This document shows, in pieces, positions 1-64,000 of a DNA stretch of 64,000 nt. The DNA is from a virus. Its lineage: Duplodnaviria > Heunggongvirae > Uroviricota > Caudoviricetes > Crassvirales. The translations under genes and the position numbers were made by a program. The notes below the pieces were generated by a model. The model saw nothing but the letters and a program-made list of their open reading frames with translations. It searched no databases and had not been told where the DNA came from. Where the stretch lies: IMG/VR virus record IMGVR_UViG_2974732849_000001; one strand, given 5' to 3'. Positions within the stretch are counted from its first letter, which is position 1. Every line of letters starts with the position of its first letter.

Positions 1-9
1 CAGTAACCT

Positions 10-564
10 ATGAGTGATTGTCAGGAAGAGTATAAGAAATGGAAGGAGTTTAGGACATCAGTGTGCCACTTGAATGAACATAGAACACATAAGGTATCAG
101 GTTCCTTGGGTGTATATGATGCCTATAAGTATATAAGGAAAAACAAGTGGTTTGACATAGGCAGGCCATTGACTGAGCATGAGTTTTACAGCATTATAAG
201 AAGAGTCAACAACTATCTGGCTGAAGAGCTGCTTAAAGGACATGATATTAGTCTTCCTCATAGGATGGGAAGACTGGAGCTGAGAAAATATGATGCCAAA
301 ATCTACCTTAAAGATAATAAGGTTGTCACCAACTTGCCAATAGATTGGGATAAGACATTAAGGTTATGGTATGAAGACAAGGAATCTTATGATAATAGGA
401 CTTTAGTTAGAATGGAGGAGAAAGAGGTATTTAAAATCCATTATAATAGAAGTAAGGCAGACTATAATAACCAAACCTTTTATGAGTTCAATCCCAATAG
501 AGAATTAAGGAAAGAATTGAAGAAGAGGATAAAAGATGGCAAGATTGATGCCTTCAAGTGTTAA
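10..564 (+). CDS. hypothetical protein
   Basis: Uninterrupted 184-aa ORF starting at the first ATG after an in-frame TAA at 4-6. No recognisable motif. Confidence 0.4.
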   Translation: MSDCQEEYKKWKEFRTSVCHLNEHRTHKVSGSLGVYDAYKYIRKNKWFDIGRPLTEHEFYSIIRRVNNYLAEELLKGHDISLPHRMGRLELRKYDAKIYLKDNKVVTNLPIDWDKTLRLWYEDKESYDNRTLVRMEEKEVFKIHYNRSKADYNNQTFYEFNPNRELRKELKKRIKDGKIDAFKC

Positions 565-600
565 ACTAAAGGATTGTAGAAATTTAATTGAGATGGATAA

Positions 601-1308
601 ATGATTAATAATATTCAATATACTAACATCAGACAGATACTGGATAGACTGAAAAGACATCCTCTATTGCAGAACCTTACACTTGAACAAGTGGTATCCC
701 ACCTAGTTACATTTATTGGGATATTTGGAATGCCAGAGTTATATTTAAATAAGGAGAGTGTACTGCATATAGAAGAGTTTAGGGCCATATTGCCCTGTGA
801 CCTTGTATCCATAAATCAGGTGAAGGAGTGTAAGACTGGGATATGTTTAAGGAGCATGACAGATAATTTCATGCCTAGAGAACATCGTGATAAGTATGAA
901 GGACATAAAAGACCACAAGAGTTTACCTTTAAGACACAAGGCAGAGTAATATATACTTCCTTCAAGTCAGGAGATATAATAGTCTCATATAAGTCTGTTC
1001 CAATAGATGAGGATGGGTTTCCATTGCTCATAGACAATCCTGTGTTTATGAGAACACTTGAGCTATATATTAAGATGGAAGAGTTCACTACTTTGTTTGA
1101 TATGGGAAAGATTTCTCCTGCTGTATTACAGAACACCCAACAACAATATGCTTGGTCAGCAGGACAATTACAGAGTGAATTTACTATACCATCACAATCT
1201 GAAATGGAATCAATAAGCAGAATGTGGAATACTCTTATTCAAAGGACAAGTGAGTTTGATAATGGATTCTCTTCTCTTGGCAATAAAGAGTATATAAAAT
1301 TGCAATAG
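601..1308 (+). CDS. hypothetical protein (virion-block gene); ends with TAG
   Basis: 235-aa ORF. Its TAG stop lies 1 nt before the ATG of the next gene. Confidence 0.4.
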   Translation: MINNIQYTNIRQILDRLKRHPLLQNLTLEQVVSHLVTFIGIFGMPELYLNKESVLHIEEFRAILPCDLVSINQVKECKTGICLRSMTDNFMPREHRDKYEGHKRPQEFTFKTQGRVIYTSFKSGDIIVSYKSVPIDEDGFPLLIDNPVFMRTLELYIKMEEFTTLFDMGKISPAVLQNTQQQYAWSAGQLQSEFTIPSQSEMESISRMWNTLIQRTSEFDNGFSSLGNKEYIKLQ

Positions 1309-1309
1309 T

Positions 1310-4300
1310 ATGATAAAGAAATCTACATGGCAGATAAAAGGTATGCAGAGGGACTTGTCTGTAAGCAAATTCTCTTCTGAGTATGCTTATGAGAACAAGA
1401 ATATAAGGATAATGTCTACCGATGATAATACCCTACTCAGCATAGTAAATGAGAAGGGTACTAAAGAGGTATCAAACATAGAAGGTATAGACTCTATAAA
1501 GGGATTGCCTATAGGACAAGCTACAATTAATGGTTATCTAGTACTGTTCACTACAGACCAAGACAATGGAAAAGATTACATATATAAGATATGGTTTGAC
1601 AAGGACAGCTTGCATGGAGTAATATTATATGATAGTAACAAAGGTAATCTTAACTTTAATCCTCTATATCCTATAGAGACATTGTCATTCTATGAAGATG
1701 ATAACATACAGAAAGTATATTGGACTGATGGATTAAACCAGCCCAGAGTTATCAATATTACTTCTATAGAAGATTACACACCCAATTCTTTTGACTTTGT
1801 TATGAGTTTGAATCCCGGTTCAACTGTTAACATAACCAATATAGAAAAAGGGTATAGTGGGATATTCCCGTCAGGGGTAATACAATATTGTGTTACAGTC
1901 TATACCAAGAATGCTCAGGAGTCCAATATACTGGCTATATCTCCTCTATATTACATAACAAAGTATGATAATGGAGGTAGTCCTGAGGATTCTTTATCTG
2001 TGAGTTTTAATGTGACAGTGTCTGTTAAAGATGTTGCATGTGAATATGTCAGATTATATTCAATACTGAGAACTACACAAGATTCAACTCCCATTGTCAA
2101 AAGAGTTCAAGATATAAAGTTATCTTCCTCTACTCAAACAATCAGTTTTACAGATACTGGTAATATTGGAGAGAGTATTGACCCTACTGAATTATTATAC
2201 TTGGGAGGAGAAGACATATCTTGTGGTACAATGTGCCAAAAGGACAATACATTATTCTTAGGAAATATCAATGTTAATAGAATTGAGCCTGATAGCTCTA
2301 TTAGAGAGTACTTCAGAGGATTAAATGTAAACCTCAATACAGTTACCACAATTAATTTGGGAACACCTTCTGGATATTATCAACATGAGTTTCAGTTGAA
2401 TAACAACTCTAGCACTATTAAGATATTTAAATATTTGGAGTGGTACAGATTTGGCATACAGTTTAAGCATAAGTCAGGCAAGTGGTCTTCTCCAGTATTC
2501 ATAAAAGACGCTCAGATTACCAAAACACCCGGTACTAATGACTTATATGGTAGTTTTGGTGTTTCAAATCTGGTATTCTATAAGTGCATACCTGAGGTAT
2601 CATTCAATGATGATACCATAATTGGTAAACTAAAGGATTTAGGATATATTGGATTCAGACCTATAATAGTATATCCCTCTATAGGGGATAGAGAAGTAAT
2701 ATGCCAAGGAGTTTTATGTCCCACTGTTTATAATGTTGGTGACAGATTCAGTAATTCCCCATTTGTACAGTCTTCTTGGTTCTCAAGACCCAACATTCCC
2801 TTTGATGTGATGAGGTCAGAGTCTGGGGATGCAGGCTTGCCAGATGTGTCACCTATATTTGACGTTCCTGAAAAGGCATTATATAGTGACCAAACCTTGT
2901 CAAGATATGGTATAATAAATAATGATAAGCAGTTTTATTCTCCTAATGAGTCGGTTAATATAAATATTTCCTTGATTGATACAGGTACTTGGGCTGAGTG
3001 TAGGCATAGTAGTCCTATACCAGGAAACACTCATAGGAATGCGGAGATACAGAATATATCCTACCCTCCTGCCACTCCACGCCTTGCAGGAGGAAACCAT
3101 TTGCTGACAGATTTTAGTGAATATGTGGAGAAGCATAAACATGAGTTTTTTGTAGACCAATCAATAGTTACTCTTCATTCCCCAGATATTGAATTTAACA
3201 GTGAAGTTGAGAATTATGATATTTCCAAGTGTAAGCTGAGGATAATAGGTGCAACTTTGGTAACCGCCAGTGTAGGGGATATTGACATTGTAACTTCTAC
3301 CACAGGAACTACCATGGTTGGCGCAGATAATGAGAAGTTCCCACCAACAGGGTTTTATAAGGAGTCTTGTGGTAGTGTCAACATATCCCCTTGGGCATTC
3401 AGAAGCCAATTGGCTAATATCAACTGGATAGATAATATTCAAAGAGACTTTGGTGGTGTTATGCCCTCACAATATAGAAGGATGCAGGTAGGCTTTGCCA
3501 CATATCCTTGGCATAGGAGTGGAGGTCTTGATGGTACAGGCTGGGCAGATGAGAATGGATATAGACCTGCCAAGTTACAGTATAAGAGGCTATCCAATTT
3601 GAAATTCTCTGCCACTAACCTGTACCTTAGCAGTACTAGTACATGGGATTCAGGGGAACTTGCAGATGCACAGATTTTTAATTCAAACGAGGTTACTCCA
3701 CTCAAATTGAAAGCTCAGGAGCATTCTGGAAAAGGCACTTTAGTGTACTATGGAAATGTAGATAAGATTACTTCAAATACTGAATATTCAGGTAGTGATT
3801 ATTACCAGATTGTAACATCTTCCACCTATAATCAGAATGATACCTCATATACTAACCACGACATATATGTTGGTGACTTTACACCTACCATACCTTTCAC
3901 TAATAACTCAATAAATAAGGCATATGACCCTGTACACATAAAGTACAAGTCTACCCCTCATGCTGTTATTGTACTTGAAGACAAGTACAACTTGGGTAAG
4001 TACTCATATAAGGTTTTGCCTACTATCATAGATGGTAATGATTATGGAGAGCCTACATCTAGTAGTTGGCCTGTAAACCGTGTTGCAATAACTCATGATG
4101 GTGCCCCTAACTTCTGGGATACTTTGGAAGTATACAACTCTGTGTCTCAGGATGTTATAGGAGACTTTGTAGGTACTGGTCCTAATAAGACAGTTAAAAG
4201 TATCCAATATGGCTGGTGGTGGTTAGCAGAATTATACAGAAGTGATGTCACTAATAGGTTTGGAGGAGAGTCTGATGATGCTATACAGAGTAATCAATGG

Positions 4301-5671
4301 TTACCATGTGGAGAAACTACCTATTTCTATGATGATGACTCCAGCCATACTTATCTTGTAAAGTACTTGGAAGGAGACACATACTTCCAAAGATATGACC
4401 ATTTAAAGACTTATCCATTTACTTTGGAAGATGAAAACTCGGTGACTGAGATAATGTCATTTATGTGTGAGACAAGGGTAAATCTAGATGGCAGGTATGA
4501 CAATAATAGAGGCAATACTTCTAATCTATATATAACCCCTGAGAACTTTAACAAGCTAAATCAAGTATACAATCAAAAGGATAACTTCTTTACCTATAAG
4601 GTAAGTACTGATGATACTTCGGTATTGAACAAATTTCCTAATGTGGTTACTTGGACTAAGACTAAAACTGCTGGAGAACTTATTGATACTTGGACCAATA
4701 TCACTCTTGCATCCACTCTTGATTTTGATGGTGATAAGGGTAGTATAACAGCTCTGAGAATGCATAATAATAATATCCTTGCTTTTCAAGATAAAGGCAT
4801 TAGTCAGATATTGTATAATGAGAATGTGCAGATTTCTCCCACTAATGGAGTGCCTATTGAAATTGCCAACAGTGGAAAAGTTACTGGTAAGAGGTACTTA
4901 TCTGATAGTATAGGATGTTCTAATAAGTGGTCTATATGCAGGACACCTAATGGTACCTATTTTATAGATGATATTACCAAAGGTATCTTCCTACTCAACA
5001 ACCAGTTGGATAACATCTCTGATAGGCTTGGATTCCATTCATGGATTAACAGTAGGTCAACTGGAATAAATGTATGGAATCCTAAAGACTTTAGTGGATT
5101 TGTAACATACTATGATAAGGTAAATGGAGATGTATTCTTCATAAGCAAGGATGAGTGCTTGGCATTTTCAGAACCATTAGGCCAGTTCTCTTCATTCTAC
5201 AGCTATGAGAATGTGCCATATTTCTCCAATATACTAGACAGGGGACTGTGGGTAAAGGATGGGAAGCTATGGCTGCACAATGAAGGTGATTATAATACCT
5301 TCTTTAACAGTTACCAGCCTTTCTATACTACTGTCATATCCAATCCTGATATGACCCAGGATAAGATATTCAATACTCTTGAGTTCAGGGCAGACAGTTG
5401 GAACAGTGAAGGTAAGCTATTGGATACAACCTATGATACTCTCAGTGTTTGGAATGAATACCAAAGTGGTGAATCCAAGCTTACCCATGTACTTGGAAGA
5501 CCTTCAAGTCTCAAGAAGAAGTTCAGGATATGGAGGGCTAATATACCAAGGGATAAATCAAACAATAAAGACAGGATGAGAAATCCTTGGTTATATCTTA
5601 AGCTATCTATGGAATCTGAAAATACAAATAAGACCATATTGCATGATATGGTGGTGCACTACTTTGAATAA
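1310..5671 (+). CDS. large virion structural protein (tail/fibre-like), function unknown
   Basis: 1453-aa uninterrupted ORF, rich in Asn/Thr/Ser/Tyr as is typical of tail or fibre proteins. A hairpin terminator follows it. Confidence 0.5.
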   Translation: MIKKSTWQIKGMQRDLSVSKFSSEYAYENKNIRIMSTDDNTLLSIVNEKGTKEVSNIEGIDSIKGLPIGQATINGYLVLFTTDQDNGKDYIYKIWFDKDSLHGVILYDSNKGNLNFNPLYPIETLSFYEDDNIQKVYWTDGLNQPRVINITSIEDYTPNSFDFVMSLNPGSTVNITNIEKGYSGIFPSGVIQYCVTVYTKNAQESNILAISPLYYITKYDNGGSPEDSLSVSFNVTVSVKDVACEYVRLYSILRTTQDSTPIVKRVQDIKLSSSTQTISFTDTGNIGESIDPTELLYLGGEDISCGTMCQKDNTLFLGNINVNRIEPDSSIREYFRGLNVNLNTVTTINLGTPSGYYQHEFQLNNNSSTIKIFKYLEWYRFGIQFKHKSGKWSSPVFIKDAQITKTPGTNDLYGSFGVSNLVFYKCIPEVSFNDDTIIGKLKDLGYIGFRPIIVYPSIGDREVICQGVLCPTVYNVGDRFSNSPFVQSSWFSRPNIPFDVMRSESGDAGLPDVSPIFDVPEKALYSDQTLSRYGIINNDKQFYSPNESVNINISLIDTGTWAECRHSSPIPGNTHRNAEIQNISYPPATPRLAGGNHLLTDFSEYVEKHKHEFFVDQSIVTLHSPDIEFNSEVENYDISKCKLRIIGATLVTASVGDIDIVTSTTGTTMVGADNEKFPPTGFYKESCGSVNISPWAFRSQLANINWIDNIQRDFGGVMPSQYRRMQVGFATYPWHRSGGLDGTGWADENGYRPAKLQYKRLSNLKFSATNLYLSSTSTWDSGELADAQIFNSNEVTPLKLKAQEHSGKGTLVYYGNVDKITSNTEYSGSDYYQIVTSSTYNQNDTSYTNHDIYVGDFTPTIPFTNNSINKAYDPVHIKYKSTPHAVIVLEDKYNLGKYSYKVLPTIIDGNDYGEPTSSSWPVNRVAITHDGAPNFWDTLEVYNSVSQDVIGDFVGTGPNKTVKSIQYGWWWLAELYRSDVTNRFGGESDDAIQSNQWLPCGETTYFYDDDSSHTYLVKYLEGDTYFQRYDHLKTYPFTLEDENSVTEIMSFMCETRVNLDGRYDNNRGNTSNLYITPENFNKLNQVYNQKDNFFTYKVSTDDTSVLNKFPNVVTWTKTKTAGELIDTWTNITLASTLDFDGDKGSITALRMHNNNILAFQDKGISQILYNENVQISPTNGVPIEIANSGKVTGKRYLSDSIGCSNKWSICRTPNGTYFIDDITKGIFLLNNQLDNISDRLGFHSWINSRSTGINVWNPKDFSGFVTYYDKVNGDVFFISKDECLAFSEPLGQFSSFYSYENVPYFSNILDRGLWVKDGKLWLHNEGDYNTFFNSYQPFYTTVISNPDMTQDKIFNTLEFRADSWNSEGKLLDTTYDTLSVWNEYQSGESKLTHVLGRPSSLKKKFRIWRANIPRDKSNNKDRMRNPWLYLKLSMESENTNKTILHDMVVHYFE

Positions 5672-5688
5672 CTTGATAGAGATAGCCT

Positions 5689-5730
5689 GAAGGGAAGGTA
5701 AGTAATAAACTTATCTTCCCTTTACTTTTT
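5689..5730 (+). terminator. rho-independent terminator after the 1453-aa gene
   Basis: Stem GAAGGGAAGGTAAG, loop taataaa, stem CTTATCTTCCCTTT (about 12 bp with one G-U pair), followed by ACTTTTT. Confidence 0.6.
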
Positions 5731-5769
5731 AAATAATATTCTTGTATAATTCTGATACTTTACTTATCT

Positions 5770-8562
5770 TTGCAAATAAATTATTATAACATGGTTAATA
5801 GAAAAGTTATAAGGAAACACAATAGTCCTGTTACTACTGGTATCATTAATAGATATGATGATGGTGGTAGTATATGGGACATTAGCAAGCTTTTTACCAA
5901 AGAAAACTTAGGTAAACTAGGTCTTGGATTATTAGGCCCCGCTGGTAATGCAGCAAATGGTTTAATAAGTAATGGACTAAGTTCAGGAGCAGGCAATGCA
6001 GTCAATAAAGTAGGAAGTACTGTGGGTTCTGCCATTAGCACAGTCAACCCTTTATTAGGAGGCATTGTGTCTGCTGGTACTGGGTTGATAGGTGGTATAA
6101 CCAATGCATTATTCGGTTCAAAGATTAATGAGGAAAATGTCAATAATGTCAGAAACTCCAATAATGCCCTGAGTACAGTTAAAGTTGATAGCAGTAGCAA
6201 TGACTCTATACTTAATCAATGGTCTAATCAGGACTTTGGAGCAGACTTCTCCCAATCAGATATTGGGAAAGATGGATTGTTCAGTGACAAGGCAGAAGAT
6301 TTATATAATGAGTTGAAGAAGGAACAGGAGATAGCCAGAGGCAGAGCACTGCTAAGTTATGATAATGCAATAGAAAGTGCCGATAAGATGAATGATTTAA
6401 GAGCTATGTCCAATTACATGGCAAAGGGAGGTAAGATTCATATCAAGCCTGAGAACAGAGGCAAGTTTACTGCCCTTAAAAAGAGGACTGGAAAGTCAGC
6501 ATCTTGGTTCAAGGAGCATGGTACTCCTGCACAAAAGAAGATGGCTACCTTTGCCTTGAATGCTAGAAAGTGGAAACATGATGATGGAGGATGGATAGAT
6601 GAAGAGTTTACTTTGCCTTACAGTGCCTATATAGCAGACAGAGTAAATAACATGGGACTTAATAACTCTCAAAAGGCTGCTGTATACAGTTCAATATATG
6701 GGGAATCGAGGTTCAATCCCTATGCCTATAATCCCAGAGGTGGTGGAAAGGGAGCACATGGAATCATGCAATGGAGAGGTGCCAGAATACCTGAAAGCTC
6801 TTATCTGCCTAGCCAAATGGACTACTTGGAAAATACACTTAATAGTGTAGATAGGATGAATTGGTTGAGTAAGAGAAGTCTGAACAATTTCAAGAAATCC
6901 AATACTCCTGAGGCTTCCTCCTCTGCATTTGAAAGAGGATATGTCAGGGGAGAGGAGTTCTCTAGAACCTCTAAAAGAAAGAAGGCAAGGTCTGTATATG
7001 ACAAGATGCACACTCCCAGTCTGTCTGACTTATCAGATTATAATATGAGAACTATTACCAAACCTAATATACAAATACCTTTTAATCCATTTGGAGATGG
7101 TGGCCTCATGGGTACTCATGGAGCAGATTTTACCAATGGTGTCACTGTTATAAATAATGGAGGATACCATGAAGAGAATCCACATGAAGGAGTACAGATT
7201 GGGGTTGATTATAATGGAATACCTAATCTTGTGGAAGAAGGAGAGGTGATTTATAATGATTATGTATTTAGTAACAGGATTAAAGTACCTGATTCAGTGA
7301 AGCAGAAGTATAAATTGAAAGGTGGCAAAGGTCTGACATTTGCAGATGCTGCCAAAAGGATTCAAAAGGAGTCTGAGGAAAGGCCCAATGACCCAATAAG
7401 CAAGAGAGGGCTGGAAGATGGTCTCATAAAGTTAATGCAGGAGCAAGAGGCTCTTAGGGAACAAGGGCAATATGGACTTGAAGGAGTACAATATGCAGAG
7501 GGAGGTCTTATACCTGATGATTACACATATACTCCGGTGTTTGGTTCTTGGAAATCAGGAGAGATGCCAGAGGTTACAGCTACAGCAAAGAGACCCAGCA
7601 TGATTAAATATGTGGATTATGACATACCTTCTACCATAGAGCCTATAGGTATTGATGGGCTTTATGCAGGATTTAGTGGCCTGTCTCCTATGGAAATATC
7701 AGGTATTGGTGAAGTAGGATATGATATACCTTCTAATGTGGAAGGTACAACTCCTGCTAAAGTTAGGGTACCCAAAAGAAAGGGTAATACAGATAGAAGA
7801 GGATTTGATGCTACTTGGCTAAGATATGCACCTGTAGTAGGTTCTGCAATAGGATTGGGTCAAAGTATATTCAGCAGACCTGATTATACAGGACCTGATG
7901 CAATCATAGAGGCTGCAAACAAAGTAGGTAATTATGTCCCTGTAAGCTATAAGCCAATAGGGAATTATCTGCAATATAAACCACTTGACAGGAACTTTTA
8001 TATAAATAAGCTTGGTGCACAGGCTGGTGCAACAAGAAGAGCTATTATGAACTCTTCAAGTCCTTCAAGGAATGCCGCACTACTTGCAGCAGACTATAAT
8101 GCACAAGGCAAGTTGGGAGACTTGGCAAGACAGGCTGAGGAGTATAACTTGGCACAGAGACAGATGGTAGAGCAGTTTAATAGAGGAACCAATCAAGCAA
8201 ACTCTGAGATGGGGCTTAAAGCTGCAATGGCTAATCAGGAGGCTGCACTAAAGGCAGGAAGTACAAGGCTAAGTGGTATTACACAAGCTATGGCAATGAG
8301 AGATGCAATAGATGCAAGAAGAGGTGCAAGTATGAGTGCTAACCTGACTAATCTGTTTGACTCATTGGGTAATATAGGAATAGATGCTTATAACAGGTCT
8401 GACAGGGATATGCTAATCAACTCAGGGGTATTTGGTACTCTAAGCCAGAAACCTAAGGAATGGAGTAAAGAAGAGTGGGAGGATTACAAGATGTCTGTAG
8501 CAGGAGGCAAGTATTCTAAAGGAGGAAAATTAAAGAAGAGAAGAGGAGGTCTCACTTACTAA
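5770..8562 (+). CDS. virion protein with Gly-rich N-terminal region and lytic transglycosylase (SLT) domain; TTG start, or ATG at 5791
   Basis: Motif YGESRFNPYAYNPRGGGKGAHGIMQW matches the SLT signature (ES..NP......GA.GLMQ) at about nt 6690-6780. A Gly/Ala/Ser-rich low-complexity stretch spans about 5920-6120. Confidence 0.6.
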   Translation: MQINYYNMVNRKVIRKHNSPVTTGIINRYDDGGSIWDISKLFTKENLGKLGLGLLGPAGNAANGLISNGLSSGAGNAVNKVGSTVGSAISTVNPLLGGIVSAGTGLIGGITNALFGSKINEENVNNVRNSNNALSTVKVDSSSNDSILNQWSNQDFGADFSQSDIGKDGLFSDKAEDLYNELKKEQEIARGRALLSYDNAIESADKMNDLRAMSNYMAKGGKIHIKPENRGKFTALKKRTGKSASWFKEHGTPAQKKMATFALNARKWKHDDGGWIDEEFTLPYSAYIADRVNNMGLNNSQKAAVYSSIYGESRFNPYAYNPRGGGKGAHGIMQWRGARIPESSYLPSQMDYLENTLNSVDRMNWLSKRSLNNFKKSNTPEASSSAFERGYVRGEEFSRTSKRKKARSVYDKMHTPSLSDLSDYNMRTITKPNIQIPFNPFGDGGLMGTHGADFTNGVTVINNGGYHEENPHEGVQIGVDYNGIPNLVEEGEVIYNDYVFSNRIKVPDSVKQKYKLKGGKGLTFADAAKRIQKESEERPNDPISKRGLEDGLIKLMQEQEALREQGQYGLEGVQYAEGGLIPDDYTYTPVFGSWKSGEMPEVTATAKRPSMIKYVDYDIPSTIEPIGIDGLYAGFSGLSPMEISGIGEVGYDIPSNVEGTTPAKVRVPKRKGNTDRRGFDATWLRYAPVVGSAIGLGQSIFSRPDYTGPDAIIEAANKVGNYVPVSYKPIGNYLQYKPLDRNFYINKLGAQAGATRRAIMNSSSPSRNAALLAADYNAQGKLGDLARQAEEYNLAQRQMVEQFNRGTNQANSEMGLKAAMANQEAALKAGSTRLSGITQAMAMRDAIDARRGASMSANLTNLFDSLGNIGIDAYNRSDRDMLINSGVFGTLSQKPKEWSKEEWEDYKMSVAGGKYSKGGKLKKRRGGLTY

Positions 8563-8563
8563 T

Positions 8564-10312
8564 ATGGCAAATTATAGTTTGGTTGTAAATAGCAAGTTCC
8601 AGCCTTTCTCTTTTGACAGGTACTTGCAACCATATCAAATATATGGTCAGAATTATAAGGAAATTGAGGAACAATATACTGACTTGTCTACAAAGGCTGG
8701 TATATGGGATGGCTTAGCCAATGAGCAGACTGACCCATATACCTATAAGATGTACAAGACCTATGCAAATGATTTGGAGAATCAAGCCAGTCAGCTTGCA
8801 AGTGAAGGACTTAATGCTGTAAGTAGGAAGAATATGCTTAACATGAGAGCAAGGTACAGTAAGGAAATTATTCCTATTGAGCAAGCATATAAGGCAAGGA
8901 CAGAAGAGGCAGCAGAACAATATAAGGGAAGAGCTGCTGGTATGGTATATGAAGGAGATGCTTCTACAGCATCATTAGACAGATACCTGAATAATCCCTC
9001 TATAAGATTCAATCAGGCTAATAGCCAAGAGGGATTCAAGAGGGTAGCTACTACTGCTTCTGCATTATCCAAAGGATTAAGAGACTACAGAAATGGCAAG
9101 AGGCTTGACCCTTATGTCAAGACTTGGCTACAAGAACACGGATATAAGGATACTGATGTAGCAAAGGCCATCAATGACATTCAAAGACTGATTAACGGAG
9201 ACACTGATGTGGATACTAATGGAGTCCTTAATTCTATCCTTCAAGATGAGCTTAATGTTTCCGGAGTAGGCAAGTGGTCAGACAAAGCTGCTGTTATGGA
9301 CTATTTCAGTAGAGTAGCTCCAGCATTATATCAGGCAGTTGGTCAGACCCAAGTATCTCCTTATGAGGATTATGGAGCCAAGTTATCAGCACAGGAAGCT
9401 ATGCAGAAGAGATTAAAAGCTTTAGACAATCCCACTCCGACATTGAATTATAAGCCTAGGACATTCTCACACTTGGAAGCTAATGGTGCCTTATATGTCA
9501 TGAAGCAGACAAGAGACAAATTGAATGTGCAAGGTAAGGGATTAAAGGCATCTTACTTTGGTAAGAGAGGAAATTATAATCCTTTGGAAATATATGAGGA
9601 ATATAAGAAGATGACAGGAGCTACAAGACCGGGTAGAGGAACTGAGTTGTATCAGGCTCAATATGGTGTGGTTAAGCCTTGGTCTGAAGTGGAAAATGAT
9701 GCTATGTCTGCCCTCAAGAAGAAGTATGGAAATGATATAAAGGTTATATCAGATGAGGATTACAATGCTTTGAAGACCATGGGTTATACTAACAAGTCTT
9801 CTCTTGAGGATTTCAAGAATATGGATAACATAATAGATGCCTCTGCCAAGTCCTATACTGAATATTTCATGAATGGAGACCCTGAGTATCTGTCAAAAGT
9901 ATTAACCCATAACATCAGTAACCAAGAAAACTGGGAGAAGCCATTTGCAGAAAATGCGACTATCTTGGATAAGAACTTTAACAAGACTTCCAAGAAGTTC
10001 AATCCTGAAGATTATGGAACTGAGGACAATCCTATAGTGGATTTCAGTCATAGTACCAAGCACAGGAACAAGGTGATAGTATCTTATAAGGATGGGTCAA
10101 AGGTTGCATTTAATCCTGACCTTATCTCAGGGGAAATGGGTAACCTGTTCAGGCTATATGACAGAAGGATTAAAGAGTTGATGTCTGAAGGATTTACTGA
10201 GAAAGAGGCAGAGGATTATGGAGAAATGTTTATTATGGAAGGTATAAGTTCTATGGGATTGAGTGGATATAACCAGTCTTTGACAAAGACCAGTTCTAAA
10301 GTTGGGGGATAA
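8564..10312 (+). CDS. hypothetical virion protein
   Basis: 582-aa ORF packed tightly between two structural genes. Confidence 0.45.
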   Translation: MANYSLVVNSKFQPFSFDRYLQPYQIYGQNYKEIEEQYTDLSTKAGIWDGLANEQTDPYTYKMYKTYANDLENQASQLASEGLNAVSRKNMLNMRARYSKEIIPIEQAYKARTEEAAEQYKGRAAGMVYEGDASTASLDRYLNNPSIRFNQANSQEGFKRVATTASALSKGLRDYRNGKRLDPYVKTWLQEHGYKDTDVAKAINDIQRLINGDTDVDTNGVLNSILQDELNVSGVGKWSDKAAVMDYFSRVAPALYQAVGQTQVSPYEDYGAKLSAQEAMQKRLKALDNPTPTLNYKPRTFSHLEANGALYVMKQTRDKLNVQGKGLKASYFGKRGNYNPLEIYEEYKKMTGATRPGRGTELYQAQYGVVKPWSEVENDAMSALKKKYGNDIKVISDEDYNALKTMGYTNKSSLEDFKNMDNIIDASAKSYTEYFMNGDPEYLSKVLTHNISNQENWEKPFAENATILDKNFNKTSKKFNPEDYGTEDNPIVDFSHSTKHRNKVIVSYKDGSKVAFNPDLISGEMGNLFRLYDRRIKELMSEGFTEKEAEDYGEMFIMEGISSMGLSGYNQSLTKTSSKVGG

Positions 10313-10318
10313 GTAAAT

Positions 10319-13300
10319 ATGGAGTATCAAGATATAACAAAGACAGGTCCTGTAGGTCTTAAAGGACTCAAGGGACTTAATAGAATCCCTGAAATGGGAG
10401 AGTTTGAATTAAGTGTATTGGGAGGTACAAGGGCATTACAACAGTCCTTGGCACCTTCCACTTCTGAGGATGTAGGCATGGAGCTGGCTGACAAAGGATA
10501 TGGACAAAGCATCTATGATGAAGACATAAACTTTGTCAGTCAGGCTGATGACCTGAATGAAGTCAGAGCCATAGAGCAGCCTTGGTATGCCCAGTTAGGG
10601 GCAGGTCTTGCCAAAGGAGCTGTGTTGACAGGTACTACCTTTCTTGATGGTACTGTAGGATTGGTGCTTGGTGCAGGCACTGCAATAAATGAGGGGAGAT
10701 GGTCTGGTCTGTGGGATAATGATTTTTCCAAGGCTATGCAATCAGTCAATGAATGGTCTGAAGAGGCACTACCTAATTACTATACAAGAGATGAGCAGGA
10801 GGAGCCTTGGTATGAGAACATCTTTACTGCAAACTTCATAGGTGACAAGTTCATCAAGAATCTAGGATTCAGTGTAGGTGCCTTCTATAGCGGTAATATA
10901 ACTGCTGCTGGATTGAAAGCCTCCAAACTGCCTCAATTAATAGGAGCCATTAAGAACTCATCAAAGGCTCCAGCAATAGTCAATTCTGCTGTAGGAGCCA
11001 CTATCTCCTCAGTAAATGAGGGAAGAATAGAGGCCCTGAATAATAGTAAGGATTGGTTTGAGTTGCAAAAGGCACAGCTTGATGACAAGTATAATCAAAG
11101 GATGCAGGCTATAGGGGATGCTTATGGTGGTACTGAAATGTATAACCAGCTTGTATCTGCTGAAAGCCAAGCATATAATGAGGCATTGGAGAAGCTGAGT
11201 GAGGACAGGTTAAAGATGGGTAATGCGGATTTGCTCATGAATATACCTGTCCTGTTGGCTTCCAATATAACTCAGTTTGGCAAACTGTATGCCAATGGAT
11301 TCAAGACTGCAAGAAAGACTACCAATATAATGGGAAAAGCAGGGGAATATACTGCTGGTACTACAAGGTTGGGAACTGTTGCTGCCATAACAAGAGGTGC
11401 CCTGTCAGAAGGTGCTGAGGAGATGGCACAGAGTATAGCAAGCAGGACAGCAGGCAATTACTATTCAACTGATGTAAACAACTTCTACAAGTCAAAGACT
11501 GACCCTGAAGCCTCACAAGAAACATTGGATTGGGTTAAGGCATTTGCCCAAGGAGTAAATGAGACTGTCAATGAGGGGTCTTCTTGGGAAGAGTTCTTTA
11601 TTGGTGCCCTTACAGGTGCACTGGGTATGCCTAGATTCAGAAGCATGAGGAATAAGCAGGGAGGTATCCAATCTCCTATTACCATTGAGGGTGGGGCTAT
11701 AAATGAGTGGAGAGATTACAATGAGAGGATGGCAAGGGAAGAGAGAATTGCCAACTACATGAATGACAGAGTAAATTCTCCTGAGTTTAAGAACTACTAT
11801 CAAGGTCTTATCAGGCATAATAAGTATCAAAATGATATGAATAGAGCTGCTGAGCAGGGTGATGAGTTCAACTTCAAAAATGCAGAGCATGCCCAGTTGG
11901 TATCTGATATTGCCATGTTTGATAATGCAGGAAGGATGGAAGACCTTAACACACTTATTGATGCTGCATTTGATACATCAGATGAGAATCTTGCCTCTAT
12001 TGTAGAGAATACCACAACTACCCTTGAAGATGGTTCTAAGGTTGGTCCATTTGTAGATAAGAATGGAAACCCCATGTATGCTACTCCAGAAGGCAAACAG
12101 GAGATGATAGAGAAACTACAGCAGAATCATGATGAAATGACCAAGACTATCAGTGATTATCTGAAGATAAGAGATGACGTTGATATTAGGACAGGTCAGC
12201 AATTATCAGATGACCAACTTGAGGAACTGACTTGGATGAAGTCCCAAATTGGTAATTGGGCTGAAAGGGCTACAGCTATGTCTGGAGAGGTAAAGTCAGC
12301 TATTGGTAATGTGATAGGCAATCTAAATTCATTCCTTAGATTCAATCAGCAAGTAAGGAGCAGTGAGGGTCAGTCTCATAAAGGATTATCTGAAGGGTAT
12401 CAACAGGCAGACAATAATATAAGAGCCATTGAGAAAGCTATAAATACTCTTAGCTTTGTAAAAGGTCAGGAGGATAATGTCTTGCCTAGAACATTGATAG
12501 ACTATCCTAAGTTTACCAAGGGATTAATCAATGAGATTAATGAGGTTGATGATACTGTGCTTAGTGGGGATGAGAAAGAAGACATTATAACCAAGATTAA
12601 TGATATTGTCAAGTTAGGAAATGCCTCAGAGGTATATAACAACAAACTTAATGAGTACCTCAGAAATCCTCAGAAGCAGATAGAAGACCATATAAAGGCA
12701 GGTGAACAAGCTGCACAACAAGAAGCTGAGAAGAAATCAAATGACCTGAAAGCTTCTTTGAGTTCTGCACAGAATCTACAAGAGTTCAGAGCTATCTTGG
12801 ATGACCAAGATGATATAGTAAACAGGAATAATACCCTGAAAGACTTGGAAGATGAAGGTAATGAGATGGCCAAGAACTATAGAGAAACCTCACAATATAA
12901 TAATGAGGTCAGTAGGATTATACAATCCTCAGATGAAGAGCCACAAGTAAAGCAAGATGCTATTAAACTCCTTCAAGACCAATTCAATAACTCTGAGAAT
13001 CTTGAACAGATGGCCAATCCCAACTCCATATTCATTAATAACGATAATGCTTTTGATGAAGATTCTGAAGGAGATATTGAGTTGTCTACAACAAGATTCC
13101 AAGAAGCTCAATATGCCCTGCAAAAGGCAATGTCCCAGGTAAATGATGATAATAGATTCAAGGATAGGTTCTCTCCTGAATATAGGAAACCTGTAGAAAA
13201 AAGAGAAGGTACCACAAGAGGAGATAATAGAAGAGACACTACTGGAGACAGTGGGACTCCTACTGTCCCTGTAGTGACAAGTAGTGAGGACTTGCCTGTA

Positions 13301-16300
13301 ACAGAAGTACCTGTTGGCAATGTAACTCCTGAAATGGTTAATGAGGAGAATAAGAAAGCCAATGAAAGGGTGGAAGCTCCACAGAGGCCAAGTAGGGACA
13401 GAGTCAACCAGTTCTATAGACCTGCCATACCTGAGTTACATATAGAAGCAAGCAAGGAAGGTGACTTTAGGCCATTTGATGTTGTAGTAGGTGAAAGGGA
13501 AAAGGGAGTGGACTTCTCTGGTATCTATGGTTATCTTAGAGACCAGGATACATTCAGATATTTAAATGAAGGTAACTTGAAGGTAGGTGATGAACTTGGA
13601 TTTATGATTGACCCAGACTTCAATGACAAAACCATCTTCATTATAGATAGGAAGAATAACCAAGTAGTTGGCAGCTTGGATGAGTCTGATTACAGTGTTT
13701 CAAGATATGAGGGACTGAAGGGACTTGAAGAGAGGATAAAAGATGAGTTTGCTAACAGAGAAAATAAGGCTGGTAAATTCATTGCCACACCTGTTACAAG
13801 AGTATCCAAGATGATGGTAGGCAGAATTCCTTATGGTAGTACAGAAAGAAGTCTTAAAGACATCCCTAATGTATCATCAGAAGACAGAAGACCTGTTTTT
13901 GGAATCATCAAGAATGGAGTTTTGACAACTAATGGCAAAGTTAATGACAGTCTTGTTATCAAGCCAGTAGATATGGGCCAAAAGGAAGGCAGACTATATC
14001 TACTTGTTCCTAATGGGGCTGGAAAGTATTCACCTGCTGCTGTAAGGGTTAAGCACTTCAATAATGAGGAGTTCAATTTAAATGACCCTTCAGTAAGCTC
14101 TACTCCAGTTGGAGAGGATATAAAAAATGCGATTAACAACCTGTCTATGGCTACATCACAAGGTGATGTGTCTGCTGCAATGCAGGACTTGGCACAAGAC
14201 CTGTATATGCAGGATATAATGGTTACTTGGTTTAGTAGCAAGTCAGGTGATGGTATTGTAATTAGTAAGAAGGTCAAAAGGCCAGATGGTACTTATGAGA
14301 AAGTTATCATAGATGGTAAGGAGCAAATCAAGGAAGATAAGTATGATATATACTTCTCTACAGGGAGTAAGACTGCTATCATTTCAGGAGTAGAATGGGA
14401 TATAACAGCAGCAGAGGAACAAGGTGATACAAGTGCTTTCAATGCTCCTAAAGACCCTGATGATATATACAATGAAATACTTGGGCACCTTATTAAATTC
14501 AACCTTCCTTTACAAGTCAGTACAAAGAGGATTAATGAGGGTGCATACAATAACAGGCTTATCAATTCTGACATTCTTACCTCAAATATTACTGAAGCTT
14601 CAGTAAGAAGCACTTGGTTTACAACTGATTACTTTGATGATGAAGGTAATCTCCATCAGGCTGTAAGTCCAGCCTCAGTAGCTCCTCAGCCTAAGAGGAA
14701 GATTGAGACTCCTGTAGGTGGTACTGAGGGTGCTATTTCAGGTACAAGAATAGTATCTGCATTTACAAACAAGCCTTACTTTGTAGATTTGAAGACAAAT
14801 ACTATCAGGGATGAGCAAGGTAGGAATGTAAAAGTTACTGATAGCAATAGGGTACTGTTTGATTTAGCTTGGGCACAAGATAACTTCGGGAGTTTCACAG
14901 ATTCATCAATAATGGTAGACAATAAGGTTCTTACACCTAATGGTCAGGTTCTTGACAGGACTTCACAGAAGTATATCACAGGACAAGAGGCACAAGATGT
15001 GAAGGATACTATTGCAGGAAAGAAGAAGGAGAGAGAGGACAAGGTTGCCAAGTCCAAGAAGATTATCAGTGAGATATATGAGAATCAGAGAAGGATTGAC
15101 AAGACAAGAACTGATGGCGAGTTCTATTATGTGCTTGAAGATGACGGCGAGTATCACCAATACAGTAGAGTACACAGTAGATTAGGTTCTAACTGGATAG
15201 AGTCCTCTAAGCAAATAGAGGCTTTAACTCAGGTGAGAGCCAAGTTATCACAGTTGGTTGATGTTCCAGCACAATATGACAATTACTTGAAATTCCTTGA
15301 GAATAAGTACAAGATTAGCCTTGATGGTTACCAAGGAAAGGCTGATGCCAAGAGTAGGGACACTATTGTGAACATAGTAAGGGACAAGATGTCTGGTAGC
15401 AACTCACAAAGGGCATTGGATGCTGGCTCAGCAGTAGATAGTATTATCAGGCAATATTTCACTATAAGAGATGTGTCAAGGATAATCAAGCCATCTAATA
15501 TGTCAGAAAATGCCTTCATGGATTTGATTACTACTCTTAATAGGGTCAAATCAAATATGGAGCATATGGGAGAAAGGTTTCTTGCTGATAATATTATATT
15601 GTATCAGAAATATCCTGATGGTACAAGAGTTGCAGGAGAAGTTGATATTCTATCAGTTGATAAGGATGGTAACTTTAGAATCTATGATGTGAAGTCAAGC
15701 AGATACAGCTTCTATGACTTTACTGACAGATATGGACACAAGGTAAATTACTTTACCACCCCATCTGCCACTCAAAGAATGAGTGCAAAGGATTACTATA
15801 CCTTACAGTTGTCTGCATACAAGAACCTGTTTGAATCCCAGTATGGAACCCCGATTACCAAACTGGCTATAATGCCATTTGTGCTGAGCTATGATAGGGA
15901 GAATGTATCAGCAGTACAAAGTGAGAAAGGCATTCCTGTTGAGTATAATCCTGCTGTAAATGTACCTTTGGTTAGTTCTGTTGAAGTAAATAAGGTTGCT
16001 GAAACTCCTGCTACTCCAGCACAGAACCAGCAAGTACTGCCTATCTTTGAAACTTCATTGGAAACTCAGAATCCTGTAGATAGGATACTGCCTGAAAACT
16101 CTTTGGGAAAAGATTCTATTGTGGGTTATTATGAGAAGGATGGGAAATTATATAAAGGATATATCAAGAAGGCTGGTGAGGTAGAAGGTATTCCTATATA
16201 CATTACAAAGGAAAGAGACAGGGGATTTGGCAGAGAGGGTGAAATGAATGAGTCATCTTCTTACTTTGTGGTATTACCAAATGGTAAGCTTGTGGATACC

Positions 16301-17875
16301 AGAACACTTAGTAAATCAGATGAGGAAGCATTTAATGTTATAATGAAAGCTTTAAGTGCCAAGCCACAAAAGGTTAAGGATATGTCTAATGAAAAGACTA
16401 TGCTATTCAATCCTGATGAGGTTCCTACTGTTAATACAGCTCCTATTACCAATATAGTAACTCCTGCTACTGTTAACCAAGGCAATACTCAAACAGGTGC
16501 TGCTTACACTGCACAAAAGGAGCAGGCAATCAATAACCATGATGAGGAGTTTGAGGATGAGTTTACTTTAAGAAGAGTAGACTCCACAGAAGCTACTGCA
16601 TGGAATCAGGAAAAAGAGCTTGATTGGATTGCAAAGACATTGCCTCAATTAAGTGAAAGTGATAGGGTACATATAGTAAAGGGTCTTATTAAAGTAGGAA
16701 GGCAAGGAGCATTGGCTTGGGGTCAATTTGATAAAGGTGTTGTCACTTTATCTGATATAGCTGCTGAAGGTACTGCATACCATGAAGCATTCCATGCTGT
16801 GTTTAATCTCCTTCTAGACAATAATGAGAGAACAGTATTATTGAATGAGTATAGAGGAAAGCATCCTAATATGGGTAACCTTGAGCTGGAAGAAGAACTG
16901 GCTGAGGATTTCAGAACATTTGTGATGCAAGGAGGAAAGGATACCAGAAGCTTAGGAAGAAAGATAATAGACTTCTTTAAGTCATTATTCATCAAGACTA
17001 GATACTGGAAAGACTTCAGGCCATCTTCTATCTACTACTTCAGGGCTATTAATGAAGGGAAATATGCTAATAAAGAGGAAAAGATTAAATCTCTTGATGA
17101 ATCCAGACTTAGACAAGAGGAGTATACTCCGGAAATGCTGGATATACTAAAAAATTCAAGGGATGAGCAGGGCAATTTATTGGCACCTAATAAGAAACCC
17201 TCAAACCTTACTGAAAGGCAATATGCCCATGTAAGAACCAAAGCATTTAAAGAATGGTTTGGGGACTGGGAAAATAATCCCGAGGAAGCTAGTAAGGTGG
17301 TTGATGAAAACGGTGAACCTCTGGTAGTATATCATGGTACCAACAGCCAATGGACTACATATGACCCAAATCTGTTTGGTTCTGCTACAGATGAAGGATA
17401 TTATGGTAAGGGGTTATACTTGTCTTCTGTAAAGAACAAGGCTATGCAATATGGTAATATTATGGAGCTGTTTGTCAATATGAGGAACCCATTCATTGTA
17501 GGTATGGATAGTACTTTAGACATGAATGAGTCCACTAGAAGAGGTGAAATAGCAAACATGTTCAATAGAGAAAATGCTCCTGATGAACTGAAGCAATATG
17601 ACGGTGTTCTATACAGTGGTGCAGAAGGTAAATTTGAGGAAATAGTAGTTCCTACTGCCAACCAAGTAAAATCAGCTACCAATAATGTTGGCACTTACAG
17701 TAGAACCAATGATGATACTAGGTATAGGAAGCTTCCTAAAGGAACATTGACCACATTTGATATGATGGATGACACTATTAAAGAGAACTTGTTGAAGAAG
17801 GGCTGGACTAAGGAGAAGTTTGATTCAATTTCCCAAGAAGAAAGAGACCAAGCCATCAAGTGTATAGCCTTCTAG
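10319..17875 (+). CDS. giant virion protein (2518 aa) with zincin-like HExxH motif and C-terminal PARP/diphtheria-toxin-like ADP-ribosyltransferase domain
   Basis: HEAFH at about 16781-16795. C-terminus has VVYHGT (about 17324-17341), YYGKGLYLSS (about 17400-17430) and KFEEIVV (about 17630-17650), in the spacing expected for H-Y-E class ARTs. Ends with TAG. Confidence 0.55.
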   Translation: MEYQDITKTGPVGLKGLKGLNRIPEMGEFELSVLGGTRALQQSLAPSTSEDVGMELADKGYGQSIYDEDINFVSQADDLNEVRAIEQPWYAQLGAGLAKGAVLTGTTFLDGTVGLVLGAGTAINEGRWSGLWDNDFSKAMQSVNEWSEEALPNYYTRDEQEEPWYENIFTANFIGDKFIKNLGFSVGAFYSGNITAAGLKASKLPQLIGAIKNSSKAPAIVNSAVGATISSVNEGRIEALNNSKDWFELQKAQLDDKYNQRMQAIGDAYGGTEMYNQLVSAESQAYNEALEKLSEDRLKMGNADLLMNIPVLLASNITQFGKLYANGFKTARKTTNIMGKAGEYTAGTTRLGTVAAITRGALSEGAEEMAQSIASRTAGNYYSTDVNNFYKSKTDPEASQETLDWVKAFAQGVNETVNEGSSWEEFFIGALTGALGMPRFRSMRNKQGGIQSPITIEGGAINEWRDYNERMAREERIANYMNDRVNSPEFKNYYQGLIRHNKYQNDMNRAAEQGDEFNFKNAEHAQLVSDIAMFDNAGRMEDLNTLIDAAFDTSDENLASIVENTTTTLEDGSKVGPFVDKNGNPMYATPEGKQEMIEKLQQNHDEMTKTISDYLKIRDDVDIRTGQQLSDDQLEELTWMKSQIGNWAERATAMSGEVKSAIGNVIGNLNSFLRFNQQVRSSEGQSHKGLSEGYQQADNNIRAIEKAINTLSFVKGQEDNVLPRTLIDYPKFTKGLINEINEVDDTVLSGDEKEDIITKINDIVKLGNASEVYNNKLNEYLRNPQKQIEDHIKAGEQAAQQEAEKKSNDLKASLSSAQNLQEFRAILDDQDDIVNRNNTLKDLEDEGNEMAKNYRETSQYNNEVSRIIQSSDEEPQVKQDAIKLLQDQFNNSENLEQMANPNSIFINNDNAFDEDSEGDIELSTTRFQEAQYALQKAMSQVNDDNRFKDRFSPEYRKPVEKREGTTRGDNRRDTTGDSGTPTVPVVTSSEDLPVTEVPVGNVTPEMVNEENKKANERVEAPQRPSRDRVNQFYRPAIPELHIEASKEGDFRPFDVVVGEREKGVDFSGIYGYLRDQDTFRYLNEGNLKVGDELGFMIDPDFNDKTIFIIDRKNNQVVGSLDESDYSVSRYEGLKGLEERIKDEFANRENKAGKFIATPVTRVSKMMVGRIPYGSTERSLKDIPNVSSEDRRPVFGIIKNGVLTTNGKVNDSLVIKPVDMGQKEGRLYLLVPNGAGKYSPAAVRVKHFNNEEFNLNDPSVSSTPVGEDIKNAINNLSMATSQGDVSAAMQDLAQDLYMQDIMVTWFSSKSGDGIVISKKVKRPDGTYEKVIIDGKEQIKEDKYDIYFSTGSKTAIISGVEWDITAAEEQGDTSAFNAPKDPDDIYNEILGHLIKFNLPLQVSTKRINEGAYNNRLINSDILTSNITEASVRSTWFTTDYFDDEGNLHQAVSPASVAPQPKRKIETPVGGTEGAISGTRIVSAFTNKPYFVDLKTNTIRDEQGRNVKVTDSNRVLFDLAWAQDNFGSFTDSSIMVDNKVLTPNGQVLDRTSQKYITGQEAQDVKDTIAGKKKEREDKVAKSKKIISEIYENQRRIDKTRTDGEFYYVLEDDGEYHQYSRVHSRLGSNWIESSKQIEALTQVRAKLSQLVDVPAQYDNYLKFLENKYKISLDGYQGKADAKSRDTIVNIVRDKMSGSNSQRALDAGSAVDSIIRQYFTIRDVSRIIKPSNMSENAFMDLITTLNRVKSNMEHMGERFLADNIILYQKYPDGTRVAGEVDILSVDKDGNFRIYDVKSSRYSFYDFTDRYGHKVNYFTTPSATQRMSAKDYYTLQLSAYKNLFESQYGTPITKLAIMPFVLSYDRENVSAVQSEKGIPVEYNPAVNVPLVSSVEVNKVAETPATPAQNQQVLPIFETSLETQNPVDRILPENSLGKDSIVGYYEKDGKLYKGYIKKAGEVEGIPIYITKERDRGFGREGEMNESSSYFVVLPNGKLVDTRTLSKSDEEAFNVIMKALSAKPQKVKDMSNEKTMLFNPDEVPTVNTAPITNIVTPATVNQGNTQTGAAYTAQKEQAINNHDEEFEDEFTLRRVDSTEATAWNQEKELDWIAKTLPQLSESDRVHIVKGLIKVGRQGALAWGQFDKGVVTLSDIAAEGTAYHEAFHAVFNLLLDNNERTVLLNEYRGKHPNMGNLELEEELAEDFRTFVMQGGKDTRSLGRKIIDFFKSLFIKTRYWKDFRPSSIYYFRAINEGKYANKEEKIKSLDESRLRQEEYTPEMLDILKNSRDEQGNLLAPNKKPSNLTERQYAHVRTKAFKEWFGDWENNPEEASKVVDENGEPLVVYHGTNSQWTTYDPNLFGSATDEGYYGKGLYLSSVKNKAMQYGNIMELFVNMRNPFIVGMDSTLDMNESTRRGEIANMFNRENAPDELKQYDGVLYSGAEGKFEEIVVPTANQVKSATNNVGTYSRTNDDTRYRKLPKGTLTTFDMMDDTIKENLLKKGWTKEKFDSISQEERDQAIKCIAF

Positions 17876-17898
17876 TCAATAGGATGAAATTTTTTATT

Positions 17899-17930
17899 AG
17901 GGCAGGGTTAATCACCTTGCCCTATTTTAT
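17899..17930 (+). terminator. rho-independent terminator of + strand virion operon
   Basis: Stem AGGGCAGGG, loop ttaatca, stem CCTTGCCCT, followed by ATTTTATT. Confidence 0.6.
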
Positions 17931-17934
17931 TAGG

Positions 17935-17990
17935 TAAAAAAAAAATTAAAAAAAAAATAGGAGGAGGAGTAGAACTTAATCTACTCACTC
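17935..17990 (-). terminator. candidate terminator of the convergent minus-strand operon
   Basis: Hairpin GAGTAG, loop aacttaat, CTACTC at 17967-17986. Read on the minus strand it is followed by T10 and T9 runs (plus-strand A-runs at 17935-17957). Confidence 0.4.
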
Positions 17991-18093
17991 CCCCTACTTC
18001 CATCATTAACAATTCACTTAGATTTACTGGCATTATTAGGATTAAATAACCACCAAAATATACCAGCACAAATTACTGTTGCAGCTAATTCAC

Positions 18094-18726
18094 TCATAAT
18101 TTATATCTCCATTTATAGCCATAGGATTTACCATTAGGGTATATCCTTAGCTGATTATTAATTGCTTTCTTTATCTTCTCCCAATCTTTATTTAAGGTCT
18201 GAGACAGTTCCTTGGCTGCTTGAGTAGTAGAATTATACTCTGCTATAAATTTCCCATCTAAGCTATATTGTAGAACAGGTTTATTAAGCCAGCTATTTGA
18301 TTGTCCTCTTTTATTAATAGACTGTCTCTCTTTAACAGTTCCATATCCAACATTGTATTTTCTTGTACACCATTCAAGATTAGACACAATATTATTGTTC
18401 TTAATTTCATCCTTATGATTAATCTCTTTATAATCATTAGGATTGGGAATGAAGTGTATTGCTACTAATCTGTGTACAGAATGCCATTTAGCAATATGAT
18501 TGCTACTTTTTAAGTTTACTAACTCATAGCCATCATCATTAATCATAGGCTTTAGGACCCTATCTTCTAGACTACATCCCTTCCCACTTCTTCCAAGAGA
18601 CTTAACCCTACCTAAGTTTGATACTTGGTACAAACCTTCATATCCTTGAATATCTTTCCAAATTTCTTCCATATTAAATGTTCTATTGTTCACTGCAAAG
18701 ATACAAATAAATCCACTAATATGCAA
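18094..18726 (-). CDS. HNH homing endonuclease (NUMOD4-type N-terminus)
   Basis: N-terminal WKDIQGYEGLYQVSNLGRVKSL is a NUMOD4 signature. HNH core HFIPNPNDYKEINHKDEIKNNNIVSNLEW. The gene is free-standing at the convergence point of two operons. Confidence 0.7.
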   Translation of the reverse strand: MHISGFICIFAVNNRTFNMEEIWKDIQGYEGLYQVSNLGRVKSLGRSGKGCSLEDRVLKPMINDDGYELVNLKSSNHIAKWHSVHRLVAIHFIPNPNDYKEINHKDEIKNNNIVSNLEWCTRKYNVGYGTVKERQSINKRGQSNSWLNKPVLQYSLDGKFIAEYNSTTQAAKELSQTLNKDWEKIKKAINNQLRIYPNGKSYGYKWRYKL

Positions 18727-18785
18727 GTGGATAAATAAATTATTTATAGTGAATAAAAAAAGAGGAGAGAAATCTCCTCTTTTAA

Positions 18786-21700
18786 TTATTGCTTGAAATA
18801 AGGTATAGCCAATTCAGGGTCTATACCTCTTGTAATAGTACTTCTCATAGGAACTAATGGACTTTTCATTAAGAGCCTATAAGCCTTAGTCTTATCCTTA
18901 AACTGTCCTGACTGTATAAGAGCATCCTCACCTGCAAACACTTCATAATTCATTGGGTTAATCAACCCAACTAAATCTAAAGTAGATTGAATTGTCTGGA
19001 CGGCTGCTGCTGGGGATTTCATAATTTTCAATCCTTCATCAACCATAGGCTTTCCTGGGATTAAAACACCAGTTTCTGTCTTTAGTCTTCTAAGTTGATA
19101 TTCTACTATCTTAGTAAGCCAAGGTCTGTTATCCTTATCATCCCAATCAATCATTCCAAGTACTGCCACTATCGCCAAATAATGGGCAACCTCAGTAACT
19201 GCTCTTTTAATATTAGCCTTTTCAGTTTTTGATAATTTGTTCCAATCTGATACTATATCAAATTGGGACTTTCTAAGTTCCTGTGCCAACTGCCATAGAA
19301 ACCTGCCTGTAGTTATGTAGTAACCTTCAGTCCAAGTTTGTAAGTCCATATTGTAAGAAGCTGATTTGAACCTTCTGTTAAGTGAGGGTTTCACCCACTT
19401 CCTAAACATTATTGCCATTCTACCTATAGCCAGCCTTTGTACTGCATTTCTGTCAGCTTTATTATAGATACCATGCATTCTTTGGTTTATGGCAGCAGAC
19501 TTTCTACTGAAAGCTATAATATCATCCTTTGTGAATGCAGAGCCATCTTCCTTAGTATAACCTTGCTTTAATTGAAGTTTAGCACCTAACTTCTTATTAT
19601 TCTTATCAATAGGGACTACTTCCATAGCATCCCATAAAGATACTATTTTGCCATCAGGAGCCTTCATTTTATAAGCATCTGCAAGTGCCAATGAGGTTCT
19701 ATTCTGCATCCAATGTTCTCCGGCATTATTCATAAGGAATAATGCAGATGTACCAAACATTCTGCTAAACCATGTCTTCCTGTCAAAGTTTACTTCCTTG
19801 ACATCAGTTTCATATTCCTGCATAACATTGAATAGTTCATCCCACAAAGCAAGCTTGCTTGTTTTCACCCTATTGCCAATCTCTGCAAGGAATTCAGGCA
19901 ATGCCTGACCATAGTTCCTGTCAGCCCTAAGGGTATTGGATTCATTGAAGAACTCTCCGGAGAAAGACTCAATCCTCATCATCACTCCACCAGTAGCCAC
20001 ATTGGAGATACCAGATAAGACGTTAATTGCTAATGTGTTAAGAGAAGTCACCCTATTAACGAAATTAGCTACCTTTCCTTTATCAATCTTGGTATTGCCA
20101 AATGTTCCCTCATCTGCCATATACCTGCCATATACTTGCATCTCAAAGAAATCATTTAATCTCTGCATGAACCTTGTCTCATCTCCTGACTTAGTCAATA
20201 CTGATTCTACCTTTCTTCCTACAGATTTGAACTTCTCTGCAAGAGGTTTACCTCCTCTTACTTGTACTATTTCCCTTTCCCTTAGCATATCCCTGCCAAG
20301 TTCAAGAACATCAATTACCTTACCCATCTCATTGAAATCATTTGCCATGGCAGCATAGGCTGTAAGGGTAGATGTCACATCAGTAGACAGGTCATTGGGG
20401 CTTTCTCCCTTCTTCATCTTGGTATAATAGATGGGAAGTACCTGCACTTCTCTGCCTTCAAAGTCTTTCACAGTAGCCCTATCACCAAACTCGGTATCAT
20501 CTGTTCTTCTGATGAACTCATCCTTTATACTTTCCCATATTTGTTTTGCTCCGGACTTTACACCATCAGAAGACTTTACCCTTTCAAGTAAATCTTTTCT
20601 AATCTTAACTGCATTGGTTAAGGTAGTATACTTGTCAGGAAGGTATGAATCTAGCTTGGCCTTTATATCCATAACCTTATTATAGTACTCTTTCTGAGCA
20701 GGATTCAGGTTTTGATAAGCCTTATTGCCATAAATGGATACTTTAGGTTGTTTCTTTCCGTCAACAATCTCCATATTGGCATCAAACCAAGCCTGTCTTT
20801 CCCTCCTGTACTTTTCTGCATAATCACCAACAGGATTATGCCCATACTTCTCATTAAGAGCCTTGAACATTTCCCTAACTTTCTCTTTGAATAAGCCTTG
20901 GTTAATCTCAGATATATAGTTACCTGTCAGATTACCTTTGCTGTCCCTTTCAAACATCCAGTCAGTATTCTTTATACCAGCTTGTTCCAGCTTAATAGCA
21001 GCAGCCTGTAACTCCTTCATGACATTAATAGTCTCAAGCCTTGCATTTTCCTTACTCTTCTTGACAGCTTGGTCCATTACCTTCAACATGTAGTCTGAGG
21101 AGTCTGCCATAGAATCAAGCCACCTGTCAAAGAATGATATATCATTGTCAGCCACCTTGACCAAGTCCTCGGCGGTCATGGTTTTACCCTTAAACTTACC
21201 AAAGGGGACAGTAATGCTTTCCCCTACAAAGGGCTTGATAAAATCAACAAAGAGAGGCATTGATACATTATTATATTTGACAAACAGGTCACCAAGCAAT
21301 GTACTTGTATTGTCAAGTGCTACCCTTACTCTTTGACCATATCTGTTGTCTTCATATTTTTCCTCATCAACAAGGGATTTTCTTATGTCATCAGTAATGT
21401 GTTTGTAACTATATAAGTAGTTCCTCACATCCCTTAATACCCTAGCCCTCTCATTTACATCAGTGGCAGGAGTATTCTGTAACATAGTAAGCCTGTTATT
21501 CACTTTAGATAACTCTTCAAGTGCATTCTCCAAGAATGTATAAATGCCTTCTATCTCATTATTATCAGCCAATTCAATATCCAACCTATCAATAAGGAGC
21601 CTTTGGTTGGCACTAAACTGGCTATTGGGGTTTCTTTTTTCGTAAATCTTCAGCCTCTTTAGCTCATTGCCAATGATTTCCTGAAGTAGTTTCTTATCTC

Positions 21701-22841
21701 TAGTTATCCTCTCTGAGGTATTATAGAATACTCCACTTGATTTGATATTGTCAACATTGATAGTCTCATCCAAGCTTCCATCAAGTATCTGCCTTGCTAA
21801 AGAGCCGAAATTCTTGTCAGCCTCCTTCATGGCTCTCTGGATAGGACTTGCACTGAGTTTCTGAAAGAAACCCTTAACTGCTTGGATTACTCTTTGCAGG
21901 AGATTTTTATAGGGCTTTGATGGAATATCTTCACCTTGTAGCAAATGCTTTGCAAGCAATTTACCCGCAGCTTCTTTTGCCAGCTTAAACTCATCACCAT
22001 GATATAGTGTATTATAAGTATCGTAGTCCTCACCCATGATTTCTCCTGTCAGCCCATTAGAGGATATATTATTGACTAGCCTTGTCACAAGAGGATTATC
22101 CCCCATGGCCTCAATGGCAAAGTGTGCAAACTCTTCAGGAAGAGCCTTCTCACCTTGGATACCATTAGCAAGCCTAATCATTTCAATAAGACCATCTGCT
22201 GCATTCCTTGCAACATCAAAGTCAGCCACACCATGAATACCCATTCTCTTTTCAAGGTCAGTCAAAGCACCTATCCCTATACCATGGGATTCAAGAATAC
22301 TTCTCAACCTATTATTAAGGTTTTCATTGTATTCCATCTTATCTGCATCAATGGAATTGAATCTGTTCTTTCTTTCCACCTTTATCCCTATAAAGGTTCT
22401 TGGAGATTCATAGTCCTTAATCTTGATGACTCTGGCTACATAATCATCCCTAAACTCAGAGTTTTGATTAAAATATATGGCTCTCTGTTTTAAGTCTTTG
22501 TAGTTCTTATCATTGTCTATCCATAGAGCAGGTCTGTCCATTCCTCTCTTGTAATACCCAATCTCCTTGTTAAGTACTTCAAGTACTTTAGACTCAGGAA
22601 TAACCTCACTAATATTAGTTTGCTTTAATAAACTTCTCAGTGTAGGCTCATTGTTTTCATCCAATGTTAATTTTGGCATAAAGTTCCTTACAAAATAGTC
22701 AGACTTTGTAATTTCATATATGTACCTAGCCTGTTCTCTATCATTGGAAGTGAAGGACAGCAAGTCCTTGAATAACTTGCTGCCCACTTTTTGACCATTT
22801 TTATTTTTTACTGTTGGAATAATTGCGCAATCTCTTGCCAT
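18786..22841 (-). CDS. large virion-associated protein (1351 aa), encoded just downstream of the RNAP gene
   Basis: Uninterrupted 1351-aa ORF in the same minus-strand unit as the 2419-aa RNAP gene, separated from it by 30 nt. Confidence 0.45.
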   Translation of the reverse strand: MARDCAIIPTVKNKNGQKVGSKLFKDLLSFTSNDREQARYIYEITKSDYFVRNFMPKLTLDENNEPTLRSLLKQTNISEVIPESKVLEVLNKEIGYYKRGMDRPALWIDNDKNYKDLKQRAIYFNQNSEFRDDYVARVIKIKDYESPRTFIGIKVERKNRFNSIDADKMEYNENLNNRLRSILESHGIGIGALTDLEKRMGIHGVADFDVARNAADGLIEMIRLANGIQGEKALPEEFAHFAIEAMGDNPLVTRLVNNISSNGLTGEIMGEDYDTYNTLYHGDEFKLAKEAAGKLLAKHLLQGEDIPSKPYKNLLQRVIQAVKGFFQKLSASPIQRAMKEADKNFGSLARQILDGSLDETINVDNIKSSGVFYNTSERITRDKKLLQEIIGNELKRLKIYEKRNPNSQFSANQRLLIDRLDIELADNNEIEGIYTFLENALEELSKVNNRLTMLQNTPATDVNERARVLRDVRNYLYSYKHITDDIRKSLVDEEKYEDNRYGQRVRVALDNTSTLLGDLFVKYNNVSMPLFVDFIKPFVGESITVPFGKFKGKTMTAEDLVKVADNDISFFDRWLDSMADSSDYMLKVMDQAVKKSKENARLETINVMKELQAAAIKLEQAGIKNTDWMFERDSKGNLTGNYISEINQGLFKEKVREMFKALNEKYGHNPVGDYAEKYRRERQAWFDANMEIVDGKKQPKVSIYGNKAYQNLNPAQKEYYNKVMDIKAKLDSYLPDKYTTLTNAVKIRKDLLERVKSSDGVKSGAKQIWESIKDEFIRRTDDTEFGDRATVKDFEGREVQVLPIYYTKMKKGESPNDLSTDVTSTLTAYAAMANDFNEMGKVIDVLELGRDMLREREIVQVRGGKPLAEKFKSVGRKVESVLTKSGDETRFMQRLNDFFEMQVYGRYMADEGTFGNTKIDKGKVANFVNRVTSLNTLAINVLSGISNVATGGVMMRIESFSGEFFNESNTLRADRNYGQALPEFLAEIGNRVKTSKLALWDELFNVMQEYETDVKEVNFDRKTWFSRMFGTSALFLMNNAGEHWMQNRTSLALADAYKMKAPDGKIVSLWDAMEVVPIDKNNKKLGAKLQLKQGYTKEDGSAFTKDDIIAFSRKSAAINQRMHGIYNKADRNAVQRLAIGRMAIMFRKWVKPSLNRRFKSASYNMDLQTWTEGYYITTGRFLWQLAQELRKSQFDIVSDWNKLSKTEKANIKRAVTEVAHYLAIVAVLGMIDWDDKDNRPWLTKIVEYQLRRLKTETGVLIPGKPMVDEGLKIMKSPAAAVQTIQSTLDLVGLINPMNYEVFAGEDALIQSGQFKDKTKAYRLLMKSPLVPMRSTITRGIDPELAIPYFKQ

Positions 22842-22871
22842 ACTTTTGTAAACTTTATATAATATGGATTA

Positions 22872-25800
22872 TTAACAGATAGTATTCCCCTCTGCATCTC
22901 TATATTCTGTATTAGGTTCAATGGACATTATGTCATCCACTCTAGGAGCAGAGGTATCAAGAGGAGTGCCATATACTTGTTGGAAAGCATCCACATCTAC
23001 TTGAGGAATATCTTGATAATCAGGCATGGAATCATAATCCACTTCCACATTCCCATCATCAAATCTTGATAATGTATCTGCATAAGGGTCATAATCCTTC
23101 CTGTTCTTGTCAATTACAGTTTCCATCTCTTCTGCATCCTTACCATACTCATATTCAATGAAACTGTTCCTGAAACCTAATGGCTCAATCCTTTCATAGG
23201 TTGCTACATTGGCCTGCTCAGTACCTAATGAGAGTAACTTGTAATAGACATACCCTCCTCTGATTCTCTTGCCTATATACTTGAAGAAGTCATAGACTGG
23301 GCCATCAGGGGTATCTATCCTTTTCTTGATGACTTTCTTATCACCAAAGGTAGCATCACCATCAATCACAAATGTAACCACATCCTTGATTTCATTATCC
23401 TCTCCTATGAACTGAACAGAGGCTGTGTTAGGAACTTCAGGAACCAACTTCCTATTATCCAAGTGGTTATAGACATATTGGTCTACAAATTGACTGTAAT
23501 CATCATTGGATAATGTAAGACTTCTTAGTGTACTTATATACTCCGGTATGATGTTTCTCACTGCCACAGGAGCCAAGTGGATGAAGGTATTTGGGCCAAA
23601 TGCAAAGCCATTCCTGTAATAACTGTACCTAAACAGGTTAAGAGCAAGTCTCTGGGCTTCAGGATTAGACATATATAGGAGAGATGTCCAATCCCTCATA
23701 TATCTTTCCCTTAAAGTAGGACTTAATTGACCTACATTCTTGAACACTACAGTGTCCACAGGATTAGTGTCATTTGCCCTTATCACCCTGAGTCTCTTAA
23801 TAAATTCAAGGTCAGCTATATCCTCATTGTCTGTTACTACCTTCTTAAAGTAAGCAGGGAAGTTATTGATGAAATCTTTTCTCTTTTCAGAAGAAGAAAC
23901 AATAATATCACCTACTTCAGAGTCAGGGTTTACAACCAGCTCAGAACCAAAGAATCCATTCTTTGACATTATATAGGCAAGCAAGTCATTGTAGACACTA
24001 TTCATAGTCTTTACATTTAACCTGCCAGTCTTTGTCAAGTCTCTAAGGCTATCAATTACAGCCCTGAATGATTCAGTATATTGAGGGAAATAAGAACCTA
24101 ACATTCTCTCTGATGTCTGCAAGCCAAGGGTGTAGAAAGCCTGTAAGAATGGGAGAGGAGCTGATAATAATCTTTCTCTAAGAGTGTCAGTATCCGGATT
24201 ATCTGCAAGCAAATCATCATATATGACATTGGCATTCTTCAATGGGAACTTATCATTACTCTCTATTTGGTCTAACAGGTCTTTTACTTTCTGTATCTTC
24301 AACTCTGTATCTGCAATAGTAGGACCAGCAGCACCACCTTGGGTATCAGACCTTGTGGCTTGTACTAATTGACCCAAAGCATTGGCAGAGTTCATGACTC
24401 TCTTGAACAGATAACCAACTGCAACTTGTTTCTGGTAGAACTCTATCTTCCTAAAGTCAGAAGTCTGAGACCTATCAGTAACAGCCTCCTTGGCAAGCAT
24501 TATATTGTCTGCAAGCTCTTCAATGTAGAAGCTGTTGTTCTTGTAATTATCATAAGTCAAGTCACTATTGAGAGCAGCCCTTTCCTTGTACTTGTCAAGT
24601 ACCTCATCAATAATAGTATCTTTGCCTTTACCCTCTCTGCTCTCTCTAAAGTAGGTTTGAGTGATTTCTTGGACAATAGGCTGCATCATAAGCAAACCTA
24701 TTTCAATAGGATTGTAACCTAACCTTGAAAGAAGCATAGAAGCATCAGCAGTAAATGTATTCTGATTAAGTGCTGCAAGCACAGGGTCTTTCACATTATC
24801 CACAGAAGCAGCTAGGAAGCCAGCATTGTTCTTTGAGATAAATTCCTTATCCCTATTCATGACATCATGCAAAGATGTAAGTCTCTTTCCATTCAGTGTA
24901 AATGAACCATTTTCCTCATCTAGAGATAGCTGGGTGTGCTGCATCAGGGCATGGTTGGCATTATGGTTGGCATATATACCAATCAGCTTTGCACCAGTCA
25001 TATTCTGTTGATGTAACATTACCTGAGTTCTTGGAGATAATGGGTCCATCTTGGCTTTAGTCTTTTCCGCCAGCTTATCAAGAGTGTCGAGGTCCAAGTC
25101 AAACAAGTATGAAGCAATGGACTTAGGATAAGATTTACCATCCTTTTGAACAGTCTTATCAAGTTTTACTCCTATTGCTTGCAAAGCGGTACTCAAATCA
25201 CTCTCATAGGAATCATTTAGGATAGTCATTATCCTTGCAGACCTCTTTTGATAATCAAAACCACCGGGGTTAAGAATCTTGGAGGCTGTATCCGCATTGG
25301 TGAGAATCCCATACATCATATCTATCAACAAGTTATTTCTTGCTTCAAGACTATTCTCCTGTGGAGATTTGCTGAAATCATACTTGGCCTTCCTTATCTT
25401 AGTCTCTACCAAACTCCCCTTTATGCTATTGTAATAGTCAAACAGGTGCATCTCAGGAGTATCCTCAGAGAATGATATATTGCCATTCCTAATCTGGTCA
25501 ATAGTCATTTTGACATTGTCTATGCCCCACTTCCTGAATCCCTGATTTTGCATAACCAAATCAGTAAACTTTTTCCAATTCACTTCCTTGGATATATTGA
25601 ACTCAGGCAACATGATATACATCTTGTCCACATCAAAGTCAGAACCTGACAGAGTAGTAATCTCAGCAGGAAGCATGATTGCAGAACCATTCTGTTGAGG
25701 CAGGAATCCCTTGATATACAGAGGAGCCATACTATACTTATCCTCTGTTGGGACTCTATAACCAATCAACTTTCTTAAGTCCTCAGGTAGCTTGGTCACA

Positions 25801-28800
25801 TCAAGTTGGTGAGTATTTGGGTCCATGAGAGGCTCATAGAACTCTCTGCTATATGCAGGCATATAACATTCAAGGTACTTGATTCTCTTGTTGGCACCTT
25901 CACCTTCAAATACTACATGAAGCTCATCAGTCAGGCCATAATCAGATACCTGAATCAATGCTCCACCTCTAATCTTCTGTTTAGTGATTCTACTCTTGAT
26001 TACACTATTAAGTAATGTCTGTACTTTTTGAGACTGCACAGGGTCAGAGAGAGGTATATTGAAGTTGTTGTTCTCATCAAGAGTACAGGCCCTCATCATA
26101 TCCATGCCATATCTCTGATTACCTCTAATCTCTTCAAGTAGGATTTTCTCCACTTCCTTTGAGTCTTTGAATATCTCATCCACATCAGCAAATGCTTGTA
26201 GGATATTCTCAGTATTGATAGCATTATACAAGTCAAGCCACTCTTTTTTAGTCATGCTTCTGCCATCCACTGTAATGGTAGTATCATCACTAATGTCAGC
26301 AGTAATAAGCTTTCTAATCTGAGTACCTACCAATTGGACTGCATCAATAGCATGCTCAGGAGTTGCAGTCTGAATACCATAATCCTCATAAGATACCTTA
26401 TGTACTACATTAGGATTCTCATTACCAAATCCGATACCTGTAGTATCCTTTAGTCTTTGGGTGACTTCGTCCTCTGTACTTACATCATTCAAATCTATGA
26501 CACCTTGTTTCCCAACCTTAGTGGTGGATTCAAACTGTACCACATCAATCTGATTATCCTCCATAAACCTATTTATGGCTTTTAGCTTGCTTGACCTTCC
26601 TAATGGGCCAGCTACCAACTCATGCATTGCAAGTAACAGAAACTCTGAGTTCTTATGTTGCACAGGGGTTTTGATTCCAGTATGCCCTTCAACCCCACTG
26701 TTATTGTTGACTTGTGTATAGACATAAGGCTTCTTGGTCTGCCAAATGATATTGAAGTCCTTTATATTCCAATCTCCATTCTTGAAATTGTTATATGCCT
26801 GTTCCATATCATCTGTCCACTGTCCTGACATTCCTAGAATAGCTCTATAAGAACTCAGGCTTCTATAAGCTTGGGCATCTGCTACATTCACATTTCTGAA
26901 CTTGCTAATGATATTATCCCTGTCTGTCTTGGTCATCTCATTCTTTCTGACCCTTTCATCAAGCACAGTCCTAATATCTTCAAGTACAGAAGACACTATT
27001 TCATCATCCTTCAAGTAAATAGTTCTTTCCCAATCTCTGCCAATTCTCTCACCTTTATAAGTAGCTTTACTATTCAGTCTGAGGGCAGGAGCATGAACCT
27101 CCTTATATCTCTTCTGAAAGTCCTCAAGGTTCTTGTAGAAAGCAAGGTCAGTGGTAGTAAGTTGGATAATCTGTGAAGTAGCTAACTTACTATTCCAATA
27201 ATACTCTCTGAGAGCATCTTTAGCATTGTTCTTTACAAATAGGCTCCTTGAGATTGATTGGGCATCTTTCAATTCCATCTCACCTCTTGTAGCCTTATCT
27301 ATGAGTAAATTACTAATCTGCCCCATCAAGTTGTTTGCTTCTCTGGTACCAAAAGCACTATTATTGTTATAGGCTCTAAGTAAGAGTTCCATATTGGTGT
27401 TCCATAGAGAACCCAAAGCATCTTTAGCTTTGATAAGTGCTCTTGCAGTTATGCTGTTTTGCTTGGACTGTCCTTCAAAAGGCAAGTACTTGTATTTGCC
27501 ATTAGGAAGCTCATCAAGTAGACCTACTGCCATCCAATCCCTGTAGGTTTGTTCAAAACCATCTTCCATCATGTCATTAAGTGTTTCTCTTAGAAACAGT
27601 CTAAGTTCAGCACCTGTGCCTTCATTTCTAAGCCTGTTAAGTCTGTCAATGAAGGTTTCCCCATTGTCATATTTGATATTATTAAGAGCAGGCAGGAACT
27701 TAAATTCTGCACCTCCAAGACTTTTTATAGAGCCATCTTTCTTCCTGACAATATCATAGTTTGCTATAGGCTCAACACTTCTATCACCTCTCTGATATGC
27801 CTCATCCCTCTCTCTGACCAGCATAATTCTGTCATATTCCTGATTAACCAAGTCTACTAACTTGTCAAGGATAACATCATCATAGAGCCTCTTCTTACCA
27901 TTCTCATCCAATACATCTCCTGTGGTGTACTTTCTGAATTTGATAAACTCGGCAGAGGGACTATCTGAGAGTATAGGTACATGGTACCAAGCATACTTTA
28001 TGCTAGATTTGGCAGAATCAGGGTCACCCCAATATTCCACTAGAAGTGCTAAAGTATAATCTAGGTCATCCCAGTTGGTATAATCTACCTTATCAGAGTT
28101 CAATACCACCTTATGACTGAGTCCTTTTCTTAGCTCCTCTGATTCTTCAATCTGCCTTAACCAGTCATTTCTCCAGTGCCCATCCTTGTAGAACCATTCA
28201 TAGTCCTTGAACTCTGTCTGCATAAACTGTTCAAATCTCTTTTTGTCATTCATGACATTCTTGAGGTTCTTAATCAGCTTACCTAAATAATTGGGGGTAA
28301 CATGGGAATAATAGGATTTGTCATTCTCCCTTACACTACTTTCTATGGCATCTTCAGTTACTTCTGCCATCATACTTGCAATTGTATTATAGGCAGAACC
28401 AAAGGTATTGATAAGGTCTCCTCTCTTAACTGCTCCATTCTCATCCACCTTATCCTGCACTTTACCTCCAGCAACTCCACTAAATATAATGTTTAACTGA
28501 GGTAATAGAAGCGTGATAGGGTCAGTAAATGTAATCCCCGTAGCAGTCTTTATATTAGTCAATGAAGTCTTTAATACAGAGGGGTTAGCATCAATACCTA
28601 ACATGTGAAGCAACTTCATTATGGTATTCCACACATCCTCTCTTTCCAAGAGTTGAAGTCTGGACTCTGTATCAAGATTCTGAAACATATTATTTAATGT
28701 CTCAGTCAGTTGTAATCCTTTGGCTGCATTATCCCTATTTATTTCTCCATTCTTTTCGTATATGCTATCATCATCAAGCTGTACTCCATTCTCATAATTA

Positions 28801-30131
28801 TCCCTCCAAGCATCAAGAAGGTAATACACACCTTCAGGCTTGTTGATGGCAATAGTCTCCATCTTGAGTGTACCATCAGGCATTATCCTCTTCTTCTGAA
28901 TCCAATAAGGCATATAATCCTTCCTGAAGTCCTGATAGAATTGAGAGAACAAAGTCTCATCACCTTGAATAAGCTTGGTAACCTGCTTTACCCAAGGCTT
29001 GATTTTTTGTAAATCCTCCATGAGAGGAATCATATCATCAGAGTTAATCATATCCTTTAACTTGTCAATGAAGGTAGCATGGACATAGTCTGCATCAAGG
29101 TATCTTGTGAAACCTAAATCATCCTTTTCATATTTACCTCTATAGTCAAGTTTAGGTACTTGTCTGATTACTTTTCTTACAGCCTGTGACAGTGACTCAT
29201 GAGAACTTACTTGTCTGAAATTGGTCATCCAACCATCTTTATAAGCCTCTTCTTGTCTCCAATCTTCTGCCTCATTATCCACTTCGCTATTACCTTCTGG
29301 GTCATCATTATTGAGGTTTGCATCAGCAGGTGCAATATAATTGGGGTCTATTCTAATACCCTCTGTCATTACAAGCAATGTACTTGCTTCCTCAGCAAGA
29401 GCCTTATAGACATAAGGGTCATCAACTATCTTCTTATATTCCTGATTCTTGTAGGCAGCTTTCTTCTTAGCAGCTTCCAGCTTCTGCTCATCAGAGAACT
29501 TATCAGCACCTTTCATGGAGTTGATTGCATTAAGTTCCTGCTGGGTTCTGCCTTCTTCAGTATCTTGCACATAAGAATTGAAGATATTGGCTACTCTCTT
29601 AAATATACCAGCAGGTGTATATTTCCTTATGGCAGAGAGTCTGTCCAAGCTATTAAGCTCAGCCTGCAATCCCTCTTTCTCTACACCACTTACATTATCA
29701 ATTCTTCTCTTCAAAGAATCAGTCATCTCCTGTAGGGCACTATCAACTTCATTACTGAAGAGTCTTGCAATAAGTGCTACTCTATCTCTTCTTGTTGTTG
29801 GGTCAAAGAGTAAGTCCACCTTTTGCTGCTCCTCAATAGAAGTAATCCTTGGAGTGTCAAAAGAACTACCAAGTGCTTCATCAAGCTGTTCAACAGCTTC
29901 TCCACTTCTAAGCTCTTTAATGAAATCATTAAGTTCACTTCCTGATGGAATATCCTCAATAGACTTACTATTCTTTTCCTGCCACATACCAACCAGATTG
30001 AGTACTGATTGTTCTGTCTCATTAGGAAACTTTTTAGCTAATTCTTTAATTCTTGGTGTTATAGTTAAACAACTCATATAATTAAAAGTATTATTTTGTG
30101 CAAAGGTAAGAAATTTAATTTTAATATGCAA
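22872..30131 (-). CDS. virion-packaged multisubunit-like RNA polymerase (crAss-type giant RNAP); start TTG at 30131, or ATG at about 30077
   Basis: 2419-aa ORF carrying SGSDFDVDKMYIM, a DxDxD double-psi-beta-barrel catalytic motif, at about nt 25625-25645. Size and context match crAss-like virion RNAPs. Confidence 0.6.
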   Translation of the reverse strand: MHIKIKFLTFAQNNTFNYMSCLTITPRIKELAKKFPNETEQSVLNLVGMWQEKNSKSIEDIPSGSELNDFIKELRSGEAVEQLDEALGSSFDTPRITSIEEQQKVDLLFDPTTRRDRVALIARLFSNEVDSALQEMTDSLKRRIDNVSGVEKEGLQAELNSLDRLSAIRKYTPAGIFKRVANIFNSYVQDTEEGRTQQELNAINSMKGADKFSDEQKLEAAKKKAAYKNQEYKKIVDDPYVYKALAEEASTLLVMTEGIRIDPNYIAPADANLNNDDPEGNSEVDNEAEDWRQEEAYKDGWMTNFRQVSSHESLSQAVRKVIRQVPKLDYRGKYEKDDLGFTRYLDADYVHATFIDKLKDMINSDDMIPLMEDLQKIKPWVKQVTKLIQGDETLFSQFYQDFRKDYMPYWIQKKRIMPDGTLKMETIAINKPEGVYYLLDAWRDNYENGVQLDDDSIYEKNGEINRDNAAKGLQLTETLNNMFQNLDTESRLQLLEREDVWNTIMKLLHMLGIDANPSVLKTSLTNIKTATGITFTDPITLLLPQLNIIFSGVAGGKVQDKVDENGAVKRGDLINTFGSAYNTIASMMAEVTEDAIESSVRENDKSYYSHVTPNYLGKLIKNLKNVMNDKKRFEQFMQTEFKDYEWFYKDGHWRNDWLRQIEESEELRKGLSHKVVLNSDKVDYTNWDDLDYTLALLVEYWGDPDSAKSSIKYAWYHVPILSDSPSAEFIKFRKYTTGDVLDENGKKRLYDDVILDKLVDLVNQEYDRIMLVRERDEAYQRGDRSVEPIANYDIVRKKDGSIKSLGGAEFKFLPALNNIKYDNGETFIDRLNRLRNEGTGAELRLFLRETLNDMMEDGFEQTYRDWMAVGLLDELPNGKYKYLPFEGQSKQNSITARALIKAKDALGSLWNTNMELLLRAYNNNSAFGTREANNLMGQISNLLIDKATRGEMELKDAQSISRSLFVKNNAKDALREYYWNSKLATSQIIQLTTTDLAFYKNLEDFQKRYKEVHAPALRLNSKATYKGERIGRDWERTIYLKDDEIVSSVLEDIRTVLDERVRKNEMTKTDRDNIISKFRNVNVADAQAYRSLSSYRAILGMSGQWTDDMEQAYNNFKNGDWNIKDFNIIWQTKKPYVYTQVNNNSGVEGHTGIKTPVQHKNSEFLLLAMHELVAGPLGRSSKLKAINRFMEDNQIDVVQFESTTKVGKQGVIDLNDVSTEDEVTQRLKDTTGIGFGNENPNVVHKVSYEDYGIQTATPEHAIDAVQLVGTQIRKLITADISDDTTITVDGRSMTKKEWLDLYNAINTENILQAFADVDEIFKDSKEVEKILLEEIRGNQRYGMDMMRACTLDENNNFNIPLSDPVQSQKVQTLLNSVIKSRITKQKIRGGALIQVSDYGLTDELHVVFEGEGANKRIKYLECYMPAYSREFYEPLMDPNTHQLDVTKLPEDLRKLIGYRVPTEDKYSMAPLYIKGFLPQQNGSAIMLPAEITTLSGSDFDVDKMYIMLPEFNISKEVNWKKFTDLVMQNQGFRKWGIDNVKMTIDQIRNGNISFSEDTPEMHLFDYYNSIKGSLVETKIRKAKYDFSKSPQENSLEARNNLLIDMMYGILTNADTASKILNPGGFDYQKRSARIMTILNDSYESDLSTALQAIGVKLDKTVQKDGKSYPKSIASYLFDLDLDTLDKLAEKTKAKMDPLSPRTQVMLHQQNMTGAKLIGIYANHNANHALMQHTQLSLDEENGSFTLNGKRLTSLHDVMNRDKEFISKNNAGFLAASVDNVKDPVLAALNQNTFTADASMLLSRLGYNPIEIGLLMMQPIVQEITQTYFRESREGKGKDTIIDEVLDKYKERAALNSDLTYDNYKNNSFYIEELADNIMLAKEAVTDRSQTSDFRKIEFYQKQVAVGYLFKRVMNSANALGQLVQATRSDTQGGAAGPTIADTELKIQKVKDLLDQIESNDKFPLKNANVIYDDLLADNPDTDTLRERLLSAPLPFLQAFYTLGLQTSERMLGSYFPQYTESFRAVIDSLRDLTKTGRLNVKTMNSVYNDLLAYIMSKNGFFGSELVVNPDSEVGDIIVSSSEKRKDFINNFPAYFKKVVTDNEDIADLEFIKRLRVIRANDTNPVDTVVFKNVGQLSPTLRERYMRDWTSLLYMSNPEAQRLALNLFRYSYYRNGFAFGPNTFIHLAPVAVRNIIPEYISTLRSLTLSNDDYSQFVDQYVYNHLDNRKLVPEVPNTASVQFIGEDNEIKDVVTFVIDGDATFGDKKVIKKRIDTPDGPVYDFFKYIGKRIRGGYVYYKLLSLGTEQANVATYERIEPLGFRNSFIEYEYGKDAEEMETVIDKNRKDYDPYADTLSRFDDGNVEVDYDSMPDYQDIPQVDVDAFQQVYGTPLDTSAPRVDDIMSIEPNTEYRDAEGNTIC

Positions 30132-30188
30132 TGTGCTGCATAGAAAGTTAAGGAGGAATAAGTGATTAACTTACTCCTCCTTGCAAAG

Positions 30189-30428
30189 TTACTCAACTGT
30201 ATATTTTACTCCATTGTAGATAAGTCGAGATATGGTGTTAATGTTTACCAACCCCTCTCCTGTATCCTTTTCAGTCTTCTCAATGTCCATATCCATACAC
30301 CTGTATTTGCCATCTCTTGAGACAAACTGAATCTTGAAGCCCCTCAATACCCTGTCCTCTCCTTCAGTATAATCCTTTATAGGATTGCTTTGAACAAACT
30401 CGAGAGCTTCTTTATAGGCAGTGGCCAT
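30189..30428 (-). CDS. hypothetical protein
   Basis: 79-aa ORF in a tight gene array. Confidence 0.35.
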   Translation of the reverse strand: MATAYKEALEFVQSNPIKDYTEGEDRVLRGFKIQFVSRDGKYRCMDMDIEKTEKDTGEGLVNINTISRLIYNGVKYTVE

Positions 30429-30486
30429 AGACTTCTTCTGCCTCCTTGCCTTAATTCTTAGGCTTAATTAGATTTGTCCTCATTGT

Positions 30487-30726
30487 TTAAATAAGTTTAG
30501 ATATGTTTTCCATAAACTTCTCAGTTTCCTCCTTACAAGCATTGATGGTTTCAATGTCATGTTGTAGGGACTCTATCTGAGCACTTTTGCTTTTAACATT
30601 CTCTTCCATCTCTGCATGGAGGATGCTTGCATTCTCATGTGCAGCTTTGAATACAGCCTTGATAGATGCCAGCCTGCCATTGGACAGAGTGGGATTAATC
30701 ACTTTCTTCTTTCCTAGTAAACTCAT
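30487..30726 (-). CDS. hypothetical coiled-coil protein
   Basis: 79-aa ORF. A9 tract sits 2 nt upstream of its ATG. Confidence 0.4.
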   Translation of the reverse strand: MSLLGKKKVINPTLSNGRLASIKAVFKAAHENASILHAEMEENVKSKSAQIESLQHDIETINACKEETEKFMENISKLI

Positions 30727-30735
30727 TCTTTTTTT

Positions 30736-31728
30736 TTAGTTGTTAATATATCCTCTTGCAATAAACTCCTCTTGCAGAGGAATAGCCAATTCTCTTGCCT
30801 GAGGATGTGCATTGGCTGCGCACCTCAATTCAAAGAAATGCCTCCAGTCTGAAACAAAGGCTGTCATAACAAGAGGTGATTTAATATCTAAAGGAATTAC
30901 TCTTCTTGCTTGTTGCGGTTTCCATCCTAAAGAAATAAGTCTATTATAAGCCCATTGAGTAGCTAAATTTGCAAAATACCATGTTTCAAATAATTGAAAA
31001 TCATCTATTTTACCTGCTGATATTGAACAACACATATTTCTAAATATTTGGTCATCTGTTTTTCCAAAACAGTCTATAGTGTTAGAACTTTGTGTTTTAT
31101 AAAACTCAGGAGGCAAAATAATACTAAATTGATTGTTAAATTTATCTTTAGTATAATTACAATATCTTGTAGATTCTCTAGCGAATGAGTTAATATCCGA
31201 CTCCATTTCTCTAGTCACTTCTCCTTCAATAGTGGGATGGTCTTCATCTATGGCTCTATGTCTAAGAAAAGATTCTCCAGTAACTCTATCACAAGTAAAC
31301 TGGACAGTGATTCTTTTCTCGTGATATTCTGTAGGTTCACAAATATATTGTAAATCGTCAAGCCAATCATTCTCTACTAGTACTCTAAGATTAGTAGTAA
31401 CATATAGGTATATACCATCATCACTTGTTACTGAGTAAGAATTATATTCATATTTTTCCAACTTATTAAAATACTCTTCTTCACCATCTTCAGGATGTAT
31501 ATACCTATTTATGACCTCTGTTTCACATTTAAGATACACAGTACCATGTTCAAGCATAGCACCATGACCACTTGCAATCATCCTATCAACAAATGCTTTA
31601 GCAGTGCCTTCTGCTATCTTGTCTTCTGACTTATAGCATACTCTACCTGCTCCCTCTATCTGTTTATATACTCCTTCAAGTCCAGAAGGTTGTTCCCGTA
31701 TCTCAAATGATGGTTTAATCAATTTCAT
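30736..31728 (-). CDS. thyX: flavin-dependent thymidylate synthase ThyX-like (with insertions)
   Basis: N-terminal AGRVCYKS...SGHGAMLEH matches the ThyX signature (aRvcy.s...gHes.lEH). An RHR triad is present (FLRHRAIDE). Confidence 0.5.
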   Translation of the reverse strand: MKLIKPSFEIREQPSGLEGVYKQIEGAGRVCYKSEDKIAEGTAKAFVDRMIASGHGAMLEHGTVYLKCETEVINRYIHPEDGEEEYFNKLEKYEYNSYSVTSDDGIYLYVTTNLRVLVENDWLDDLQYICEPTEYHEKRITVQFTCDRVTGESFLRHRAIDEDHPTIEGEVTREMESDINSFARESTRYCNYTKDKFNNQFSIILPPEFYKTQSSNTIDCFGKTDDQIFRNMCCSISAGKIDDFQLFETWYFANLATQWAYNRLISLGWKPQQARRVIPLDIKSPLVMTAFVSDWRHFFELRCAANAHPQARELAIPLQEEFIARGYINN

Positions 31729-31749
31729 TGTGCCTAAATATTTTACTTA

Positions 31750-32130
31750 TTAATTCCATAATCCTATCTTCTTTCCTGCTAATTCATCAATAAAACAGAA
31801 TCTAGTTCCGTCCTTCAAGGAACGTATATACTTACTGAAGTGTGCAATTAAAGGAGCACCATTTCTTACCCCAACAACTTGCCCTATCCTATATACTTCT
31901 TCACTAGGAGAGTTCTCTGAATCTATTCCAATAAAAAACACAACTTTGTCTTTATATTCAGAACACTTTTTGCAGGCATGGTCAGAAAATCCTACAGCCT
32001 TTCCATCTAACTCCTCTACTTCAGAAGCAGCTTTCTTTGTAAGGCGAGTGTTTGCCACAATTACCTCTTCAGCTACTCCTCCGCAGATTGGGCACATGTA
32101 CCTGACCAAGGAAACTTTAAAATTATCCAT
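31750..32130 (-). CDS. zinc-binding hypothetical protein (CPIC...CKKC), possible RNase H-fold C-terminal half
   Basis: Two Cys pairs. C-terminal VVFFIGIDSENS resembles the first strand of RuvC/YqgF-like folds, which is only weak evidence. Confidence 0.35.
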   Translation of the reverse strand: MDNFKVSLVRYMCPICGGVAEEVIVANTRLTKKAASEVEELDGKAVGFSDHACKKCSEYKDKVVFFIGIDSENSPSEEVYRIGQVVGVRNGAPLIAHFSKYIRSLKDGTRFCFIDELAGKKIGLWN

Positions 32131-32147
32131 TTTCTTTCTTTTTTTTT

Positions 32148-32336
32148 TTAACCGGCAGTCTTTTTCAAGGCCCTTATACCATACTCTCTGACTCCAATTA
32201 GTTTGCGTTTATGAAAATTCTCATCGAATAGTTTTTCAGCCTCAGAGATACTGTCGGCCTCTATAAACACTGTATCTTCAAACCCAAGCTTACCAATGTA
32301 GCTTATGAGGTAAAGTTTAATTTCTACAAGTTTCAT
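32148..32336 (-). CDS. hypothetical small protein
   Basis: 62-aa ORF. ATGA overlap with the upstream micro-ORF. Confidence 0.35.
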   Translation of the reverse strand: MKLVEIKLYLISYIGKLGFEDTVFIEADSISEAEKLFDENFHKRKLIGVREYGIRALKKTAG

Positions 32337-32440
32337 ATTCCTTCTCTATATTTCTTACATAAGTAGAGTAAGGCAAGGGCATATGCCTTATTGTAATTAC
32401 CCTTGCTTGCCTCTTCCATTATTCTATCCTCAAGATTCAT
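32333..32440 (-). CDS. micro-ORF (35 aa, MNLEDRIMEEASKG...)
   Basis: Not in the ORF track because it is under 60 aa. ATGA overlaps at both ends, consistent with translational coupling. Confidence 0.3.
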   Translation of the reverse strand: MNLEDRIMEEASKGNYNKAYALALLYLCKKYREGI

Positions 32441-32589
32441 GTACTAAGCATTGCTACTATTCCATTCTGACATCTGTTAGCTTCCTCCCATGCTGACTCC
32501 AAGTCCTCAAATACCAATACATCACATGTATCAGGGTCTCTTACAAGTTCAATGCTTCCATTAAAATCCTCTATCACTACTGCTCTCAT
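32437..32589 (-). CDS. micro-ORF (50 aa, MRAVVIEDFNGS...)
   Basis: Under 60 aa. ATGA overlaps with both neighbours. Confidence 0.3.
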   Translation of the reverse strand: MRAVVIEDFNGSIELVRDPDTCDVLVFEDLESAWEEANRCQNGIVAMLST

Positions 32590-32738
32590 ATTTGCTTAAG
32601 TTTAGTGCGGTCTTTACAATCTTCACACCAGCAATCATTACTCTCAAGAGTGTCCGTGACCTGCCCAGTATTAGGGTTTATCCATGCTTGCACTTGGATA
32701 TTAGTGCCACCACATTCACTGCAACAATACTTTGACAT
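32586..32738 (-). CDS. micro-ORF, zinc-ribbon peptide (50 aa, MSKYCCSECGG...CWCEDCKDR)
   Basis: CxxC...CxxC arrangement. ATGA overlap with the downstream micro-ORF. Confidence 0.35.
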   Translation of the reverse strand: MSKYCCSECGGTNIQVQAWINPNTGQVTDTLESNDCWCEDCKDRTKLKQI

Positions 32739-32768
32739 ACTCAATTATCTACTATACCTTTTCTCATA

Positions 32769-33113
32769 TTACTCTTCTATCACCTCAAAATCATCAACAC
32801 ACCAACCTTTAAGGTCATTGTATTGGTCATTATCAAATTCTCCCTTTACATATTTGTAGGCATCTTGTGGAAGTGTAATTTGCTCTTCTACTGCCCTTTT
32901 AAGGTCACATTTAGAGTAGTCTATATCCTCAAAATACTCACCATCCTCGTCCTTTCCAGAGTCAGTTATGCTATAATCGGATACTTTAATCTTAACAGTC
33001 TTACTAAGTGTGACACTTACTGTAACCTCAATTTCCCTTTCAGGATTGTCAACCTGATTCCAGGGTGCATCCTTAGTATCTGCACCCGGAGGATAATATC
33101 CACTCTCAGTCAT
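32769..33113 (-). CDS. acidic protein, possible HicB-like antitoxin partner
   Basis: 114 aa, strongly acidic, sits immediately downstream of the HicA-like gene with an ATGA overlap. GKDEDGEYFEDID weakly resembles the HicB N-terminus. Confidence 0.3.
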   Translation of the reverse strand: MTESGYYPPGADTKDAPWNQVDNPEREIEVTVSVTLSKTVKIKVSDYSITDSGKDEDGEYFEDIDYSKCDLKRAVEEQITLPQDAYKYVKGEFDNDQYNDLKGWCVDDFEVIEE

Positions 33114-33319
33114 TTTTTTTTCTTTTTCTTTTTGAAGTCTGTTACCAAGTTGTTCTCTTTAATTAGTCTTCGAGCAATTACACATTCAAGATTTCTAGGT
33201 ATGCTAATATGCCTTCCCTTGTCATTTACATAGATAGCATGGTCTCCACTATGTCTGCTATAGCGGAAACCATTAAATTTTACTATCCTTATAAACTCCC
33301 TTGATGTATATTGTCTCAT
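33110..33319 (-). CDS. hicA: HicA-like (YcfA family) mRNA-interferase toxin homologue with poly-Lys C-terminus
   Basis: SREFIRIVKFNGFRYSRHSGDHAIYVNDKGRHISIPRNLECVIARRLIKENNL matches the HicA pattern (..GF...R..GsH..y.n..gr..tiPrH..l....l..Ilkq.gl). The C-terminal KKKKKKK is coded by the A-tract that also precedes the next gene. Confidence 0.5.
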   Translation of the reverse strand: MRQYTSREFIRIVKFNGFRYSRHSGDHAIYVNDKGRHISIPRNLECVIARRLIKENNLVTDFKKKKKKK

Positions 33320-33323
33320 CTGT

Positions 33324-33545
33324 CTATTTTGTTCCTATATTCCTGACGAAGTCTTTGGTAATGTAAAATATGCTAACAAATATTATAATTATATTAAAGA
33401 TAGGAACCATAGAAAATCCTACATACTCACTTACTTGGTCATCATCTGTCTTATCGAGAAACTCTACATTATTGTAGTACCTTCCTAATAATGTGCAGAC
33501 AATGAGGGGTAAAATATAGAAGAAAATTATTATAAATGCTACCAT
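33324..33545 (-). CDS. small membrane protein (2 TM); ends with TAG
   Basis: 73 aa with two hydrophobic helices. Confidence 0.4.
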   Translation of the reverse strand: MVAFIIIFFYILPLIVCTLLGRYYNNVEFLDKTDDDQVSEYVGFSMVPIFNIIIIFVSIFYITKDFVRNIGTK

Positions 33546-34060
33546 ATCCCAATAAATTTATATGTTTTCTTATAAGTAGCTGTAGTTGCATCCTCACCAA
33601 TGGACTCTTGAAGTGGTACAATAGAGTCTTTATATTCAATACTATACCTAGTATCATCCTGAGGTGACAACTTACCAAGACTCCGTAGTTCATCTACAGT
33701 ACTATTATGAGCCTTTACACATCTCCTAACAAAATCATTCTCATGAGGCTTGAGGGTACCATCTATAACTACATCATAGCACTTCTTGAGGGCAGCGACA
33801 ATGAACTGCCTTCTCATAGCATTAACCAGCACTTCTCTTTCAGGAGCCTGATGCTTGCCAAGCATATTCCTAATGTCATTGTCTATGAACCAACTTATAG
33901 CATCATCCAATGTGTCCCCACTCCTCATGGTATATAGGATAATCTTATGCCCCTTTCTTACTAACTCCTTCAAGACAGAAACAGCACCATCCACATCCTC
34001 TCCTACCATTGGATACCTATGTTTAACACAAGTTCCATCAAAATCTACTGCTATTATCAT
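33539..34060 (-). CDS. HAD-superfamily phosphatase (nucleotidase/3'-phosphatase-like); ends with TAG
   Basis: N-terminal IAVDFDGTC is HAD motif I (DxDGT). Confidence 0.55.
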   Translation of the reverse strand: MIIAVDFDGTCVKHRYPMVGEDVDGAVSVLKELVRKGHKIILYTMRSGDTLDDAISWFIDNDIRNMLGKHQAPEREVLVNAMRRQFIVAALKKCYDVVIDGTLKPHENDFVRRCVKAHNSTVDELRSLGKLSPQDDTRYSIEYKDSIVPLQESIGEDATTATYKKTYKFIGIW

Positions 34061-34323
34061 AATTGCTCAGCTATTTTCTTGAGTAAATCAGACTTGGAAG
34101 TGAACCAAGACTTTCCTATTTCAGAATCCCTTACATCTGTAGCATAACAATTACTAATTGTATTGGATATTTTGTAAGTAGTATGAATTTCTGGAGAATG
34201 ACTTACATTCTGCTCAAAAACACTTCGTATATTCACTACAACTTCCCTCTTAATCTTGAAGTTTTCATCAAGACTGTACAATGTAGTACCAATGTCCAAG
34301 ATATTTTCTAGTTCTACCTTCAT
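34057..34323 (-). CDS. hypothetical protein
   Basis: 88-aa ORF. In frame with the upstream gene across two TAG codons. Confidence 0.35.
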   Translation of the reverse strand: MKVELENILDIGTTLYSLDENFKIKREVVVNIRSVFEQNVSHSPEIHTTYKISNTISNCYATDVRDSEIGKSWFTSKSDLLKKIAEQL

Positions 34324-34359
34324 AAACTTTCCTTTCTAAGTAAAAGAAAAGGAAGGATG

Positions 34360-34797
34360 CTATTCAGCACCCTTCCTAGTTTTATTTAACCACATAACAG
34401 TCATTATAGCATAATTTGCAAGGTCAAGAAGAGTATCTTTAATAGATTCATCATTAACCATTGCTTCCTTATTTGTAAGAGACTCGATTCTATTCATCTT
34501 ATCTCCCATCCTTACTATTGATGCTACAATGCCAAATTTATCAAGAGACTTGTCAAAGCTATTACCATAGTCATGATTCTTGGCTGCATAAGTCTTAGCC
34601 ATGTTATTGGTAATCTCAGTGAACCTCTCCACACTTTCAGCCAGTTTAGGTCTGCTGCCTAACATTCTGATTCCTTCCTTTACCCCTTTTAAGAGAGAAA
34701 GGCCAATTTCTGTCCTACCAGAATCTTTATATGCAGTAATAGCTGCATCCAACCTATCAATGAGGTTCTGATATTCCTTGTTTATTGTTACTTCCAT
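34360..34797 (-). CDS. hypothetical protein (KNHDYGNSF motif; possibly all-alpha NTP pyrophosphohydrolase-like); ends with TAG
   Basis: 145 aa, predicted helical. Weak resemblance only. Confidence 0.3.
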   Translation of the reverse strand: MEVTINKEYQNLIDRLDAAITAYKDSGRTEIGLSLLKGVKEGIRMLGSRPKLAESVERFTEITNNMAKTYAAKNHDYGNSFDKSLDKFGIVASIVRMGDKMNRIESLTNKEAMVNDESIKDTLLDLANYAIMTVMWLNKTRKGAE

Positions 34798-34824
34798 TTC
34801 TTCACTTTATTAATTACTTAAATC

Positions 34825-37137
34825 TCAATGAACCCAACATGATGCAATCTCAGGCACAGCTTTGATAGTTACCTTCTTGCAAAAGATAGATGCTGCATAC
34901 TCCATACATTCACTTAACTTCTTGGCTTCCTGTTCAGCTATCTCTTCAGGAGGCTCAATTAGATACTCATCATGAACATCATTGGGAATCAGAACTTTAA
35001 ATATAAGCCCATCATCCACAAGATGATTGAAGTATTTAATGCCAGCTATCTTGGTCATGGCAGCAGCAGTACCCTGTGAAGGGTAATTGCATGATTGACT
35101 GTCAGATGCACTTTTTCTTTTCCACAAGTGCTTCATCACTGACACATATACAGTCTCCCTGTTAATGTCAATAAACTTCTCCTCTACCTTACCTGCCTTC
35201 TTGACTTTATATGAGTATCTGATAGCTATCTCCTCAATAGGGACTCCTTGAGCAAACTTCTTTGCAATCTCTTGCATGATAGATGGAGGAATCTCGGATA
35301 TTACTCTGCCACTATCTCTTGCAGCTTTGTATATATCCCAAAAAGAATCTCCCATACTATTCTTTCTTCTCTCTATACCTTTTAGTATAGGGTAGTCATA
35401 GATGTATGCCCTTAATCCGGTTATCTTTGAGATTAGGATATAGCCCCTATCCCACATATCCCTCTTTTGTACCTTGAAATAGCTTGCTATACCATTAAAT
35501 CTCTTGAAGTAGTTATTTTGAATCTCAGTAGCAAAATCCACAGGAATATTACAATTAGCTGCCATTGTAGGAGCCTGGCCATTATAATTGAAACAGAACC
35601 TTGCCTTCTTAGCCAAATCCCTAAGGTCTTTTCTCACCTTCTTGACCTGCCCTTCCTCAATACCATCAAGGTCTTTGGGGAAACACATCTTGGCTACAAA
35701 GGAATGCCCATCTCTCTCATTAGGGTCATTATAGAATGCAATCCATTCCCTATCATTGGATAGTTCAGTGAACACATGTCCTTCTTGGTCCCCATAATCA
35801 CAGTCTACCAGCAAGTGACCCTCTTCAGGCACAAATGCTGCCCTTGTCTCCTCTGTGGCTGGAAGCTGCTGGATATTGACACTTTTATCATTTGTCTGTG
35901 TAGTGGTATTCTTATCCTCATCCTCTTCTGCAATGTCATCATCTTTTGTCTTGCCTCCTCTACCCTTTCCTCCTGAGCCACAAGATAACCTCCCTGTATC
36001 CATCATCTGATTGAATGTTGGATGGATTCTCTGTGTTACTGGATTAATGGCATCAAGGAAATTCTGACCAAAAGATGTCACTACTTTAAAAGCTGCCGAA
36101 TACTCAAGGTATAAGGGAACAATATCACTTTTATCCTTTTGCATTTCTATATACTTGGACTCTACAGACTCCCTCATCTTACCTGTCTTCTTATCCTTGA
36201 CCAACAAGTCAAACCCAAGTTCCTTGAATAGCCTGATTACCTGTTTGGAACTACTCCAATCAATAATACATTGAGGTCCTGTATCAAACTCAGAGAATAA
36301 GGAGGGTGCAGGGATTGCAACATATACACCCTCTTTGAGCTTGGCAGGCTTGCCCTTTTTATGGGAATCATAATTCCTTTGTATTAGGGAAGGGTCATTC
36401 TTGTCTAACACATACTTGATAACCCAATCATTAAGCCTCTGCTCTGCAACCCTTAACCTCTCCTTATCCTTGACCATTTTAGCTTTCCACCTAGATGGGT
36501 CAAGTCTAATGCCACAAAATTCAATATATGCAAGGACTCTTACAAACTTGTTCTCTATTTCAAGAGCATTCTGCTGTCCCCTCTGTGCTATTATCTTCAT
36601 TTGGGCATTCATTATATCCTCAAGATATACTACGTCATTTGCTGCATAGACTATGACTTCCTCTGTTACACCTGCATGTATCTTTCCTCTCACAGTCTTA
36701 TCCAAATAAACATGCAGGTACCTGTCACAACATGCCTGTAAAGACAGGGATACAATGCCGGGTGGAAATCCAAGGAATAGAATCTTCTCACCTAAATAAG
36801 TGTCATAGACATTTCTAATTACAATGTGTTCCTTATACAGCCATCTCAAGTCAAATTTTGCATTGTGGATGATGAACAGCCTATTACTTTCAAGATAGTC
36901 CTTGTACTGATTAATATCAACAGTTGTGCAATCTATCACCACTTGGTCTTCCTTATTTCCAAGTTGAAGAAGAAGCAGTCTCCCTGTCCATATCTCAGTC
37001 CCTGTAGTCTCAGTATCAAGCCCTACAATACTTAATGGATTCAGTACTTCAAATGACTCCTCTACAGTTATACACTTATACTTAGCACCTGAATACCCAC
37101 CAAATAATTCCCTCTGTCCAGTAACATAGTATATCAT
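34825..37137 (-). CDS. family-A DNA polymerase with 3'-5' exonuclease domain
   Basis: Exo I LDTETTG. Motif A VDCDYGDQEGH. Motif B RDLAKKARFCFNYNGQ. Motif C NDVHDEYLIE. Confidence 0.85.
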   Translation of the reverse strand: MIYYVTGQRELFGGYSGAKYKCITVEESFEVLNPLSIVGLDTETTGTEIWTGRLLLLQLGNKEDQVVIDCTTVDINQYKDYLESNRLFIIHNAKFDLRWLYKEHIVIRNVYDTYLGEKILFLGFPPGIVSLSLQACCDRYLHVYLDKTVRGKIHAGVTEEVIVYAANDVVYLEDIMNAQMKIIAQRGQQNALEIENKFVRVLAYIEFCGIRLDPSRWKAKMVKDKERLRVAEQRLNDWVIKYVLDKNDPSLIQRNYDSHKKGKPAKLKEGVYVAIPAPSLFSEFDTGPQCIIDWSSSKQVIRLFKELGFDLLVKDKKTGKMRESVESKYIEMQKDKSDIVPLYLEYSAAFKVVTSFGQNFLDAINPVTQRIHPTFNQMMDTGRLSCGSGGKGRGGKTKDDDIAEEDEDKNTTTQTNDKSVNIQQLPATEETRAAFVPEEGHLLVDCDYGDQEGHVFTELSNDREWIAFYNDPNERDGHSFVAKMCFPKDLDGIEEGQVKKVRKDLRDLAKKARFCFNYNGQAPTMAANCNIPVDFATEIQNNYFKRFNGIASYFKVQKRDMWDRGYILISKITGLRAYIYDYPILKGIERRKNSMGDSFWDIYKAARDSGRVISEIPPSIMQEIAKKFAQGVPIEEIAIRYSYKVKKAGKVEEKFIDINRETVYVSVMKHLWKRKSASDSQSCNYPSQGTAAAMTKIAGIKYFNHLVDDGLIFKVLIPNDVHDEYLIEPPEEIAEQEAKKLSECMEYAASIFCKKVTIKAVPEIASCWVH

Positions 37138-37706
37138 TTCCTAATATAGGCTACCAATGATTTGAAATCAATCACATATTTGTACTTCTGAAAAAACAGG
37201 CTTCCCAATATACCATGTAATTGAACACCTGAATCTTCCTTAACCTGCCTGAATGCACTATCCATATTAAGTATGGTAAAAGTGTCTTCAAAGGAATTAT
37301 CCTTATACTTGACTTCCATGGTACATGTAGGCATGCTTGATTTAACCTCTCCATCTATACCAAAGGTATCCAAGTTTTCAGTGCATTCCTTGTAATCCAA
37401 ATCCTTGATAACAGACTTGTTGATTATAGAGTTATTGGCTCCTGTATCTAACAGGAAATTCAATTTCTTTCCATTATTATAGAAAGTTATTATGGGCAAC
37501 TCCACCAAGTCCATTGACTCTTTGAATGACATATGAGGCTCACCATTCCTTTTATGGTCTTCGACTGCATTGACAATCAAAGCTACAAAAGCTACTATAG
37601 CAAACGTAATTAATAGTTCCAATATAAACATCTTCCATGCTTTTTTTTTATTATTTAACTCCGGTAGAACCAAATCCTCCTCTATTCTCTTCTCCCAAAT
37701 CATCAA
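37134..37706 (-). CDS. membrane-anchored retropepsin-like (clan AA) aspartic protease; start possibly at the internal ATG at about 37631
   Basis: One TM helix (FILELLITFAIVAFVALIV), then LLDTGANNSII (DTG active-site motif) and ILGSLFF. An A9 tract sits just upstream of the internal ATG. Confidence 0.5.
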   Translation of the reverse strand: MMIWEKRIEEDLVLPELNNKKKAWKMFILELLITFAIVAFVALIVNAVEDHKRNGEPHMSFKESMDLVELPIITFYNNGKKLNFLLDTGANNSIINKSVIKDLDYKECTENLDTFGIDGEVKSSMPTCTMEVKYKDNSFEDTFTILNMDSAFRQVKEDSGVQLHGILGSLFFQKYKYVIDFKSLVAYIRK

Positions 37707-38202
37707 CCTCTACAAGCTCAATACCAGAGCTAAGCAACCACTTAAGCTTCTGCCATATAGTAGCCTTCTGACTAAGCTGTATCCTAAACTGGCATATCCT
37801 GTCACCACTATTAATGGTAGTATTCTCCATAGGAGAACATATATAATGCCACTCATCTGCATTGCCACTATAACTGTTGTCTACTATACCCTCTCCATTA
37901 GGGATAAACACTTTCAATTTATCAGGAGCACTACTTCTGGAGGCTATAATAGCCTCAAATCCCTTTGGCAGCTTTATTGCCACTCCAAGAGGAATATAAT
38001 AAACAGGTATCTTTACCTCTCTATGACCCTCTGCTACTCCATTAACAGTTCTCCTCTTTAATGTGTTGGCCTGAGAAGCACTCAATTCAACTGTTTCAGC
38101 ACTTCTCAAATCAATCCAATCTCCCTTTTCACTAATTGAAGGCATGCATCCTCCAGTCAATACTTTTACTTTAATCTTTAGTCTCATCTTTCCAAAATTC
38201 AC
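37651..38202 (-). CDS. dut: dUTP pyrophosphatase
   Basis: Motif 3 GIVDNSYSG and motif 5 RGGFGSTG. Confidence 0.8.
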   Translation of the reverse strand: MNFGKMRLKIKVKVLTGGCMPSISEKGDWIDLRSAETVELSASQANTLKRRTVNGVAEGHREVKIPVYYIPLGVAIKLPKGFEAIIASRSSAPDKLKVFIPNGEGIVDNSYSGNADEWHYICSPMENTTINSGDRICQFRIQLSQKATIWQKLKWLLSSGIELVEVDDLGEENRGGFGSTGVK

Positions 38203-38800
38203 TTGTCACATCTATAGTATAATACCTCTCTTCTTTTTTCAAATTAGGATATTCATGTATTGCCTTGCATACCCAGTAGAACCTTTGATTTGTGCCCCTT
38301 CTTGTAAGTGGGCCATACTCTTCCATATATGGGCCAAGTTTGATATAGTCAAAGTTTTTCAGGTCAATTTCATCAGCCTGAATATCCCTGCCACTATACC
38401 ATGCAACCTTTATATTGTTCCACTCTTTTAAGCTCATGCTACGTTTCTTCTTTACAAACTCTGCAAGCCTGTTTATGCTCTCAGGGTCTGAATCTCCACC
38501 CATAAATGCAATGCAGGTAATACCCTTATTGGCAAGTACCATCTCCTCTAAAGCATCTTCATCCAATATTTCCCCAATGTCCTCTGCCAAGTAAGGGCTA
38601 TGGCAGCCCTTACAATGGCATGGACAATTAGAGATATTTATGGCTAAAGTAACTTCATTTGGTACCTCTGCAAAAACTATCTTAGTATCTACATATTTCA
38701 ACATAATTTTCCACGTGATGTAATCATTATTGCAAGATACAGTCCTACCAACAATAGTAGTGGAATCCATAAAGGACTTAGGATTAGCCACCATGGCCAA
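38171..38800 (-). CDS. nrdG: anaerobic ribonucleotide reductase activating protein (radical SAM)
   Basis: CPCHCKGC, a CX3CX2C radical-SAM cluster motif. It sits directly downstream of nrdD. Confidence 0.7.
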   Translation of the reverse strand: MAMVANPKSFMDSTTIVGRTVSCNNDYITWKIMLKYVDTKIVFAEVPNEVTLAINISNCPCHCKGCHSPYLAEDIGEILDEDALEEMVLANKGITCIAFMGGDSDPESINRLAEFVKKKRSMSLKEWNNIKVAWYSGRDIQADEIDLKNFDYIKLGPYMEEYGPLTRRGTNQRFYWVCKAIHEYPNLKKEERYYTIDVTSEFWKDETKD

Positions 38801-38848
38801 CTAATGACACCACATAGCTTCAGAACTACAAGAACCACTGCTACCATA

Positions 38849-41002
38849 CTAATCCATCTTTCCATATACTCTCCTTCCTGCCTCTATCTGCCTGTCTTCA
38901 CCAAAGCTCTTTATGGGTCTCAGATACCCTATAACCCTTGTGTATTGGGTAATGTTCTTGCTATGGCACTTGGGACATTCAGTAATAGGATGCTTGGTAA
39001 TGTAACCACAAGTATCACACTTACTATTAGGAATATTAAATGTGAAGTAGTTAGTTCCATTAGCTATAGCAAAATCTATAAGCTTGAGATACTGCTCCTT
39101 GCTGAGATGGTCTTCAAGATTGATATGGGCTGCACTTCCCCCATCAGTATATTGGTAAGTCTGTCTTCCATGAAGAATGAACTTATCAAGCACTGAGGTA
39201 TCATCATGTGCATTATAGAAGTATGAGTTATACAGGTTCTCATCTTCTGGGACCCAATAGCCATCTTCCTTATCCCAGTTATAATTCTTTCCTCCTAATC
39301 CCTCAGCAGGTACTACCTCAGAATTAAATAGGAATGGCCTGTTTTTATCATGTATAGAATGTATCTTATTCTGTTCTTTAATAGTTCCAAGTACAAGTTG
39401 AAGGAATTTGATATATTCCTCATTGTTACTTACCTTAAGTCCCAAGAACCTAGCAGCCTCATTCAGGCCATTAATACCTATGGTAGAGTATAATTTGCTG
39501 ATATGGATATATCCTCCATTTGAAGCTGCAAACATTCCTCTCTCTTCCATTTCATATAACATGGTCTTGAAGGCTATATGATACTTGTAGACTCTTTCGA
39601 GAATACTTGTTAGGTACCTCTTGAACTCACTAGAATTAAAACACCCAAAGTCATTACCTCTGACCATACTGTGAAAGTTCTGAATGATTCTATTCATGTT
39701 AAGAGTGATTACATTGCAACTACCAGTCATAACACCAGTCAACCCACTTGTAGGGTTGAAGGTATTCTCTGCAAGCTCATTTCTCAATCTACAACATGAT
39801 GCAAGACTATCAGCACTATCTGATATATAGGTGAAGAAGCTATGACCTTCTGCATACATTTCAGCAGTAAAGTCTTTATAGTCTTTGTCTATAATATCAT
39901 TGGTCTTAGGGTCATACACCATAGCCATTGTCTCTACAGGGAATGTAAGAATCTGTTTGGTTCTCAGCTTATTGAAGAATTTCATAAACAGCCTTTGCAG
40001 ACAGTCTATTGCCTCCCATTGGGGCTTGGTTCCATCAGGATAATAGAACTCCCCAAACAGAGAATCAAAATATGTGTGGTCATAATAAGATACATTGGTG
40101 AAAGGAGACTGATAACTCCTATTACCAGCAGGCTGGTTTACACCATAGATGAATTGCTTGAATGCTTTGTATATGGCATCTCTTACGGTTCTTTGCTTAG
40201 TACAAGCTCTTGAAGTAATTACATCATCCAATCTAATGAACCAATCACCGCCAAACTCCTGTATAACATAGTAATTTAGTGCAATAAAGTATTCACCTAC
40301 TGCTACTGCCCCCTTACATTGAGAGGATAACAGGAAGATAAGATTAGTTACTTGACCACTAAATGACTGTAAATCATTGGGTGGTGTCGGTGTAATACTA
40401 TCAATGTTTCCCACACCCTCTGTCATAAGGGGATATAAGCTTACAGCCATGCAATACTGCTTTAATACAGGAGTAGTAGCCTCATCATGTGTATAGATTA
40501 TATGAGAGTTCAGGTCTTTCTCATACTTTTTGGCCACTTCAGGATACATCTCATTCAGCTTGTCTTTCATTCTTTGCCTTTGTATAACCCTGTTAGTAGT
40601 CTTATATACCTCACCTTCAAGGTTGGCAACATTCTTCACAGTCACATTTGCATTTGCATCTGTTTCTGAAGAAGAGGCAGCATTTTCATCAGATTGGCTA
40701 TACTCATTCATATAGTCAATCCTCTCCTTGATAAACCTAGCCTGTTTGTGCTGTTCCCTATAGATAATATAGCTCTTTGCCACGTCAAAGAATCTCTCAT
40801 TCATGAGAATATCTTCCACATGATTCTGTATCTCCTCAATACCTATCACATCTCCTTCTAGTGTGCCAAATAAGGCATCAATCATTGGCTTTATGTACTG
40901 AGGCATCTCCTTATGGCAGGACTCAAATGCCTTTGCAACTGCTGTAGCAATCTTGTCTATATTGAACTCCTCTCTACTTCCATCTCTTTTTACTACTTGC
41001 AT
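38849..41002 (-). CDS. nrdD: anaerobic (class III) ribonucleoside-triphosphate reductase
   Basis: C-terminal glycine-radical motif TRVIGYLRP and zinc ribbon CDTCGY...CPKCHS. 717 aa. Confidence 0.75.
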   Translation of the reverse strand: MQVVKRDGSREEFNIDKIATAVAKAFESCHKEMPQYIKPMIDALFGTLEGDVIGIEEIQNHVEDILMNERFFDVAKSYIIYREQHKQARFIKERIDYMNEYSQSDENAASSSETDANANVTVKNVANLEGEVYKTTNRVIQRQRMKDKLNEMYPEVAKKYEKDLNSHIIYTHDEATTPVLKQYCMAVSLYPLMTEGVGNIDSITPTPPNDLQSFSGQVTNLIFLLSSQCKGAVAVGEYFIALNYYVIQEFGGDWFIRLDDVITSRACTKQRTVRDAIYKAFKQFIYGVNQPAGNRSYQSPFTNVSYYDHTYFDSLFGEFYYPDGTKPQWEAIDCLQRLFMKFFNKLRTKQILTFPVETMAMVYDPKTNDIIDKDYKDFTAEMYAEGHSFFTYISDSADSLASCCRLRNELAENTFNPTSGLTGVMTGSCNVITLNMNRIIQNFHSMVRGNDFGCFNSSEFKRYLTSILERVYKYHIAFKTMLYEMEERGMFAASNGGYIHISKLYSTIGINGLNEAARFLGLKVSNNEEYIKFLQLVLGTIKEQNKIHSIHDKNRPFLFNSEVVPAEGLGGKNYNWDKEDGYWVPEDENLYNSYFYNAHDDTSVLDKFILHGRQTYQYTDGGSAAHINLEDHLSKEQYLKLIDFAIANGTNYFTFNIPNSKCDTCGYITKHPITECPKCHSKNITQYTRVIGYLRPIKSFGEDRQIEAGRRVYGKMD

Positions 41003-41012
41003 ACTTTTTTTT

Positions 41013-42056
41013 TTACAAAGTGTTTAACCACCCTTCAAGGTTATTAGATGCTGATAACTCGATGCCAATAGGTACTTTTGGTCTTGAAGTGAGATAATAA
41101 GAGAGTTCTCTTCCTATCTCAAAAGGACTCCTCATAATGATTTGACCATCTCTTCCAAACCTAAGTGTACCTTCTGCCTGAGTAAAAGGGCACCTCCACA
41201 CCAATGGAGTAAGTGTCCTCCTATTGACTACTATAAAGTCATAATCAAGCAACTTAAAACTACTGAAGTACTCATCCTTATCCATATTCTGCCTTATAAT
41301 AGCCCAATATAGTCTTGCCTGAATTTGATAATTCCAATCTACAAAGGATTTATAAAAATCCCACTCTGTATGGGAACTTGTTTTCAAATCTACTGGCTTT
41401 ACCCACTTCTCTTTATGGTTGACTATGATTAAGTCAGCCATGTTTCTATACTTTACACCATTGAACTCTCCTTTGAACTTCAACTGATAGAATCTTTCAA
41501 TGTCTGGTTCAAATGGATTGTCCTCTGTAAAGTAGAATTGAGTGGATTTGCTCTCTTTCAATGCTCTTACTGCATTACACACATCTTGGTAGGTCTGTGT
41601 GTCAAGTATAGTCCTATTACCTGCTACAAATAACAGATTATAGTATTCATATCCCTTTTCCTTAATTGCCCTAGCTCTAGTCTCTGGTCTCCAATTCATT
41701 TGATAACCCTGTTCCTCAGTCTCTTTGATAATTCTAGCATCCTGAATACTGCTCAGGTTATCACAGGAATCCTTATATTGACTGAACAGGGACTTTACTA
41801 TCCTCACAATAGAGTCAGGAATTGATGGGTATTCTGCCACCATAAATTCCTTATCAAATTCTGGCTGTCCTCCAGTAATGATGCTGTCCACAGCTCTACC
41901 AAATGTCAGGGATGGGGTATCCAGCTTATCAAACAGCTTATCTAGGTTATTAAACCCCTCCCTCTCATATCTTGCTATGGTAGAGTAACTTAAGGCAGGG
42001 TCTGCCCTATATGTTGCCTCATCCACATCCCAGCTTATTTCCTTTAAAGATTTCAT
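41013..42056 (-). CDS. RecB/Cas4-like PD-(D/E)XK exonuclease
   Basis: ADLIIV...VDLKTS...YQIQARLY, i.e. D / D-x-K / QxxxY motifs. Confidence 0.5.
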   Translation of the reverse strand: MKSLKEISWDVDEATYRADPALSYSTIARYEREGFNNLDKLFDKLDTPSLTFGRAVDSIITGGQPEFDKEFMVAEYPSIPDSIVRIVKSLFSQYKDSCDNLSSIQDARIIKETEEQGYQMNWRPETRARAIKEKGYEYYNLLFVAGNRTILDTQTYQDVCNAVRALKESKSTQFYFTEDNPFEPDIERFYQLKFKGEFNGVKYRNMADLIIVNHKEKWVKPVDLKTSSHTEWDFYKSFVDWNYQIQARLYWAIIRQNMDKDEYFSSFKLLDYDFIVVNRRTLTPLVWRCPFTQAEGTLRFGRDGQIIMRSPFEIGRELSYYLTSRPKVPIGIELSASNNLEGWLNTL

Positions 42057-42058
42057 AT

Positions 42059-42346
42059 CTAATAATAAAACTCTTCAAGATTATCTGATGAAGGATAGAG
42101 TGCCTCATAATAGGCATCAACCTCTGATTGCAACTTCCTCATTCCCTCAAGGTCAGCCTTCAGGTACTTTTCCTCGGTATTTGCTTTTACAAGTGCATTC
42201 CTTGTCCTAATGATTGATGAGTTAACCAAGGACTGAAGAGACTCAAAGTCTCTGGTATCCAAAAGCCTAAATGCCAAGTCAACATCGTTGCCGGGTAATG
42301 AGGGAATTAAATCCTTCATTCTATCTATGGAACTACTCTTGTTCAT
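42059..42346 (-). CDS. hypothetical protein
   Basis: 95-aa ORF. Confidence 0.35.
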   Translation of the reverse strand: MNKSSSIDRMKDLIPSLPGNDVDLAFRLLDTRDFESLQSLVNSSIIRTRNALVKANTEEKYLKADLEGMRKLQSEVDAYYEALYPSSDNLEEFYY

Positions 42347-42827
42347 AATTCTTAATAATTTCTATTGCCTGCAACAACTGTTTCCTAGTATAAACCTCAA
42401 AGTATATGGACTTTTCTCCTTTCTCAAGATACCGGTCATTAAGGTACTTTATAAACATCTTTTTCTTAAGATAGAATACATCATTCTCCATTCCCTTAGC
42501 CTCTATGTAAACATTAAGGTCATTGTATTTGAAATAGAAATCTGGTGTGTACTGTACATTAATGATTCTTGCTTTCTTCCTGACCAGCATCTTTGATGAG
42601 CTGCCACCAATAGTTGCTAATCTCACATCCCTCTGACGGCCAGTTTCTCTATCATAGTACGGGATTTCAGGATGAAACCCTTCCCATATAACAAATGTAA
42701 TTGGCTCATACTTAGGCTCAAATCCTTGCTCAAGAAGAGTGTTATATACACTCCTCTCAAGCTTTGATTTAAAGGTTATACCTTCAGAGGTACTCTGTGT
42801 GGCATTCCTAATCTTCTTATTTACCAT
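42333..42827 (-). CDS. small PD-(D/E)XK nuclease-like protein (possible resolvase/VRR-NUC-like)
   Basis: TPDFYF...VYIEAKG matches a PD...ExK core. Confidence 0.35.
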   Translation of the reverse strand: MVNKKIRNATQSTSEGITFKSKLERSVYNTLLEQGFEPKYEPITFVIWEGFHPEIPYYDRETGRQRDVRLATIGGSSSKMLVRKKARIINVQYTPDFYFKYNDLNVYIEAKGMENDVFYLKKKMFIKYLNDRYLEKGEKSIYFEVYTRKQLLQAIEIIKNYEQE

Positions 42828-43353
42828 CCCTGAACATGTCTTTAAGAACCTCTCTCAGAACCTTGCAAGCAAATTTTGCATCATCTATGGTTCTGAATGC
42901 TGCAAAGTTCTTGTAACTCCTGATACTGCTCTTATAGAGTTTGGTGATTCTCCCATTTGTAAGTGAGATTGAATAAATCTCAGGACTATTACTGATATGG
43001 TCTTCATACTTCTTGTCCAATTCAATGGCTATCTCCCTCAATACCATGGCAAATGCTGCTGCTGGGTAGCAGGAATCAATGGTATTAAGATAGTTGCAAG
43101 CCTTTGCTGGCTTCCAACCAAATCTCTGTGCAACCTTATTGACATAGAAAGCCAAATCATCCTTTGAAATGTCATCTGCATCCTTCTTTTTCTCACTAAG
43201 GGACTCTTTTGTGCAAAGAACTCCTTGTTCAATCAAAACAGGAATGATTTCCTCATCTACTACATAGAGTTTGTCTCCTTTTACAAGGATGTCACCAATG
43301 TGTACCTCTTCTCCATTTTTGAGGTACAAACAGTTTCTTTCTGCTTTTTTCAT
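42817..43353 (-). CDS. hypothetical protein
   Basis: 178-aa ORF. A9 tract upstream of the ATG. Confidence 0.35.
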   Translation of the reverse strand: MKKAERNCLYLKNGEEVHIGDILVKGDKLYVVDEEIIPVLIEQGVLCTKESLSEKKKDADDISKDDLAFYVNKVAQRFGWKPAKACNYLNTIDSCYPAAAFAMVLREIAIELDKKYEDHISNSPEIYSISLTNGRITKLYKSSIRSYKNFAAFRTIDDAKFACKVLREVLKDMFRDGK

Positions 43354-43368
43354 TTCTTTTTTTTTGTA

Positions 43369-44046
43369 TTAATATTCTTGGTACCAATCTATAGGTACTC
43401 CGTAAATCTCCTTAACCTTATTGCTGACATCAGCAAATAGCTGGTGTGGCATCTTAGTACCATTCCTTGCAAAATAGGCAGGATGCTCAACTTCAATAAT
43501 AAAGTTGGACTTACTATTGATATAAGGCTTGAATGTCTGAGCCTGTTTACCAAATAATACATATACCCCAGCAAGGTTATTCTCCGATATATTTCTCAGC
43601 AGTTTAGATATAAAAGGTCTCCACATCATAGTATGTGAACCGACTTTATTCATCTCTACTGTAAGTGCAGAGTTTATCATCAATATCCCTTGTCTTGCCC
43701 AACTCTCTAAGGTTTGGTCAAAGGTAATACAATAATGCGGAACTCCAAAATTGATTGCTGCTTCTTTAACAATGTTTAAGGATGGGGATAATTCGCTCTC
43801 CTCCACCTCTGCCCTATTGCCAAATAATATACCAGTTGCAACTCCTTTCTGCGGATATGGGTCTTGGCCTACAAATACCGCCTTCAGGCTATTGTAGGGA
43901 CAAAGCCTGAAAGCTTTGAATATGTCACATTGCTCGGGGCATATCTTCTTTGTAGCATATAATCCTCTCAGATTCTGCATTATTGATATTAGCTCATTCT
44001 CATCTATGACATTCATCCAATCACCAAGATACTCTCTTATTCCCAT
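43369..44046 (-). CDS. ung: uracil-DNA glycosylase (family 1)
   Basis: VFVGQDPYPQKG (GQDPY water-activating loop) and C-terminal HPAYF. Confidence 0.7.
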   Translation of the reverse strand: MGIREYLGDWMNVIDENELISIMQNLRGLYATKKICPEQCDIFKAFRLCPYNSLKAVFVGQDPYPQKGVATGILFGNRAEVEESELSPSLNIVKEAAINFGVPHYCITFDQTLESWARQGILMINSALTVEMNKVGSHTMMWRPFISKLLRNISENNLAGVYVLFGKQAQTFKPYINSKSNFIIEVEHPAYFARNGTKMPHQLFADVSNKVKEIYGVPIDWYQEY

Positions 44047-44681
44047 TGCCTCATTACAACATCTACATTATCAGCCAAGAAGTCATTCACATCATCATTA
44101 AAGGTGTCTACACTGCTGGGCACAGTGGGCTTGACAATGTTATCAATAGGGCCGATTATAATCTCTGGCTTCTGTATCTTTCCATGTAAAGTGATAATGC
44201 CGTAATTATACATGACATTAAGTACAGTGAATACAATGCCTTTACTTAGAGGTGATGATGATTCAAAAACCTTTGGACTCACATAGCATTTAGTCTTCTC
44301 CTTCTCTGAAAGGTCAATAGTACATAGGAATAAAGGATTCAAATCCTCATCCAAGATTAGTCCTGTACTAGCCCAATATACTGTGCCTGAGAGAATGAAC
44401 TTCCTTATACCATATTGTCCTGATGAGTTTCTCAGAAGTGAATAAAAAGTTTGTACCTTCATAGGAACTCCTTGCTCATACAAAGGTACTATCACATCTC
44501 CATTCTTATCTCTTATAAGACCATTAATATTGCCTACTAGTGGAAAACCTTCATCTTTCCGTACTAATATTCCTACCTTAACACCATTGTCCGTTAATGG
44601 AATAGATTCTGAAGAATAAGGAGGTGTTGTCCTGTGTATCGCAAAGATTGTCCGTACCAGTTGCTTAGCGTTTTCTGTCAT
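44037..44681 (-). CDS. hypothetical protein downstream of the E1-like gene
   Basis: 214 aa. ATGA-type overlap with the E1-like gene. No HPN/Cys E2 signature found. Confidence 0.35.
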   Translation of the reverse strand: MTENAKQLVRTIFAIHRTTPPYSSESIPLTDNGVKVGILVRKDEGFPLVGNINGLIRDKNGDVIVPLYEQGVPMKVQTFYSLLRNSSGQYGIRKFILSGTVYWASTGLILDEDLNPLFLCTIDLSEKEKTKCYVSPKVFESSSPLSKGIVFTVLNVMYNYGIITLHGKIQKPEIIIGPIDNIVKPTVPSSVDTFNDDVNDFLADNVDVVMRQWE

Positions 44682-45448
44682 GACTCAGTCTTTAAATACA
44701 TAATTTCTGCATTATAAGTTGTAAAGAAGGGTAAATCCCTTTCTATGGGAGGGTTACACTGGTTAGCACAAAAGTTCACGAATAGATTTACCATATATGA
44801 TGCAATCATATTTGCACAGAATGTGGTCTGCTTGTAAGAACATATTGTCTCATCAGCCTCCTCATCAGAGAATAGGAATTGTGATTCATACCTATTGATA
44901 TTATACTCATCATCTCCTCTAATGCACAATACTTGAAACTCCTCAGCAGCCAATCTACCATCAATGAACAGGCAGTTTGCCTTTTCCTCACTAGGTTTGC
45001 TCTGAACATGATTCTTCCATGCCTGAAAGAAATTCTTTCTGGCTACCATATTGTCAAATCCGCAAATCATTATGTCTGATGCTTTGGTATTTGCGGTAAA
45101 CCTTTCATTAATACCACATATACCATAATAATTAGCATAATTGGATACCATTTCAGCAAGTGCACCTACCTTTGTCTTTCCTACATCCTCTAATCCATAC
45201 AATTGGCCACTCATATTAGCCTCATCCACAGTATCATCATCATAGATGAATATGGCCTTGGGCTTTACTCGTGCCAACAGAAATCCTACATAGCTTCCAA
45301 TCCCACCAATGCCTGCAAGTGTAATGGATTTCTCCCGTATTTTATTATACCAGATAGCTGAACTGAACCTGCTAGTGGTATCATCCATAAGTAATGTGGG
45401 GGAATTTATCGGCAGCAGGTTATCTGTTGATTCTTGTTCTGTACTCAT
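44678..45448 (-). CDS. E1-like adenylyltransferase (ThiF/MoeB/HesA family)
   Basis: LAGIGGIGSYVGFLLARV (Rossmann GxGxxG), then DDDTVDEANMSGQ and ICGFDNMVARKNF, which match the ThiF/MoeB nucleotide-binding and C-x-D-N regions. Confidence 0.6.
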   Translation of the reverse strand: MSTEQESTDNLLPINSPTLLMDDTTSRFSSAIWYNKIREKSITLAGIGGIGSYVGFLLARVKPKAIFIYDDDTVDEANMSGQLYGLEDVGKTKVGALAEMVSNYANYYGICGINERFTANTKASDIMICGFDNMVARKNFFQAWKNHVQSKPSEEKANCLFIDGRLAAEEFQVLCIRGDDEYNINRYESQFLFSDEEADETICSYKQTTFCANMIASYMVNLFVNFCANQCNPPIERDLPFFTTYNAEIMYLKTES

Positions 45449-45465
45449 AACTTTTCTTTTCTTTC

Positions 45466-46566
45466 TTAAACTATATAATCTTTCAGGAATTTGATATACC
45501 TTTCGATATAAATGTTACTAGGTAACTTTTCTAGCTCATGTATGACATGGCTGGCATAGACTGAGGCCATTTCAGTAATATCAAGACCTTTTCCTTCCAA
45601 ATCATCATCCTCTATGCTCCACATCAAATACTCAAGGTATGCCTTAGCCCATTCATCAAATCTCCTGAGGGCTTCTTTACCTGCACCAAACCTTTCAGTA
45701 TACAGTGTAGTCATTGCTCCAGACCATCTGCTTGGGTCTATTTTACTCTTGGTAGTCATCAAGATACTCCCAGTAACTATTTGCAGTACCATTTCCTTGA
45801 TAGCATCTTTATCAACACTTAAGGTATTGACAGATGGGTCTTCCTGATAGTCAGTTTTCTTATCCTTCTGTATTTTTTGACCATAATACTGTCCAAATAC
45901 TTTTGTCTTATTGGGTAAATCAACAACAGCCTTATTCCTCAATTCAATTAATCTGCTCTCAATTTCTGAAGACTTATATCTGTTTTCAACCACTACCCTT
46001 AGCCTGAAATACTCTATTACTTCGGTATCATCAACATATTCGTCAATTTCTGTCTTATCAGGTTCCCCAAAGAACCCAATGGTTTTCTTCTCAACTACTC
46101 TTGTAGACTTTACTTTCCTAGTAACAGCGGCGGAATAATCACCCTTGTTATTGACAATAAGAGATACGAAGTTATTACTGTCTGTACCTTCCTGTTTTAA
46201 GGTCTTGACATCCTCACCACTAAAGAAGGTAGCCATGAGATTGTGTGAATGAATCAAGCCCATTTGACAACCTAGAAGTTCCTTCTCACACATATAGGCC
46301 ACTATATCAGGACTATTACTAAACTCTGTGGTGGCAGCAGAGCCTATATCCATGATATACATATCCTTACACAATATCCTAAGGTCACCTCCTTCAAAGG
46401 TTCCCTCATAGGTGTAGAATAATATCCCTGACCATTCCCTACTCCATACCTCCCTACATGCAAACCTTATCTTGTTCTCCAATTCTTCAGGTATCACAAG
46501 AGTATAGTCACAGTTCTTGTGGCTCTTCGCTTCCACTATTTTCACATTATTGTTTGTTCTTTCCAT
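45466..46566 (-). CDS. JAB/MPN (JAMM) metalloisopeptidase-domain protein with about 200-aa C-terminal extension
   Basis: IHSHNLMATFFSGEDV is an exact H-x-H-x7-S-x2-D JAMM motif. A Glu-rich segment lies upstream (IPEELE). Confidence 0.6.
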   Translation of the reverse strand: MERTNNNVKIVEAKSHKNCDYTLVIPEELENKIRFACREVWSREWSGILFYTYEGTFEGGDLRILCKDMYIMDIGSAATTEFSNSPDIVAYMCEKELLGCQMGLIHSHNLMATFFSGEDVKTLKQEGTDSNNFVSLIVNNKGDYSAAVTRKVKSTRVVEKKTIGFFGEPDKTEIDEYVDDTEVIEYFRLRVVVENRYKSSEIESRLIELRNKAVVDLPNKTKVFGQYYGQKIQKDKKTDYQEDPSVNTLSVDKDAIKEMVLQIVTGSILMTTKSKIDPSRWSGAMTTLYTERFGAGKEALRRFDEWAKAYLEYLMWSIEDDDLEGKGLDITEMASVYASHVIHELEKLPSNIYIERYIKFLKDYIV

Positions 46567-47662
46567 ATTTGAGATTTATTACTTCAAGTATAACACTTAA
46601 TATTTCTGAGATAACATCCTCTGACAAGAATAGACTTCGGACACTTGTCTCACTGACAGCTCCGGAGATTCTAAGTTTGATTTCCCTACCTTTGAAAGTG
46701 CATATTCGTCTACCTACATGCTCAGATACCCTATCAAGTAACGGCAATGACATATTCATACCATATATATGTCCTTTAGCTGCCACTCCAGATTTCATGT
46801 AGTATCTCTTAATATCTTTCACCTGCTCAGCTTCTGCGTTATCAAGTTGATTGTACCAGTTAATAAATTCATTACTTACAAGTATCATACATTCAGCATT
46901 TGACATACCCAAAACATATGACCCATTCCTGTAGACAAACTTCAACTTCCTGCTGAGAATCAAATGTCTTACGAAATTTGTTATGAACTTTGGTAGGTTC
47001 TGTGCTCTCCTATATCCGATGTAATCTATTCTTCTCGAGGAGCTAGTGATTCTTTCTAGTTTCCTATAAGGTCCTCCTGACAATGACTCTACAGTAACAA
47101 ACTTGCTTAATTCATAACAGAATAGCATCCACTCCTCATTAGTGCATACCTTACTCCTCAGCATATACGATGTGCCTTGTATAGGTCCTGCGCCCAAACA
47201 AGGAGTTTCAAACCTTTCAAAGTCACCAATAGGTATTCCACATATATGACTGTGCATATAGTCAGAGTAGAATTGGTCCAATGTGTACTCTGCCCTGTTC
47301 ATTCCAATGGTACTAAGAACCCCGGGTACTGCAAGTCTAACCTTCACATACAGTTCTGTAATGTATACAAAATTTCCATGCTCATTAGTTACCTTTACTC
47401 TAGGAAAGTACACTAATATAAATGGGCGTAGTAATGCATCCCAACACCATGTAATCTCTGTTACACCTTCCTTTATAGACTCTTCAGATAGCTGTCTTGT
47501 AAATGCGTCTATTGGTGGCTCCACTATTCTCAAATCAACCCTCTCCTCACCAAAGAATTCCTTGAATACATCATATATCCTCAGGATATTCTCCATAAAA
47601 TACCCCTTTTCCTTGTGCTCTCTTATTATTTCGGGTACACTCTCCCTAGAAACTGCTTCCAT
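46547..47662 (-). CDS. hypothetical protein, first gene of the E1/JAB transcription unit
   Basis: 371 aa. Has YMHSHICGIP and an internal SLSGGPYR. Confidence 0.35.
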   Translation of the reverse strand: MEAVSRESVPEIIREHKEKGYFMENILRIYDVFKEFFGEERVDLRIVEPPIDAFTRQLSEESIKEGVTEITWCWDALLRPFILVYFPRVKVTNEHGNFVYITELYVKVRLAVPGVLSTIGMNRAEYTLDQFYSDYMHSHICGIPIGDFERFETPCLGAGPIQGTSYMLRSKVCTNEEWMLFCYELSKFVTVESLSGGPYRKLERITSSSRRIDYIGYRRAQNLPKFITNFVRHLILSRKLKFVYRNGSYVLGMSNAECMILVSNEFINWYNQLDNAEAEQVKDIKRYYMKSGVAAKGHIYGMNMSLPLLDRVSEHVGRRICTFKGREIKLRISGAVSETSVRSLFLSEDVISEILSVILEVINLKYGKNKQ

Positions 47663-47687
47663 ATTTGAGAACTCTAAATGTATACAA

Positions 47688-47726
47688 AATAAAAAAAAAT
47701 AGGGAAGGAATATAATATTCCTCCCC
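47688..47726 (-). terminator. rho-independent terminator between the 218-aa gene and the E1/JAB unit
   Basis: Minus strand: GGGGAGGAATAT/ATATTCCTTCCC hairpin followed by TATTTTTTTTTATTTTG. Confidence 0.6.
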
Positions 47727-47736
47727 CTATCTACTC

Positions 47737-48393
47737 TTAGCCTATCAAGCCCTCAAACATTTCATCTATCTCGCCCTTGGTAAACTCAACGGCTTTCTCC
47801 TTTTTGGCCTTAGCTTTAACACCTAAATCCTCAAGTATCATCCCCCTAGCCTTAAAGCTGAGATTTCCTGCATCATACAATGCCTCCACCAGCTTTACAA
47901 GGGCTTGTTTTACACCTTTCTCATCTGTATAGCTGACAACCTCCTTACCCTTTTTGACGGGACTTTCCTTAGCAGGACTTTCTTTCTTATCCCTCTTCTC
48001 CTCTATCAAGGATACAAGGTCACTGGTCTTGCACTGAGTAAAGTTCTTGCCAAATCTCTTCTGACACTCATCCTGAAGACCCATTGTCTTGATGCAGGTA
48101 TAAGCCTCCATTCTACTCATGGAAGCCCCAGACTTAATGTTCTTATTTGTGGTGGTTAACATAATTACCAAATTATTGGTAACCTGCCCCTTCCAAGTAA
48201 TATCATGAGGAAGGATAGAGTCATCAGACTTTAACTCTGTCTTTGACAGCCCCTCAAGGAAGCTCATATTCCTATATGAAATCCCTTCTCTTGTCAAATC
48301 ACTCTTTAATTCTCTCAATGTAGTTGCATCTGAGAGTATTTCCACTGTTCTGTTTCCTGTAGTACATACTACTGTAATCTTTCTTTTTTCCAT
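47737..48393 (-). CDS. hypothetical protein with possible N-terminal beta-grasp (ubiquitin-like) segment
   Basis: 218 aa. The first 90 aa or so show an alternating hydrophobic pattern compatible with a beta-grasp fold, which is weak evidence. Lys-rich C-terminal half. Confidence 0.3.
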   Translation of the reverse strand: MEKRKITVVCTTGNRTVEILSDATTLRELKSDLTREGISYRNMSFLEGLSKTELKSDDSILPHDITWKGQVTNNLVIMLTTTNKNIKSGASMSRMEAYTCIKTMGLQDECQKRFGKNFTQCKTSDLVSLIEEKRDKKESPAKESPVKKGKEVVSYTDEKGVKQALVKLVEALYDAGNLSFKARGMILEDLGVKAKAKKEKAVEFTKGEIDEMFEGLIG

Positions 48394-48422
48394 GCTTTTT
48401 TTTTAATACCAAACTCTGCTTT

Positions 48423-49505
48423 CTATTCAATCTCAAAGGGCAAATCATCTCTATACTCTTCCCCTCTAGAAGAGGTAAATAAAGGAATGATTATTTTAAG
48501 GAACTCTTCCTTTCCCTTGGCCTTGAATAAATCTGAAATATCTTTTCCTTCATCAAAGAATGGTAATACCACATTAGTGAATCCTGTCTCTCTTGAAAGC
48601 CTCTCAGCATCTTCTAGGCCGGGCTTATCATTATCCAGACAAATAAATACCTTCTTGAACCTCCTGTTCAATTCACTTATTGCAGTACCACTCATTCTGT
48701 ATCCCTCACCTTGAATGGCAAGGGAAGGTATCCCTGTGTTAGACCATAGACATAGGGCATCCTTTAATGAGGAACAAATACATATTTGTTCCCCATATTC
48801 AGGTACCTTAGTCCATAGGCTTACCACAGAGCTGTCATGCTTGTTACTCCACTTATACCTGCCCTTATTAAAGGGTTGGTATATCTTTAGCGTAACTTTT
48901 CCTTCCTTATGTTCAACATAGGCATAGGCATATTTATCAGCTACAAACACATATCTATGACCATCTTTGAGGACAATTTTATGGGATATGGGGTAAACCT
49001 CTGCATATTTGAGCCATTCAACACTAATGCCATAAGACTCCCAATATTCTATATCATGTTTCCTCCATTCCCTAATCTTGCATTGTAGGTCTGAGTTGCT
49101 GTTATGACTGTTCATATCATTTACAACACATGGTGTATATGTTTGAATATTGCAATTACCCAAAGAAAACCTTTCCATATCCTTCCTGATTCTTGATAAG
49201 ACCTCACTATAACTACAGCTCCACATATGACCAAGGAGGTCAAAGATTCCTCCCCTGTCTCCTGTAGACAAATCTGTATAATATATCCTTTCCCCATTGG
49301 GGGAATAGAGACCAAAGGAAGGTCTTCTATCCCTTCTTAATGGGGAATTTATAATAGTGGGTACTTCTGTAACACCCAAATAATATGATAAAATATCTGC
49401 TTCTGTTACTCTATCCAAGATTTCCTTCAAACTCACAGAATCCTTGCCCTTGCTGAATGCCATGCTTTTTTTTTTAACAGTTACACTTACTTGCTCAAAT
49501 CCCAA
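48423..49505 (-). CDS. DnaG-like DNA primase (Toprim); true start probably the ATG at about 49463
   Basis: KVFICLDNDKPGLEDAERL is a Toprim DxD motif. An A10 tract directly precedes the MAFSKGKD start. Confidence 0.55.
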   Translation of the reverse strand: MGFEQVSVTVKKKSMAFSKGKDSVSLKEILDRVTEADILSYYLGVTEVPTIINSPLRRDRRPSFGLYSPNGERIYYTDLSTGDRGGIFDLLGHMWSCSYSEVLSRIRKDMERFSLGNCNIQTYTPCVVNDMNSHNSNSDLQCKIREWRKHDIEYWESYGISVEWLKYAEVYPISHKIVLKDGHRYVFVADKYAYAYVEHKEGKVTLKIYQPFNKGRYKWSNKHDSSVVSLWTKVPEYGEQICICSSLKDALCLWSNTGIPSLAIQGEGYRMSGTAISELNRRFKKVFICLDNDKPGLEDAERLSRETGFTNVVLPFFDEGKDISDLFKAKGKEEFLKIIIPLFTSSRGEEYRDDLPFEIE

Positions 49506-50527
49506 GGGGACGGTGCTGAGTCAGTAGCACCCGGAAAGGGTAAAGCACCTGTACCTGACTGACTGAGGTCAGTAGAATCTACCTTATACTCCTTCAAGTC
49601 ATCAACTATAAACTCGGTGTTGGCAAATGCTCCTTGTTGCTTCCTTTCCTGTAAATCCTGGTCAAGCCTACTGTAATCCCTAACATGATTCTTCAGAAAC
49701 ATGCTGGTATACACAGTCTGATATTGCTTGTTATCGTCTGTGGTTCTTACTCCAAACAAAACCTTGACCTTATTAGAAGGCTGATATGAGATTACATCCT
49801 TCAACTCACTGAAGTCTCCCTTGAAATAGTCCTCAATACTTTCAAGTCTGGCTTCACAGTCCTGCGGATTATCAACCATAACCCAAGTATTGTTGACATA
49901 CTTCATTACATCAGGAATATTAAGATATGCCTTAAGGAACTTAGTCAATTCCTCTTCTCCAAAGTATGCAGGTCTATAGTCCTTGTCTATATTGGCATTA
50001 TAGACACTGCCATCCTTCTTAGTAAGTACAGTAGCATGTGCCTTGGCCTCTTCAATAGTAGGCCATGCAGTCCTTCCATACTTATCAATCACCTGAATCT
50101 TGCTGCCGTCTTTGCTATACCTGTACTCTTGTCTGACAAAGAGTGATACCTTGGTTGTAGTGTCAATTCCATTGCACTTTTCAGGGTCAGTCTTGACAAT
50201 AAAGTCAATCCTCACATTCTTTACCTTGTGCTTGTCTTCTCCTACCTCAATCTCTCCTACATACTCAGGCTCTTTTTCAAGCTGGGTCATATACAGCTCC
50301 TCAAGCTTCTTCTTATCAGGATTGACTGCCAATACAAACACCGAGCCTACTCCTATGAATCTCTTTATCTCTAAGCCTTCAGTAGATACAGAACCTTTAC
50401 TGATTGCCATAAAACTAATTGATTTGTTATCTTTCATATTCATAAAGATTAATCTTCTTCTTCTTTCTCTTCTTTCTTCTCTTTTCTCTTTAGTATTGTG
50501 TAGCCAAGGGAGTATACCCAGTATCAT
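49487..50527 (-). CDS. hypothetical protein (possible ssDNA-binding/recombination role); real start likely ATG at about 50443
   Basis: The first 28 codons in the track come from a GA-rich leader. MNMKDNKSISF is the plausible start. Confidence 0.35.
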   Translation of the reverse strand: MILGILPWLHNTKEKREERRERRRRLIFMNMKDNKSISFMAISKGSVSTEGLEIKRFIGVGSVFVLAVNPDKKKLEELYMTQLEKEPEYVGEIEVGEDKHKVKNVRIDFIVKTDPEKCNGIDTTTKVSLFVRQEYRYSKDGSKIQVIDKYGRTAWPTIEEAKAHATVLTKKDGSVYNANIDKDYRPAYFGEEELTKFLKAYLNIPDVMKYVNNTWVMVDNPQDCEARLESIEDYFKGDFSELKDVISYQPSNKVKVLFGVRTTDDNKQYQTVYTSMFLKNHVRDYSRLDQDLQERKQQGAFANTEFIVDDLKEYKVDSTDLSQSGTGALPFPGATDSAPSPWDLSK

Positions 50528-50945
50528 CCATTACTGTTGTATCACTAGTTGGTAACTCAGCGCATACTAGGTCATCCTGCTGTACTGAGCCTACAGCAAT
50601 ATCATGAGCAGCATTAAAGTCAATTTCATATACCCTGTCTTCCTCATTGAATGATACCACTCCAGCTTTAGGTTCATATTTGGTAACCTTTACAGGCTTA
50701 CCTTCCTTATCAACCTTGCCTGTATCTTCAACCCTCTTGACAATCAGGTCTTCACTTGTAAATCCTCCTGTCAAGGCTTTGATTCCCATCTCATGTCCTT
50801 CAATCTCCTTGGTCAGGTCTTCATACTCCTTGCTGAGTTCCTGCATCTTCGCAGAGATTTTATCCCTTTTTGCCACTGCAAAGCTTACATTCTGTGCTAC
50901 TCTTTTTACAGCAGCAAACTGTCTTACTGTTAATGTCTTATTCAT
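50490..50945 (-). CDS. hypothetical protein
   Basis: 151-aa ORF. Confidence 0.35.
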   Translation of the reverse strand: MNKTLTVRQFAAVKRVAQNVSFAVAKRDKISAKMQELSKEYEDLTKEIEGHEMGIKALTGGFTSEDLIVKRVEDTGKVDKEGKPVKVTKYEPKAGVVSFNEEDRVYEIDFNAAHDIAVGSVQQDDLVCAELPTSDTTVMDDTGYTPLATQY

Positions 50946-50989
50946 ACTTTTCTTGCTAAAATAAAAAAAAAATACTTAAATACTTGTTA

Positions 50990-51274
50990 CTAAAATATCT
51001 GTAATAATTGTCCTAATCCTCCAGACTTCTGTAATATATCAGGCTTATCCCACAGCTTGTATATTGTGAATTTCCTTTCATAATAGTCTAGGGCTGTTAT
51101 AAAACATGCTGCCAATTGTGCACTACTTAATAACTTGGTAACAAACAGGGTAGTCTCATAGTGAGGCTTGCCCTGTTCTATACAGTATTGCATCAATACC
51201 ATACTGATGTCACCTGTAGTAATACTATTATTAGCAACTAACCTTGATATTCTTACAGTCTCATCCCTATCCAT
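50990..51274 (-). CDS. hypothetical protein
   Basis: 94-aa ORF. A T11 run follows it on the minus strand. Confidence 0.35.
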   Translation of the reverse strand: MDRDETVRISRLVANNSITTGDISMVLMQYCIEQGKPHYETTLFVTKLLSSAQLAACFITALDYYERKFTIYKLWDKPDILQKSGGLGQLLQIF

Positions 51275-52037
51275 AAACTTCTCTTAACTTGTCTACAACA
51301 ATAGACAAATCATTGGGAATCTCATCAGGAAGGCCATCTAATGCGCCAAGACTATCCTTAGCAGGATATTCCCCATCAAACTCTTTCACATAATGCTTGA
51401 TAGGTTTCTTGTTTTCTGCATCATAACCTACCTTACCAAAGAGGATAATATCAAACTTTCCTTCAGGTGTTATGTAGTCATCCACCATCTTTCCAGTGGT
51501 CTTGAATTTATAGGATATTGAATCACCATTCTTATCCTTGTACTCTTCATAATGAGCACAACAAATGATATTCTTATCCTCAGGAAGTCCCTTGAAAGCA
51601 TCAAAGATGAGACCCATCCCATAACCAATCTGCTTGGGAGTATCCCATCCACCTTTCATGGCATTTGCCATGTAGAAATCCTGTGCAAGATAATTCATAT
51701 CATCTATAAGGATATTCTTGTAAGGTGACTTCTTCAACATGTTGACGATTTCTGCCACTGCTGCAAACCTGTCAAGACCTGTGAGACAATCCACCTGTAC
51801 CCTATTACCTGTAGCCAATGCTCCGGCATTAGATAATTTCTGTGTAGGTTTGCCTACATTCTCCACACCTATACTACCTTCAATCAGCTTGAAGTCAGGG
51901 TTGGGAACACCCCTACCAATACACTGGATAATATAGGTCTCTTTTGGGTTAAGACCCTTTATTCCCAGCTTGATTCTACCACAATAAGAAGTAGTTTTTC
52001 CAAATCCACTCTTTGCAAGAACTAATATCTTTGCCAT
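51267..52037 (-). CDS. RecA-like P-loop ATPase (Sak4-like core-only recombinase?)
   Basis: Walker A AKSGFGKTT and Walker B ILIDDMNYL. About 250 aa. Confidence 0.45.
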   Translation of the reverse strand: MAKILVLAKSGFGKTTSYCGRIKLGIKGLNPKETYIIQCIGRGVPNPDFKLIEGSIGVENVGKPTQKLSNAGALATGNRVQVDCLTGLDRFAAVAEIVNMLKKSPYKNILIDDMNYLAQDFYMANAMKGGWDTPKQIGYGMGLIFDAFKGLPEDKNIICCAHYEEYKDKNGDSISYKFKTTGKMVDDYITPEGKFDIILFGKVGYDAENKKPIKHYVKEFDGEYPAKDSLGALDGLPDEIPNDLSIVVDKLREVYG

Positions 52038-52054
52038 TACTTCTCCTTTTATGT

Positions 52055-53290
52055 TTATTTTGTTGATATACGAAAAAGGGATGCAAACTTATGAAATATT
52101 TTATGTTTATACAACCCCTTATCTATTTTACTTGTTGTGTAACTAAAGAAAGACTTAGCAGGACTGCTTCTTATGGATTCCAGATAACTGTACACTTTCT
52201 GCAATTCTTCCCTGTCATTAGGTCTTGGAAGTTCATTGAATTGGCACACAGCTCCATCAAAGAATAAAGGACATAGTCCTCCCATCTCACCATCTCTATT
52301 GACTATCATCTCCAAGAATCTTATGTTATCCTTGAACTTTGATATGTCATATCCCTCATACTCCTTTAAAGCAAACCTATAGGGTGAGAACAGGCCAAGA
52401 ACCACATTACTGTCTCTTGAAGTGTATTTGCTATCTCCTAATCCTGCAACTGAAGGTCTTACCCTGCCTATCTTGAATGCCTCATTACCTTCTTGGTCAA
52501 AAGCCTGCTGCTGGATTATCACAGGAGAGTAGTAATACCTGTTCCTCAAATACTTTGCACAATACTCACTAAGCTTATCCATAGATTGCTTTAGAGTCAT
52601 TCCCCTCTCAGTATCTATGAGGTTGATGGTATCTATCACAATCAATCTGTACTCATTAGGATTATCCTGCTCATATCTGTCAAACACCTCCTTACTCCCC
52701 ACTACTCCAAACTCATCCTTGTATTTACCCTCCTTATGATAAGTCTTGCCATGCTCTTCTGCATATCTTACACAGAACTTATATATACCAGTGGGATTAC
52801 AGGCTTCATCAGGAAACACTACATGCTCTTCAAAGTACCTGATTATGTCCTGCACCTCATCAGATGCAATCAAATCAAGTATCTCTTGTGACACTGCCTT
52901 TGTAGTACTCCTCAAATCTCTAGGACTTACTCTTACCTTGCCACCACTAAGCTCAAAGAGCAACCAAGATATAAACCTTTGCAATATCCTTTCAGGAGTT
53001 TCCTCCAAAGGGAAATACAATATCTTTATATCTATATCCGCCTTTGTGTAATAGCAAAACATAAGAGGCTTATAAATGAAGGTGTAGGACACAAACTGTG
53101 ACTTGCCCCCTTTGGTAAATGAGGTCACAGTATAATAGCATGACTGCTCTATACCTATGAAGTCACCAGCAAACCTCTTGAATGGAGAACTGATGCAATT
53201 CAGTTGACCATTGAGAATCCTTTGCCTTCTAATCCTCAGATTATCCAGTACTCGCTCTCTTAATGTAATCATTTTAATGTAGAAGTCCAA
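52055..53290 (-). CDS. DnaB-like replicative helicase; start probably ATG at 53272 (ATGA overlap)
   Basis: TKGGKS P-loop and RLIVIDTINLI Walker B, as in DnaB/RepA-like helicases. Confidence 0.45.
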   Translation of the reverse strand: MDFYIKMITLRERVLDNLRIRRQRILNGQLNCISSPFKRFAGDFIGIEQSCYYTVTSFTKGGKSQFVSYTFIYKPLMFCYYTKADIDIKILYFPLEETPERILQRFISWLLFELSGGKVRVSPRDLRSTTKAVSQEILDLIASDEVQDIIRYFEEHVVFPDEACNPTGIYKFCVRYAEEHGKTYHKEGKYKDEFGVVGSKEVFDRYEQDNPNEYRLIVIDTINLIDTERGMTLKQSMDKLSEYCAKYLRNRYYYSPVIIQQQAFDQEGNEAFKIGRVRPSVAGLGDSKYTSRDSNVVLGLFSPYRFALKEYEGYDISKFKDNIRFLEMIVNRDGEMGGLCPLFFDGAVCQFNELPRPNDREELQKVYSYLESIRSSPAKSFFSYTTSKIDKGLYKHKIFHKFASLFRISTK

Positions 53291-53889
53291 TCATTTCTTA
53301 AATTCTCTTCCTGACCAGCATTCTCGATATAGTTAATCAGCTCCGATTCTCCCTCAACCTCACCAGCAGCACCAACTTTCTCTTTGAAGATGAAATACTT
53401 TAGCAATCTCATATATGTATAGTTACCATTGAACCCTTCCACATATTTACTTGCTGCCTTAATGATTTGCTCATCAGTGTAAGTGTTCCCATACTTTTTG
53501 AAGAACAACTTCAACCTTCGCATAATCAATGCCACCCCATCTGCCCAATAATAATTGGTACCGTCCTTCTTGCCTTTTGGGAATATCTCCTTCAGTTCTC
53601 TGGCCAATCTGGATAGCCTCTCATTAGGCTCCTGCTTCTCACTGGATTCCATAATTATGGAGTCCAACAATTCCTTGCCCTTGCCAGTAAGCCTCCACTC
53701 ATTCTCTTGGAATAATCCATAAGATGCGGCTGTTATATATCCTTCCTTAGTCAGGTTACTTCTAGCTGTTTCGAGGTCTGCCTTATTATGGATGAGTAGG
53801 AGAAGCAATGCCTCCCCTATACCCACTCCATTCTTTTGGCAACCTTTCTCACTAAGACATATCATGGCAACAGTTTCTTTAGATGCCAC
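53269..53889 (-). CDS. hypothetical protein (start probably 53865)
   Basis: ATGA overlap if the internal Met is used. Confidence 0.35.
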   Translation of the reverse strand: MASKETVAMICLSEKGCQKNGVGIGEALLLLLIHNKADLETARSNLTKEGYITAASYGLFQENEWRLTGKGKELLDSIIMESSEKQEPNERLSRLARELKEIFPKGKKDGTNYYWADGVALIMRRLKLFFKKYGNTYTDEQIIKAASKYVEGFNGNYTYMRLLKYFIFKEKVGAAGEVEGESELINYIENAGQEENLRNDWTSTLK

Positions 53890-54266
53890 GTTTCTATGTC
53901 CATGGCAACATCACATGTATTACTTAAGGTGCGACATGATAATACTCTTTCAGCCAAGTCATTACCCAGAGTTTTCCATACATTCCTTGCAACCTTGAAC
54001 ATCTTTATCTTAGCCCTGCATTCAGCTATCCTACGGCCAACTGTCTCATCAAAGGTATCATCACTACTACATCTGGCTTTTCCCCTGCAAACTAGAGTAT
54101 CCCCCATTGATACAGCCTCTTTTGCCATTCTCCCGGGTATATCCATTATATTAGGAATTGCCTCGCTACCAAGCAGTTGTAACGTGAAGAGCAATTCACA
54201 TACCACCACTTTGTTCTTTTCATCTACTTTAAACTCCTTCTTGATGATTCTAACTCTATTTTTCAT
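53862..54266 (-). CDS. hypothetical protein
   Basis: 134-aa ORF. Confidence 0.35.
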   Translation of the reverse strand: MKNRVRIIKKEFKVDEKNKVVVCELLFTLQLLGSEAIPNIMDIPGRMAKEAVSMGDTLVCRGKARCSSDDTFDETVGRRIAECRAKIKMFKVARNVWKTLGNDLAERVLSCRTLSNTCDVAMDIETWHLKKLLP

Positions 54267-55402
54267 AATTCTATTTCGTTAATGTTTGAAATACTTTTTA
54301 CAGACTCTACATTATACTCCTCAATTATCTTAGCCACTAACTCCTGTTCCCTTGTATCCACAAAGTAAGGTATTATCACAATAGGGAATTCATGCCTAAG
54401 GATTCTGCCTATCCTTTGTTTTGTTATAATCTCCGAGCTATTCAAATTGCAGAATATTCCCACTCTACAGTTAGTCAGATTTACTCCTTCATTAAGAATA
54501 TTGCATGCAGATATATGTTTTATCTCATTCCTGTTAAACAGTTCCAAGTTCTTCTCCGAGTCCCTGTTCTTGGAAGTTATATTATGCCTGCATATTCTCT
54601 CTGACTGTTCTATACTACTGCAAAATGTCAATACCTTATAATTCCTAAGCTTGACTAGAAGAGATAATACAAGAGGTTCCTTTTGTTCAGAGCACCACTT
54701 CAGTCTTTTACCTGCTGTAGAGAGCCATAAGTTCTTTATTCTCTCATTTCTTGAGTTAAAGTATTTATTCTTGTACCACTCTATAAGTGAAGAGACACTA
54801 TCATAATAGCCTTTCTGGGTAGTAATTATGTCACGCCCAAACTTCCTAGATTTATAAACATACCTTGTAGTATCCAAATATAAGGGTAACAAGTATACTG
54901 TAGGTTCAGGTAATACATTATCCTTTACAGCTTCCTTAAGACCACACTTGATAACCTCAGCATTGTGTCTATACAGGAAATAATCTCTGGTATTTCCCTT
55001 GATGGTAGCAGACAATCCAATGAATGACTCATTGATATTAATGGTCTCAAGGATTTCCAACCTTGCATCAGAGAGGTGCTGCATTTCATCAGCAACCACT
55101 ATATCAAAGTCTGCTTTCCTGTACTTCTTCATGGACTCATAACACTCAAGGGTTATACAGTCAGACATGATTCCTCCCCACATCTCAATCTCATCTCTCC
55201 AAGTTTTCTTGTGTACAGTCTTGGCTACCAGAATGAGTATAGTGGCAGGTCTTCCTTTAATTTTGGACACTCTATCACATATATGGTTAATAAGACCTAT
55301 TGCTACCTTGGTCTTACCCATTCCGGTAATAAGTTCCAAGATAAGGTATTTAGTTTTATCAATCTTTGACAAAGCTAACTCTTGTGCTTCTTCTCTAGTC
55401 AT
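54263..55402 (-). CDS. superfamily-2 DEAD/DEAH-like helicase
   Basis: Motif I ELITGMGKTKVAIG, motif II VVADEMQH, motif VI QRIGRILR. Confidence 0.6.
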   Translation of the reverse strand: MTREEAQELALSKIDKTKYLILELITGMGKTKVAIGLINHICDRVSKIKGRPATILILVAKTVHKKTWRDEIEMWGGIMSDCITLECYESMKKYRKADFDIVVADEMQHLSDARLEILETININESFIGLSATIKGNTRDYFLYRHNAEVIKCGLKEAVKDNVLPEPTVYLLPLYLDTTRYVYKSRKFGRDIITTQKGYYDSVSSLIEWYKNKYFNSRNERIKNLWLSTAGKRLKWCSEQKEPLVLSLLVKLRNYKVLTFCSSIEQSERICRHNITSKNRDSEKNLELFNRNEIKHISACNILNEGVNLTNCRVGIFCNLNSSEIITKQRIGRILRHEFPIVIIPYFVDTREQELVAKIIEEYNVESVKSISNINEIEL

Positions 55403-55424
55403 TGCTCAATTTCTCTTTACTATT

Positions 55425-55766
55425 TCATACTTTCCAATATAGTAGCTTCTTGATTTTCAGTAGGCATTTTGTGATAATGTTACCTCCATCCAATGAAAAT
55501 ACTATGGCTTCGTTGTCAAGTTCACACCAATACTCCTCTAATGAGAATATGAAATAAAATATAATAAAGATTCCAAATAGAGTTACATTAAGCCAAGGAA
55601 CAATGCCCAATAGAACAATGACCAAGATTGCCCATAGAGGTACTCCTATCTTATATGTCTCTACTATTTGCATCTCTCCATTTATCCTGCGATACTTTTC
55701 AACATTTGTATCTGTCAAGATGCAAATAGTGAAAAGTATGATAAGAATTGATATAATCCACATCAC
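55425..55766 (-). CDS. small integral membrane protein (3 TM)
   Basis: Three hydrophobic helices in 113 aa. Confidence 0.4.
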   Translation of the reverse strand: MMWIISILIILFTICILTDTNVEKYRRINGEMQIVETYKIGVPLWAILVIVLLGIVPWLNVTLFGIFIIFYFIFSLEEYWCELDNEAIVFSLDGGNIITKCLLKIKKLLYWKV

Positions 55767-55813
55767 TTGCTAATATCTTTAAAGATTGTAGGAACCTGAC
55801 CATATACAGGTAA

Positions 55814-56338
55814 CTATATAGTAATCTTGTTGTCTAACTCAGAGGATAAAGGAAATATATTTTTTCTCTCCCTTCTTACTACCTCTTGAGCCTCCTCTAA
55901 GGTATTATATCTACCAAAGGAATGACCCCCAATTCTTACCCTATATTTACCATCCTCTATGGTGATGTTCCTACATTTAGTAGTACTATTCAGAGTAATA
56001 GAAACATTTTGAGCATTCTGCTCTTTGCTAACCTCTCTAAGATTATTTCTAACATTATTTAAGGTATTATGGTCAATATGGTCTACAACATTTTCAGGAT
56101 TAGATTTCTCAAATATAAGATTATGAAGCCATATTTGCTTCCTAACCTTATTAATTTGAATTTTAGTCTTAACTCCATCAATATGCCCACTTGTATTCCT
56201 ATTGATATGCCAAGTTCCTCTTATTAAAGCTGCCTTAGGTAAATCAACTTTGTCTATATAACATAATAGTCGAGTTCCTTTATAGATAATCTCTAAAGCT
56301 ACTACATTGTCATCTATTTCTACCACTCTGTTTTTCAT
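55814..56338 (-). CDS. HNH endonuclease fused to AP2 DNA-binding domain (homing-endonuclease-like)
   Basis: VDHIDHNTLNNVRNNL is an HNH motif. C-terminal KYRVRIGGHSFGRYNTLEEAQEVVRRER is AP2-like. Confidence 0.55.
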   Translation of the reverse strand: MKNRVVEIDDNVVALEIIYKGTRLLCYIDKVDLPKAALIRGTWHINRNTSGHIDGVKTKIQINKVRKQIWLHNLIFEKSNPENVVDHIDHNTLNNVRNNLREVSKEQNAQNVSITLNSTTKCRNITIEDGKYRVRIGGHSFGRYNTLEEAQEVVRRERKNIFPLSSELDNKITI

Positions 56339-56339
56339 A

Positions 56340-57140
56340 CTATTTTCTTATTTTACTTAAATCCAAAAATGTAGAAGTATTCCCACCAGTGATTACTGTT
56401 GGTACAGTCCCATCCCATTTCTCAATCCACATCTTCTCAAGGATTTCAGGGGTAAGTGCTTGCTGTCTCAACTCATTGGCCTTCTTCTCTGCCTCTGCTG
56501 CCACAATAAGCTTCTTGGCTTGTGCCTCTGCTACCTTCACCTCATTCTCTACCTGCATAGCCTGTTGGATAGCTTTATTCTTGGCATTTACTGACTCTAC
56601 AATAGTCTGAGGGTATTTGAGACCTGAAGTGAGTTGTTCTAATTGAAAGTTCTCTTTGGCAAGTGCTTGAGCCAAGTACCTTTCAATAGCATTTTCAATA
56701 CTGTCCCTTTTACTTACAATATCATCTGTGGTAAACTTGTTTAATTGGATTCTAAAAGCGTCCTTTACATAATTATATAGTGTACCACTAATGACTTCAC
56801 TTAATTCCTTCCTGTATTTCTTGAAGACAGCAGGTGATTTACCATCAATAATCTTCAATGAAACAGTGGGGTCTACAGTGAACTCGGAACCATCCTTTGC
56901 ATTGATTGTAAAAGGTTCATAATCAATGGTCTGTACATAAGTAGGATACTCATATACTGTAGTGGTCCAAGGATTATACCACACAATGCCAGTTACCAAA
57001 GAAGCATCATCTACCCCCTTGTCATTACCATATAAGTTCACCTTAATGCCCTCACAGCCTGCATCTACCTTCTCCATGCACGATGTTACTGAGAGCATTA
57101 CAAATAGGGACAATATCCCTAGAATCAATTTACTTTTCAT
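56340..57140 (-). CDS. SPFH/band-7 (HflK/C-like) lipoprotein
   Basis: Signal peptide with lipobox LSVTSC. The C-terminal coiled region QAMQVENEVKVAEAQAKKLIVAAEAEKKANELRQQ is typical of SPFH proteins. Confidence 0.5.
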   Translation of the reverse strand: MKSKLILGILSLFVMLSVTSCMEKVDAGCEGIKVNLYGNDKGVDDASLVTGIVWYNPWTTTVYEYPTYVQTIDYEPFTINAKDGSEFTVDPTVSLKIIDGKSPAVFKKYRKELSEVISGTLYNYVKDAFRIQLNKFTTDDIVSKRDSIENAIERYLAQALAKENFQLEQLTSGLKYPQTIVESVNAKNKAIQQAMQVENEVKVAEAQAKKLIVAAEAEKKANELRQQALTPEILEKMWIEKWDGTVPTVITGGNTSTFLDLSKIRK

Positions 57141-57327
57141 CTCTTTTAAATTTAATTGTTGTTAAACATTTTGTTTTAATTGATAAATAGAATATTACTA
57201 CTATCAAAAGAAATCCTAATACATTCTCAACAGAATTTGGTGTTGACATCATTCCAAGCCCTAATGTGAGCAGGGCAACGAAGATTATAAACCATACAGC
57301 AATCTTTGCTACTATTTCAGCTTTCAT
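57130..57327 (-). CDS. small 2-TM membrane protein
   Basis: 65 aa with two hydrophobic helices. Overlaps the SPFH gene. Confidence 0.4.
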   Translation of the reverse strand: MKAEIVAKIAVWFIIFVALLTLGLGMMSTPNSVENVLGFLLIVVIFYLSIKTKCLTTIKFKRDEK

Positions 57328-58127
57328 ACTACTTCAATTACTTTTACATTGTCAGGTAAAGCTTCCCGTCCCCAATCCCTATATGAATTAGTGAAATAAA
57401 CCTCCTTGTAATTCTCGCTAAGTGTGGCAATACCTTTAGGATTAACCATGTGGGTTACATAGATGGCTCTATCCCTATTAGGACAATGAGATTCAAGTAA
57501 TTGTGCAATACCTTTAAAGGTACCACCTCCATCACACAAGTCATCAATGACCACAAGTGGAAGGTCTTGATTTTCCTCTATAACTTCTGGGTTTTCAATC
57601 TTGAAACCAGAGAGTTGTCCTGTCTTTGGGTCCCTAACTTTACTACATATCACATTCTTAGTGGAGTCTCCACCATACCTTTGCAATGCGCCTCTATCAG
57701 GATATACTTTCAAGTATCCTCTAAAGTCTGGTATAGGAGTGGCAATATCTCCCCAATACGCATTAATAAGGTCTTGTACCCTGTATGAGTGGGGTTCAAG
57801 TACATGAACTGCTTGAGGAGACATATTATTTATTACCTGTGCAACTATGCTGAGAGAAAATGACTCATCATAACTTATTACCCTATCCATTCTCATGCTC
57901 ATAAGATAGGTAATATTCAAACTAAACAAGACACCTTGCCTATTAAGAATATCACCTACCTGCATAAGAATAAACAAGTCAGTAGGATTGCATATCCTAC
58001 ATATCACAGATAAATAATCTTTCCTGTCAATATCCTTTAAGACAATATGAGGTTCACCATCAGGGAACTGTATAACCTTATACTTTATACTACTCTTTTC
58101 AGGTCTAATAAGATTCAATACTTGCAT
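57324..58127 (-). CDS. ribose-phosphate pyrophosphokinase (Prs) family protein; candidate ADP-ribose pyrophosphate synthetase (Adps-like)
   Basis: Matches Prs blocks: FPDGEPHIV, NITYLMSMRMDR (Prs Y..RQDR), VHVLEPHS, and VVIDDLCDGGGTF (PRPP-binding loop). Confidence 0.6.
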   Translation of the reverse strand: MQVLNLIRPEKSSIKYKVIQFPDGEPHIVLKDIDRKDYLSVICRICNPTDLFILMQVGDILNRQGVLFSLNITYLMSMRMDRVISYDESFSLSIVAQVINNMSPQAVHVLEPHSYRVQDLINAYWGDIATPIPDFRGYLKVYPDRGALQRYGGDSTKNVICSKVRDPKTGQLSGFKIENPEVIEENQDLPLVVIDDLCDGGGTFKGIAQLLESHCPNRDRAIYVTHMVNPKGIATLSENYKEVYFTNSYRDWGREALPDNVKVIEVV

Positions 58128-58128
58128 A

Positions 58129-59649
58129 CTAATCCTCCAATACTATAGAGTTATTAACATTGGCTCTAATCTGGCTTAGAGACCACTCTTTAACCAACTT
58201 GCCATCTTCAAAGACAGTCTGTAGGCAGCTTTTATCCTCTTGTTCCTTAGTTACTTGGTCTTCAGCTATATACTTATTACCATCACTCTGGACACAGATA
58301 AGACCTTTCAATGACTTCTTTGTGCCATCATCAGTCTTTGGGTCTTTGAAGATTTCTCTCCCTTCTCCATTAACTTGGCACCAAGTAGCCTTCATAGCAA
58401 AGCCAAGAGAATCCCTGCTCTTATACTGATAGGTATATGAACCTACACCGAGTACAAGGTTAGTAGCTGCAAAGCCTCTCTCCTCAAGTCTCTTGTAAAT
58501 TTCCTTCTGCCTCTCAAGAGTAATGGAATCACCATAGATGATACCTACTTTAGGATTGAGTACCTTATAGCCCTTCTCATTGATAGTCCCACCAAAGATT
58601 TCCCACAAGACTTCATAAGCACCTACCCATTCAACAGGGCTGATTATCTTAAAAGCTTCTACTTGTTCCCGCCAATTCTCAAAGTCCTCCTGTTTATATC
58701 CTGCAATGATATGTACAGGGTTTCCACTATCAGGTCTTATGACTAGTCTACCATCTCTTGCAAGGATTTCATCCTTCAATTTAGGCAGATACTCTGTCAT
58801 TACCTTCCAAAAGTCCCAAGTATCAGAAACAATAGATACAAATCCAGTAGGATATACCTCTGTAATCAGTCTTCTGAATGTTTCCAACTCATCCTCTTTA
58901 CCTCCTGCACACATTACTGAATGCTCAGTAGCTGGTATTGTAGCTGCAATAAGCTCCTCTCCAGCATTTGCATTATAATACTCTTCAAGACCAGCAATGG
59001 CAGGTATAGTCTCACTACCACAGAATGAGGTCATGTGTCCCATACCAGACATAATGGCAGCTTCTACTCCAGCCATACCTCTCATAGAGGAGTCATGCAC
59101 AAGGAAGTTAAGGTCTACATCCTTGAATCCTGTCTTTCTTGCATGCCTTATCAACTCTTTCTTATACAATCTTGCAGTAGTTGCACTTGTCATAGGCAAC
59201 CATAAGGTAGTTGAGATAAGAGTCTCAAAGTAATTGGTAAGCCAGAAGAAGTCAGGATGTGTGTTGATAAATGTCAATGCAGGCACTCTAATAGGACATA
59301 GTGTGCCTTCAGGCAATGCTTTGATTCTGATAGGAAGATAGCCAAGGTCATGCAACTCCTCAATATGCTTAGTACCTACATTGTTAGGTCCTAAGAATGT
59401 ATCCACCCTTCTCTTGAACTCTGCAACTGCTATATCCTTAGGCTTATTGAAGAAGTCCTGTTGGAACTGCTTCATCAAGTACTCCTTGATAAAGTACTAA
59501 ATACCAAATACAACAGCACCTTCTGTAGCTTCAGGATAATAATGACAGCTTCTTGGAGTCCAGTTAGAATAGACATATTCCGTGTTTTCAGGATATTGCC
59601 TTCTATGGTCTAACTTGTAGCCATCAGTCAATAAAATTGCTTCTTTCAT
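58129..59649 (-). CDS. nicotinamide phosphoribosyltransferase-family protein (Nampt/Namat-like), 506 codons with one in-frame TAG at 59497-59499; ends with TAG
   Basis: N-terminus ILLTDGYKLDHRRQYPENTEYVYS, then LPIRIKALPEGT, FFWLTNYFETL, VSIVSDTWDF, LVIRPDSGNP, IIYGDSIT and FKDPKTD. All are collinear with eukaryotic and bacterial Nampt. Without read-through the gene splits into a 50-aa fragment and a 449-aa fragment. Confidence 0.6.
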
Positions 59650-59757
59650 GCTTTTTTTTTTGTTAAACTTATATTTACTTAATCAATAGGTTGTAAAAAA
59701 AAAGAAAGGTAAGGATATTGTTAGTATCCTTACCTTTACTATGAAAATATTTCTTAC

Positions 59758-60192
59758 CTAGTCTCCAAATATCTGATAAGAATATGAAGTACCACCAAGA
59801 TGCTCTACTGTCCTCTTCAAGTGGACCTCAAGCCTTTCTTTTTTATTCATTGTAGACCATTCTCTTGGCTTGAAACATGGAGGACAAGAATCCTTGCTAA
59901 TCATGTACTCATAAGCCTCCTTACTCATGTTGATAGTCTGAGTAGCCGGTTTACATTTTCTAGTGTGGAAAGTGATAATCTCGGGATTTTTCCCATTCTT
60001 ATCAGTTATCCTCACAGAGCCTTTGGTCATCTTGTCCAAATCTTCAGTTTGGACATAGATGGTCTTTTTGAATACTTTACCGGATTTGGTTTTTCTCTCA
60101 ATGACTTTTCGAGTTGTTTTAAGGCACTCTTCCTTGCTGAACATTGTACTTCCTTGAAGTTCAATACTCAGACTTAGTTTGATTTCACTCAC
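59758..60192 (-). CDS. hypothetical protein
   Basis: 144-aa ORF with CPPC. Confidence 0.35.
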   Translation of the reverse strand: MSEIKLSLSIELQGSTMFSKEECLKTTRKVIERKTKSGKVFKKTIYVQTEDLDKMTKGSVRITDKNGKNPEIITFHTRKCKPATQTINMSKEAYEYMISKDSCPPCFKPREWSTMNKKERLEVHLKRTVEHLGGTSYSYQIFGD

Positions 60193-60200
60193 TATTTTTC

Positions 60201-60572
60201 TTATTTTAAACCTCCGAAGGTTTGTGCTACTACTTCAAGGGTAATACCCTCTCTCATTTTATCACAAATTACTTTCTGTAACAGTAAAGGAAGTTCTGAC
60301 ATCAAGGCTGTGATTACCATGCCCTTAGATTGGTCATCCTTTAGCCTGCTAAACTCAATCAGACAGTTGTCCAGTACATCCTCTGCACAACTGTCTCCCG
60401 TTGCTTTCCCAATCCCGATGACTGCTTCCCTGAACCTTTGTCTTGTTTTCAATGACATGTTTGCTCCCAGTGCCTTCTCTACTTTCTCTTTCAGGCCCTC
60501 TTCTTGTCTTTCTTGTTCCATCACTTTTTTTTTTGTAAAACAATATGTGTTAAATACCACTACTATTATCAT
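60201..60572 (-). CDS. hypothetical protein (real start probably ATG at about 60521)
   Basis: An A11 tract then GTG precedes MEQERQEE. Confidence 0.35.
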   Translation of the reverse strand: MIIVVVFNTYCFTKKKVMEQERQEEGLKEKVEKALGANMSLKTRQRFREAVIGIGKATGDSCAEDVLDNCLIEFSRLKDDQSKGMVITALMSELPLLLQKVICDKMREGITLEVVAQTFGGLK

Positions 60573-60747
60573 ATTTACACTCTATGCAGATGTATCCTTC
60601 TGGATTGTAAGTACCACACTTAGGGCATTCCCATATATTCCTTACATCCCAGTTCTGAATATACCCTTTGAGTTTTAGTAAATGATTATACTCCTCTACA
60701 GGAATAGTTATAGTTTCCTCTTCCATTTCCAGTGTGTGTCTAATCAA
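60550..60747 (-). CDS. small zinc-ribbon protein
   Basis: CPKCGTYNPEGYICIECK. Confidence 0.4.
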   Translation of the reverse strand: MIRHTLEMEEETITIPVEEYNHLLKLKGYIQNWDVRNIWECPKCGTYNPEGYICIECKYDNSSGI

Positions 60748-60865
60748 TTAAATAAAGAAGACCTATATTCACATACCAGCCTTCTGTAGCAATATTACTA
60801 TTGCCCAAACTAAAAACCAATCTTACTTATGCAAACAAAAACTATACCCTTATATGAGTAATATC

Positions 60866-60889
60866 TTAAAAGGCGGTCTCTTCCCGCCA
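60866..60889 (-). terminator. rho-independent terminator downstream of tRNA
   Basis: Minus strand: GGCGGGAAGAGACCGCC hairpin followed by TTTT. Confidence 0.5.
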
Positions 60890-61019
60890 GCCAAATAAAC
60901 AAAACCTTTATTGAATCTAAGAAAGGTATAAGACTTTTTTTTTCCTTCCATCCATCCTATATTAGCCCTATATTAATCCTATCCTTCATGGGTGCCTTGT
61001 ATTATTATAATTCCCTGCG

Positions 61020-61091
61020 TGCTCCTAACAAGACTCGAACTTGTATCCCAGACTTAGGAGGTCTATGTTCTATCCTTTGAACTATAGAAGC
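61020..61091 (-). tRNA. tRNA-Arg (anticodon CCU)
   Basis: Minus strand GCTTCTATAGTTCAAAGGATAGAACATAGACCTCCTAAGTCTGGGATACAAGTTCGAGTCTTGTTAGGAGCA. 7-bp acceptor stem with one G-U pair, D-loop GG, anticodon loop CU-CCU-AA, T-arm ACAAG-TTCGAGT-CTTGT. 72 nt; CCA not encoded. Confidence 0.55.
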
Positions 61092-61181
61092 ATATATTAC
61101 CTATCTTCACAGACCAGTAACATGAATTTCATTCTATTTATGGATATTTTACGAAGTGGATACACTAATTCTTTTCATGAC

Positions 61182-62117
61182 TTATTTCTCCTCTTTTTGA
61201 CTCTGATTAGGCATGAATGGGAAGCTCATCTGGTTATTTCCCATCATCTGCATCATCAGCATTGTTTCTATCATTGAATTATTTCCACCTTTGTCCATCA
61301 TAGCCATCATAAACATAGGATTCATCTGACCATCATTGCTACCCTGCATCATTTGTAGTATCATGAGGTCTTTCATATCTATGCCATCTTCTGCCATAGC
61401 CAGTATCATAGGATTGACTCCATTTACCTGTATATTACTGAACATGTTAATGACTACTTTGATGAATGATTGGCCAAGCATGAAATCCTTGATTTCTTTC
61501 TTGTTCTGCATGTAGCCGGAATATGATAAACAAGACAAACTGCCATTTGTGTTCTTCTTCACAACCTTTGAGTAGCTGTTATTAACCTTGACTACATCTC
61601 CAATCTTTACTTGAGCATAGGATTTGTTCACCAAGTATACAGGAACACTTATGCACATCTCTTCAGGATAGCTGATGAGATTATTATCATTGTCAATACC
61701 TACATACTCACTATTCATGGGCACACAGATATTTCCGTCCATGGATACTTTCAATGTGTTGTCCTTTTCAGGAATAAACTGTGATTTGTATTTCTCAATA
61801 AAGCTGCTGAATATAGATTTCTTTTCCATTTTACTTGAATTTTGATTGTTGTTTAACTGTCCTACCTTAATATTATTAATGGTGCTAATAATAATGCGTT
61901 TTAGAGGAATGCCATTCACTACAGTATCTGCTAAACTCTCACAGGGAGATATTGAAACTACCTGCATTGGAGTGCTATACATTGGTGAATCTATTAGGTC
62001 ATCTGTTTTCACCTCGGAATAATCACACAAGAAGGCATATTTCTTTAAATTAGCACCTATAATCTGCCAGGATGTGAGGTACTCTCTGGTGTAGACTACA
62101 TAAATTATTCGTGTCAT
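61182..62117 (-). CDS. hypothetical protein with extremely Met-rich C-terminal tail
   Basis: The last 80 aa or so contain about 25 Met (MILQMMQGSNDGQMNPMFMMAMMDKGGNNSMIETMLMMQMMGNNQMSF). Confidence 0.45.
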   Translation of the reverse strand: MTRIIYVVYTREYLTSWQIIGANLKKYAFLCDYSEVKTDDLIDSPMYSTPMQVVSISPCESLADTVVNGIPLKRIIISTINNIKVGQLNNNQNSSKMEKKSIFSSFIEKYKSQFIPEKDNTLKVSMDGNICVPMNSEYVGIDNDNNLISYPEEMCISVPVYLVNKSYAQVKIGDVVKVNNSYSKVVKKNTNGSLSCLSYSGYMQNKKEIKDFMLGQSFIKVVINMFSNIQVNGVNPMILAMAEDGIDMKDLMILQMMQGSNDGQMNPMFMMAMMDKGGNNSMIETMLMMQMMGNNQMSFPFMPNQSQKEEK

Positions 62118-62120
62118 ATT

Positions 62121-62291
62121 TTATTTATCTAATCTTTTGATTGTAAATACTCCATATTTAAAGGACTTCTTGAGAGCAAATTGTAATGCGCTCCCAATAG
62201 TCCTTGTACATATGTATTTTCTAACTCTTGAAGGCTTATAGAATGTCACAAGATACTTGTGCTTTCTTTTGAAAATAGAATTGATATTCAT
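62121..62291 (-). CDS. micro-ORF (56 aa, basic)
   Basis: ATGA overlap with the upstream gene. Ends 3 nt before the next ATG. Confidence 0.3.
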   Translation of the reverse strand: MNINSIFKRKHKYLVTFYKPSRVRKYICTRTIGSALQFALKKSFKYGVFTIKRLDK

Positions 62292-62503
62292 TTCTTTCTT
62301 TTGTATTTGTAGAACTCTTTCCTAGCTTCTTTGCCATTCCTATAATTAGTTGTAGTGACTTTGCCTGTAATAGATATTATACTTATACTGTATTGGAATG
62401 CATGCTGGCCACCAAGTATTATTTCTCTCCCATAGTTGTCTACTATAATCTCTCTAATGAGACAATCACAGTTTTCTTTGTGATATGTATGCTTTCTTGC
62501 CAT
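62288..62503 (-). CDS. hypothetical small protein
   Basis: 71-aa ORF. Confidence 0.35.
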   Translation of the reverse strand: MARKHTYHKENCDCLIREIIVDNYGREIILGGQHAFQYSISIISITGKVTTTNYRNGKEARKEFYKYKRKK

Positions 62504-62504
62504 A

Positions 62505-62690
62505 CTACTTTATGAGTTTAGTTTCAAGAATGAAGTCATATTTTATACCATTTATTCTTGCCATAGACTCAGCTTCTCCTGAGTTTTTAGCATAGATAGT
62601 GGTGACACTTATAGACATCCCATTATTAAGGTGCTTGCAAAGAGAGTACTGATTGTACTCTCTTATCATATAGTATTCTTCCTTCTTCAT
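62505..62690 (-). CDS. hypothetical small protein
   Basis: 61-aa ORF. Confidence 0.35.
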   Translation of the reverse strand: MKKEEYYMIREYNQYSLCKHLNNGMSISVTTIYAKNSGEAESMARINGIKYDFILETKLIK

Positions 62691-62693
62691 AAC

Positions 62694-62996
62694 TTAATCA
62701 TCATAAGGTCTGATAAAAGTATATACATATACGCCAAGCTCTTCATTGTACTTAAACTCATGATAGGTATGCAAAGCATTTTCCATTGAAGGCTGCTGGT
62801 CATTCCACATCTCCCATTCTCCTCTTTCCCAAGAGCCGTCATTCATAATAGATTTTATGGCATTGTGGGCACGAAGATAGTTCTTATCATTAGTCTTAAT
62901 GTGATACACATGTCTCTGTGTGTAATCTTTTTGAGACAACTCTGGCTTATACTCTATCTTATAAAGTATGCCATTATAACATGATATTTTATTCAT
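62694..62996 (-). CDS. hypothetical protein
   Basis: 100-aa ORF. Confidence 0.4.
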   Translation of the reverse strand: MNKISCYNGILYKIEYKPELSQKDYTQRHVYHIKTNDKNYLRAHNAIKSIMNDGSWERGEWEMWNDQQPSMENALHTYHEFKYNEELGVYVYTFIRPYDD

Positions 62997-63023
62997 TTGA
63001 TTGTAAATTATTGTGTAAACTTA

Positions 63024-63155
63024 TTACCAACCATGGTCTATATATGTTACCCCATTTATGTAAACATATCTATCATCAAAAGTAAATTCTTTGGTGAATT
63101 CTCTGGGATTTTCTTTTGTCTGTGACCCATATTTGTTATTTATTTCCTTACTCAT
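63024..63155 (-). CDS. micro-ORF (43 aa)
   Basis: Under 60 aa. Sits between a 365-nt non-coding region and the next gene. Confidence 0.2.
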   Translation of the reverse strand: MSKEINNKYGSQTKENPREFTKEFTFDDRYVYINGVTYIDHGW

Positions 63156-63521
63156 AACAGGTAAAATTTAATTGTTTGCTAATTTTTCAAGGATGAATGG
63201 TTATTGTACACAGTAAAAACAACTATGTATTACTCCATTTGTTACTTTTCTAATGTGAGGATGATAGTCTTACTGGAAGGGGTTTATTTGATAAATCTTA
63301 CCATCTACTTGTTCTCTTATCTTATTCTATATCACCATGTTAGACTTAGTAAGAGTATTACTTATTGTAAATATTGCTTACTACATAATATGAGATGTAG
63401 CATATCTAAGAAGTTATACTAAGAGGTAACTAATTCCTACTTGTATACTTTTACACAACAAATACTATTAATGTTTAAGTGATAAACTTATTAATGTCTA
63501 AATGATAAGATAAGAAATAAG

Positions 63522-63552
63522 AAAAGGGTAAGCAGGCACTTCTGCCTGCTAA
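63522..63552 (-). terminator. strong rho-independent terminator
   Basis: Minus strand: GGGTTAGCAGGCA, loop gaag, TGCCTGCTTACCC (13-bp stem with one mismatch), followed by TTTTCTTATTTCTT. Confidence 0.6.
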
Positions 63553-63563
63553 CCCTTGATACT

Positions 63564-63824
63564 TTAGAAAGTTGCCAATACAGGTGCTCCACCTTGGCCT
63601 TCCTCATGAAGAAGCCAGAATTTGTCACCATCAGGAGTAGTAACATTGCTGACCATAGGATTATGAGGAATACCTTTGGCTGCTACAGCTCCAGTCTTTG
63701 CACCATAGGCAAAGAATAACTTGCCTGTCTTGGGATTCTTTTTAACACTCAGTTTATCTACATGCATTACTGCTTTAAACTGCTCAACTGTCAATGTGTC
63801 ATTGAATACTAAATTTCTTTCCAT
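63564..63824 (-). CDS. hypothetical protein
   Basis: 86-aa ORF followed by a strong terminator. Confidence 0.4.
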   Translation of the reverse strand: MERNLVFNDTLTVEQFKAVMHVDKLSVKKNPKTGKLFFAYGAKTGAVAAKGIPHNPMVSNVTTPDGDKFWLLHEEGQGGAPVLATF

Positions 63825-64000
63825 AATGTAATTTGTTAATTGTTAATAATGTGAATTTTTAACCTAAGGGGGTAGGACCCCCATGGGCTAAGTGATGGGG
63901 GAGGTGAGGTTGGTGTTACCACCCCTCATAGAAATATCACAAAAAAAAAATATTATAAAAAAAAAAAATTATTCTAAATTATTGTTATATATTTGCATAT

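Follow-up and report, generated by a model that had tools for sequence, protein, structure and literature searches.

The HicA-family gene and the acidic gene directly downstream of it in Asinivirinae crAss-like phages probably make up a two-part RNase module of the middle genes, the halves of which cooperate. As judged from the loci compared, the A-run at the junction varies naturally in length, joining the two predicted open reading frames (ORF1, the HicA-family protein, and ORF2, its acidic partner) or separating them. We regard HicA and its partner as one unit because fusions are common and fixed, the toxin-type gene never occurs alone and the charges of the two products are complementary (+13 for HicA versus -17 for the partner).

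The locus in phage cr85_1

The window, i.e. the whole stretch of 64,000 nucleotides that was analysed (IMG/VR record IMGVR_UViG_2974732849_000001), is 100% identical to uncultured crAss-like phage cr85_1 (NC_055883/MT774390), classified as Crassvirales, Steigviridae, Asinivirinae, Kahnovirus oralis. Both ORFs lie in a minus-strand gene block with the order DNA polymerase I, DUF1599, small ORFs, a phosphatase/kinase-like gene, small ORFs and thyX. In the RefSeq and GenBank records of cr85_1, ORF2 (gp045) is labelled hypothetical and the HicA ORF carries no annotation.

ORF1 (33110..33319, minus strand) encodes a protein of 69 aa with a pI of 10.65 and a net charge of +13, and ORF2 (32769..33113, minus strand) encodes one of 114 aa with a pI of 4.12 and a net charge of -17. 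The two genes share an ATGA overlap (33110..33113, minus strand), in which ORF2 starts with ATG at 33113..33111 and HicA stops with TGA at 33112..33110. Near the 3' end of hicA lies the A/G tract AAAAAGAAAAAGAAAAAAAAA (33113..33133, minus strand), which codes for the K7 tail of HicA and is also the A-rich leader of ORF2. The tract ends in an A9 homopolymer (33113..33121, minus strand, from the run list), and the ATG of ORF2 consists of the final A of this run and the following TG. The coding strand at the junction reads GAC TTC AAA AAG AAA AAG AAA AAA AAA TGA. An earlier note on this DNA had described a 69-aa HicA-like protein with an SGDH motif, an acidic 114-aa gene overlapping it by ATGA, and a KKKKKKK tail translated from the A/G tract that serves as the leader of the next gene. 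All of this was borne out: the HicA match exceeds the Pfam gathering score and is accompanied by a match to PHROG 353, with the motif at G25-D26-H27; the overlap lies at 33113..33110, in front of a product with the strongly acidic values given above; and the tail corresponds to K63-K69 at 33133..33113.

The HicA-family protein

ORF1 matched the Pfam family PF07927 (HicA_toxin) with 32.4 bits (E 9.9e-8), exceeding the gathering cut-off of 27, over residues 6-43 and profile positions 1-39 of 58, and also matched PHROG 353 'toxin' (E 1.5e-8). The SGDH sequence occupies residues 24-27, and the codons of G25-D26-H27, the G-x-H motif of HicA toxins, are located at 33239..33247 (minus strand) according to the translation. 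Residues G25 and H27 were invariant across 19 aligned relatives with identity down to 70%, and the 27 invariant positions in this alignment indicate strong purifying selection on the HicA domain. The G-x-H motif was retained in 112 of 120 split homologues and in all 69 fused homologues.

Residues important for toxicity or RNase activity are Gly22 and His24 in the HicA of B. pseudomallei, His28 in Y. pestis HicA3, His36 in S. pneumoniae and His23 in E. coli (PMC11594946). By motif position and Pfam alignment range, and not by residue-level superposition, the histidine of ORF1 is predicted to correspond to His24 of the B. pseudomallei protein and His28 of Y. pestis HicA3. N43 of ORF1 presumably stands where many HicA sequences carry a histidine (PxH).

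A HicA fold, on which the earlier note had made its reading of ORF1 depend, agrees with the AlphaFold2 (AF2) model of P0003, a natural fused homologue with a HicA part 94% identical to ORF1. The predicted order of elements is dsRBD-like, alpha-beta-beta-beta-alpha, with a helix at residues 6-15, strands at 19-23, 26-31 and 36-40, and a second helix at 45-55, at a pLDDT of only 54-71 in the HicA half. Sequence searches of PDB chains, with HicA alone and with the 19-member HicA profile, returned no meaningful match, and hhalign of ORF1 against an approximate E. coli HicA sequence gave no significant match. ORF1 is presumably an RNA-binding RNase with its G-x-H motif intact.

The acidic partner

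ORF2 contains 29 D+E versus 12 K+R and is acidic over its whole length, ending in a conserved W-x-V-D-D-F-E-V strand. It had no match in Pfam (E up to 0.1), PHROGs, NCBIfam or PADLOC. In BFVD it matched uncharacterised phage proteins alone, two of them from crAss-like phages. An exhaustive HMMER search (E up to 1e-3) placed ORF2 in a family of 475 clusters at 50% identity, nearly all of them stand-alone proteins of 90-130 aa. Aligned members of the family give the consensus xYPxGA-x4-5-APWNQ ... EIEVTVSxTLSKTVKIxVxDY ... DEDG ... DYSxCDL..AV..Q..LP ... DL..W.VDDFEV, in which YPxGA...APWN is the best conserved element. In ORF2 this N-terminal 'YPxGA-x4-5-APWN' motif is encoded by the PPGADTKDAPWN codons at 33057..33092 (minus strand; translation and family alignments).

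When 106 members of the family were scanned individually, none matched the HicB family; Pfam and PHROGs returned nothing, and NCBIfam and PADLOC nothing but noise. Neither in ORF2 nor in these 106 members did Pfam detect a C-terminal RHH or HTH DNA-binding domain. No sequence or fold match for the family was obtained in the PDB with the partner-family profile and with searches using the 30-aa motif peptide, and hhalign of ORF2 against an approximate E. coli HicB sequence returned a probability of 0.2%. The AF2 model of ORF2 has a pLDDT of 85.7. From the model of the fused protein, the secondary-structure elements of the partner are predicted in the order beta-beta-beta-alpha...beta.

Were the two genes a canonical type II HicAB pair and the 114-aa protein a divergent HicB antitoxin, one would expect hicA to come first, a stop/start overlap, a basic toxin and an acidic partner, and all of these are present; moreover, the order of elements in the partner can, we assume, be said superficially to recall the N-terminal domain of HicB. 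We nevertheless consider this reading highly improbable. The earlier proposal of a HicAB-like pair stands as regards gene order, overlap and the G-x-H motif, whereas the partner gave no HicB match in Pfam, no DNA-binding domain and no fold match. As neither a HicB fold signature nor a DNA-binding domain was detected in ORF2, an autoregulatory repressor is not predicted. By its sequence, ORF2 is not a HicB protein and is a member of a large uncharacterised phage family. We found no description of this partner family in the literature, and a non-HicB partner family of HicA appears to be new. The suggestions that the acidic protein is a DNA/RNA mimic, or that the pair acts as an abortive-infection decoy or an anti-defence factor, gained no specific support.

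Split and fused forms of the two genes

Among the best 120 non-redundant relatives of ORF2 (77-100% identical), 69 were single proteins of 180-184 aa with the layout HicA, K/R linker, Met and acidic domain. The Met preceding the motif was kept in these 69 and in every other fusion that we inspected. Both parts were present in 83 unique IMG/VR loci and adjacent in 80. Of the adjacent loci, 44 have ORF2 in the -1 frame relative to hicA, as does the window, 26 have it in the +1 frame and 10 in frame 0, and all but one of the frame-0 loci are uninterrupted fusions of 180-185 aa. Frame 0 is rarer than the one third expected under neutrality (binomial p 2.6e-5, loci counted irrespective of their relatedness), which could mean that there is mild selection against fusion.

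About 80 loci yielded more than 30 alleles of the tract. They include a series in which the context ATTAAAAGGAG-An-TAATGGAC is constant and the run length differs: with A8 the ORFs are fused into 181 aa (P0006, a protein present on at least 24 contigs of different samples), with A9 they are split at +1, with A10 split at -1, and with A11 fused into 182 aa (three samples). The neighbours of the window tract differ from it by AAG/AAA changes and by runs of A7, A8 or A9. Where the run is followed by ATGACTGA or TAATGGACAATTATAA, both shifted frames run into a stop at the ATG or soon behind it (within 8 nt for ATGACTGA), and in the TAATGGAC lineage both are stopped within 16 nt. Because of these stops, HicA either ends in a short variable tail (K7, K6ND, RRKKNNGQL and others were seen) or continues into the partner.

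The split seen in the window could in principle be a sequencing or assembly artefact, namely a homopolymer miscall in a gene that is always fused, as the frame difference sits in the A9 homopolymer, a classic site of error. This explanation has a negligible probability in our view, because tract lengths recur and alleles without a homopolymer occur in all three frames. The exact window tract was found in three other contigs (L003, L004 and L007), and each of A8, A9, A10 and A11 in several independent contigs or samples. There are also large clusters of split HicA proteins (e.g. P0121 with 224 members and P0141 with 394), and IAS virus is cleanly split at a junction that has no homopolymer. We found no description of a fusion/split polymorphism in the literature; a hypermutable A-leader switching the genes between the split and the fused state appears to be new.

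The A-run as a gene leader

Codons K63-K69 of HicA are AAA AAG AAA AAG AAA AAA AAA, and their last nine bases are the A9 run. The A/G tract at the junction is not a chance feature, because the window contains 18 A/T runs of at least 9 nt versus approximately 2.5 in mononucleotide shuffles. Runs of 7 and 8 nt number one and none, respectively, and the same bimodal distribution of run lengths, with a mode of 9-10, was observed on the coding strand of the 80 related loci. Ten of the 18 long runs are A9-A11 on the coding strand and end 0-8 nt before an ATG (30729-37, 32139-49, 37641-49, 41005-14, 43357-65, 48396-404, 49466-75, 59652-61, 60525-34 and the run between ORF1 and ORF2). Bacteroidetes mRNAs lack Shine-Dalgarno sequences, and adenines at positions -3, -6 and -11 to -14 promote initiation (PMC6847099). 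We infer that the A9 run is the translation-initiation leader of ORF2, and our preferred account of the poly-Lys tail is that it would be this leader read in the frame of HicA.

The same run invites the explanation that it is a dedicated site of transcriptional slippage or -1 frameshifting, which would set the ratio of free HicA to fusion, as in dnaX and the phage tail chaperone G/GT, which are models of programmed recoding. Within the A9 run, the heptamer A AAA AAA stands in the zero frame, and ORF2 is open at -1. In silico, insertion of one A into the window yields a 183-aa fusion and removal of two A's a 182-aa fusion, both built like the natural ones, and the same fusion would result if ribosomes slipped by -1 on this heptamer; fusion proteins are, moreover, clearly viable. 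Bacterial RNA polymerases slip on runs of about nine or more A/T, and ribosomes slide on the Lys codons of poly(A). Against this stands the lack of a conserved frame relation (44/26/10), and about half of the alleles do not have a run longer than six A's (the longest junction A-run is at most 6 in 40 of 80 loci). The junctions of crAss001 and IAS virus have no homopolymer, and A9-11 runs of this kind precede many unrelated genes, where recoding is impossible. At 5-9 nt downstream of the A9 run there is no stimulatory RNA structure; the sole nearby hairpin starts at approximately 22 nt after the run, outside that range, and is a by-product of Gly-Ala and Ala-Pro codons, while the whole 131 nt around the junction has a structure z-score of -2.56. 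Programmed recoding is accordingly an improbable explanation. From the earlier idea that the tract is a slippage site, we retain that natural length polymorphism changes the frame; the programmed variant fails on conservation, with three frames in use and many alleles devoid of a homopolymer. Read-through of the HicA TGA was considered separately and rejected, since by manual reading frame 0 leaves the partner frame past the TGA and ends after about 30 codons.

crAss001 Gp55, IAS virus and related phages

A tblastn search detected the same HicA clade in 37 GenBank phage records, with the APWN motif directly after it in all 37. Two further records, of cr111_1, contain the partner alone, without HicA. 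IAS virus encodes a 67-aa 'mRNAse' and a 93-aa partner that overlap by ATGA. Gp55 of crAss001 (YP_009910795; Kehishuvirus), annotated as 'HicA toxin (mRNAse)', is a fixed fusion of 146 aa consisting of HicA, KKLKKEKR, MSNAPLGADEDPRAPWN and a short acidic tail, and its HicA part matched Pfam HicA_toxin with 29.7 bits. The same match, over query residues 1-87, was found in more than 20 PhiCrAssBcn isolates and in the Kehishuvirus 'tikkala'. In the C-terminal half of Gp55, homology to the partner family was detectable in the motif only (hhalign, 18 columns, probability 93.7%).

The 'HicA mRNAse' of crAss001 is one of the middle genes, for which host RNA polymerase is the probable transcribing enzyme, and the protein was proposed to degrade host mRNA (PMC8375218, Shkoporov et al.). 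The C-terminal part of Gp55 and its two-part nature are not mentioned in that paper. The HicA annotation in crAss-like phages is thus already known, and the recognition of Gp55-type proteins as two-part fusions appears to be new.

Co-occurrence and gene context

Dependence between the two genes is one-sided: the HicA clade always occurs with the partner, and the partner often occurs without HicA. In IMG/VR loci found with HicA as the seed, the partner was downstream in 80 of 80; in loci seeded with the partner, HicA was absent from 3 of 80 (L070, L078 and L080). Among eight distant family members inspected, P0250 (57% identical) alone has HicA upstream. In the other seven contexts, the partner follows DUF3310, DUF1599, metallophosphatase or unannotated genes, and distant partners are usually still located between DNA polymerase and thioredoxin/thyX. 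Of the partner-family representatives listed, 147 of 150 had no HicA. This one-sidedness suggests that the partner is the older and autonomous component of the gene block and that HicA joined it later, and the occurrence of the family without HicA in many contexts suggests that it has a function of its own. Since the family is usually found without HicA, the earlier proposal that the acidic protein is an antitoxin did not hold in the sense of a dedicated antitoxin.

In two loci (L026 and L057), a gene for an I-HmuI-like HNH/NUMOD homing endonuclease is inserted exactly between HicA and the partner, and two others (L071 and L275) contain remnants of the same endonuclease at this position. These insertions are tolerated, indicating that tight coupling of HicA and partner is dispensable; they also explain the '139-aa' gene calls. 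The conserved adjacency could equally be plain synteny by descent.

These observations bear on a reading in which the two genes are independent neighbours, with HicA as a moron-like insertion beside a conserved gene of the replication module, products that do not cooperate, and fusions that are neutral or slightly deleterious accidents. We give it a limited but real chance, well short of even. It agrees with the mostly stand-alone occurrence of the partner (the 147 representatives and seven of eight distant contexts noted above), with the tolerated endonuclease insertions and with the proportion of fusions in IMG/VR, which is below one third. In addition, the AF2 model of the fused protein, with a pTM of 0.39 and a linker pLDDT below 50, predicts no confident packing between the domains. 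It is contradicted by the fixation of the fusion in cultured Kehishuvirus (crAss001 and the PhiCrAssBcn phages, more than 20 in number) despite the diverged acidic half, by identical fused proteins on at least 24 contigs from independent samples, by the absence of any member of the HicA clade without the partner (80 of 80 loci and 37 of 37 GenBank records) and by the complementary charges.

A working model of the module

In the reading that we favour, that of a two-part module with cooperating halves, the first part would be the small basic HicA-family protein with its dsRBD-like fold, presumably an RNA-binding RNase. The second part would be the acidic YPxGA...APWN protein of approximately 95-115 aa, an old and mostly stand-alone component of the replication/nucleotide-metabolism block, immediately upstream of which HicA was probably acquired. 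The two parts would be joined via the A-rich translation-initiation leader of the second, which lies inside the 3' end of hicA, where it encodes the oligo-Lys tail, and which seems to be one of many leaders of the type 'A9-11 + 0-8 nt + ATG' in this genome. Because the leader is a homopolymer, its length would mutate readily, placing the second part in the -1, +1 or 0 frame. In the shifted frames, hicA is predicted to terminate at or just after the ATG, and in frame 0, with no stop, one HicA-linker-acidic-domain protein of 180-185 aa would be made. Most likely the acidic part binds the basic HicA and restrains or directs it, which would take place in trans for separate genes and in cis for fused ones. 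In the middle phase of infection, the module may serve the cleavage of mRNA. Translation from the internal Met of the fusions may also yield the acidic part on its own, and in A9-A10 alleles some additional fusion product probably arises by transcriptional or ribosomal slippage.

A bolder version of this model would make the A-joint a true contingency locus of a virulent phage, at which slipped-strand mutation and expression slippage generate free HicA and a tethered, self-restrained form; the APWN family would then be a new and widespread class of proteins that neutralise or direct HicA, and the module would be used for host mRNA shut-off or counter-defence. We regard this version as unlikely.

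crAss-like phages are the most abundant viruses of the human gut, and we know of no role for most of their small middle genes. The 'HicA toxin' of crAss001 likewise consists of two parts, the second drawn from a large family outside Pfam and PHROGs, and on the preferred reading, that of cooperating halves, the module offers a concrete candidate for a non-HicB partner of HicA. Its split, fused and endonuclease-separated forms constitute a natural experiment on the coupling of a toxin-type RNase to its partner. The locus also calls for caution in annotation: the RefSeq record of cr85_1 lacks the HicA ORF, and gene callers disagree on protein size at this position, giving 69, 114, 139, 171 or 181-184 aa. 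Finally, the A9-11 runs are evidence of a selected gene-leader signal in these phages and, where such leaders overlap coding sequence, a source of frame instability.

Comparison with known systems

The closest relatives of the cr85_1 module are crAss001 Gp55 and the 'mRNAse' genes of IAS virus, cr116_1, cr106_1 and cr112_1. Gp55 belongs to the same HicA clade as ORF1 (about 64% identity), occupies the same place between DNA polymerase/kinase genes and thyX and, as in cr85_1, has a Lys/Arg-rich linker, a Met and the xPxGA..APWN motif after HicA. It differs in being a permanent fusion with a shortened and diverged acidic half, whereas in cr85_1 separate ORFs are joined by an A9 run.

Among type II HicAB systems, we compared E. 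coli HicAB, Y. pestis HicA3B3, and the systems of B. pseudomallei and S. pneumoniae (HicAB/HicBA) with the cr85_1 module (PMC11594946). Common to them are a small basic HicA with a dsRBD-like fold and G-x-H, and a toxin gene that comes first, with an acidic protein immediately downstream and a stop/start overlap. In cr85_1, however, the partner is not HicB, its family is far more widespread than the toxin, and the module is located in the middle-gene block of a virulent phage and not in a prophage, plasmid or chromosome.

With A-run recoding, exemplified by -1 frameshifting on A AAA AAG in dnaX and by transcriptional slippage in IS elements and Thermus dnaX, the module shares an ORF1 that ends in a slippery A-run and an ORF2 that is reached by a -1 shift or by insertion of one A. 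In the crAss-like loci, by contrast, neither frame nor run is conserved and no stimulatory element is present at the canonical distance.

Homopolymer contingency loci of bacteria undergo phase variation by slipped-strand mutation. The A8-A11 allelic series in an otherwise identical context, with a different coding outcome for each length, resembles them, but the outcome is two proteins versus one fusion, not ON versus OFF, both ORFs can be expressed in every frame, and the locus is found in a lytic phage. CapRel(SJ46) is a single-chain (fused) toxin-antitoxin module, and the in-frame alleles and Gp55 similarly place a toxin-type domain and a putative regulatory domain on one polypeptide. The domains are unrelated to those of CapRel(SJ46), and in the crAss-like module, unlike in that system, split and fused forms interconvert within one phage lineage.

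Sequence variation at the joint of hicA and the partner gene

In the proteins homologous to the partner (the acidic 114-aa product of the gene that overlaps hicA), two types of N-terminus were found, MTESGYYPxGAEHDPNAPWN versus MDNYNYPMGADTKDAPWN (proteins P0003, P0010, P0047), and these types occur shuffled against differing variants of HicA. One related locus carries a hybrid in which both motif halves are placed in tandem (L068:2934-3030). Together, the shuffling and the tandem hybrid point to recombination being frequent at the hicA-partner joint or close by.

In a megablast comparison of cr85_1 with bajarodcaudo virus 1 (PQ006092), a crAss-like phage from rodent faeces, the hicA-partner pair was the sole match of at least 85% (locus L002:4895-5557, megablast query positions 1161-1614), implying that it has been either unusually conserved or recently exchanged. 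In this relative the two genes lie in the same frame, yet are separated by a 97-nt spacer with stops. In one lineage (L275:1701-2243) the gene as called fuses HicA to about 115 aa encoded upstream, among them a zinc-ribbon-like CxxC...CxxC segment; the resulting 180-aa product may represent a real N-terminal extension of HicA or an over-extended call.

At two loci, a gene for an I-HmuI-like homing endonuclease (HNH/NUMOD4/NUMOD1) is inserted right at the boundary that separates hicA from the partner gene (L026:2502-2999 and L057:2457-2990). Decaying remnants of such a gene were found at L071 (about 1433-1735) and L275 (about 2260-2575), and a remnant of this kind leads to spurious calls of 139-aa, N-terminally extended genes (P0018, P0028, P0082 and others).

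A separate observation concerns P0001, a 171-aa variant known from one 4.3-kb Logan contig. The 173-aa phosphatase/kinase-like protein encoded in the same gene block as hicA contributes its N-terminal 45 aa; these are followed by the 3' part of hicA, translated in a different frame (…GNRLQKEKEKK), and then by the partner protein, 100% identical. This arrangement implies either that the 73-aa ORF described below and most of hicA were deleted, or that the contig is chimeric.

An RNA hairpin and a small upstream ORF

About 22 nt past the A-run at the joint, an RNA hairpin, CCGGGUGCAG-11 nt-UGCACCCUGG, can be formed on the minus strand (33059-33090), and the 131-nt region around it has a folding z of -2.56. 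Its arms are provided by codons of the conserved partner motif, those for Gly-Ala and for Ala-Pro-Trp. Since G-A and A-P codons are partly self-complementary, other lineages could form a comparable hairpin, as judged from junction sequences read by eye.

Directly upstream of hicA lies a 73-aa ORF without annotation (33324-33545, minus strand). Its product has two hydrophobic segments, and the ORF shares 7 nt with the 173-aa phosphatase/kinase-like gene. Using tblastn, it was matched in 23 locus entries, several of which share contigs, with 82-100% identity among the 12 matches listed. The ORF probably represents a genuine gene for a small membrane protein, absent from the cr85_1 record.

Long A-runs and gene leaders

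Long A-runs with no adjoining start codon are present on the plus strand at 17936-17957, 47691-47699, 50963-50972, 59695-59703 and 63941-63968. They include the pairs A10-TT-A10, followed by TAGGAGGAGGAG, and A10-TATTAT-A12, and inverted repeats adjoin several of them; these runs may be signals related to terminators, promoters or origins.

The A-run at the joint (33113-33121) is one of 10 minus-strand sites in the window with the recurrent leader 'A9-11 + 0-8 nt + ATG', the others being 30729-30737, 32139-32149, 37641-37649, 41005-41014, 43357-43365, 48396-48404, 49466-49475, 59652-59661 and 60525-60534. The lengths of A/T runs in the window are bimodal, with a short mode (68, 17, 1 and 0 runs of length 5, 6, 7 and 8, respectively) and a long mode (8, 8, 1 and 1 runs of length 9, 10, 11 and 12), and 80 related loci likewise show, on their coding strand, a second mode at 9-10. 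This bimodality, in both the window and the related loci, suggests that at least nine A's ahead of start codons are under selection, as an initiation region of the Bacteroidetes type.

Follow-up and report, generated by a model that had tools for sequence, protein, structure and literature searches.

Why should a crAss-like gut phage keep, inside its DNA-replication operon, a set of genes that resemble the parts of a ubiquitin-type conjugation system? The question is raised by a window of 64,000 nucleotides (IMG/VR record IMGVR_UViG_2974732849_000001, Crassvirales), for which an initial annotation had described a block of five genes, with a UDG gene (43369-44046) on one flank and a primase gene (48423-49505) on the other. 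All five ORFs were found on the minus strand at the positions claimed. They encode, from the primase side, proteins of 218, 371, 366, 256 and 214 aa, and in the UDG-to-primase block neighboring ORFs are joined by overlaps of 4 to 20 nt or by a 17-nt gap. The terminator that had been proposed to separate the 218-aa gene from the rest is there as well, as an intrinsic-terminator-like hairpin with a 12-bp stem followed by T9 (feature 47691-47727, with the hairpin placed at 47727-47701; minus strand), lying directly after the stop codon of the 218-aa gene and ahead of the enzyme genes. We think that the locus is probably a phage-encoded ubiquitin-like conjugation cassette, expressed with the replication genes and consisting of four conserved genes (for a pro-Ubl, an E2-like protein, a JAMM peptidase and an E1) and a fast-evolving fifth.

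The 256-aa protein (44678-45448, minus strand) had been described as a minimal E1-like adenylyltransferase with GxGxxG and C-x-D-N motifs, and this holds up: it scores 60.3 bits against Pfam ThiF (cut-off 28.1) and contains GIGGIG, DDDTVDEANMSGQ and CGFDNM. Searched against the PDB, the family profile matched E1-type proteins at E values of 1e-20 to 1e-23 (Uba1 1.5e-23, ThiF 4.6e-23, MoeB 4.8e-22, UBA5 1.6e-20), and Cap2 was matched at 3.5e-14. Such matches place the protein in the E1-like (ThiF/MoeB/UBA) adenylation superfamily as a single domain of the ThiF/MoeB/UBA5 type, and the expected GxGxxG, ribose-binding Asp, catalytic Lys and D-N-x-x-x-R Mg site are all conserved. G46, G48, D70, D72, N78, K93 and D132 are invariant in alignments A7 and A10; N133, R137 and C203 are invariant in A7 and kept in at least 90% of the wide alignment A10, in which G46/G48/G51, D70, K93, D132-N133 and R137 are all invariant or at least 90% conserved. 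Cys203 (44840-44842, minus strand) lies in the crossover loop, where a thioester or acyl-disulfide would require a Cys, aligns with the Cys of L087, a canonical MoeB-like sequence, and is missing in A10 solely from the outlier L102.

GenBank product names suggest a thiamine-biosynthesis ThiF, and ThiF is the top NCBIfam match; a lambda-like tail-assembly K/I pair is a further candidate. Either reading is scarcely credible. A thiamine ThiF was rejected on scores far from the NCBIfam equivalog cut-offs (61.7 vs 159 and 55.1 vs 152) and on the absence of ThiS, ThiG and ThiH neighbors. The K/I pair, which the initial annotation had also considered as a conserved tail set, was rejected since an NlpC/P60 domain is lacking and the locus belongs to the replication arm rather than to the tail module.

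The 366-aa protein (45466-46566, minus strand) has a predicted MPN domain at approximately residues 20-165 and a helical C-terminal half. Its H-x-H-x7-S-x2-D motif, spotted earlier, is confirmed as E44...H106-x-H108-x7-S116-x2-D119, with E44, H106, H108, S116 and D119 invariant in the family. The protein alone falls below the Pfam cut-off (17.7 vs 25); the family profile matches CSN5 (E 2.8e-4), archaeal JAMM1 (0.024) and an Rpn11-like protein (0.52) in the PDB, as would befit the JAMM/MPN+ metallopeptidase that we predict it to be.

What would these two enzymes act on? A hidden Ubl had been suspected either in the N-terminus of the 218-aa protein or at an SLSGG in the 371-aa protein. The SLSGG is present (residues 193-197) in the 371-aa protein, which is now read as E2-like; the former suggestion has gained substance. 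Residues 1-83 of the 218-aa protein (47737-48393, minus strand) are a ubiquitin-like beta-grasp with matches to ubiquitin, FAT10, MoaD and BilA, and residues 84-89 (K-N-I-K-S-G) form a flexible tail of low pLDDT that is nevertheless fully conserved, K84, I86, S88 and G89 each occurring in 121/121 sequences. Gly89 (codon 48127-48129, minus strand) is the sole invariant residue of the pro-Ubl in the wide alignment A8, and is the predicted mature C-terminus as well as the predicted site of JAB cleavage and E1 activation. As modeled, the N-terminus thus has the fold of a ubiquitin-like modifier, with a flexible tail and a conserved, predicted terminal Gly. In three loci (L030, L061 and L063), a NUMOD4/HNH/NUMOD1 homing endonuclease is inserted 2 residues past the Gly and splits the pro-Ubl gene; no intron was detected at these split genes, and the enzyme genes there are intact. 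Given this natural split, the Ubl is separable at that Gly.

The remainder of the pro-Ubl, residues 90-218, is helical and has an acidic E-I-D-x-M-F end, resembling the acidic tails that phage replication proteins carry. Could this part be the functional product, perhaps a replisome accessory factor, with the beta-grasp serving as a cleavable pro-domain or chaperone that is never conjugated, in the manner of ubiquitin-ribosomal fusions or of lambda tail-assembly protein I? In the genome, the Ubl gene adjoins primase in most lineages, and a Ubl fused to a second domain, with a JAB partner, is the lambda TAPI/TAPK pattern (PMC1779556). However, the C-terminal part is variable, and distant lineages keep just the beta-grasp and the Gly. 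Such a role would also leave unexplained the strictly co-conserved E1, with its ATP-site residues and Cys intact, and the E2-like protein, and we consider it very unlikely. The likeness to the lambda/T1 proteins I (Ubl) and K (JAB plus NlpC/P60) extends to a phage-encoded beta-grasp that has a terminal Gly, is joined to a C-terminal domain and is predicted to be freed by a partner JAB peptidase (PMC1779556), whereas the I/K set has no E1 or E2, includes NlpC/P60 and belongs to the tail module; the present cassette has an E1 and an E2-like protein, lacks NlpC/P60 and sits in the replication module.

The initial annotation had seen no obvious E2, an assessment that we would tentatively revise. 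The 371-aa protein (46547-47662, minus strand) consists of an alpha-beta4-loop-alpha-alpha N-terminal half and a C-terminal domain at approximately residues 225-366, and gives E2-type fold matches that include bacterial BubB and Cap2. Its family forms ~2,780 clusters (50% identity) across public metagenomes but has no Pfam model, and no sequence similarity to the Prok-E2 Pfam families was detected. When the family was sampled down to its 50%-identity representatives, C155, H139 and G157 each occurred in 266/266 members and S138 in 265/266; Y135 is likewise invariant. The S138-H139...C155-x-G157 residues would sit in a loop (133-159) that links the beta-meander to the helix after it. Judged from this pattern, the protein is a candidate E2-like enzyme, in which Cys155 (codon 47198-47200, minus strand; motif P-C-L-G) is the candidate catalytic Cys and S138-H139 a putative HPN-like part.

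The presence of this fourth protein bears on a sulfur-carrier role, which we regard as unlikely. The E1 would then adenylate the Ubl for conversion to a C-terminal thiocarboxylate, from which sulfur would pass to phage tRNAs, a nucleotide or a DNA base, and JAB would merely uncover or recycle the Gly, in parallel with ThiS/ThiF, MoaD/MoeB, CysO/Mec+, TtuB/TtuC and Urm1/Uba4. ThiF-type models are the best curated matches of the E1, and its conserved crossover Cys corresponds to the Cys through which ThiF forms an acyl-disulfide. The phage also has 22 tRNA genes, including those for Gln(UUG), Glu(UUC) and Lys(UUU), tRNAs that are normally 2-thiolated. An E1, a JAB and a Ubl with Gly, without a recognizable E2, is the classic layout (PMC1779556). 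On the other hand, the cassette and its neighbors include no rhodanese, cysteine desulfurase, PP-loop ATPase or ThiG/MoaE-type acceptor, the NCBIfam ThiF and MoeB models stay far under cut-off (61.7 vs 159), the Ubl is produced as a fusion with ~130 extra residues, and the always-linked 371-aa protein matches E2-type folds, not a sulfurtransferase. ThiF/ThiS, MoeB/MoaD and CysO/Mec+ share with the cassette the type and size of the E1 domain, a Gly-ended Ubl and, in some versions, a JAB. Unlike the cassette, they lack an E2-like partner and are encoded close to enzymes that donate and accept sulfur. Their E1s also have the N-L-x-R-Q Arg and usually CxxC zinc pairs; the zinc pairs are absent from the E1 here, and in the family alignments N-x-(S/G/A)-G-Q takes the place of the Arg motif.

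Could the cassette instead be directed against host immunity? Similarly built host systems attack phages (10.1101/2023.09.04.556158, PMC10557695, PMC10097602), and the phage proteins might block Bil, type II CBASS Cap2/Cap3 or Bub, in that the JAB would strip Ubl or cGAS conjugates made by the host and the E1, E2 and Ubl would act as decoys or competitors. The E1 is weakly similar to the Rossmann part of Cap2 (the match at 3.5e-14 above), and the fast-evolving fifth gene would suit an arms race. That gene (44037-44681, minus strand; 214 aa) is translationally coupled to the E1 gene through a 4-nt overlap, and in searches of Pfam, PHROGs, NCBIfam, PADLOC and the PDB its product had no match that reached threshold; homologues occur in close Asinivirinae-like phages only, and a non-homologous gene fills the slot elsewhere. 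However, the JAB, the E2-like protein and the Ubl match no PADLOC model, and the replication-module setting recurs in very different phages, presumably in different hosts. Given the strict conservation of the four-gene set, in which the catalytic residues are intact and the cassette's own Ubl keeps an invariant Gly, we favor an autonomous conjugation pathway over a lone DUB or decoy, and counter-defence seems quite unlikely. The suggestion of a phage Ubl-type module, made in the initial annotation, is in part borne out by the conserved E1, JAMM, Ubl with Gly and E2-like gene; the counter-defence and sulfur-carrier options offered beside it are minor rivals.

How does such a pathway compare with known ones? 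BilABCD (types I and II), the ISG15-like anti-phage system of bacteria, has the same four separate genes in the order Ubl, E2, JAB/JAMM, E1 (10.1101/2023.09.04.556158), without an E3 gene, and in both Ubls the JAB takes off, or is here predicted to take off, what lies beyond a conserved Gly. There, however, the E1 has an IAD-AAD-CYS architecture (PMC11601596), as opposed to a single domain of 256 aa whose crossover loop carries the Cys, 0-9 residues follow the Gly of BilA as opposed to ~130, and the genes lie in bacterial defence islands, not in lytic phage replication operons. No sequence similarity of the cassette proteins to Bil proteins was detected, including Ubl to BilA and E2-like protein to BilB. 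In type I Bub (6E.1 / DUF6527), Ubl is fused to E2 and JAB to E1, whereas the genes are separate here; both Bub enzymes lack a catalytic Cys and use oxyesters, whereas C203 of the E1 and C155 of the E2-like protein are conserved; and this locus has no match to the DUF6527 serine protease. Type II CBASS Cap2/Cap3 shares the E1, E2 and JAB chemistry predicted here, and the PADLOC "E1-E2" models match the Rossmann part (E 4.5e-11), but in Cap2 the E2 and E1 are fused, the protein conjugated is a CD-NTase, not a beta-grasp Ubl, and the locus has no CD-NTase or effector. PRTRC (the ParB-related, ThiF-related cassette) of plasmids and ICEs is likewise a mobile-element cassette with a ThiF-family E1 near DNA maintenance genes, but the match to TIGR03736 is weak (38.6, cut-off 144.75), the other PRTRC models were not matched, and there is no ParB here.

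The same arrangement is found in PhiCrAss001, a cultivable model in which the counterparts are gp79-gp76, and in DAC15, Dulem virus 41, Flavobacterium phage FpV4 and many metagenomic contigs; it is non-random. Co-occurrence of the five-gene block elsewhere was borne out for the four genes but, beyond close Asinivirinae-like phages, not for the fifth. The order Ubl<E2<JAB<E1 is found in 162/179 loci that have an E1, and 14 of the remaining 17 are interrupted by contig ends. Rather tentatively, at somewhat short of an even call, we propose that the PhiCrAss001 group of Crassvirales, the Flavobacterium FpV phages and other large phages have a complete Ubl cascade of their own that covalently tags phage or host proteins in the replication phase.

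In such a cascade, the 218-aa protein would be produced in excess, because the terminator after its gene cuts read-through into the enzyme genes. The JAMM peptidase would cleave after Gly89 and thereby part a beta-grasp Ubl of 89 residues from the helical C-terminal fragment. There are precedents in BilC, which cuts BilA after a conserved Gly (PMC10557695), and in BubCD, where a JAB domain next to a minimal homodimeric E1 severs a Ubl-E2 fusion after Gly229 (PMC11601596). The phage E1, which like ThiF, MoeB and UBA5 is probably a homodimer, would adenylate Gly89 and transfer it to Cys203, from which the Ubl would pass to Cys155 of the E2-like protein or, less likely, to Ser138 as a Bub-like oxyester. 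Choice of the target, a phage or host protein plausibly tied to replication or host takeover, would fall to the C-terminal domain of the E2-like enzyme, perhaps helped by the fifth-gene product, and the Ubl would be joined to a lysine. The JAMM enzyme may also undo the conjugation.

Ubiquitin-like conjugation in bacteria has hitherto been tied to anti-phage defence, through Bil, Bub and type II CBASS, and no earlier report of such a ubiquitin-style kit in a phage was found in the literature. If the proposal is correct, lytic phages, including PhiCrAss001, use this chemistry themselves, and the cassette would, for the first time, give a bacterial virus a conjugating ubiquitin-type system of its own, a mirror image of those immune systems, with a new E2 family and a Ubl produced as a fusion precursor. 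It may also expose a new phage route to the control of replication or to host takeover. Four "hypothetical" or misnamed genes of a highly abundant human gut phage group would gain testable functions, with Gly89, Cys155, Ser138, Cys203 and the JAMM motif as targets for mutation.

The terminator, too, recurs: a hairpin and T-run are found at the equivalent position in crAss001, DAC15, FpV4, L088, L093, L096, L098, L100, L101, L081 and L011, so that across distant lineages the position is conserved, without sequence similarity.

The window covers 64 kb at the right-hand end of the uncultured phage cr85_1 (MT774390.1; Kahnovirus oralis, Steigviridae, Crassvirales), and the cassette at 44037–48393 corresponds to 78201–82557 of that record. 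Five minus-strand open reading frames (ORFs) lie between the UDG gene (43369–44046) and the primase gene (48423–49505), exactly where the initial annotation had placed them, and are packed closely (overlaps of 4, 10 and 20 nt; a single 17-nt gap). They encode proteins of 218 aa (Ubl; 47737–48393), 371 aa (E2-like; 46547–47662), 366 aa (JAB; 45466–46566), 256 aa (E1; 44678–45448) and 214 aa (44037–44681). The terminator claimed beside the 218-aa gene is present as a 12-bp hairpin followed by T9 on the minus strand (47727–47701), 3' of the gene. In eleven divergent loci a hairpin and T-run stand right behind the Ubl gene, with no sequence similarity among them; this recurrence suggests that the Ubl is made in excess over the enzymes. 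GenBank names the 256-aa product "thiamine biosynthesis protein, ThiF [phiCrAss001]" and remarks of the 366-aa protein that it "contains metalloprotease domain [phiCrAss001]". The E1/JAB pair had thus already been seen in 2018, merely as two labels, of which "thiamine biosynthesis protein" is apparently wrong. A literature search (crAss or Crassvirales with ThiF, JAB or ubiquitin; phage-encoded E1/E2/JAB systems) that lay mostly outside the subscription journals returned no prior description, which is weak evidence of absence.

The order Ubl, E2-like, JAB, E1 is kept in PhiCrAss001 (gp79–gp76), DAC15, Dulem virus 41 and Flavobacterium phage FpV4, and also in distant contigs from metagenomic bins labeled Puia, Nitrososphaerota, Tissierellales and Flavobacteriales. 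In FpV4 the UDG gene is on the opposite side, indicating that the four genes travel as a set, independently of UDG. All four were found in order in 162 of the 179 fetched loci with E1, which overlap between scans and so do not count as independent events; 14 of the others were cut by contig ends and three were unrelated outliers. The neighbors are always replication genes (DnaB, RecT-like, primase, UDG, PD-(D/E)XK exonuclease or PolA). Of the five-gene block proposed initially, four genes are kept in this way; the fifth, encoding the 214-aa protein, has homologues in close relatives only, and elsewhere the gene that overlaps the E1 stop is not homologous to it.

A 373-kb Puia sp. MAG contig, DASYBV010000020.1 (retrieved locus L096; also L106), carries the cassette. 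Over the E1 protein match (233 aa) this region agrees with a 95-kb IMG/VR viral contig at 100% identity, and the Puia contig thus represents either a chimeric bin or a crAss-like phage, integrated or co-assembled. The E1s of two other retrieved loci, L100 and L098, used as queries, gave no match among viral contigs. A Moraxella Mcat match was excluded from the system because the gene is canonical MoeB-like, with CxxC motifs. The Xanthomonas jumbo phage PhiXhv-16 was likewise left uncounted, since no HMM, Pfam or PDB similarity to cassette proteins or E2s was found. Its ThiF-like gene immediately follows a gene for an 892-aa protein with Cys-rich ends, both of them between the DNA ligase and topoisomerase genes (L086, 3241–6615); the 892-aa protein contains an I-H-P-H-M...G-S-L-C-L-G stretch reminiscent of the E2 active-site signature.

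Where is the Ubl? The initial annotation had found no obvious GG-terminated Ubl, but hinted at a beta-grasp-like N-terminus in the 218-aa protein, and there one is present, according to a structural model and alignments. The AlphaFold2 model (38-sequence alignment, mean pLDDT 84) has a beta-beta-alpha-beta...beta domain at residues 4–81 (pLDDT >90), followed by a segment at 84–89 with pLDDT <50 and then helices. Gly89, at the end of the beta-grasp, is the sole invariant residue in an alignment reaching 17–28% identity, and K84, I86, S88 and G89 are each present in 121 of 121 closer homologues. This predicted flexible but fully conserved tail looks like the C-terminus expected of an enzyme-recognized Ubl. 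The portion after the glycine is variable: helical with an acidic E-I-D-x-M-F end in crAss-like phages, short and acidic elsewhere. As for the other proposed site, SLSGG in the 371-aa protein, we rejected it as the end of a Ubl. We consider it likely that the N-terminus of the 218-aa protein is the substrate of E1 and JAB.

Nature has also split the Ubl gene, in the retrieved loci L030 (the same as L165), L061 and L063. A 91-aa ORF there terminates in K-K-I-R-S-G-I-C or S-G-K-F, and behind it is a homing endonuclease of the NUMOD4/HNH_3/NUMOD1 type, of which L030 has an intact copy and L063 a degraded one. The third piece is a separate ORF whose start, M-N-T-N-N-M-T-R-A-E-A-Y, corresponds to the opening residues of the C-terminal domain. 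When the DNA is aligned with that of an uninterrupted relative, the insertion falls precisely after the Gly codon and before the C-domain. Rfam detected no group I or II intron in the endonuclease region, and the genes for the E2-like protein, JAB and E1 remain intact at these loci; the Ubl halves can therefore exist as separate polypeptides, with the break at the predicted processing site. The two-residue overhang past the glycine resembles type II BilA, which is trimmed by BilC (PMC10557695). Free-standing homing endonucleases of this type were found at 2430–2984 and 3293–3805 of L030 and 3694–3837 of L063 (the degraded copy); they crowd the primase–Ubl region of related phages, one copy lying between primase and Ubl and another inside the Ubl gene.

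The initial annotation had likewise seen no obvious E2, but the 371-aa protein is a probable candidate. Its model (46 sequences, pLDDT 87, pTM 0.79) consists of helices, strands at 42–47, 79–92, 98–111 and 115–127, a long loop at 133–159, helices at 160–170 and 175–188, and a second domain. Y135, S138, H139, C155 and G157, all in the loop, are invariant across the widest alignment, and H139, C155 and G157 are found in 266 of 266 sequences of a set with 50%-identity representatives included. A histidine ahead of a cysteine in a loop after a beta-meander would be the E2 layout, judging by the order of modeled secondary structure. With 2,780 clusters at E ≤1e-3 among 1.84 billion representatives, this is a large family, and one for which there is no Pfam model. 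Neither the 371-aa nor the 218- and 214-aa proteins had an informative match in Pfam, NCBIfam, PHROGs or PADLOC (PHROGs gave unknown-function families only), and a Pfam scan of every member of their wide alignments found nothing. Searching PDB sequences with the 371- and 214-aa profiles likewise yielded no usable match; one to YbbR from the 371-aa profile (E 0.03) was judged spurious. Foldseek matched the 371-aa model to nothing in the PDB at E <0.7, and hhalign of the E2-like profile against an approximate human UBE2D2 sequence returned a probability of 0.1.

The E1-like and JAMM assignments were both borne out. Pfam ThiF recognizes the 256-aa protein (60.3 bits against a cut-off of 28.1), which fails all NCBIfam equivalog cut-offs (ThiF, 61.7 against 159; PRTRC_ThiF, 38.6 against 144.75). 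The profile of cassette-linked homologues matches the Uba1 active adenylation domain (1.5e-23), E. coli ThiF (4.6e-23), MoeB (4.8e-22), UBA5 (1.6e-20) and Cap2 (3.5e-14). In the widest alignment G46, G48, D70, D72, N78, Q82, K93, D132-N133, R137 and C203 are invariant or at least 90% conserved, C203 lining up with the cysteine in the crossover loop of a canonical MoeB-like sequence. The protein departs from the canonical form in lacking the CxxC zinc pairs and, throughout the cassette-linked family, in having N-x-x-G-Q (residues 78–82; 45203–45217) for N-L-x-R-Q. An additional near-invariant D-G-R motif (R165) may compensate for the latter. Many homologues (alignment A7), among them PhiCrAss001 gp76 (L002, 5590–6000), are extended at the N-terminus by a variable stretch of up to about 130 residues that has no Pfam match and is absent from cr85_1. 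In JAB, E44, H106-x-H108, S116 and D119 are invariant; its profile matches CSN5 (2.8e-4), archaeal JAMM1 (0.024) and an Rpn11-like protein, and the last 200 residues carry no assignment.

Read most economically, the cassette encodes a Ubl conjugation cascade, and we lean somewhat towards the full mechanism. JAB would cut after Gly89; E1 would adenylate this glycine and load it onto its own Cys203; the Ubl would pass to Cys155 of the E2-like protein and finally to a target lysine; JAB may also reverse conjugation. The main rival is a sulfur-carrier role, with which E1, JAB and the Ubl glycine are compatible and which the phage's main array of 22 tRNA genes (record 1731–4802) would fit, but a sulfur donor or acceptor enzyme is lacking and the E2-like protein would be left unexplained. 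Conjugation has precedents: JAB pre-processing after a conserved glycine is proven for BilC (PMC10557695), and type I Bub is a proven case of a JAB that cleaves a Ubl fusion next to a minimal, homodimeric E1 (PMC11601596). The BilA-B-C-D gene order is identical to that of the cassette (10.1101/2023.09.04.556158). The cassette belongs to none of the known systems. BilD, the Bil E1, has an IAD-AAD-CYS architecture; Bub has fusions and DUF6527 and lacks the catalytic Cys; Cap2 is a fusion protein acting on CD-NTase; the PRTRC models do not fit; and the tail-assembly pair lambda K/I has no E1 and sits in the tail module. The initial interpretation as a Ubl-type system is thus supported in part, and extended by the presence of a Ubl and a probable E2.

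Elsewhere in the window, a minus-strand nicotinamide phosphoribosyltransferase (NAMPT) gene (58129–59649) contains one in-frame TAG. The two ORFs on either side share a frame, one of 50 aa (NAMPT_N, E 5.5e-7) and one of 449 aa (NAPRTase family, E 1.9e-37), and the sequence across the TAG is VVFGI*YFIKEYL. NAMPT has Gln at this position. The TAG is either a CAG-to-TAG nonsense change or locally read through or recoded; no CTA suppressor tRNA is found among the phage's 23 tRNA genes. The adjoining phosphoribosyltransferase-like gene (GenBank "ribose-phosphate pyrophosphokinase"; weak Pfam Pribosyltran; the two span 57324–59649) makes up with it a NAD-salvage pair that could counter NAD-depleting host defenses. 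Two further GenBank names look wrong: a "serine protease" (56340–57140) is an SPFH/Band 7 protein (Pfam E 1.7e-22), and an "ABC-type cobalt transporter" is a 94-aa ORF (50990–51274). A lone minus-strand tRNA-Arg(CCT) gene (61019–61091) lies far from the main tRNA array. An HNH endonuclease gene (18094–18672) is situated between the giant RNA-polymerase subunit genes, and at about 18 kb the GC skew changes sign, coinciding with the switch in transcription direction.

Follow-up and report, generated by a model that had tools for sequence, protein, structure and literature searches.

Does a pair of adjacent PRPP-synthetase-like and Nampt-like genes in a crAss-like phage genome encode a known NAD+-rebuilding counter-defence module, and is the module still in working order in the phage that carries it? 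The original prediction proposed a NARP1-like module, on the grounds that a 267-aa protein with all Prs blocks, including the PRPP-binding loop, adjoins a 506-codon gene collinear with Nampt, and that no NMNAT gene is seen nearby; it held at the same time that sequence cannot separate Prs from Adps or Nampt from Namat. The window analysed here, a whole stretch of 64,000 nucleotides, is the last 64 kb (100% match) of the uncultured crAss-like phage cr85_1 (MT774390.1 / NC_055883.1, Steigviridae), whose full genome of 98,164 bp has 97 CDS and 23 tRNAs (an array of 22 outside the window plus one). The record is a metagenome-assembled genome, and a literature search on the name 'cr85_1' returned only irrelevant matches.

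Our analysis indicates that the pair is the known NARP1 module (Adps + Namat), and that in the cr85_1 lineage it is very probably non-functional and in the course of being lost. NARP1 biology was described in 2024, and since the supplementary tables of that paper (Osterman et al., 2024) list both cr85_1 genes, the module is of an already known kind.

Layout of the locus

57324..58127, minus strand: Adps-like gene of Prs-like fold (ADP-ribose pyrophosphokinase), encoding 267 aa; intact in cr85_1
58129..59649, minus strand: Namat-like gene of Nampt fold (nicotinamide ADP-ribose transferase); interrupted frame of 506 sense positions, a predicted pseudogene in cr85_1
59705..59737, minus strand: terminator-like hairpin, 13 pairs followed by T9, separating the Namat start from the gene upstream

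A single base separates the two genes, and their adjacency is kept in 76 of 80 related phage loci. The position of the hairpin suggests that the Namat-Adps pair starts its own transcription unit. A sigma-70 promoter scan was uninformative (25 sites against 19.6 expected), the model being unsuited to Bacteroidales and crAss-like promoters. Pfam searches of nine flanking genes in the window, and of a 142-aa spacer ORF from the related phage DAC15, detected no NAD-, ADPR-, Nudix- or macro-type domain.

The Nampt-like gene is a member of the Namat family

58411..58443, minus strand: Namat selectivity-clamp helix motif GSYTYQYKSRD, residues 403-413, fitting GS-X-phi-X-phi-X-phi-TRD with aromatic X

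Read across its internal stop, the Namat frame matches PHROG 448 over residues 2-502 (E=3.8e-200), collinearity with the family thus extending from end to end, and it scores 561 bits against NCBIfam PRK09198. Pfam places NAMPT_N at residues 5-109, spanning the stop, and NAPRTase at 182-483. Among solved structures its best match is PDB 9W5X/9W5W, against which the frame scores 542 bits, compared with about 231 bits against human NAMPT; it is 52% identical to the 9W5X sequence over 496 aligned positions and 81% identical to its DAC15 counterpart. The PDB molecule name for these two entries reads only 'Nicotinamide phosphoribosyltransferase'. We take both to be the Namat of Bacillus phage SPbetaL1, because their residue numbering and motifs match those of Lan et al. 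(2026).

The clamp motif has tyrosine at positions 3, 5 and 7, with threonine and glutamine at the first two phi positions as in the consensus; the deviations in cr85_1 are lysine in place of N/V at the third phi position and serine in place of threonine ahead of RD. The corresponding segments are GSFTYQYNTRD in 9W5X and GSYTYQYMTRD in Bas63, as against GGALLQKVDRD in the Xcc Nampt. Among the 31 crAss-like relatives scanned, 25 carry the motif, five give no regex match and one (L034) deviates. The clamp loop between beta1 and beta2, which in Namat contributes a stacking residue of Arg, Lys or Tyr type, reads TPRSCHYYPEATEG in cr85_1 and is two residues longer than that of SPbetaL1, TPRTSRVEDIDR, and by alignment alone H36 of cr85_1 falls on the SPbetaL1 stacking residue R40 and is followed by Y37-Y38. 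The catalytic residues D9, Y11, R190, H243, R304 and D306 are kept (SPbetaL1 D13, Y15, R192, H245, R306 and D308), and the counterpart of SPbetaL1 D215 is Glu213 throughout the crAss-like clade. On these alignments the catalytic core is intact in the predicted ancestral Namat gene but not in the cr85_1 copy. Table S2 of Osterman et al. labels the gene (MT774390_00115) an 'Adps-associated' Namat. Preference for ADPR-PP over PRPP, with NAD+ made directly, has been measured only for the Namat enzymes of SPbetaL1 and P. foliorum.

The Prs-like gene groups with phage Adps

57516..57545, minus strand: Adps PP loop DDLCDGGGTF, residues 195-204, aligning with ICP1 Adps D212-F221 (DDICDGAASF)
57639..57641, minus strand: codon of the Adps catalytic lysine K163, aligning with SPbetaL1 K162 and ICP1 K185

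The 267-aa ORF and its PRPP-binding loop are present as predicted, with VVIDDLCDGGGTF at residues 192-204. Crediting the protein with all Prs blocks overstates the likeness, as it scores 38.7 bits against TIGR01251, for which the cut-off is 113, and its sole Pfam match, PF00156, is sub-threshold at 17.5 bits. Its match to PHROG 619 (E=8e-49) places it in the family that also holds the characterised Adps proteins of SPbetaL1 and Bas63. In BLASTP it scores 83.6 bits with Bas63, 64.3 with ICP1 and 60.5 with SPbetaL1, compared with 32.3 for E. coli Prs.

Residues F18, R87, H121, D161, K185, D212, D213 and D216 of ICP1 Adps correspond to F21, R79, H113, D144, K163, D195, D196 and D199 in cr85_1, and alanine at SPbetaL1 K162 or ICP1 K185 abolishes or strongly impairs Adps activity. 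Since these acceptor and catalytic residues are common to Prs, they point to an active fold and not to specificity. The PP loop is of the remodelled kind conserved among Adps homologues: CDGGGT followed by F in cr85_1 resembles CDGAAS-F in ICP1 and CDGGRT-F in Bas63 (DDICDGGRTF in full), whereas the loop of E. coli Prs reads IDTGGT-L (DDMIDTGGTL). The protein also has PHS where Prs has LHA, and it stops about 30 residues short of the E. coli Prs C-terminus, the regulatory helices alpha11-alpha12 being absent. These features place the protein with phage Adps and separate it from cellular Prs, and the homologue (MT774390_00114) stands in the tree table of Osterman et al. (Table S1) with Namat within 10 genes marked Yes. 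Conversion of ADPR to ADPR-PP with ATP, without PRPP synthesis, has been measured only for Adps from SPbetaL1 and ICP1.

The NARP1 assignment, as opposed to ordinary Prs + Nampt, rests on sequence rules published in 2026 (Lan 2026; Liu 2026), in view of which the statement that sequence cannot separate these enzymes is outdated. The alignment that the original prediction proposed, of both proteins with characterised Adps/Namat and with Prs/Nampt, favours Adps/Namat through the clamp motif, the PP loop and the missing C-terminal helices. Even in a very distant phage lineage, these enzymes are told apart from Nampt and Prs by the published criteria, namely the clamp motif for Namat and the PP loop and lost helices for Adps.

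The cr85_1 Namat carries a nonsense codon and a pocket substitution

59497..59499, minus strand: Namat codon 51, an in-frame TAG where every intact relative encodes Gln
59089..59091, minus strand: codon TCC for Ser187, where SPbetaL1 has the nicotinamide-stacking Phe (F189)

In GenBank and RefSeq the Namat frame is split into a CDS of 50 aa and another of 448 aa. Codon 51 is CAG in DAC15 and DAC17, so that a single C-to-T difference accounts for the TAG in cr85_1. Glutamine is found there in all 30 crAss-like loci whose match covers the position, and the codon is CAG or CAA, never a stop, in 17/17 IMG/VR and 51/51 metagenome matches, which were obtained with the degenerate version of a 35-mer search whose exact version had no match in IMG/VR. 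An exact-product look-up, on the other hand, returned an identical 50-aa fragment from at least 12 contigs assembled independently of one another. Each of the 10 listed stems from a different sequencing run; codon 51 is TAG in nine of them and TAA in one (L088). Recurrence of the 50-aa product on independent contigs indicates that the stop is real and not a sequencing error.

The second difference replaces HDFSMRG, as found in 31 crAss-like relatives, with HDSSMRG. This F187S substitution is private to cr85_1, phenylalanine being present also in the seven stop-allele contigs that cover the codon. By itself it need not inactivate Namat, since F189A in SPbetaL1 cuts NAD+ output only about 1.5-fold (Lan et al., 2026).

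In an intact copy, Adps would use ATP to place a pyrophosphate on the distal ribose of ADP-ribose, giving ADPR-PP, which Namat would couple with nicotinamide to form NAD+; the module would in this way rebuild NAD+ from both products that defence NADases of SIR2, TIR and SEFIR type generate. In cr85_1, with Adps intact and Namat carrying both the C-to-T nonsense change at Gln51 and serine for the nicotinamide-stacking Phe, translation from the first ATG should end after 50 Namat residues. A restart at Met58 would leave out the clamp loop, located upstream of the stop, as well as Asp9 and Tyr11, and with them would go the partner protomer's half of the nicotinamide/adenine pocket. Together, the stop and the loss of these pocket elements on restart make it most likely that the module is non-functional. 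The sequences themselves establish family membership, the stop codon, its recurrence in independent assemblies and further decay in relatives; we infer the loss of activity, its cause and the biochemical activities of the cr85_1 proteins, such activities having been measured only for the homologues of SPbetaL1, Bas63, ICP1 and P. foliorum.

The Nampt-like gene of the original prediction has kept its whole-length collinearity (PHROG 448, PRK09198) and lost its intact open frame, and the idea of a working counter-defence module in cr85_1 fares poorly against the codon-51 stop, F187S and the independent decay in close relatives described below. A practical consequence is that automated catalogues count the truncated 448-aa ORF as Namat, so presence/absence surveys of anti-defence genes can overcount functional copies.

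Related genomes show further decay of the module

Additional lesions (deletions, a frameshift or a nonsense codon) occur in 6 of the 10 stop-allele contigs listed and in 4 of 32 CAG/CAA loci, a significant difference (Fisher p=0.0056) that compares contigs of different collections and assemblers. The stop-allele contigs show four different deletion architectures, along with W136* in L096 and single-base indels in L088 and L097; L088 is a relative at 96-97% identity. A sister haplotype with at least 99% nucleotide identity retains CAG at codon 51 and is disrupted instead by W30*, a deletion of 957 bp and Q20* in Adps. Q51*, W30* with Adps Q20* and several different deletions all fall within this one phage species; lesions are also present in four other crAss-like genomes, and there is a nonsense codon in Vibrio phage ICP1_2006_A.

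In four stop-allele contigs, by comparison, the Namat and Adps frames are otherwise full-length, and their differences from cr85_1 are not mainly non-synonymous (in L091, for example, 8 are synonymous and 3 non-synonymous). Either a recent lesion or some lingering constraint may lie behind this; dN/dS-style counts among these contigs involve differences too few and too non-independent to separate recent loss from residual constraint. The recurrent, independent inactivation of NARP1 may reflect selection against the module in some gut hosts instead of neutral decay, for instance if Adps or Namat is costly or is sensed by a host system. We consider this rather unlikely; if true, phage populations would be shutting down a counter-defence pair that had become a burden to them.

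Alternative explanations for the locus

Namat could still be functional in cr85_1 if the TAG at codon 51 is read as glutamine, through code-15-type suppression or through a suppressor coming from the host or from a second, co-infecting phage, with synthesis possibly conditional. The TAG does fall exactly on a conserved Gln, some Steigviridae reassign TAG to Gln, and recoded crAss-like phages are sometimes without a suppressor tRNA; in addition, the stop allele persists in many samples, including the four contigs with both frames otherwise open. We examined recoding through stop-to-stop ORFs under four stop-codon sets, long frames with internal TAG, and the terminators of the 97 CDS. TAG terminates 21 of these CDS, namely the Namat fragment and 20 others, among them a 2518-aa RNA polymerase subunit, NrdD and primase. 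ARAGORN, run on the window and on the 22-tRNA array outside it, found no CTA-anticodon (suppressor) tRNA among the 23. The structural genes are intact under code 11, with no late or structural gene needing read-through.

Genome-wide TAG reassignment was rejected, as only the Namat pair fuses into a frame that is homologous across the stop. Other same-frame neighbours split by TAG are NrdD/gp038 and positions 68524-68961/68221-68487 of the record; TAG read-through joins no other annotated genes having evidence for a single product. The code 15 pattern, with in-frame TAG in many and chiefly late genes, avoidance of TAG as terminator and often a tRNA(CTA), does not fit cr85_1. Suppression of TAG would also leave unexplained the TAA at the same codon in L088, the deletions, frameshifts and W136* that accumulate in stop-allele contigs, and the inactivation of the sister haplotype by non-TAG routes. 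We therefore regard a functional, read-through Namat as very unlikely, and prefer the reading of a broken NARP1.

Ordinary NAD salvage would assign the genes as a phage Prs making PRPP and a phage Nampt making NMN, with host NMN adenylyltransferases completing NAD+. It agrees with the names in public annotation and with the Pfam and NCBIfam matches, which are to general Nampt/NAPRTase and Prs models only, and Namat enzymes do keep some PRPP-dependent NMN synthesis in vitro. Nevertheless, the Namat frame is far nearer the 9W5X/9W5W protein than Nampt, the Prs-like protein lies well under all Prs cut-offs and has the Adps PP loop, PHS and no C-terminal helices, and SPbetaL1 Adps gave no detectable product in a Prs-type control incubation. 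Moreover, in the Osterman survey 94% of PRPP-preferring phage Nampt genes were accompanied by a phage NMNAT. The absence of an NMNAT, predicted for the vicinity of the pair, extends to the whole 98-kb genome: neither the NMNAT motif G-x-[FWYL]-x-P-x-H-x-G-H nor a Nudix box occurs in ORFs of at least 70 aa across the 98,164 bp, by a motif scan that is weaker than a profile search, and the annotation of cr85_1 contains no gene for NMNAT, Nudix, PnuC or NadR. Together with the clamp motif, the Adps residues, the conserved adjacency and the Osterman listing, this bears out the NARP1 assignment and makes salvage highly improbable.

A third explanation grants that Namat is dead and supposes that Adps is kept for a role of its own, for example converting ADP-ribose or ADPR-based signals to ADPR-PP and so draining or masking them. 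cr85_1 does have an intact Adps, of which three further stop-allele contigs carry an identical copy, and recent work connects NAD+ synthesis with phage enzymes that act on ADPR-based signals. A separately maintained Adps is hard to reconcile, however, with its deletion or truncation in 5 of the 10 stop-allele contigs listed, its Q20* in the sister haplotype, the three differences in the L089 copy, all of them non-synonymous, and the fact that 97% of Adps-clade genes adjoin Namat; we assign it a very small probability. That the stop is a sequencing or assembly error hiding an intact Namat would suit a one-base difference in a metagenome-assembled record and the lack of the stop in IMG/VR and metagenome-collection contigs, but is scarcely credible given the same 50-aa product on 12 contigs, with stops (TAG in nine, TAA in one) in the 10 inspected, all from different runs.

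Comparison with known systems

In the NARP1 of SPbetaL1 (Bacillus phage; Adps WIT26982.1), as in the broken module of cr85_1, Prs-like-fold and Nampt-like-fold genes are adjacent. The two modules share 52% Namat identity, the clamp motif, six catalytic residues and the Adps catalytic lysine (K162 and K163). They differ in that Adps is only about 28% identical, the cr85_1 clamp loop is two residues longer with H36-Y37-Y38 for R40, D215 is replaced by Glu across the clade, and cr85_1 has the stop at codon 51 and Ser for F189. Gene order differs as well: Namat precedes Adps in cr85_1 and in the crAss-like clade, whereas SPbetaL1, Bas63 and the majority of distant relatives have Adps first.

Bas63 (Escherichia phage JohannRWettstein; QXV81770, QXV81771) has the same pair, with the clamp motif GSYTYQYMTRD and a similar PP loop, although its Namat is 593 aa long with large insertions and 40% identical, and its Adps 27.5% identical. 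Its NARP1 is intact and experimentally validated, the phage becoming sensitive to SIR2-HerA without the pair, whereas the cr85_1 copy is broken. The Adps of ICP1 (a Vibrio phage), for which Liu et al. (2026, PMC13586617) give structures, is about 25% identical and shares with cr85_1 the acceptor and catalytic residues, the Phe after the PP loop and the lack of alpha11-alpha12; its F92 and F223 are Ile84 and Gly206 in cr85_1, positions not conserved in SPbetaL1 or Bas63 either.

NARP2 (the Nampt NadV and bifunctional NMNAT NatV of Vibrio phage KVP40), NARP3 (PnuC-like + NadR-like) and canonical salvage all supply NAD+ during infection, and the Nampt of NARP2 and of the canonical route has fold and catalytic core in common with Namat. 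KVP40-like Nampt is only about 30% identical, however, and the clamp motif and Adps partner point to NARP1 as opposed to NARP2 or NARP3.

The closest cultured relatives are DAC15 and DAC17 (Bacteroides phages, Steigviridae, Wulfhauvirus), with Namat 81% and Adps 47% identical and the same order, strand and genome neighbourhood as cr85_1; the DAC15 Adps is also in Table S1 of Osterman et al. Unlike cr85_1, they have an intact Namat (CAG at codon 51, Phe at 187) and an extra 142-aa ORF between the genes. With intact copies in DAC15 and DAC17 and many broken ones elsewhere, gut crAss-like phages offer a natural series for gauging the value of NAD+ reconstitution in Bacteroidales hosts.

Organization of the Adps/Namat locus

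The window between 55000 and 62000 is 100% identical to cr85_1 (MT774390.1 / NC_055883.1; Crassvirales, Steigviridae, Kahnovirus oralis), the 98,164-bp record of an uncultured crAss-like phage found in human faeces. The record ends where the window ends, and record position minus 34,164 gives window position. Genome-wide questions were judged on the whole cr85_1 genome, including the remainder outside the window. The sign of the GC skew flips at ~18 kb (window about 17875-18100), coinciding with a switch from plus- to minus-strand genes; the plus-strand side has the structural genes plus one RNA polymerase subunit, and the minus-strand side has RNA polymerase, replication and early genes. The gene pair, whose coordinates the original prediction gave correctly, is arranged as follows.

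57324-58127, minus strand: Adps-like ORF of 267 aa, holding the predicted PRPP-binding loop VVIDDLCDGGGTF
59649 (start) to one base upstream of the Adps start codon, minus strand: Nampt-family (Namat) frame, matching PHROG 448 and PRK09198
59497-59499: in-frame TAG at Namat codon 51
59705-59737: strong terminator-like hairpin, 13 pairs followed by T9, separating the Namat start from the 144-aa gene upstream
Downstream of Adps, in turn: 65-aa predicted membrane protein, SPFH/Band_7 protein, HNH endonuclease, helicase-like protein

As proposed, the Nampt-like frame is collinear with its family over its full length (PHROG 448, E=3.8e-200, residues 2-502; NCBIfam PRK09198, 561 bits). The open gene of 506 codons that had been described is instead interrupted by the TAG, and GenBank and RefSeq annotate two CDS of 50 and 448 aa. 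The Pfam NAMPT_N domain (residues 5-109) spans the stop, and both pieces are therefore one gene.

Of 80 related phage loci, 76 have the Namat and Adps genes side by side. None of the four genes downstream of Adps carries an NAD-related domain. At window 56340-57140 and 54263-55402, Pfam contradicts the public product names: the product called 'serine protease' belongs to SPFH/Band_7 (80.7 bits), and the one called 'HKD family nuclease' has Helicase_C, ResIII and SNF2-related matches. The reported lack of a nearby NMNAT, taken to favour NARP1, extends to the whole cr85_1 genome, where no ORF of 70 aa or more contains an HxGH motif or a Nudix box, which counts against the NARP2 variant; of the NARP3 pair, neither the PnuC-like nor the NadR-like gene is annotated.

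Family assignment

The original prediction held that sequence alone cannot separate Prs from Adps or Nampt from Namat, a caution overtaken by two structural papers of 2026 that supply sequence rules it did not have. For ICP1 Adps (Liu et al., 2026; PMC13586617), equivalents of F18, R87, H121, D161, K185, D212, D213 and D216 are all retained in cr85_1. The PP loop is of the Adps type, CDGGGT followed by Phe, whereas E. coli Prs shows IDTGGT and then Leu, and the C-terminal helices that are regulatory in Prs are missing. The protein aligns to three characterised Adps with 60-84 bits and to E. coli Prs with 32, reaches 38.7 bits with TIGR01251 (cut-off 113), has a sole, sub-threshold Pfam match, and is matched by phage family PHROG 619 at E=8e-49. 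Judged by these comparisons, it is only distantly related to true Prs.

What distinguishes Namat from Nampt is a 'selectivity clamp' that binds adenine and whose helix has the motif GS-X-phi-X-phi-X-phi-TRD, X being aromatic (Lan et al., 2026; PMC12774641). The helix reads GSYTYQYKSRD in cr85_1, GSFTYQYNTRD in the protein of PDB 9W5X/9W5W, GSYTYQYMTRD in Bas63 Namat and GGALLQKVDRD in Xanthomonas (Xcc) Nampt. The PDB names the 9W5X/9W5W molecule only 'Nicotinamide phosphoribosyltransferase'; we take it to be SPbetaL1 Namat because its residue numbering and motifs agree with Lan et al. It is the best match to cr85_1 Namat among solved structures (542 bits, versus ~231 for human NAMPT), and identities are 81% to the DAC15 orthologue, 52% to the 9W5X sequence and 40% to Bas63 Namat. 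The second-best structure, 9KE8/9KEO (454 bits), reads GAQTYQRNTRD, in which neither position 3 nor position 7 is aromatic, and is thus near Namat in sequence without the published Namat signature. Overall, the clamp motif, the Adps PP loop and the conserved adjacency bear out NARP1 as the system recognised originally.

The codon-51 stop is a probable inactivating mutation

Codon 51 is CAG in DAC15 and DAC17, cultured Bacteroides phages, and the cr85_1 TAG is a single C-to-T change. TAG reassignment does occur in some Steigviridae, but recoding is unsupported here: TAG terminates 20 other CDS of 97, including a 2518-aa RNA polymerase subunit, NrdD and primase, the standard code leaves structural genes intact, and reading through TAG joins no other annotated genes with evidence of a single product. 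No CTA anticodon occurs among the 22 tRNAs of the array (record 1731-4802, outside the window) and the lone window tRNA, a tRNA-Arg(CCT) at 61019-61091; one array member (3591-3679) has a two-base anticodon by ARAGORN and is absent from the GenBank annotation. Among ten inspected contigs with the truncated allele, codon 51 is TAG in nine and TAA in the most divergent (L088), for which amber suppression cannot account. Sequencing error is also unsupported, as the exact 50-residue product is called on 12 contigs, the ten listed all coming from different sequencing runs.

The supported reading is a genuine inactivating mutation with subsequent decay. A degenerate 35-mer around codon 51 recovered CAG/CAA in 17/17 IMG/VR and 51/51 metagenome-contig matches, five of them identical to cr85_1 at the remaining 34 positions. 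The ten contigs show four distinct deletion architectures, each removing much of Namat and Adps; L096 adds W136*, and L088 and L097 carry single-base indels. Secondary lesions affect 6/10 of these contigs versus 4/32 CAG/CAA crAss-like loci (Fisher p=0.0056), a comparison between different collections that is indicative only. In four contigs both frames are otherwise open and the few differences are not mostly non-synonymous, so the lesion may be recent. In cr85_1, Ser187 replaces the nicotinamide-stacking Phe (SPbetaL1 F189); this change is private to cr85_1, Phe being present in 31/31 crAss-like relatives scanned and in all seven stop-allele contigs covering the codon.

NARP1 loss recurs in relatives

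A sister haplotype from human gut (ENA; L149, L150 and L162, or OKTI01004764, OHHP01001123 and OHJA01003299), represented by three of those five 35-mer matches and ~99% identical to cr85_1 in nucleotides, corresponds to window 56340-59760 (L150:2965-4333) and keeps CAG at codon 51. All three contigs have W30*; L150 and L162 add G10D, a 957-bp Namat deletion (window 59118-58162) and Adps Q20*, and L149 ends before the latter two. These different lesions indicate at least two independent NARP1 inactivations within this phage species.

Further, different lesions occur in other gut crAss-like genomes, represented by IMG/VR contigs in which the Namat/Adps region begins at position 5001 of each locus.

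Lesions in four IMG/VR contigs
L024: TAA at codon 18; deletion that leaves the N-terminal part of Namat fused to the C-terminal part of Adps
L033: truncation at codon 324; downstream DNA replaced
L074: residues 21-245 lost in frame
L034: TAG at codon 484; Adps cut after ~82 residues

In ICP1_2006_A (HQ641351.1; L098:2459-3952), codon 38 of the Namat homologue nadV, which encodes Tyr in relatives, is an in-frame TAG, and the gene is annotated as a 37-aa ORF and a shortened nadV; ICP1 record MW794146.1 has a single gene annotated under the match. The N-terminal part of PHROG 12872 (547 positions) matches the Adps-like protein of the window (57324-59649), and its C-terminal part matches Namat; in Osterman Table S1, FJ373894_00125 from Shigella phage Ag3 looks like Adps fused to Namat. 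It seems that deletions have fused the pair repeatedly and that PHROGs has come to treat such fusions as a 'family'.

Initiation at the first ATG of cr85_1 Namat should yield a product of just 50 residues. Translation could conceivably resume at Met58, but that product would be missing Asp9, Tyr11 and the clamp loop, whose equivalents complete the partner subunit's nicotinamide/adenine pocket in the Namat dimer (Lan et al., PMC12774641). Adps is intact in cr85_1, and deleted or truncated in close relatives. Given the stop and Ser187, the working counter-defence module first envisaged is broken in this copy, and we conclude from sequence that cr85_1 probably holds a NARP1 remnant. Only the repeated loss among gut crAss-like phages might merit population-level follow-up.

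Comparison with known NARP1 systems

Both NARP1 and this particular locus have been published before. Osterman et al. (bioRxiv 10.1101/2024.02.11.579819) define NARP1 and both its reactions, and report that it overcomes SIR2-HerA, type I Thoeris, DSR1, DSR2 and SEFIR. Their supplementary tables place MT774390_00114 among Prs/Adps homologues ('Namat within 10 genes: Yes'), label MT774390_00115 (the truncated ORF, which begins with MKQFQQDFF) a Namat that is 'Adps-associated', and include DAC15.

The nicotinamide-binding residue is Asp215 (GTDTIP) in SPbetaL1, Bas63 and 9KE8, whereas all crAss-like homologues with a recognisable motif (L005-L036) have Glu at codon 213 (GSETIP/GSETLP; window 59011-59013), a conservative, clade-wide difference; a D215A mutant loses activity ~8-fold. 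DAC15-type relatives carry a 142-aa ORF without Pfam match between Namat and Adps (L002:3531-3959, DAC15 gp037), which cr85_1 lacks; L009, L010 and L074 have similar spacing (~390 nt). Finally, Namat precedes Adps in the crAss-like clade, whereas the order is reversed in SPbetaL1, Bas63, ICP1 and most distant relatives.

Follow-up and report, generated by a model that had tools for sequence, protein, structure and literature searches.

An amber codon inside the Namat gene of the crAss-like phage cr85_1 is derived and very probably marks an ordinary nonsense pseudogene

A split Namat gene and its Adps-like neighbour

The stretch of DNA analysed here, a window of 64,000 nucleotides, was 100% identical across its region 58000–59800 to the uncultured crAss-like phage cr85_1 (MT774390.1 / NC_055883.1). 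This phage, Kahnovirus oralis (Crassvirales, Steigviridae, Asinivirinae), is represented by an uncultured metagenomic assembly of 98,164 bp whose source was human faeces from Ireland. Window position x corresponds to position x + 34,164 of the cr85_1 record, and record positions 1–36,000 were added to the window, so that the analysis covered the whole genome. On the minus strand, positions 58129–59649 hold the frame of a Nampt-like nicotinamide ADP-ribose transferase (Namat), recognized by translation and Pfam, which would encode 506 amino acids if its 51st codon were read as Gln and which has one interruption. The ATG at 59649–59647 lies directly behind a tract of ten A residues (59652–59661), also kept in phages DAC15 and DAC17, and opens 50 codons ending in GAVVFGI. 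The next codon is a TAG (59499–59497), and beyond it the same frame runs on as YFIKEYLMKQF... for 456 codons to a closing TAG at 58131–58129. We thus confirmed the original prediction that Nampt-like homology begins at the ATG behind the A10 tract and that the internal TAG lies in frame with the downstream ORF.

The upstream fragment (59497–59649, minus strand) is annotated as the CDS YP_010111685.1. The downstream 449-aa ORF, which opens at a TTG at 59478 followed by an ATG at 59475, shares its frame; from the ATG it gives a fragment of 448 aa (58129–59475, minus strand; YP_010111684.1) in which residues 1–57 are missing. This ATG is situated 21 nt past the premature TAG, with an AAGGAG sequence 9 nt upstream of it. 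When Gln was placed at the stop, Pfam NAMPT_N covered residues 5–109 and NAPRTase residues 182–483, so that homology spanned the stop. The 50-aa piece matched positions 13–59 of the 500 positions of PHROG 448 (E = 6e-13), and the 448-aa piece matched positions 68–497 of the same profile (E = 6e-177). Because the two fragments match consecutive parts of a single profile, the two ORFs are one split gene and no chance neighbours. Features of this kind are ordinary, and the split is already visible in database annotation: GenBank and RefSeq list two CDSs of 153 nt and 1347 nt, and RefSeq names each fragment as a separate Nampt CDS with no pseudogene label.

The interrupted position is strongly conserved as glutamine, as had been proposed. 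The residue at codon 51 was Gln in 131 of the 134 database homologues and in 73 of the 78 aligned IMG/VR relatives, whose identity reached down to 47%. TAG differs from CAG here by one transition, C>T at window base 59499.

The identity of the gene as Namat, likewise put forward from the sequence at the outset, was borne out by comparison with solved structures. The best match was the Namat of SpbetaL1 (9W5X/9W5W, identifiers that belong to this protein; PMC12774641) with E = 7e-162, compared with about 1e-67 for human Nampt, and the protein is accordingly nearer to Namat than to Nampt. A helix called the selectivity clamp, with the motif GSX-phi-X-phi-X-phi-TRD in which X is aromatic, separates Namat from Nampt (PMC12774641). 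The corresponding segment in the window, GSYTYQYKSRD (residues 403–413; 58411–58443, minus strand), carries Tyr at all three X positions and S instead of T before RD, and the motif was conserved across all 80 IMG/VR relatives. In SpbetaL1 Namat, the active site of each protomer is completed by N-terminal residues of its partner, Asp13', Tyr15' and Arg40' (PMC12774641). The equivalents of the first two, D9 and Y11 (codons at 59625–59617), are nearly invariant among the IMG/VR relatives and lie within the 50-codon fragment. The catalytic core, comprising the equivalents of Asp13', Tyr15', Phe189, Arg192, Asp215 and Arg306, is consequently not contained in one polypeptide: D9 and Y11 precede the stop, all the others follow it, and the Phe189 equivalent is Ser.

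One nucleotide past the Namat stop (TAGTATG) begins an intact gene of 267 aa (57324–58127, minus strand). It matched PHROG 619 (E = 8e-49); its Prs matches in the PDB were weak, and it scored at most 42 bits against the NCBIfam Prs models, whose cut-offs range from 113 to 536 bits (296 for the best-scoring model). This is the profile expected of an Adps, a Prs-family protein that falls outside canonical Prs. A divergent Prs-family neighbour next to a Namat-like gene fits NARP1, a two-enzyme phage pathway (Adps and Namat) that rebuilds NAD+ from ADPR, by way of ADPR-PP, and nicotinamide and thereby counters NAD+-depleting defences (bioRxiv 10.1101/2024.02.11.579819). Judged by these homologues, the pair would act as a NARP1-type module in crAss-like phages as well, and the cr85_1 locus is expected to be such a module with an inactivated Namat.

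Origin and fate of the amber codon

We compared codon 51 across related genomes. The gene is intact in DAC15 and DAC17 (about 80% nucleotide identity), where it encodes 507 aa and has CAG at codon 51, and CAG was also found in eight IMG/VR relatives matching the flanking sequence. In a contig 99.0% identical to the window over 3.8 kb (L024), the first 380 nt of the gene were the same as in the window except for C in place of T at the stop base. A set of 20 loci was then chosen by looking up the proteins encoded on either side, Adps and the 144-aa product of the upstream gene, as exact sequences; these loci were 99.2–99.9% identical to the window, and all 17 that retained the site had CAG. These results show that the TAG is derived and that it arose, as originally suggested, by one transition from CAG.

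The TAG allele is not confined to cr85_1. An exact look-up of the 50-aa product returned 12 contigs from different sequencing runs, and nine of the 10 listed carried the TAG. These nine contigs, independently assembled in Logan, were 98.9–99.5% identical to the window; since they were selected by an exact 50-aa match, their number is not an allele frequency, and some of the runs may share a cohort.

Disruptive secondary lesions were present in five of the nine TAG carriers. One (L022) had acquired a second nonsense mutation, W136* (TGG>TGA), and two (L018 and L021) carried L161*, a 1-bp deletion and a 1.5-kb deletion (59161 to 57646). In the remaining two, deletions extended into Adps: from 58970 to 58813 and from 58710 to 57389 in L019, and from 59118 to 58238 and from 58120 to 57578, together with a 1-nt insertion, in L023. 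The downstream frame was still open in the other four (L015, L016, L017 and L020), which suggests that the mutation is young and that decay is not universal. Nucleotide differences among the carriers were mostly synonymous, but they fell in shared haplotype blocks that are older than the stop or were recombined in, and so they are no test of constraint after the stop; dN/dS inside the TAG clade was likewise uninformative, with few private changes and shared haplotype blocks dominating.

The window copy has a change of its own. Codon 187 (59089–59091, minus strand) corresponds to Namat Phe189, a residue stacked against the ring of nicotinamide (PMC12774641); it is TCC (Ser), whereas relatives have TTC (Phe). 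This F187S substitution is private to the window genome: Phe occupied the position in 126 of the 134 homologues (seven deletions and one Leu made up the others) and in all aligned IMG/VR relatives, and codon 187 was TTC in 16 of 16 flank-chosen, near-identical loci retaining the site. The exact 448-aa downstream product accordingly had no database match elsewhere. We read F187S as relaxed constraint; on its own it is weak as evidence of inactivity, since the F189A variant of SpbetaL1 Namat is only about 1.5-fold less active in vitro (PMC12774641) and F187S would therefore not be inactivating by itself.

A stop at the same codon was also found in a separate lineage. In one contig (L014), codon 51 was TAA; apart from this change, its gene matched that of two contigs bearing CAA (L026 and L027) throughout the first 380 nt, and the contig additionally carried a frameshift and a 1.3-kb deletion. 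Descent of this TAA from the TAG allele was rejected, since the haplotype is that of CAA and recombination would need a breakpoint within the codon, so that a parallel CAA>TAA change is more parsimonious. The coincidence of TAG and TAA at one codon is an ascertainment effect, as a stop at codon 51 was what the look-up selected, and it is no sign of a hotspot or of selection at the site. A homologue of 449 aa that begins at the same internal ATG (P0132) was considered as a further N-terminal disruption and discarded as an artefact: in its contig (L025), codons 1–50 are hidden by the Ns of a scaffold gap, and codon 51 is CAA.

A nonsense pseudogene is characterized by a premature stop that has replaced a conserved sense codon, as intact close relatives reveal, and by further lesions in its carriers. 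The TAG is thus very probably a genuine, heritable loss-of-function mutation, and the gene, part of a dispensable accessory module, an ordinary nonsense pseudogene. A single C>T turned the conserved Gln-51 codon into an amber stop, and translation would then end after 50 residues. The short fragment would keep D9 and Y11, which the homologous Namat supplies in trans to the partner's active site, and a product restarted at the ATG at 59475 would be made without them. With these residues upstream of the stop, neither fragment should be active, and by analogy with SpbetaL1 Namat the TAG allele is expected to be inactive both as the 50-aa peptide and as the restarted product. The mutant lineage has persisted, has reached several samples and is now decaying further; its presence in several samples means that, in some gut conditions at least, the phage can do without the module.

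Alternative readings of the amber codon

The interrupted gene might still work, if translation stopped at codon 51 and restarted at the ATG at 59475 and the fragments assembled, or if leaky read-through sufficed. The restart ATG is close by and preceded by the Shine-Dalgarno-like AAGGAG, the four carriers with an open downstream frame have not decayed there, and Adps in the window is intact. However, the AAGGAG consists of the conserved K55–E56 codons and is found in intact alleles too, and a restarted product would be without residues 51–57. The disruptive lesions in five of the nine carriers and the F187S substitution in the window copy also speak against a working split gene, as do two independent mutations elsewhere, W30* and Q18*, which truncate the gene likewise with no common design. 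As to read-through, the RNA around the stop showed no unusual structure: the fold of 141 nt gave z = -1.46, and 10 of 200 shuffles folded at least as well, although bacterial read-through signals are too poorly defined to serve as a reference. We consider a functional split gene improbable, and function through restart and fragment complementation far less likely than the recurrent adaptive loss discussed below.

A second possibility is that the TAG is decoded as Gln, by a suppressor tRNA or under an incipient code 15, to give full-length Namat, perhaps at one infection stage only. Recoding is a reasonable idea a priori in this family: recoding and incipient TAG accumulation are reported for part of the beta group (Steigviridae), to which cr85_1 belongs, and a suppressor tRNA cannot always be detected (Yutin et al. 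2021, PMC7886860). The stop, moreover, aligns with a conserved Gln, the residue that recoded crAss-like phages put in at TAG. The hallmarks of recoding are absent from the cr85_1 genome, however. The original prediction had named a tRNA with a CUA anticodon elsewhere in the genome as the thing to look for, and ARAGORN found none among the 23 tRNAs of the complete 98,164-bp genome, of which 22 form a cluster at record positions 1731–4802 and one, tRNA-Arg(CCT), lies in the window at 61019–61091; Rfam tRNA matches in the cluster gave the same set. An unannotated element that ARAGORN reported as 'tRNA-???' (record positions 3591–3679) was examined as a candidate suppressor and rejected, as it is a type-II tRNA whose 6-nt (or 8-nt) loop UUAAAA fits Leu(UAA) or Phe(AAA) and not CUA or UUA.

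The use of TAG in the genome points the same way. A greedy ORF set under the standard code comprised 106 ORFs with 94% coding density, terminated by TAA in 59 cases, TAG in 25 and TGA in 22; both Namat itself and the gene directly upstream of it end in TAG, as do all six genes listed as TAG-terminated at the outset. That recoding could not be genome-wide, as had been argued then, is upheld. Treating TAG as a sense codon brought no gain in coding density (0.9394 versus 0.9396), the only merges being of adjacent, unrelated genes in the same frame, and no other conserved gene had an in-frame TAG (conserved genes, of which TerL, portal and MCP are the usual test cases, are annotated intact). In addition, Namat belongs to an early minus-strand block, whereas recoding is seen in late genes. 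The population data are equally hard to reconcile with decoding as Gln: all 17 near-identical genomes chosen by their flanking genes have CAG, downstream TGA and TAG nonsense mutations and frameshifts build up in the carriers, and the parallel allele carries TAA. TAG-to-Gln decoding, whether by a suppressor tRNA as initially proposed or by incipient recoding, is close to refuted. Pyrrolysine insertion was dismissed as well, as the aligned residue is Gln and no Pyl machinery is to be expected in Bacteroidota or in this phage.

The other role originally envisaged for the stop, that of a programmed or regulatory element, was rejected on similar grounds: it is not kept in the near-identical genomes chosen by flanking genes or in homologues at large, its carriers gain W136*, L161*, frameshifts and deletions downstream, and the separate lineage has TAA. 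A sequencing or assembly error with C as the true base, conceivable for a single-base difference in an uncultured metagenome-assembled genome and named in the original prediction as a ground for refutation, is hardly credible, since the identical TAG-ended 50-aa ORF recurs in nine more contigs assembled independently from other runs. The nonsense pseudogene is thus the sole survivor of the three explanations first offered, with a derived TAG and decaying carriers in its favour.

Recurrent loss of the module and comparison with known systems

We further surveyed disruptions of the module in crAss-like relatives whose Namat proteins were 83–99% identical; most of the knock-out alleles came from phages with 95–99.9% DNA identity. 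One contig (L122) had W30* (TGA) on a CAG background, and a more distant lineage of about 89% DNA identity (L045) had Q18* (TAA). An in-frame deletion of 39 nt was present in two contigs (L106 and L116), and truncations or large deletions in two others (L054 and L096). In three (L117–L119), both genes were cleanly gone (59641 to 57317), and a deletion from 59491 to 57448 in another (L123) was counted as module loss. Together, the relatives examined yielded at least six independent nonsense alleles (W30*, Q18*, Q51* twice, as TAG and as TAA, W136* and L161*), three frameshifts and several whole-module deletions. At least 13 different in-frame deletion alleles occurred among homologues at least 94% identical in protein sequence, compared with one in the 88–94% identity band and one in the 80–88% band; there were two gene fusions besides. 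Intact 506-aa alleles are common, being found in 13 of the 20 flank-chosen loci and in a cluster (P0001) of 586 members, counts that reflect the distinct contexts displayed and are not allele frequencies.

In-frame stops in three IMG/VR homologues (L046, L056 and L086) were inspected as possible knock-outs and set aside as natural gene ends. In another homologue (L055), a TAG at the C452 position occurred together with D9V.

The two small genes directly upstream of Namat showed a strong excess of non-synonymous polymorphism, an apparent case of diversifying selection. It is possible, if rather doubtful, that the Namat–Adps module of Kahnovirus oralis undergoes recurrent and perhaps adaptive loss in the human gut, as distinct from neutral drift. 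If so, the knock-outs and this polymorphism together could point to an ongoing arms race at the locus, in which carrying NARP1 comes at a cost or gives the phage away to some hosts.

For a lone, Gln-aligned, in-frame TAG in a crAss-like phage, a call of recoding needs a suppressor tRNA, other in-frame TAGs and a stop that is conserved in relatives. None of the three was found for cr85_1, and the population data are those of a decaying pseudogene. The locus provides a documented natural case in which an NAD+ reconstitution (anti-defence) module is repeatedly lost in an abundant human-gut phage, and it may serve as useful background for studies of the costs and benefits of NARP1 and for the annotation of crAss-like genomes. 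The many independent NARP1 knock-outs within one abundant gut phage species are its only mildly interesting aspect.

Compared with phages that use code 15 and read TAG as Gln (PMC7886860; Borges et al., bioRxiv 10.1101/2021.08.26.457843; Peters et al. 2022, PMC9523058), cr85_1 belongs to the same order and family and likewise has an in-frame TAG where homologues have Gln. Those phages, however, carry many TAGs in late or structural genes, whereas cr85_1 has one, in one early accessory gene. Unlike them, it has no suppressor tRNA and uses TAG as a normal terminator genome-wide; its TAG is missing from near-identical genomes, and the sequence downstream decays in carriers.

With the NARP1 systems of phages Bas63 and SpbetaL1 (Osterman et al., bioRxiv 10.1101/2024.02.11.579819; PMC12774641), the locus shares an operon made up of one Nampt-family gene and one Prs-family gene, the selectivity-clamp motif, the equivalents of Asp13' and Tyr15', and SpbetaL1 Namat as top structure match. 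In contrast to the operon as described, which has adps first, the order in cr85_1 is namat and then adps; the clamp motif ends in SRD, not TRD, Namat is broken at codon 51, and Ser replaces the Phe189 equivalent.

The closest parallel is with ordinary nonsense pseudogenes and the loss of accessory anti-defence genes in phages. In public data the independent knock-out alleles are many, by raw count. One derived transition creates a premature stop while intact alleles persist in the same population, secondary lesions follow, and the module is present in some strains and absent from others; nothing essential differs.

Variation of the Namat-Adps module among near-identical phages

Among near-identical phages, the whole Namat-Adps module (window 57317-59641) was found to be present, broken or absent. 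The loci behind this tally were the window copy together with the relatives L014, L018-L023, L106, L116-L119, L122, L123, L045, L054 and L096. At least six independent nonsense alleles and three frameshifts were counted in the module. Deletions were many, with 0-9 bp of overlap at their junctions, and both genes had been cleanly lost in some relatives.

One nonsense allele parallels that of the window copy. At 3151-3153 of L014, a locus retrieved by exact look-up of the 50-aa product, codon 51 of the Namat gene has changed from CAA to TAA, the same nucleotide being struck as in the window TAG. Within the first 380 nt of Namat, this change is all that separates the L014 haplotype from that of L026 and L027, which carry a sense codon 51. 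The coincidence at a single codon is likely due to the look-up, which had selected for a stop at codon 51.

The window copy also carries a private substitution, F187S (TTC to TCC, window 59089-59091, - strand), at the position of the nicotinamide-stacking Phe of Namat. It was absent from every other homologue examined and, because it is private, the exact 448-aa downstream product was found nowhere else.

An in-frame TAG was further observed in a distant Namat homologue (59% identity) on L055 (IMGVR_UViG_3300028888_000372), at 3950-3952, where C452 stands; this homologue also shows D9V and a K at position 51. No tRNA was detected within the 6.6-kb L055 locus. L055 could represent another pseudogene or a recoded phage.

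tRNA genes

A single tRNA-Arg(CCT) lies within the early-gene block (window 61019-61091, - strand), far away from the 22 tRNAs that form the main cluster at 1731-4802 of the NC_055883.1 record. Outside the window, an unannotated and odd type-II tRNA of 89 nt was found at 3591-3679 of the same record (L005), with tRNA-Phe on one side and tRNA-Leu(TAG) on the other. Its Rfam tRNA score was 35.2 bits, and ARAGORN called it tRNA-?(Leu|Phe), assigning it an anticodon of 2 bases and a loop of 6 nt. It does not represent a stop suppressor; the gene could encode a Leu(UAA) tRNA whose loop has expanded, or could be a tRNA in decay.

Turnover and apparent diversifying selection in genes flanking the module

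Downstream of Namat-Adps lie an HNH_3 gene (174 aa) and a Band_7 gene (266 aa; together window 55814-57140, - strand). Both are kept in some near-identical relatives and missing from others (e.g., L015, L024, L107-L110, L114 and L115), and in L117 and L119 the site holds a different insertion. More generally, this portion of the early region is a hotspot where accessory genes turn over.

Upstream of Namat, a 106-aa gene (window 60201-60521) and a 144-aa gene (window 59758-60192), both on the - strand, had no Pfam match, and the 144-aa gene had no PHROG match. Across about 30 relatives, each at least 97% identical in DNA, we counted 29 non-synonymous versus 4 synonymous polymorphisms in the 106-aa gene and 17 versus 3 in the 144-aa gene; for comparison, Namat showed 16 non-synonymous and 4 nonsense versus 26 synonymous. 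Several sites of the 106-aa gene were multi-allelic (R29 to G/K/S, G19 to R/E, G36 to R/E and G92 to S/V/A). Such counts are suggestive of diversifying selection acting on these two uncharacterised early genes beside the anti-defence module.
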